NCBI GenBank assembly: GCA_018238155.1
Contig: JABCTZ010000020.1
Coordinates: 1 to 15,917, forward strand
DNA length: 15,917 bases
Origin: Candidatus Heimdallarchaeota archaeon
GTDB taxonomy: Archaea > Asgardarchaeota > Heimdallarchaeia > JABLTI01
Direction: 5' to 3'
This document shows, one piece after another, positions 1 to 15,917 of this stretch (position 1 is its first letter; each line of letters opens with the position of its first letter). The notes below the pieces were generated by a model. That model was not told the origin of the DNA. It worked only from the letters and a program-made list of their open reading frames with translations, and ran no database searches. The translations under genes and the position numbers were made by a program.

Positions 1-487
1 TTGAACCATTTTCTTGTGCTGAAGTCCAATAAAGAAGCTTTCCTTTCCCTTGTGTGTAGAACAACATCATTCCGAAAGGAAGTAAAGCATTCATACAATT
101 CCGGATGAAGTTTTCAGTTGCTAGTAACTGACGATTGGATGACTCTTGAATAGCTGTTTGCGATTCTTCTTCACTAATATCTGTCCAATCTGGTAAAGAA
201 ATGATCTCTAAAATGGCTATTTGATTATCAGATGGAATGTTTGATTCACTTTGAAAATTTAGATTAGCAGATGTTCTGAATTTATTTTTCCTCTTAATAT
301 AACGAATAGTTAAAACTGATCCTAGAATAAATATCAGGATGATAAAAATCCAAAAAACCCAGGTGAAAAATGATTTGACAGCCGAACCAATTTCTGAAAC
401 TGATATTGAAAAGATAATAACTACCAATACTAATACCGCAATTATCATGAATCCATCTGAACCATTGCTCTCATCAGCCATAGTCAT
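1..487 (-). CDS. Membrane-anchored hypothetical protein, running off the left window edge (3' end missing)
   Basis: Read by hand; not in the ORF track because there is no stop inside the window. ATG at 487 (alternative 481) after GCAGGTTG. Open frame MTMADESNGSDGFMIIAVLVLVVIIFSISV..FFTWVFWIFIILIFILGSVLTIRYIKRKNK.. with two hydrophobic segments, a basic stop-transfer stretch and then a soluble domain. Confidence 0.75.
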   Translation of the reverse strand, partial: MTMADESNGSDGFMIIAVLVLVVIIFSISVSEIGSAVKSFFTWVFWIFIILIFILGSVLTIRYIKRKNKFRTSANLNFQSESNIPSDNQIAILEIISLPDWTDISEEESQTAIQESSNRQLLATENFIRNCMNALLPFGMMLFYTQGKGKLLYWTSAQENGS

Positions 488-600
488 TAGCAACCTGCAA
501 TTAACTTCACACACTGCTATTCTGTTTCCGACGACAAAATAAAAAGACCACAATTGACGGAATGCCGTACAAGTATACATTTTTATAACTTTTATTTGAT

Positions 601-617
601 TAAGATGGTTTTAAATA
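601..617 (+). promoter_or_regulatory. Putative archaeal TATA box (TTTTAAATA, 609-617) for the wHTH/Pycsar gene run
   Basis: TATA-like motif in the divergent intergenic region, upstream of AAGGTG RBS and ATG 681. Confidence 0.45.
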
Positions 618-622
618 CTAAA

Positions 623-670
623 AATGAATAATATACTTAATGAATAATATGATTTATGAATAATAAAGGT
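623..670 (+). repeat. Three direct repeats of ATGAATAATA with exact 16-bp period (operator-like)
   Basis: Exact 10-mers at 624-633, 640-649 and 656-665, between the TATA-like box and the RBS of gene 681. Confidence 0.8.
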
Positions 671-680
671 GCTATTAAAA

Positions 681-1106
681 ATGAGTAATGAAGAAACAAA
701 GAAAAAGAAAGAAATATTGAAGGATATTTTCCTAAAGGAAGAAGATGTATTAGCTAAGTTTGAGAGATTGGTTAAATTATCAACACCCTTTTTAAAAGTT
801 GAAGAAAAAAGTGGACGAGTAGTTTTATCTACTGATTTTGAATTTACTAATTCAGAAAAACTATTCCTGATTCTTTTGGGTAAATACTTTGCCTATCATT
901 ATGATGTAATAAAGGATCAATCTCAATCACTAAATGACCTAAGCTTAGAAATTGGAGGTATACCCGTTACAACATTATCTGCTCCTATAGCTAGATTAGT
1001 TAAAGAAAGAATAGTTAACAAACCCGAAAAAGGAAGCTATATCGTTAATCCCTTTATGATTGAGCGTTTTCTTAAAGAAATTAATAACAAGTATTTAGAA
1101 AAATGA
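681..1106 (+). CDS. Hypothetical winged-helix-like protein
   Basis: ATG 681 preceded by AAGGTG (the track's GTG 669 lies inside the RBS). C-terminal pattern SLNDLSLEIGGIPVTTLSAPIARLVKERIVNKPEKGSYIVN fits HTH + wing. Confidence 0.7.
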   Translation: MSNEETKKKKEILKDIFLKEEDVLAKFERLVKLSTPFLKVEEKSGRVVLSTDFEFTNSEKLFLILLGKYFAYHYDVIKDQSQSLNDLSLEIGGIPVTTLSAPIARLVKERIVNKPEKGSYIVNPFMIERFLKEINNKYLEK

Positions 1107-1107
1107 G

Positions 1108-1608
1108 TTGAATGAGATGAATGAAAAGGGAATTTTGGAGCAACTAAATAACCTGGATAAACGATTAACCTTAATTGAAAATAAAATAAATTTAGTTAAT
1201 ATAAGTCAAATAAATGATGTTGATTTTACCACTCTGGCAGAAATTTCGTCTACAGAAGTTAGTGATTTAAGAAGAATTTTTGACATTTTTAATAGTGAAT
1301 TGAATCTTATAATGTCATTATTTGAGAATGAAAATAATCGAATAAAAATTCAAAATGTTGCTGTAATAGTATTATTATGTTTTAGATATGTCTTAAAGAA
1401 AGAAATTGTACTCTCAAGTGAAATACTACAAATTTTGAAAACTCAAAATATTTCATTATCAAATTATCGAACTTATATGCGCGAAATAAGTTTTGATTTA
1501 ATTGTTGGTGTTGAAGGAGAAATCTCACAAGATTATTCCTATAGACTAACAAATAATGGTGAAAAGAAAGCTATTGATTTAATCTCAAAAATTTTCGGAA
1601 GTGATTAA
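1108..1608 (+). CDS. Hypothetical protein, N-terminal coiled coil + C-terminal wHTH (module A, copy 1)
   Basis: Heptad-like EQLNNLDKRLTLIE; ends YSYRLTNNGEKKAIDLI (Y-x-LT-xx-G wing motif); full-length paralog of 2963..3460. Alternative start ATG 1117. Confidence 0.75.
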   Translation: MNEMNEKGILEQLNNLDKRLTLIENKINLVNISQINDVDFTTLAEISSTEVSDLRRIFDIFNSELNLIMSLFENENNRIKIQNVAVIVLLCFRYVLKKEIVLSSEILQILKTQNISLSNYRTYMREISFDLIVGVEGEISQDYSYRLTNNGEKKAIDLISKIFGSD

Positions 1609-2397
1609 ATGAATTTAGAAGAAATTAGAATAAAATTAGCTAATTTAGATTTATCTAAGTATCCAGATTTTTATGATCTTAAAAAACCATCAGATAAAGC
1701 CCTGTGGATTCTTTACGTATTAAAAGTGGAAGGAATCAGTAGACGATTATCAGCAGATTTCATTGCTAATCTAATTAGGGATGTTATGGAAATTAGCATT
1801 ACATCACAGTCAATCTATAATTCATTTAATCCCTTAATGAAGATCGGTTTAATTCATAAATACGAAATTGATGGTGAAAAATACTATGAGATTATGAAAC
1901 CTGGTAAAGAACACATCATGTCTCTCATAAAAGATGATTTGTTAAATATATTATACTTTCAACCTGGGGAAAGATTTTCATCAAAACGATTATTGTCAAC
2001 TAGAATTCTGGAAGAATGTGTAGGTGATATTTGTATAGTTGATCCCTATATTGGAATAAGAACCTTAGATATAATACGTGGTTTATCTCAAAATGTTAGA
2101 TTTATTACCAAAATATCAAATATCAGAAATCAAAATCAACAAAGCGCAATTACTCGGGAAATTAACGATTTCAAATCTGAATTCCCAAATTATCAGTTTA
2201 GAAGCTACAGGGGAACTGATTTACATGATAGATATATTATTGCCGATAATATACTAATAATCTCCGGTTACAGTTTAAAGGACTTAGGGAAAAAAGAATC
2301 TTTTGCTATTTTTCTAGAAAAGGATAATAATATTGATACAGTAACATCAATAAAAAGTGTATTTGAAACAAAATGGTTGAATTCTACATTAATTTAG
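1609..2397 (+). CDS. wHTH + phospholipase-D-like (HDR-type, MIT_C-like) domain protein
   Basis: N-terminal wHTH ending YYEIMKPGKEHI. C-terminal IVDPY...LHDRYIIAD...SGYSLKDLGKK...FETKW, a variant PLD-superfamily fold lacking canonical HxK. Start abuts the previous stop (TAAATG). Confidence 0.75.
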   Translation: MNLEEIRIKLANLDLSKYPDFYDLKKPSDKALWILYVLKVEGISRRLSADFIANLIRDVMEISITSQSIYNSFNPLMKIGLIHKYEIDGEKYYEIMKPGKEHIMSLIKDDLLNILYFQPGERFSSKRLLSTRILEECVGDICIVDPYIGIRTLDIIRGLSQNVRFITKISNIRNQNQQSAITREINDFKSEFPNYQFRSYRGTDLHDRYIIADNILIISGYSLKDLGKKESFAIFLEKDNNIDTVTSIKSVFETKWLNSTLI

Positions 2398-2412
2398 ATA
2401 AATGATACCCTA

Positions 2413-2465
2413 ATAAAAAGAATTTTATATTTCGGTACTAATATTCCAATAGAAATTGGGGTGAG
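2413..2465 (+). promoter_or_regulatory. Putative internal BRE/TATA (AAAAAGAA-TTTTATAT) and RBS GGGGTGAG
   Basis: Purine run followed by TTTTATAT at 2423-2430; GGGGTGAG at 2458-2465, just upstream of TTG 2470. Confidence 0.45.
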
Positions 2466-2469
2466 TTAA

Positions 2470-2970
2470 TTGGATCTCACAATTGTTAAGGAAAGTATCG
2501 AAGAAACAAATGAAATAATAAAACAAATTGATGATATTGATAGTTCAAAAAAAATGATTGTATGGGGTGTAATACTTAACAATCTATTAATAAAAAAACT
2601 ATTTTTTGAAAAAAACATGAATCTATTAGATATTAGAGATTTGAAGTCTGTTAATATAGCAAATGTATCATTATCGGAGTTCTATAATTTGGTAAATCCG
2701 AATACACATAATGATAGAATTTTATTGTTTGTCTATTGGTTAAAAGGCAACTCAAAGAAAGATCAATTTGAGCCAAAAGACATTGAAGAATGCTACAAGA
2801 AAGCTATAATAAAGTCACCAAAAAATCTGCCTGATTCTATGAGAAAATTAGCGAGTGGAAAAAAAGCTCTACTAATAAGACCGGAGAAAGGAATATATCA
2901 ACTAAGTAATATGGGAATAAATTATGTTAACAGATTGATTTCGAAAAAGGACGATGATTTAAATGACTGA
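2470..2970 (+). CDS. Hypothetical protein with C-terminal wHTH (module B, copy 1)
   Basis: HNDRILLFVYWL..F..KDIEECY..GK.ALLI..KGIYQLSNMG; paralog of 3874..4284; strong RBS. Confidence 0.75.
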   Translation: MDLTIVKESIEETNEIIKQIDDIDSSKKMIVWGVILNNLLIKKLFFEKNMNLLDIRDLKSVNIANVSLSEFYNLVNPNTHNDRILLFVYWLKGNSKKDQFEPKDIEECYKKAIIKSPKNLPDSMRKLASGKKALLIRPEKGIYQLSNMGINYVNRLISKKDDDLND

Positions 2971-3460
2971 AAAGGAAATTGAATTATTAAAAGAACAGAT
3001 GAAAAATCTTGAAAATAGGGTTAGTAAATTAGAAGAATTAACAAATGTAGATTCGAATTTTTTTGTTCATGACATTAATCTTGATAAAATTTGTAAGTCA
3101 AATAGTATTGAAATTTCACATCTTGCTAATATTTTTCACATTGAAAAAGAGGAAATAGTTTTACTAAAATATTCTAATGAAAATGATCTCGAAACATCAA
3201 AAATAACTCAAAATATCAGTTTGTTATTTCTATGGGGATACAAATTCTTGCTTTCGAAAGAAGATATTTCTCCAACATTAATAAAAGAGATGATTGAATA
3301 TCATGGAATTTCAATTCAAAATTTCTCAAAATATATTTCAGAAATTATACCACATTTAGTAATTAGAAAAGGCAGTAGTCCAAAAAATTACTCGTATAAA
3401 TTAACAATTCCAGGTATTGAAAAAGCATCAAAATTAATCAATGAGATTACTAGTGATTAA
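2963..3460 (+). CDS. Hypothetical protein, coiled coil + wHTH (module A, copy 2)
   Basis: EQMKNLENRVSKLE...NYSYKLTIPGIEKASKLI; aligns end to end with 1108..1608; overlaps the previous stop by 8 nt. Confidence 0.75.
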   Translation: MTEKEIELLKEQMKNLENRVSKLEELTNVDSNFFVHDINLDKICKSNSIEISHLANIFHIEKEEIVLLKYSNENDLETSKITQNISLLFLWGYKFLLSKEDISPTLIKEMIEYHGISIQNFSKYISEIIPHLVIRKGSSPKNYSYKLTIPGIEKASKLINEITSD

Positions 3461-3498
3461 GAAATTGAACTTGAATTAAAAGATTAAAGGTTTTAAAT

Positions 3499-4284
3499 AT
3501 GACAAATGTTGAGAATAAGGTATGTTTTGTTTTAATGCCGTTTAAACCGACAGAAATTTTTGATGATGTCTATCTAAAAATAAAAAATATAATTACAAAT
3601 TTTCAAATTAATTGTATCAGAGCAGATGTAATTTTTGGAACAAGAGCAATAATTGAAGATATACAAGAGATGATTAATAATTCTGATTTCTTACTTGCTG
3701 ATCTTACTAATAGAAATCCTAATGTTTTCTATGAATTAGGTTTAGCGCATTCAATATACAAACCAGTAATTCTAATTACTCAGAAATCAGAAGATGTACC
3801 TTTTGATATAAAACACATAAGATATATTAGATATGATTTTTCCGAAGAGGGTTTATAGAAATTAGAAAATGATTTGAATAATACAATACAAGTTGTTTTA
3901 GAAAATATTGATAAAGATGATAGATTTTTTAATTTTTTCACATTCCAAAAAATTAAGAAAAATTCAAAAAATGTTGTCAAGAATTTTCCTTTATTAGATA
4001 TTTTTAAATTACTTGAACCAATAAATCATAATGAATATACCTTATTATTTTCGTATTGGTTAACCTTTAAAAAATCACTAAAGGAATTTGGAACAAAAGA
4101 GATAGAAGAATGTTATAATCAAATCTCATTAAAGCCATCAGCTAATACTTCAACCTATCTAAATAGGCTATCAAATGGAAAAGACGCTCCATTAATAACA
4201 ATCAAAGAAGGTATTTACAAATTAAGTATTTCAGGTATTGATGATGTAGAAAAATGGATTGATAAATCCATTAAAGAGAAATAA
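3499..4284 (+). pseudogene. Nucleoside 2-deoxyribosyltransferase/TIR-like domain fused to wHTH module B (copy 2), interrupted by one in-frame TAG at 3856-3858 (nonsense allele, sequencing error or readthrough)
   Basis: 3499..3858 has CFVLMPF..CIRAD..ADLTNRNPNVFYELGLAH..PFDI. ORF 3874..4284 is in the same frame (offset 375 nt). The join reads YDFSEEGL*KLENDLNNTIQVVL, a continuous amphipathic helix, and no RBS precedes TTG 3874. Confidence 0.7.
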
Positions 4285-4379
4285 GCTTTAGAGTTGATAT
4301 TTTCTCTAATTGGCTATTATACAAAATGTTTTTTTAGTGATTTGACAATATACAATTGAATGGAAAAGGATTGATTGGG

Positions 4380-4880
4380 ATGGTAGAATTCATTATACCT
4401 AAAACATCATTAGATTTAGTAAATAAAATAATGAAAGCTTATTTCATAACTTATTCAGAGGATGGAGTTAAAGCTTTAGATGTTTCCAAAAAAACAGGTT
4501 ATAGTGCAGCTCAAATTTGGAAATCAAATCATTTTCTAATTAATATTGGTTTATTGACAAAGATTAGTAGTAAATTCATTCTTACAACTGAAGGTAAACA
4601 ATATGCTTCTAATTTGATGGATCAAAATGAGGAAGGAGCATATATTATTCTAAAGAGATTGATGCTCAGTTATGAACCAATTGAGTACATTGTAAATTTC
4701 TTTAAATTAGAAGGAAACGTAAGTACTGAAAAATTAAGAAATAGGATAATCGAACTTGCTGAGCTGGATTTAGGTATTAAAGATCATTGTGCAGGTTTAA
4801 AAGGATTAATAGAAATTCTAGTAGCTACAAAGATTATCATAAATATTGATAAAGACAATTTTACATTAGGGGATATATAA
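4380..4880 (+). CDS. Hypothetical winged-helix protein
   Basis: ATG 4380 after AAGGA (track start TTG 4356). DVSKKTGYSAAQIWKSNHFLINIGLL...FILTTEGKQYA fits HTH + wing, followed by a second helical domain. Confidence 0.7.
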   Translation: MVEFIIPKTSLDLVNKIMKAYFITYSEDGVKALDVSKKTGYSAAQIWKSNHFLINIGLLTKISSKFILTTEGKQYASNLMDQNEEGAYIILKRLMLSYEPIEYIVNFFKLEGNVSTEKLRNRIIELAELDLGIKDHCAGLKGLIEILVATKIIINIDKDNFTLGDI

Positions 4881-4881
4881 A

Positions 4882-5430
4882 TTGGAAAAGAGTGATGAAT
4901 TTAAAGAACAATCAATATTGATAGCTTATGAAAATTCACAAAATATGATTGCTTTGGCAGATTCCAAAGCTAATCTCTCTATTACTATTCAAAGTTTATT
5001 GATAACAATTGGACTAGGATCATCACTATTAGCCAATGTTTTTGCTAAATTATGGAATTTTAATAAAACATTGTTTTGGCTCTATTTTGTTTTTACTCTC
5101 ACTTTTACCATTACATCATTAACTGGAGTTATATTTTCTGTTATTGTATATAGAGCAAGATTTCCAAAGGATGAAATTGAAAAAAATAGAAAAGGTTTCC
5201 TGTATCATGATCATATTGCAAAACACGATAATTCAGATGAATTCTTTCGGGAATTTAAAGAAAGGAAAAAAATTGACATTTTGGAAGATTTCACTAAACA
5301 AACCTATAGTGTAGCTAAAATTGCACAGGAGAAAATGAAATACGTAAATTATTCCGTAGGATTTCTGTTTCTAAATATTCTTTTTGCAGTTATACTACTA
5401 GTTCTTAGTGGAGTTTTAGTTATATTGTGA
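4882..5430 (+). CDS. pycTM: Pycsar-type transmembrane effector (PycTM/DUF5706-like)
   Basis: N-terminal IALADSKA motif, two TM helices, soluble loop P...GFLY..HIA, Q.YSVAKIAQEKMKYV and a final TM helix; directly coupled to a class III cyclase. Confidence 0.85.
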   Translation: MEKSDEFKEQSILIAYENSQNMIALADSKANLSITIQSLLITIGLGSSLLANVFAKLWNFNKTLFWLYFVFTLTFTITSLTGVIFSVIVYRARFPKDEIEKNRKGFLYHDHIAKHDNSDEFFREFKERKKIDILEDFTKQTYSVAKIAQEKMKYVNYSVGFLFLNILFAVILLVLSGVLVIL

Positions 5431-6149
5431 GGGATAAAATCATGGTAATTAATAGAATTGAAAATAGAGTTAAGGAATACCTGAAAAATGATTATACTAT
5501 TAAAGAAGAGAAAAACTTGCCAAGAATACATAGTATGCCTTATGGTAAACGATTTGTAAAAACCAAAGTTTGTGCTTTTTACATTGATTTAAGGGATTCA
5601 ACTAGATTCTTATTTGAAGACGGAAAACTAGTTTCTGGTCAAGTACATAAGGCATTTTTGAATGTTGTTTCAGAAGTTATTCATCATTATAATGGCGACA
5701 TTCGAGATTTTCAAGGTGATGGTGTATTAGCCTTTTGGCCAGCAAATTACCAGAGTGAAATAAGTAGTGCAGTTAGAGCTGGTTTTGCATTAAAATGGTT
5801 TTTTAAAGAGAAACTGAAAAGTTATTTTGAACCTTTTGGTGAAATAAGATATGGTATTGGTGTTGATTGGGGAGATATATATGTTCTCAAAGCAGGCATT
5901 ACTGTAAAAGATAATACTAATGATTTAGTCTACATTGGAAAATGTGTTAATTTTGCAGTAGCTATAGCTAATCAACTAAATGATCCAAATAACATGGGAA
6001 TATCGGAATCAGTTTATTCTAATTTAGAAAAAGATAAAATATTTTCGAATAGAAATGATAAAAAAGAGAATAGATGGGAAGATTTTGACATACAATGGAA
6101 AAAAAGAGATTGCACTATAAAAACAACAGGTTGGTTGTGGAGTATATAA
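5427..6149 (+). CDS. pycC: Class III nucleotide cyclase, Pycsar PycC-like
   Basis: Metal-binding Asp motifs FYIDLRDST and FQGDGVLAF; YGIGVDWG, NDLVYIG..VNFA, aromatic C-terminus; GTGA overlap with the effector gene (alternative ATG 5442). Confidence 0.85.
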   Translation: MRDKIMVINRIENRVKEYLKNDYTIKEEKNLPRIHSMPYGKRFVKTKVCAFYIDLRDSTRFLFEDGKLVSGQVHKAFLNVVSEVIHHYNGDIRDFQGDGVLAFWPANYQSEISSAVRAGFALKWFFKEKLKSYFEPFGEIRYGIGVDWGDIYVLKAGITVKDNTNDLVYIGKCVNFAVAIANQLNDPNNMGISESVYSNLEKDKIFSNRNDKKENRWEDFDIQWKKRDCTIKTTGWLWSI

Positions 6150-6222
6150 TTATTATAACTATACAATAGATTTTTCATTTAAAATTTAGACTTGTAGCTA
6201 AATTTATCGAGGTATGAGTAAT

Positions 6223-7470
6223 TTAAGGATTCAATTCTAATTCATCTACATTTATAATTACTTTATAGCTAACAGGTTTCAGAATAATTTTTGAGTTTTT
6301 ATCTTTAAATGGATTGAAAATTGGCCAAATTTTCGGTTTATTGGTTTTCGCTTCAAATACCACATAAATATAATAATTTTCTAATTGTTTTGCTACCTCT
6401 ATTTGGTTGTAAGAAATATTGAATTGGATTTGACTGCTTGGAGATCTCATTGTTGATTTTACTTCAATATATTTCTTTCTTCCATTAAAATCATAGGATA
6501 GTATATCATATCCTAAAGAGTCATCTTCTATTGAGGCTATATTTACTCGTTCTGCTAAATTGCTTTTTCCGTTTTTAATTAGGATATCTCTTTCGTGTTT
6601 TTCAACGATTTTTTCACCTCTAAATCCCAATATTCTTTTTCGTCTATTTTCCTCTTCAAAATCAATTTTCTTAATTTGTCTCGTTTTGCTAGTTTTACCT
6701 TTATCGCTCTCTAAAATTTCAAGCTTAATTATCTCAGGTTTAATTTTTCTTAAATCTGGATAGTCACTACTTAAATCATTATATTCTTGTAGCTCCACTG
6801 GTATATTCTCAGTTTTTCTTGGATCACCTATTTCTGTATACAGAAATTTCATAAACAGATATGTTGACCATTTTTTCATTTCTTCATTATTTCTCTTAAA
6901 TTCCATCAGTAATTCTCTTTTATCTATTTCATCAGCTTCAATATTATAATTGATTCTAAGCATTTCAAGAAAATAATTAAGATGTTCCTTTGTGAAGATA
7001 TTTAAACATTCATCTGGAAAATAAGTGGCTAAAATTTTGCCTTTGAACATGACTGATAGATTTATATCTTTTACTCTTTGTTTATTTCCATCTTGGTGTG
7101 CTAAAAGCAAGTTATGTATCTCTTGTTTTACTTTTTGGAATGCTATTTTATAATCTAAGCTATAATCTTTTGTAGATTCATATCGATTACTTTTATCACT
7201 ATAATATACTTTAAATTTCCATACTGGACCACCTAAGATACTTCCTAGTTCCTTCAACTTTCTTTCCAAAAGATAACAAAAAGATTCATTTGATTTATTT
7301 CCTGTAACGTAACGCTCAATTGAGATATTGAGAATGTCATCCTTTGGAAACAAACGTTCAAATTCCGCTCTATGTTGCTTAAGTTCAGCATCCTTTGCTT
7401 TATACACCTCCATTCTTTTCAGAAAATTCAACAATAAAATTTGTAACTCGACTTTAGTAACCATTCTCAT
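6223..7470 (-). CDS. DUF3883 (NO VEIN C-terminal, PD-(D/E)XK) nuclease with N-terminal putative DNA-recognition domain; type IV restriction-like
   Basis: C-terminal GFRGEKIV..GYDILSY..KKYIEVKST..F.ISYNQ..YYIYVV. N-terminal SFCYLLE..LGSI.GG..KF.VYY resembles N-termini of McrB-like/HNH restriction proteins (from recall). Start ATG 7470 after GAAGGA preferred over TTG 7536. Confidence 0.8.
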   Translation of the reverse strand: MRMVTKVELQILLLNFLKRMEVYKAKDAELKQHRAEFERLFPKDDILNISIERYVTGNKSNESFCYLLERKLKELGSILGGPVWKFKVYYSDKSNRYESTKDYSLDYKIAFQKVKQEIHNLLLAHQDGNKQRVKDINLSVMFKGKILATYFPDECLNIFTKEHLNYFLEMLRINYNIEADEIDKRELLMEFKRNNEEMKKWSTYLFMKFLYTEIGDPRKTENIPVELQEYNDLSSDYPDLRKIKPEIIKLEILESDKGKTSKTRQIKKIDFEEENRRKRILGFRGEKIVEKHERDILIKNGKSNLAERVNIASIEDDSLGYDILSYDFNGRKKYIEVKSTMRSPSSQIQFNISYNQIEVAKQLENYYIYVVFEAKTNKPKIWPIFNPFKDKNSKIILKPVSYKVIINVDELELNP

Positions 7471-7537
7471 AAATCCTTCATATTTTCTTATCTCAATGTT
7501 GTTGTTTATTCCCTTTCCAAAGAAGACATTAATCAAA

Positions 7538-9028
7538 CTACAATAGATTTACAATTTCTCTTCTAGATTCTTTGATGAAGTAAGATGTTTCATCATCATA
7601 CCATTTTTTAGTTAAATCATTTTGTACAACTAAATCAAAATTAATTAATCTCCTTAATCTAAGTAAACCATAATCTACTTCGAATTGTGCATTTTTCTTA
7701 ATCTCTTCTTTAATCTCTTTTATTGTAATTGGTTGGAAGTCCTTTTTTAATATGTTAAGTATAACTTTATCATTAATATCTAGAAGTTCACTAATAATCG
7801 AATTATATGCTATTTCAGGTAGAATCTCATTCATTTCCTTTATTATTAAATTTTCAAATTCTTCATTTTCATACACATCATAATCAATACAATAAGAGAA
7901 GACCCGAATCTTGTCAACAAATGATTGAAATGACATTCCTGTATCTATAATTTCTTCCCCAAACAATCTCTTATATCGAATTGTTGTTTCAACTTTATCT
8001 TCATTTATACCTTCTGAGTAGGGAGATCTACAAACTAAGTATATTTCTTTGCTCTTAGTTTGTGGAATGTATTTCTTTAATAGTTTTCTAAAATGTATAT
8101 CATAATCATTTAATCCATAACCTATGAAATAAATCACATCGCTATTTCTAATCAAAGACTCAGATACATATAGCAGATTTTGCATAGATGTTACTTTATG
8201 AAGTTGTTCCAGTGTTGGTGGAACTATTGGAATCTTTTGATTAATTTTGTCCCATAAACATCTATATCCTTTTGTTGCACTTTCAGTAGCTCCTTTGATT
8301 AGAGGGGTTAGTTCAATTCTATTACATAGTGGACAATGTAACCAATTCAATGATCCATGAGGTTTCAGAAGACTAATACTGTTTTGTTCTCTGGGTTTAG
8401 TCCATTCATCTTCAATAGAACGTTTTTTCTCAAAATTTGCAAAATTTATATGGTAGTCAATATCAACAGTTTCGTTCTCTTTTTTCCGATGCAGTCGAGT
8501 GAGAGCATTATCAAGCAATATATCGTAATTGAGATTTATATAATTTGATTGAAGGAATTCTTCACGCCCAAGGAATAAGAAAAGACTATTTATGAAATCC
8601 TTATGAATTTTCTCAGATTTAAGAAGACAATAATCGAGTGTAACTGATAATAGCCAAATTAAATTGTCAATAAGTGACCCAATTTCTTCATTTGTGAATT
8701 TCTTACAGTTATAAGTTGATAACCCTTCTTTATTGTCAAAAAGAATTTGCAAAAAAGGAAAAATATCATTAAAATTGGGTGTAATTTTGTCATTATTGTA
8801 ATGAGGAAAAAAATCATCTAGAAAATTCACCAATAAAGTTTGGTTATCTCTTAATCTTCCTTTGATTAGATTTAGATTTAAATCATTAATGTATCTAGAT
8901 TCAGCAATTTCAGAGATATTATCTTCTGTTAATTCAACCATTTTTAAAATTAGACTTTTCCAATTAGGTGCACCTTCAGCCATAGATGCTCCATTACCAA
9001 ATATAAACAATCTTCTTTTCATTTCCAA
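7538..9028 (-). CDS. SIR2-like (SIR2_2) NADase-family protein with C-terminal wHTH-like domain
   Basis: FIFGNGAS..GAP.W, NLNYDILLD, LLKPHGSLNW.HCPLC, IVPPT, FIGYGL.DYD. C-terminal ILNILKK..PITIKEIKE..RLRRLINFDLV..SYFI. Start TTG 9028 or ATG 9022. Confidence 0.85.
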   Translation of the reverse strand: MEMKRRLFIFGNGASMAEGAPNWKSLILKMVELTEDNISEIAESRYINDLNLNLIKGRLRDNQTLLVNFLDDFFPHYNNDKITPNFNDIFPFLQILFDNKEGLSTYNCKKFTNEEIGSLIDNLIWLLSVTLDYCLLKSEKIHKDFINSLFLFLGREEFLQSNYINLNYDILLDNALTRLHRKKENETVDIDYHINFANFEKKRSIEDEWTKPREQNSISLLKPHGSLNWLHCPLCNRIELTPLIKGATESATKGYRCLWDKINQKIPIVPPTLEQLHKVTSMQNLLYVSESLIRNSDVIYFIGYGLNDYDIHFRKLLKKYIPQTKSKEIYLVCRSPYSEGINEDKVETTIRYKRLFGEEIIDTGMSFQSFVDKIRVFSYCIDYDVYENEEFENLIIKEMNEILPEIAYNSIISELLDINDKVILNILKKDFQPITIKEIKEEIKKNAQFEVDYGLLRLRRLINFDLVVQNDLTKKWYDDETSYFIKESRREIVNLL

Positions 9029-9052
9029 ATCAATTTTAGTATTATTCTTTGA

Positions 9053-9068
9053 ATTTATAATTTATTTG
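9053..9068 (-). promoter_or_regulatory. Putative BRE/TATA (CAAATAAA-TTATAAA) for the SIR2 gene
   Basis: TTATAAA on the minus strand at 9060-9054, about 25 nt upstream of the start codon, consistent with a leaderless or short-leader archaeal transcript. Confidence 0.45.
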
Positions 9069-9385
9069 GAGCTTTAATTAAAGAATTTTTACGCAATGTA
9101 TATCTGATTCAGATTGCTAAAATGTAAGGGAGTATTGAGGGTTGAGTGTTACATTTTGATTATCAATCAACTAAGAAATCTATTTTTCTTTTGTCCTTTT
9201 TACGCCTAGTTGAAGTTAGGATTATAGCAAAAGAAATTGAAAAATTGAACCAGAATTATCTTATCTAGAACTTGAAGAAGAATTACTCTTTGATCGAATT
9301 TTTCCTGATTATTTATTCCTAATAGAAATATAGTTGATTAGAATAGTATATATTCTTCTTATTGATTATGAACTAGGGATTCATA

Positions 9386-9766
9386 ATGCGTTTCGATCAT
9401 GAGAAAAATAGAAGTAAATTCTTACTATCAAAGGCTGGCAAAAGCTTAGTTTCAATGCAATTATATAAGAGAAAATTCGTAGTTGATGTCGATTTTGAAA
9501 GCAGAGAATCTAATTTAACAATTGTTAAAAGTAAAAAGGAATTTTCAGTAAAAGTTAGAACTTTAAGTAAAAAAGAGAATCTACCGTTGGGTCAAAATGA
9601 TTTTTCGGATTATGATTTTATAATTGCTTGTATTAATATCTTTGATTTACCTGAATATTATATTATACCTACTAACGTTGATATTGAAATTTCAGGTAAT
9701 ACTAGAGATTATATTACTTTGAATGAATTGGAAAAATTCCAAGATAGATGGAATTTGATTAAGTGA
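9386..9766 (+). CDS. Small PD-(D/E)XK/Holliday-resolvase-fold-like protein, catalytic residues apparently degenerate
   Basis: AGKSLVSMQLYKR..SNLTI..FSVKVRT..YDFIIAC..PEYYIIP..FQDRWNLI follows the layout GE..V..L..D..QVK..DF..YIIP..W of small restriction-like endonucleases. Confidence 0.55.
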   Translation: MRFDHEKNRSKFLLSKAGKSLVSMQLYKRKFVVDVDFESRESNLTIVKSKKEFSVKVRTLSKKENLPLGQNDFSDYDFIIACINIFDLPEYYIIPTNVDIEISGNTRDYITLNELEKFQDRWNLIK

Positions 9767-10004
9767 TATAATTTTTCTTTTTGTAAAGTTTTAAGAGATT
9801 GAATGATGTATTTCAATCTGGAGATATTTATTTTGACCGAACCAAAATGTGACGGAACTGAATTAAGTTTTAAGATCTATTTAAGTAAAGATTTGCCTGC
9901 TCGTTATTCTCATATAACATCTGTTTTCTATTGCTTGAAATATGGAAAAATAATCTCTGTCAACGTAATTAAAACGGGTTAGAGATCCCTTTTTTTAATT
10001 AAAA

Positions 10005-10748
10005 TTAAACTCTCTTTAATATCGCATTTCTTATCTTCTCAACCTCATGTAAATCAGTAGTATAGTGACCTGCTTCATAGCTACCTCCTTCAGAGGACTT
10101 GTGAAAGAAATTCATAGAAGAAATAATAGCAATTTTCTGATCAACAACAATTAATTTGGCATGCACCTTATTGTCGTAAATTACTCTGATTCCAGCTGCT
10201 TTTAATGTTTGATGATAATTTAGTTCTTGATTATCAAATGGTCGACGCATAATAGTCGTTACTTGAGCTCTATTCCTTCTTGCTATTTTCAATGTTTCAC
10301 TCAAAGCACATTGTTTTATGAATGGGTTCATTACCAGAACTTCTTGTCGAGCATCTCGAATTATTTCCTTAGAATATACAGAGAGTTTTGCACTGTCTAG
10401 AAATTCGCTTCTGGATGTATTTACTCCTATTAAGGATTTTAATCCCACAACAAAACTCTTGACTAATTCGTTAACTACTGGTAAATCTAAAAAGGATACT
10501 TCTTGTTTCAAATAATCCTCATAGTCTCTTCTCAATTTATTATCAATAACAAAATATTCACTATTTCTTTTCTCAATAGCATTCACGCTAAATAATTCAG
10601 CTAAAGCTCGTTTAAGAGCATAATTATTCAAATCAGTATATAACTGAATCATTTTCCAAGAATGTGCATCATTGATAATAATCGCTTCTAAAATTCTACC
10701 TTTCCATGAATTGTAATAATTTGGTTCTCTTCCGCTCAAAAAAATCAC
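10005..10748 (-). CDS. wHTH-like N-terminus + single-HKD phospholipase D/nuclease domain
   Basis: VMNPFI..VHAKLIVVD..AIISSMNF..YEAG. N-terminal ILEAII..SWKMIQLYTDL..ALKRALAELF..IEK..YFV helix-turn-helix-wing pattern. Confidence 0.8.
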   Translation of the reverse strand: MIFLSGREPNYYNSWKGRILEAIIINDAHSWKMIQLYTDLNNYALKRALAELFSVNAIEKRNSEYFVIDNKLRRDYEDYLKQEVSFLDLPVVNELVKSFVVGLKSLIGVNTSRSEFLDSAKLSVYSKEIIRDARQEVLVMNPFIKQCALSETLKIARRNRAQVTTIMRRPFDNQELNYHQTLKAAGIRVIYDNKVHAKLIVVDQKIAIISSMNFFHKSSEGGSYEAGHYTTDLHEVEKIRNAILKRV

Positions 10749-10779
10749 CCTAGTTTTTCCACTTAGGTTATTCCTTATC

Positions 10780-10797
10780 TATTTAAATATTTTATCT
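10780..10797 (-). promoter_or_regulatory. Putative BRE/TATA (GATAAAA-TA-TTTAAATA) for the wHTH-PLD gene
   Basis: TTTAAATA on the minus strand at 10787-10780, about 31 nt upstream of GTG 10748. Confidence 0.45.
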
Positions 10798-10883
10798 GGA
10801 TGAATTACTTAGTTTTTCAACCTAAGCATGTCATTACCGAACTGGATTTCTAGATCTTACAGAAGTAGCATGTTGATACTAAT

Positions 10884-11561
10884 TCATTTGAGATATTGCG
10901 TCTTATCCTCTAAATCATATTTGACATATGCTTCTTTACGTCTCATACATGGAGGACATTCACCACATTGCTTCTCATTGTCATGCCAACAACTCCAAGA
11001 ATCTGATAAATCAAAGTCATTTTCTGAAGCCCATTTTACCATTTCATCTTTTCCCCAATTTAATTCAAGAAATGGCGCAACAATTAGAATGTTTTTTTCC
11101 GGTATTGCTGTTCTTGATTCTTTGTTCTTAATTTTGTAAAATGCTTTTGAGTTATCTTTAAATGTATCACCCACATTTGATCCAGTGGTTATGAATGCAA
11201 TTTCTTCGCATGCTGCAAGTCTCAAACCTTGATTTAATATATCTGAATTTCTTAAATCAAAGATATGTATATTACCCCTAAATTTCTCCTTGAAGAATTT
11301 TGGTGGAATATCTACTATAATTTCTCTTAAATTTTCTAGTTTATCCTTGTATTCTCTCTTAATCTTATCAGAATAATATAAAATTGCTTCTTTCTCCTTC
11401 ATATAATTTCTCTGACCTCGATTAATAAAATAAGGAATAACTGTGCAGTTATATTCCTTTATTAGAAGATATACTAAAGCTGTAGAATCTAATCCACCTG
11501 TCCAAGTAGCTAGAATTTTTTTATTTATTATTTTTTTTAAGATTTTTTTCATATCTATCAC
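10884..11561 (-). CDS. QueC-family (7-cyano-7-deazaguanine synthase-like) PP-loop ATPase, divergent
   Basis: PP-loop TGGLDST, RGQR, LRN, APF..K..MV, Zn site SWSCW-x6-CGECPPCMRR. GTGA overlap with the HD gene (alternative ATG 11552). Confidence 0.85.
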   Translation of the reverse strand: MIDMKKILKKIINKKILATWTGGLDSTALVYLLIKEYNCTVIPYFINRGQRNYMKEKEAILYYSDKIKREYKDKLENLREIIVDIPPKFFKEKFRGNIHIFDLRNSDILNQGLRLAACEEIAFITTGSNVGDTFKDNSKAFYKIKNKESRTAIPEKNILIVAPFLELNWGKDEMVKWASENDFDLSDSWSCWHDNEKQCGECPPCMRRKEAYVKYDLEDKTQYLK

Positions 11562-13072
11562 ACAACTGATCCAAATATATACTCCTGTATTTCCTTTATT
11601 AACTTCTCACTTTTTACTTCTTTTGGAAGTTGTGTGTATTTGTTATTATGAATGAAAATATTTAATCCCCAATTATCCATATAGACATCATTAAAGGATT
11701 CCAGAAGGTGAGAGCTTTCTGATAAAGTTTGCAATAATGTTGTTTCTTTACCAATAAAACTATGCTTGGTGATAACTTTCATGTAGATTTCCTCAAAACT
11801 CTGAACTACAGGAATATCTACCATTACATCAAAGTTATTTAAAGTAATACTAGATAGATATTTGGTAATCATTGATTTAATCTCATCTTCTATTAATAAT
11901 GAGATTTTATTGAGATTGTATATTGATGATTTTCTTTCTAATGAAATTTCTTCCAATACATTTCTTAGATTAAGTGGAATATGATTCCATTTTAGTTCCA
12001 ATATATTTCTATAATTATTTTTACATTGAATTTCTGTGATTCTTTTTTTATTCTCTTCTAATCCAAGAAGTTCCACATAAAAAGAATTATCATCCCAAAC
12101 TACATCTTTGTAATCTGGTTCTGGAAAGAATCTTTTTGCTAAATTCATATATCTATCTTCATCATTACTATACCTAGATAATAATGAAGTGTCTGGCGGA
12201 TTGTCAACCAGTTCTTTTGTTGCTTTTAGTATAATTTTATTGGCTAGAATATATGTCTTATTTGAAAGGAATATCCTACGTTCATTCAATCTAAGTAAAA
12301 GAATCATTATTGCATCTATAATATTATCTTGTTGAATAGTAATCTCATACTTATTTGGAGGTTTTTTAATTAACTCTAATTCACTTATTTGGTTAATAAG
12401 ATTATTTGTGAACTTATTTATAGATAAACAAGATGCAAAGAAATCCGGATCTGAAACAAAACCTCTTTTCATTTGTTGATAATCTCTATATAGATAATCA
12501 AGTCTATCAATATCAATATCATTGGATATTAATTGTTTTGCTAGTTGTAAGGTTTCATTATCTAATTCCTTCCCAATCAGCACTTTTTCTATTTGTTCAG
12601 GTAAATTCGTAAACCCAGTGTCTTCTATTAGCTTTTTGAGATGCTTATTATTATTACAGTCAAACTTAGCGATTGTAGCAGAATTATTCTCATGTCTAAA
12701 TTTGCTAGTATCATCATATAGTGATTTTAGTATCTTCTCTGACAAATGAGAAAAAGGGCCATGGCCCGTATCATGATATAAAGCTGCTAGTCTCGCTAAA
12801 ATTGCAAATTCATCCCAGTTTATATCAAGAGCAAAGTCTTCATTTGATACATTCTTTAAGTAGTCAATAAACTTGATTGATAATGCTAAAACACCTTCTG
12901 TGTGATGAAATCGTGAATGCTTAGCAAAAGTATATTCTTCAATCCAATCTAATGTTCCTAGTTGCTTGATTCTTTTTAACCTTGTAAGAAAAGGTGTTTT
13001 AAGAATCTCTTTTTCAATATCATTAAAGTTTAATTCTTTCAATCTGAAATTGTTCCACTTAAACAAACTCAT
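11558..13072 (-). CDS. HD-domain phosphohydrolase, SAMHD1/dNTP triphosphohydrolase-like
   Basis: RLKRIKQLG, HSRFHHTEGV, AALYHDTGHGPFSH, HE, DIDRLDYLYRD, plus a C-terminal HD-associated region. Confidence 0.88.
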   Translation of the reverse strand: MSLFKWNNFRLKELNFNDIEKEILKTPFLTRLKRIKQLGTLDWIEEYTFAKHSRFHHTEGVLALSIKFIDYLKNVSNEDFALDINWDEFAILARLAALYHDTGHGPFSHLSEKILKSLYDDTSKFRHENNSATIAKFDCNNNKHLKKLIEDTGFTNLPEQIEKVLIGKELDNETLQLAKQLISNDIDIDRLDYLYRDYQQMKRGFVSDPDFFASCLSINKFTNNLINQISELELIKKPPNKYEITIQQDNIIDAIMILLLRLNERRIFLSNKTYILANKIILKATKELVDNPPDTSLLSRYSNDEDRYMNLAKRFFPEPDYKDVVWDDNSFYVELLGLEENKKRITEIQCKNNYRNILELKWNHIPLNLRNVLEEISLERKSSIYNLNKISLLIEDEIKSMITKYLSSITLNNFDVMVDIPVVQSFEEIYMKVITKHSFIGKETTLLQTLSESSHLLESFNDVYMDNWGLNIFIHNNKYTQLPKEVKSEKLIKEIQEYIFGSVV

Positions 13073-13074
13073 AA

Positions 13075-13908
13075 TTATTCCTCCCCAAATAAGGAATCAC
13101 AAATGATTTTCATTAATTTTTCAAGTACTTTCTCTTTTATTGTTTCATCAAAAACACTTTTAGAATATTCAAGAAAATAATCGTCGATTATATTGATTAC
13201 ATGTTCAGTTTCTTCTAAATAATCTTTTTCATTCTTGAATTCTTTGTTTATATAGTTTAAAATTTCATTTTTAATCTTAGGTATGAATTCTTCCCCCTTC
13301 GAAATCTTAGTTTTACTAAGATAATTATTTGTTATTGTTTTTATATATTCACCTATCTTATTATATATTATGTGTTTTGTGAAAAAATCTACAATAATTT
13401 TCTGGGTTTCATCTTTTGCTTTTGCTGTTAATATACTTGAATTATAATTTATTTCTGAATCAATAAATACACCAAGATACCAATTATTAAGCAATTTCCT
13501 CATTATTCCATCTTTAGTAGTAGAATCTATAAATTCGATATACTTAAGCTTGCTTTCGATTGAAGGTCTATCAATTATTAATATTGCTTTTGGCCAATCG
13601 ATACCTAATTTTTCGTTTATTGATCTCTCTAGCTTATTTCTTATATCAATATTTTTCATGAAATTTCTAAAAACTATATCAACGTGTTTATAACCAAATT
13701 TTTCCAAACTAGAAAATCTGTATACATATAATTCTTCATAAATTTTATTCTCATAAACTTTCTTTAAGAAATTTCTTGCTTGAATGATCTCCGTACTAGT
13801 TTCATATTTCTTAATTTCTTCATCCTTATTTAAGAAAGCATAAAAATAATAGATGGATTGATACCCACCTTTAGTCTTTTCATATAATTTGTCACAAACT
13901 TCTTTCAT
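13075..13908 (-). CDS. Hypothetical protein resembling the C-terminal (HD-associated) half of SAMHD1-like hydrolases; possibly 5'-truncated
   Basis: ARNFLKKVYENKIY..LERSINEKLGI..LIIDRP..NNWYLGVFI parallels the neighbouring gene's NNY..IEDEI..VMVDIP..DNWGLNIFI; no HD motifs; 2-nt gap to the HD gene. Confidence 0.6.
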   Translation of the reverse strand: MKEVCDKLYEKTKGGYQSIYYFYAFLNKDEEIKKYETSTEIIQARNFLKKVYENKIYEELYVYRFSSLEKFGYKHVDIVFRNFMKNIDIRNKLERSINEKLGIDWPKAILIIDRPSIESKLKYIEFIDSTTKDGIMRKLLNNWYLGVFIDSEINYNSSILTAKAKDETQKIIVDFFTKHIIYNKIGEYIKTITNNYLSKTKISKGEEFIPKIKNEILNYINKEFKNEKDYLEETEHVINIIDDYFLEYSKSVFDETIKEKVLEKLMKIICDSLFGEE

Positions 13909-14010
13909 AAGGAGTTTGGAAAAACCTCAGAGAAGATTGGCTCTTTACTTGATTTGGACGAGATCATGAGCTACGAACGATACCCGACTAAAAAAGAAAA
14001 ATCAAAATGA
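13909..14010 (+). pseudogene. Probable 3' remnant of a + strand gene
   Basis: Frame reads KEFGKTSEKIGSLLDLDEIMSYERYPTKKEKSK-TGA(14008-14010), ending 26 nt before the next gene. It is closed upstream by TAA 13885-13887 with no convincing start. Confidence 0.35.
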
Positions 14011-14036
14011 AATATACAAAAAGGACGTGTTAAAGT

Positions 14037-14504
14037 ATGATAAACGAAAGCAAACTATTTGATTCAGCAAGCAAAATGATGGAAGAAGGAAGAGGAAATT
14101 GTGCACAAGCAATTTTTGCAAGGTATGGTCCAATTCTAGAGAAAGGAAAGATTGACTTTGATTCGTGCATGAGAATAACCTCTGCATTTGGTGGTGGTAT
14201 TAACCTCACAGGAAATGTTTGTGGTGCAATAACAGGTGCATTAATGACACTTGGTCTCAAGTATGGTGAAAGTATCCAAGAAGTGAGTAAAATATCAACT
14301 CAGTTTCTTGATGAGTTCAAATCAAACAACGGATCAATAATCTGCCGTGATTTAGTTGGTCATGATTTGTTTGACAATGAAGATTTAAGAAAAACAAAAG
14401 AGAAAGATATATTCGAGAAGTGCAAGAAATGCGTAGATGATGCAGCTTGTCTGTTGGAAAAATATTTTGATGAGCTCAAAACTGAGGAGGGAAAACAAAT
14501 TTGA
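14037..14504 (+). CDS. C-GCAxxG-C-C family putative redox-active protein
   Basis: NCAQA, FGGGI, VCGAITG, GSIICRDL, KC..CV motifs; AAGGA upstream. Confidence 0.9.
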   Translation: MINESKLFDSASKMMEEGRGNCAQAIFARYGPILEKGKIDFDSCMRITSAFGGGINLTGNVCGAITGALMTLGLKYGESIQEVSKISTQFLDEFKSNNGSIICRDLVGHDLFDNEDLRKTKEKDIFEKCKKCVDDAACLLEKYFDELKTEEGKQI

Positions 14505-15460
14505 AAGCAGTAATTATAACAAAATATGGTCCACCCGAAGTTCTAAAGTTGCAAGAAGTAGAAAAGCCAACTATTAATGAAAACCAAGTTCTTATTAAAA
14601 TCCATGCAACTTCAGTAACTCCAATGGATTATAGAATGCGAAGTGCAAAGGCACCTTTATGGCCTATTTCGAGAATAATGATGGGATTCTGGAAACCAAA
14701 ACAAAAAATACCTGGGAATGAGTTTGCAGGAGAAATCGTAGAAATTGGTAAAAAAATTACCAAGTATAAAAAAGGCGATAAAGTTTTTGGATTTTGTCTA
14801 AATGTCTATGCTGAATATTGCATTGCTTCAGAAAAATCCAATATTGAATTTATGCCTCAAACTTCAAGCTATAATGAAGGTACATCCATAGCTTTTGGAG
14901 GGGTTACAGCATTAACTTTCTTGAAAGAATTAGCAAACATTCAGAGTGGTCAAAAAATCCTCATCAATGGAGCTTCAGGAGGAGTAGGCGTGTTTGCTGT
15001 CCAATTGGCTAAACATTTTGGCGCAGAAATTACTGGAGTATGTAGCACAAAAAATGTGGATTTAGTATTATCACTTGGAGCTGATAGAGTAATTGATTAT
15101 ACGAAAGATGATTTTACAAAGGAAACTGAACATAAATATGATATTATCTTTGACGTAGTAGGAAAAAGCTCATTCTCAAAATGTAAGAAGTTATTGACAG
15201 AAGAAGGTATTTACATCAATATTGTTCCTTCCTATCGTCTGTTATTCCAAAATTTTTGGACATCTAAGGTAGGAAAGAAAAAGGTGATAACCGGAATGGC
15301 GAGTGTTAATGATAATTTACTTCTTCTTAAAGAACTAATTGAATCTAAAAAATTACGAGTGGTCATTGATAGGACTTATCCTTTAGAACAGATCGTTGAT
15401 GCACATGCATATGCTGAAAAAGGGCACAAAGTCGGAAGTGTGGTAATAACACTGAATTGA
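14501..15460 (+). CDS. NAD(P)-dependent medium-chain dehydrogenase/reductase (zinc-free quinone-oxidoreductase-like)
   Basis: MKAV..YGPPEVL, PGNEFAG, INGASGGVG, LGADRVIDY, VIDRTYPLEQI..AH.Y..GH..G.VVI; TTGA overlap and GAGGAGG RBS. Confidence 0.92.
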   Translation: MKAVIITKYGPPEVLKLQEVEKPTINENQVLIKIHATSVTPMDYRMRSAKAPLWPISRIMMGFWKPKQKIPGNEFAGEIVEIGKKITKYKKGDKVFGFCLNVYAEYCIASEKSNIEFMPQTSSYNEGTSIAFGGVTALTFLKELANIQSGQKILINGASGGVGVFAVQLAKHFGAEITGVCSTKNVDLVLSLGADRVIDYTKDDFTKETEHKYDIIFDVVGKSSFSKCKKLLTEEGIYINIVPSYRLLFQNFWTSKVGKKKVITGMASVNDNLLLLKELIESKKLRVVIDRTYPLEQIVDAHAYAEKGHKVGSVVITLN

Positions 15461-15917
15461 ACGTAGACAATCTAAAACAACAAGAACTAATGGTGGATTA
15501 AACGTGGGTTCAATTAATCAGCGAACTACAAAATATTTTTTAGTTCGCTTTTCACCGTTTGTGCATATAGACAAGGATTATTTCAAGCATTGTCAATAGT
15601 TTGTAGCGTGTTACTGCTAATTTTCTTTCTTTACTGAAATGGTCTTCTAGACCTTCAAGAAGAAGCGAGGGCTGTAGAATCTACGTAATTATCAATTATT
15701 TTTTTCTCTTTTATTTATCCCTTACAGTCTCAGGTGAGACTAGAGTCATTTGAGCGAAAAAAGGATCTACTCAATTTATTTGTTTTAAAGTTAACTTGAA
15801 GAAGTATAGTTGATTGATTTTTATTACCAAGTTTCTATTTTCAAATTTTCGATTTTATTGAAATGCTTTAGATTTCTAGTTAATAATGGAATATCATTAT
15901 TTATTGCAATCGCAGCA

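What the first reader, a model, noticed from the sequence alone, without database searches (positions are those of the whole stretch)
1108..4284. Two interleaved paralog pairs (A1/A2, B1/B2) show modular duplication with N-terminal domain swapping
Seen: 1108..1608 and 2963..3460 align end to end (EQL.NL..R / EQM.NL..R; IF.I; QN; YSYRLT..G.KKA..LI / YSYKLT..G.EKA..LI; both end SD). 2470..2970 and 3874..4284 share HN...LLF.YWL, IEECY, GK.A.LI and GIY.LS..GI. Each A copy is preceded by a stand-alone wHTH gene and followed by an enzyme-wHTH fusion, giving a repeated three-gene unit [wHTH][A][effector-wHTH] twice (681-2397 and 2470-4284), each with its own TATA-like box. Inference: a three-gene cassette with an exchangeable effector (PLD-like vs NDT/TIR-like). 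The copies are well diverged, so the duplication is old.
Basis: partly seen in the sequence, partly recalled or inferred. Interest (0 to 1): 0.75.

Follow-up and report, generated by a model that had tools for sequence, protein, structure and literature searches.

The report
Winged-helix cassettes with swappable effectors
Two neighbouring copies of an unnamed gene cassette sit in an archaeal anti-virus gene island: small DNA-binding-type (winged-helix) proteins travel with an enzyme that carries the same kind of module. The cassette recurs in other archaea and bacteria with different enzymes, so it is probably an undescribed defence or addiction module.

Summary
A1/A2 (31% identity, E=1e-19) and B1/B2 (38%, E=1e-20) are real paralog pairs. 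Window 681-4284 holds two adjacent cassettes of small winged-helix (wHTH) proteins plus a wHTH-fused enzyme.

The cassette also occurs elsewhere. The order [w669-type wHTH][A or B][wHTH-PLD-like] recurs in Freyarchaeia, Bathyarchaeia, a DPANN-like MAG, metagenomes and two bacterial MAGs. Other loci carry Rx6H (HEPN-like), DUF4145 or TIR/NDT-like enzymes instead. Natural fusions w669+A and w669+A+A tie the small proteins together.

- The first genes of the two units belong to different wHTH families.
- A and B are distant homologs that can replace each other.
- B2 is the C-terminal half of a TIR-B fusion gene, cut here by an in-frame TAG at 3856-3858. The gene is intact in relatives.
- A simple old tandem duplication is not shown.

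The PLD-like domain is the HDR type (MIT_C/PB-PLD1 class) and matches only the C-terminal part of PADLOC candidate PDC-S05.

I read this as an autoregulated defence or addiction cassette that has not been described in the literature. Function and mechanism are untested. This scan already noted the same kind of cassette on other DNA (e1-2794660, e1-1332959).

The parts
609..665 (+). Putative promoter/operator of cassette 1: TATA-like TTTTAAATA (609-617), then three ATGAATAATA boxes at 624, 640 and 656 (16-bp phase)
   Evidence: Sequence and direct repeats. The TATA-like string and the GAATAATA cores are conserved in syntenic metagenome loci L006/L008 while the spacers differ. Function is inferred.
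681..1106 (+). w669: small winged-helix protein, first gene of cassette 1 (ATG 681 fits the conserved start; the ORF listing gives GTG 669)
   Evidence: The family profile (aln A5) hits HTH regulators in PDB (PH0140 5e-4, AdcR, PagR, AspA). It lies upstream of A in L006, L029, L043-L047 and L049. It is naturally fused to A in 8 representative clusters and in L025. dN/dS is 0.05 against L006.
1117..1608 (+). A1: coiled-coil helix, small helical hairpin and PadR/MarR-like winged helix with a C-terminal helix
   Evidence: AF2 pLDDT 87. VIA-align Z 9.3 to AF1382, RosR and PadR over residues 71-166. The family has 99 representative clusters, no Pfam or PADLOC model and no named ESM Atlas cluster.
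1609..2397 (+). wPLD: B-like winged helix (residues 1-115) fused to an HDR-type PLD-like domain (residues 116-262); effector of cassette 1
   Evidence: PADLOC PDC-S05 3.6e-16, C-terminal part only. Invariant D145-P-Y and H206-D207-R208 in 7 homologs. N-terminal domain vs B profile: hhalign E=1.6e-3 over 92 columns, HMM 2.2e-4.
2423..2464 (+). TATA-like TTTTATAT (2423-2430) and GGGGTGA ribosome-binding-like site (2458-2464) ahead of B1
   Evidence: Sequence only; not tested.
2470..2970 (+). B1: stand-alone B-family protein (helical hairpin plus winged helix plus C-terminal helix), first gene of cassette 2
   Evidence: AF2 pLDDT 84. Foldseek gives winged-helix matches (Cdc6 WH, MarR, forkhead). 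It is paralogous to B2. B-family genes lie next to A or to effector genes in L010, L024, L026, L027, L040, L041, L045, L049 and L050.
2963..3460 (+). A2: second A-family protein; overlaps the end of B1 by 8 nt
   Evidence: 31% identical to A1; A-family HMM 1.4e-50. In L006 only its last ~50 codons remain.
3499..3858 (+). TIR/NDT-like effector domain, ending at in-frame TAG 3856-3858
   Evidence: PADLOC TIR effector 3.7e-9. Pfam Nuc_deoxyrib_tr and CAP12-PCTIR_TIR are below their cut-offs. phrog_3634 3.8e-24. Fused to B in P0007 (K at the TAG position) and P0008 (G). dN/dS 0.19.
3859..4284 (+). B2: B-type winged-helix module, the C-terminal half of the TIR-B gene (a possible TTG restart at 3874)
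   Evidence: Same frame as 3499-3858. 73% identical to the C-terminal half of the intact L006 fusion, dN/dS 0.15. It hits the C-terminal wHTH of Rx6H effectors at 6e-7.
4380..4880 (+). w4356: further wHTH-like protein between the cassettes and Pycsar; unclear which it belongs to
   Evidence: 41% identical to the L006 gene that precedes a CBASS SMODS cyclase there. Only weak WH/CARF-like PADLOC hits. dN/dS 0.57.
4882..6149 (+). Context: Pycsar pair, PycTM (4882-5430) and PycC (5427-6149)
   Evidence: PADLOC PycTM 7.6e-21 and PycC 1.4e-46.

Best explanation
Window 681-4284 holds two adjacent members of one modular family of conflict (defence or addiction) cassettes. Each cassette encodes an enzyme fused to a B-type winged-helix module: an HDR-type PLD-like domain in cassette 1 and a TIR/NDT-like domain in cassette 2. 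Each also encodes two small non-enzymatic winged-helix proteins, drawn from three families: w669, the coiled-coil protein A, and B. My proposed mechanism is as follows. The small proteins form a DNA-bound, coiled-coil-mediated oligomer. This oligomer represses the operon at the GAATAATA x3 operator and holds the effector inactive through winged-helix contacts. Where a stand-alone module has a paralog on the effector (B1 with TIR-B2; the 202-aa and 261-aa proteins of L009), those contacts would be homotypic. Infection or loss of the element would disturb this complex and free the effector, which then attacks nucleic acid (PLD-like, HEPN-like) or a nucleotide or NAD-type substrate (TIR/NDT-like). 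Shown: paralogy, folds, conserved gene order across phyla and domains, effector swapping, gene fusions, purifying selection, a conserved upstream repeat, and known defence genes beside the cassette at many of the loci. Inferred: defence role, protein-protein binding, autoregulation, trigger and substrates. In this window cassette 2 is probably disabled or split by the TAG.
For: Paralogy. Conserved order [w669][A or B][wHTH-PLD]: L006, L024 Freyarchaeia chromosome and L010, L043-L045, L046/L047 Bathyarchaeia and L049/L050 bacteria. Other effectors in the same frame: Rx6H plus C-terminal wHTH in L025-L029, L040 and L041; DUF4145 in L009; TIR-B in L006 and P0008. Fusions: w669+A in P0060, P0066, P0085, P0094, P0095, P0097 and P0104; w669+A+A in P0107 and L025. 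Paired stand-alone and effector-borne modules: B1/B2 E=1e-20; L009 pair E=3e-10. All small proteins are winged helix. Patchy spread: A in 8/400 and B in 8/400 genomes of the phylum, and neither in any of the 10 same-genus genomes. Known defence genes lie beside the cassette in the window, L006/L009 (SMODS), L025 (OLD/GajA-like), L045 (PDC-S02) and L049 (type II RM). All genes have dN/dS 0.05-0.57 against L006. The TATA-like string and GAATAATA boxes are conserved. A PDC-S05 representative protected E. coli against T7, T5 and T4 (bioRxiv 10.1101/2024.09.26.614923).
Against: There is no experimental or expression data for any member. The PLD-like domain has HDR instead of the classical HxK, and the related MIT_C domain of MITD1 is known as a membrane binder, so catalysis is unproven. 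The TIR/NDT-like domain scores below Pfam cut-offs. Some loci (L044, L010, L046, L050) showed no recognised defence neighbours. Relatedness among the wHTH families rests on borderline profile scores. A1's wing is acidic or neutral here (pI 4.8), so DNA binding by A1 itself is uncertain.
Confidence: 0.5

Rival explanations
1. Direct DNA-sensing restriction-like system. The winged-helix modules recognise a feature of invader DNA, and the effector's own winged helix tethers the enzyme to that DNA. The small proteins would be specificity or scaffold subunits rather than inhibitors.
For: All modules are DNA-binding-type winged helices. wHTH sensor domains are common in Menshen and type IIS enzymes (PMC12065111). 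HDR-type PLD domains are proposed nucleases there. Most A-family members have a basic wing.
Against: TIR/NDT-like and HEPN-like effectors do not act on DNA, which fits an abortive response better. Small genes come first with translational coupling, and the upstream repeat resembles toxin-antitoxin operons. There is no methylase or other self-protection gene inside the cassette.
Confidence: 0.2
2. Addiction or maintenance module of a mobile element (toxin-antitoxin-like, or linked to partition) with no dedicated anti-virus role.
For: Patchy, cross-domain distribution. The window contig is 28.4% GC against 32.8% for the genome. In L044 the triplet sits alone among housekeeping genes. The best Foldseek match of A1 is the plasmid centromere binder AspA.
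Against: No ParA/ParB, integrase or replication gene is seen next to the cassettes examined. Frequent defence neighbours. No PHROG hits for the small proteins.
Confidence: 0.15
3. Unrelated transcription regulators and enzymes that merely cluster in a variable island, with no functional unit.
For: Winged helix is the commonest archaeal regulator fold. Several family links are only borderline by profile comparison.
Against: The same order with overlapping or abutting genes recurs in distant lineages. Recurrent w669+A fusions. Effector-borne modules are paralogous to the neighbouring stand-alone gene.
Confidence: 0.05

Closest known systems
PADLOC candidate system PDC-S05 (single gene)
   Same: The PLD-like C-terminal domains of window 1609-2397 and of its homologs in L024 and L010 match the PDC-S05 profiles at 1e-11 to 1e-16. 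One PDC-S05 representative protected E. coli from T7, T5 and T4 (10.1101/2024.09.26.614923).
   Different: Only profile positions ~174-295 of 306 match. That representative is described with an N-terminal RhuM domain; here the N-terminal domain is a B-like winged helix. PDC-S05 is defined as a single gene, whereas here the enzyme always travels with one to three small wHTH genes that have no PADLOC model.
HDR-type PLD domains: MIT_C of MITD1 and PB-PLD1 of Menshen NsnC (PMC12065111)
   Same: A conserved acidic residue (D145 in DPY) and an invariant H-D-R motif (206-208) in 7 homologs. Weak MIT_C Pfam hits and a PADLOC NsnC hit (3.7e-6) in relatives.
   Different: No ParB-like NsnA/NsnB partners and no inactive-PIN adaptor. 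The fusion partner is a winged helix, and the gene neighbourhood is different.
Type II / tripartite toxin-antitoxin and AbiE-type modules with wHTH antitoxins
   Same: Small DNA-binding proteins are encoded first, tightly coupled to a downstream enzyme gene. There is an operator-like repeat between the TATA-like box and the start codon. Distribution is patchy and mobile.
   Different: The toxin-like enzyme itself carries a winged helix. There are two or three small partners from three families. The effectors (HDR-PLD, TIR/NDT, Rx6H) are not classical TA toxins. Neutralisation has not been shown.
Effector-associated (adaptor) domain logic of NTP-dependent conflict systems (Kaur et al. 2020, PMC7159879)
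   Same: The same module occurs stand-alone and fused to interchangeable effectors encoded next door (B1/TIR-B2; L009 pair).
   Different: There is no STAND/NTPase core. The shared module is a winged helix rather than a Death-like or EAD fold. The cassettes are much smaller.
PadR/MarR/ArsR-type winged-helix regulators (e.g. AF1382, RosR, AspA)
   Same: Fold of A1 residues 71-166 (Z 9.3, rmsd 2.4 A, 85 aligned) and of B1. The w669 profile hits such regulators.
   Different: No significant sequence similarity for A or B. A has an extra N-terminal coiled coil. The families are linked to enzymes, not to metabolic operons.

Membership tests
PADLOC PDC-S05 | Match to the PDC-S05 profile over its whole length, as a stand-alone gene | tested here: not met
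   Only residues 116-244 match profile positions 174-295 of 306. The N-terminal part is a different (B-like wHTH) domain, and the gene is always accompanied by small wHTH genes.
HDR-type PLD (MIT_C / PB-PLD1 class) | [quoted passage not shown] | tested here: met
   D145-P146-Y147 and H206-D207-R208 are invariant in the 7-sequence alignment A9. Strand assignment was not checked, because no structure of this protein was predicted.
HDR-type PLD (MIT_C / PB-PLD1 class) | Significant profile match to Pfam MIT_C (PF16565) | tested here: inconclusive
   There is no hit for the window protein. Relatives L024 11039-11803 and L010 2071-2733 give E~0.02, below the cut-off.
Classical PLD/Nuc nucleases | HxK(x)4D ... 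GSxN (HKD) motif | tested here: not met
   The motif reads H-D-R, with no Lys at the third position. No Pfam PLDc/PLDc_2 hit for the window protein.
TIR / nucleoside 2-deoxyribosyltransferase-like effectors | Profile match above the curated threshold | tested here: inconclusive
   Pfam Nuc_deoxyrib_tr scores 22.8 bits (cut-off 28.8) and CAP12-PCTIR_TIR 20.4 (cut-off 24.7). PADLOC TIR effector 3.7e-9; phrog_3634 3.8e-24.
TIR / nucleoside 2-deoxyribosyltransferase-like effectors | Catalytic glutamate in the conserved loop | not tested
   A Glu is present in the FYELG stretch, which is conserved in P0007 and P0008. Its equivalence to the catalytic Glu is my inference; no structure was made.
Winged helix-turn-helix fold | Three-helix core plus beta-hairpin wing, shown by structure or profile | tested here: met
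   A1: Z 9.3-8.0 to 23 wHTH regulators. B1: Foldseek matches to MarR, Cdc6-WH and forkhead, probability 0.9-0.98, but E>0.1. w669: sequence profile E=5e-4 to HTH regulators.
Type II toxin-antitoxin systems | Antitoxin binds and neutralises the toxin; the operon is autoregulated | not testable with these tools
   Gene order, coupling and a conserved operator-like repeat fit. Binding and neutralisation need experiments.
Effector-associated-domain conflict systems (Kaur et al. 2020) | Central STAND/other NTPase plus a shared adaptor domain on core and effector | tested here: not met
   The shared-module pairing is present. No NTPase was found in any cassette except a neighbouring OLD-like ATPase in L025.
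Pycsar (context genes 4882-6149) | PycC cyclase next to a PycTM/TIR effector | tested here: met
   PADLOC PycC 1.4e-46 and PycTM 7.6e-21; Pfam PycTM 38.8 bits, above the cut-off of 27.2.

The most novel reading that the evidence does not exclude
A new class of NTPase-free immune system, shared by Asgard and other archaea and by bacteria, in which winged-helix modules serve as homotypic adaptors. A scaffold of w669 and the coiled-coil protein A (or B) would sense invader DNA and recruit or release interchangeable effectors (HDR-PLD, TIR/NDT, HEPN-like) through a B-type winged helix on the enzyme.
Probability: 0.3. Interest if true: 0.8.

Novelty: new variant of a known kind. Interest (0 to 1): 0.6.

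Why it matters
If it is functional, this is a compact, widely transferred conflict module that current defence finders would flag at most by its enzyme gene (as PDC-S05). Its three partner families (99 representative clusters for A alone) have no Pfam or PADLOC model. It would add an effector-swapping architecture built only from winged-helix modules, with no NTPase or nucleotide signal. It would also give a testable case of how a DNA-binding fold is reused as an adaptor. Archaeal immunity beyond CRISPR and R-M is poorly known (PMC12988326), so members in Asgard and Bathyarchaeia are useful entry points. The bacterial members (Aminicenantes, Coatesbacteria) offer easier test systems.

Tried and rejected
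- Complex prediction (w669 + two A1 + wPLD, partner wPLD) gave no verdict: score 0.05 against a mark of 0.32. I do not use it either way.
- The look-up of sequencing runs for 600-4400 listed no run. Transcript starts and the TAG could therefore not be checked in reads.
- TAG as a sense codon (e.g. pyrrolysine) is unlikely. TAG ends the wPLD gene one residue short of where the L006 homolog ends (262 residues each). ARAGORN found no CUA tRNA, but it found only 20 tRNAs in the MAG, so this is weak.
- An RNA fold around the TAG is unremarkable (z = -0.74).
- Word-index searches found few A or B relatives and no B fusions longer than 311 aa; this is weak evidence.
- Sequence-only PDB searches for A and B gave nothing: only coiled-coil noise for A and nothing below E=0.07 for B.
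- The sigma-70 promoter scan is uninformative for an archaeon: 46 sites found against 40 expected.
- w669 is not a B paralog by sequence, and it shows no similarity to the wPLD N-terminus.
Full report
**Setting.** The window is the whole 15.9-kb contig C9 of a 4.08-Mb, 46-contig MAG with an archaeal SSU rRNA. A complete genome of the same phylum (G116) is Candidatus Freyarchaeota CP147778.1, so the phylum is Asgard. Nearly the whole contig is a defence island:
- Pycsar: PycTM 4882-5430 and PycC 5427-6149
- PD-T4-1 / NOV_C: 6223-7536
- a SIR2 protein: 7538-9028
- a DrmC-like PLD: 10005-10748
- QueC-like and HD proteins: 10884-13072

The contig is 28.4% GC against 32.8% for the genome.

**Observation.** A1 and A2 are 31% identical over 163 residues (E=1e-19). 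B1 and B2 are 38% identical over 97 residues (E=1e-20). With relatives added, the B alignment reaches into B1's N-terminal helices. There are no other copies in the genome. Genes abut or overlap: stop 1106 then start 1108/1117; 1608 then 1609; 2970 overlapping 2963. So the described layout is real.

One correction concerns the second fusion. ORFs 3499-3858 and 3874-4284 are in the same frame, separated by TAG 3856-3858. In a syntenic metagenome locus (L006) and in P0008 the two halves form one 270- or 266-aa protein, with Lys or Gly at that position. TAG also ends the wPLD gene one residue short of where its L006 homolog ends (262 residues each), so it is a stop codon here. Both halves show dN/dS of 0.15-0.19 against L006. 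The break is therefore recent, or a variant or error. In L006 the TIR-B gene is intact, but A2 is reduced to its last ~50 codons. The second cassette is damaged in both islands, in different genes.

**What the proteins are.**
- *A.* An AF2 model of A1 on a 30-sequence alignment has pLDDT 87. It shows a long N-terminal helix (4-29), a small helix-hairpin unit (41-67), and a winged helix with a C-terminal helix (77-162). Residues 71-166 match PadR, MarR and RosR-type regulators (Z 9.3, rmsd 2.4 A, 85 residues). The best Foldseek match is AspA.
- *B.* B1 (pLDDT 84) is a helical hairpin, a disordered linker, and a winged helix with the same order of elements. Its structural matches are winged helices.
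- *w669.* The family profile of the 681 product hits HTH regulators in PDB by sequence (E=5e-4).
- *Known models.* None of the three families has a Pfam, NCBIfam, PADLOC or PHROG model. The nearest ESM Atlas cluster is an unnamed, mostly archaeal set.
- *Links between families.* A and B are distant homologs: hhalign E=1.7e-4 over 63 columns in register, plus cross-hits of A members to the B model. w669 is not demonstrably related to B beyond the fold.
- *Modules on the effectors.* These are B-type. The wPLD N-terminus against B gives E=1.6e-3 over 92 columns by hhalign and 2.2e-4 by HMM. B2 against the C-terminal winged helix of the Rx6H effectors gives 6e-7.
- *PLD-like domain.* It matches only the C-terminal part of PADLOC PDC-S05. 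It has invariant DPY and H-D-R motifs. That places it with the HDR-type PLD domains (MIT_C, Menshen PB-PLD1) described in PMC12065111, not with classical HKD nucleases.
- *TIR/NDT-like domain.* It is below the Pfam cut-offs but hits a PADLOC TIR effector model at 3.7e-9.

**Conservation elsewhere.** An exhaustive HMMER search with the A profile found 99 representative clusters, 28 of them below 1e-10. The contexts I could read all show A next to small winged-helix genes and an effector fusion.

| Locus (source) | Gene order |
|---|---|
| L006-L008 (metagenomes) | syntenic with the window |
| L024 (Freyarchaeia chromosome) | [B-like][A][wHTH-PLD] |
| L010 (GCA_002779795.1) | [B][A][w669-like][w669-like][PLD-like] |
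| L043, L044 | [w669][A][wHTH-PLD] |
| L045 | [w669][A][B][wHTH-PLD] |
| L046, L047 (Bathyarchaeia) | [w669][A][wHTH-PLD] |
| L049 (Aminicenantes) | [w669][B][wHTH-PLD] |
| L050 (Coatesbacteria) | [B][wHTH-PLD] |

Other effectors occupy the same frame:
- A ~255-aa protein with an invariant R-x6-H motif and a C-terminal winged helix, in L025-L029, L040 and L041.
- A wHTH-DUF4145 protein in L009.
- An A-type module fused to Hypoth_Ymh in P0024.

Gene fusions link the small proteins. w669+A occurs in seven representative clusters. w669+A+A occurs in P0107 and in the 456-aa protein of L025.

Twice, independently, a stand-alone module is paralogous to the module on the neighbouring effector: B1/TIR-B2 and the 202-aa and 261-aa proteins of L009 (E=3e-10).

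Distribution is patchy. A occurs in 8 of 400 genomes of the phylum and B in 8 of 400. Neither occurs in the 10 same-genus genomes.

Recognised defence genes lie within a few kb in the window, L006, L009, L024, L025, L045 and L049. By eye, R-M-like genes also lie next to L029 and L039. No defence neighbours were seen in L010, L044, L046 or L050. I made no formal enrichment test.

**How the two units relate.** They are not copies of one three-gene unit. Unit 1 is w669 + A + (B-like)-PLD. Unit 2 is B + A + TIR-B. w669 and B co-occur in single cassettes elsewhere, while A and B substitute for each other. In a 33-row tree, A1 and A2 fall in the same well-supported clade (100/99), but they are not sisters and the fork is unresolved. 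Old duplication and separate acquisition therefore both remain possible. B1 and B2 are each other's closest relatives, which fits duplication within the cassette.

**Regulation.** Upstream of 681 lie a TATA-like TTTTAAATA (609-617) and three ATGAATAATA boxes in 16-bp phase (624, 640, 656). The TATA-like string and the GAATAATA cores are conserved in L006 and L008 at dS~0.75, while the spacers differ. Their position fits an archaeal repressor site. This is an inference.

**Mechanism.** My best reading (0.5) is an autoregulated defence or addiction cassette. In it, the small winged-helix proteins form a DNA-bound oligomer that represses the operon and restrains the winged-helix-tethered enzyme until infection or element loss disturbs the complex. 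Rivals are:
- direct DNA sensing with tethered effectors (0.2)
- a mobile-element addiction module without an antiviral role (0.15)
- a chance cluster of unrelated genes (0.05)

Binding, trigger, substrates and any phenotype are untested. The one complex prediction gave no verdict.

**Novelty.** Full-text searches found no described system with this composition. The archaeal defence survey PMC12988326 treats PDC-S05 as a single-gene candidate. Within this scan the same kind of cassette was already reported on other DNA (e1-2794660, e1-1332959), and the present array was also noted as e1-5497153. I class it as a new variant of a known kind: defence or TA-like cassettes with swapped effectors, with an enzyme related to PDC-S05 and PB-PLD1. 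Interest is 0.6.

Noticed in passing
window 3856-3858: In-frame TAG splits a TIR/NDT-like-B fusion gene that is intact in L006 (Lys at that position) and P0008 (Gly). Both halves have dN/dS 0.15-0.19, so the break is recent, or a variant or an assembly error.
   Followed up: yes
L006 4411-4584: In the syntenic metagenome island the A2 gene is reduced to a 57-aa C-terminal remnant while TIR-B is intact. This is the reverse of the damage seen in the window.
   Followed up: partly
window 609-665; L006 ~2040-2100: The TATA-like TTTTAAATA and three GAATAATA(T) boxes in 16-bp phase are conserved between the window and L006/L008 while the spacers vary. This is a candidate operator for the wHTH proteins.
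   Followed up: partly
window 4356-4880; L006 5499-6002: A wHTH-like gene (41% identical between the islands, dN/dS 0.57) precedes Pycsar in the window but a CBASS SMODS cyclase in L006. It may be a regulator of cyclic-nucleotide systems or a further member of the array.
   Followed up: partly
window 4882-6149: A complete Pycsar pair, with the effector gene before the cyclase, on a contig binned to an Asgard archaeon.
   Followed up: partly
window 6223-13908 (minus strand): Further defence genes: PD-T4-1/NOV_C (5e-67), a SIR2 protein with a weak sub-threshold Rok-type WH hit at its C-terminus, a DrmC-like HKD PLD, and a QueC-like plus HD-domain pair with an unknown 277-aa gene.
   Followed up: no
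whole contig C9: The contig is 28.4% GC against 32.8% for the MAG (5.9% contamination estimate), and A and B are absent from 10 same-genus genomes. It is either a horizontally acquired island or possibly mis-binned.
   Followed up: partly
L025 5315-9547: In G169 a single 456-aa protein fuses w669 + A + A. It is followed by an Rx6H-wHTH effector and an OLD/GajA-like AAA-TOPRIM ATPase.
   Followed up: partly
L044 4583-6303: The [w669][A][wHTH-PLD] triplet is inserted alone between S-layer and glycosyltransferase genes. This looks like a minimal mobile unit without an island.
   Followed up: no
L024 11039-11803: In the Freyarchaeia chromosome a second, divergently oriented PDC-S05-type PLD-like gene with a different N-terminal domain lies next to the triplet.
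   Followed up: no
L026-L029, L039-L041 N-termini: Many A-like and B-like proteins of the Rx6H cassettes begin with a shared beta-rich motif (e.g. Y-R-I-x-I-K...E-I-E-V-E-G), which replaces the coiled coil of A.
   Followed up: no
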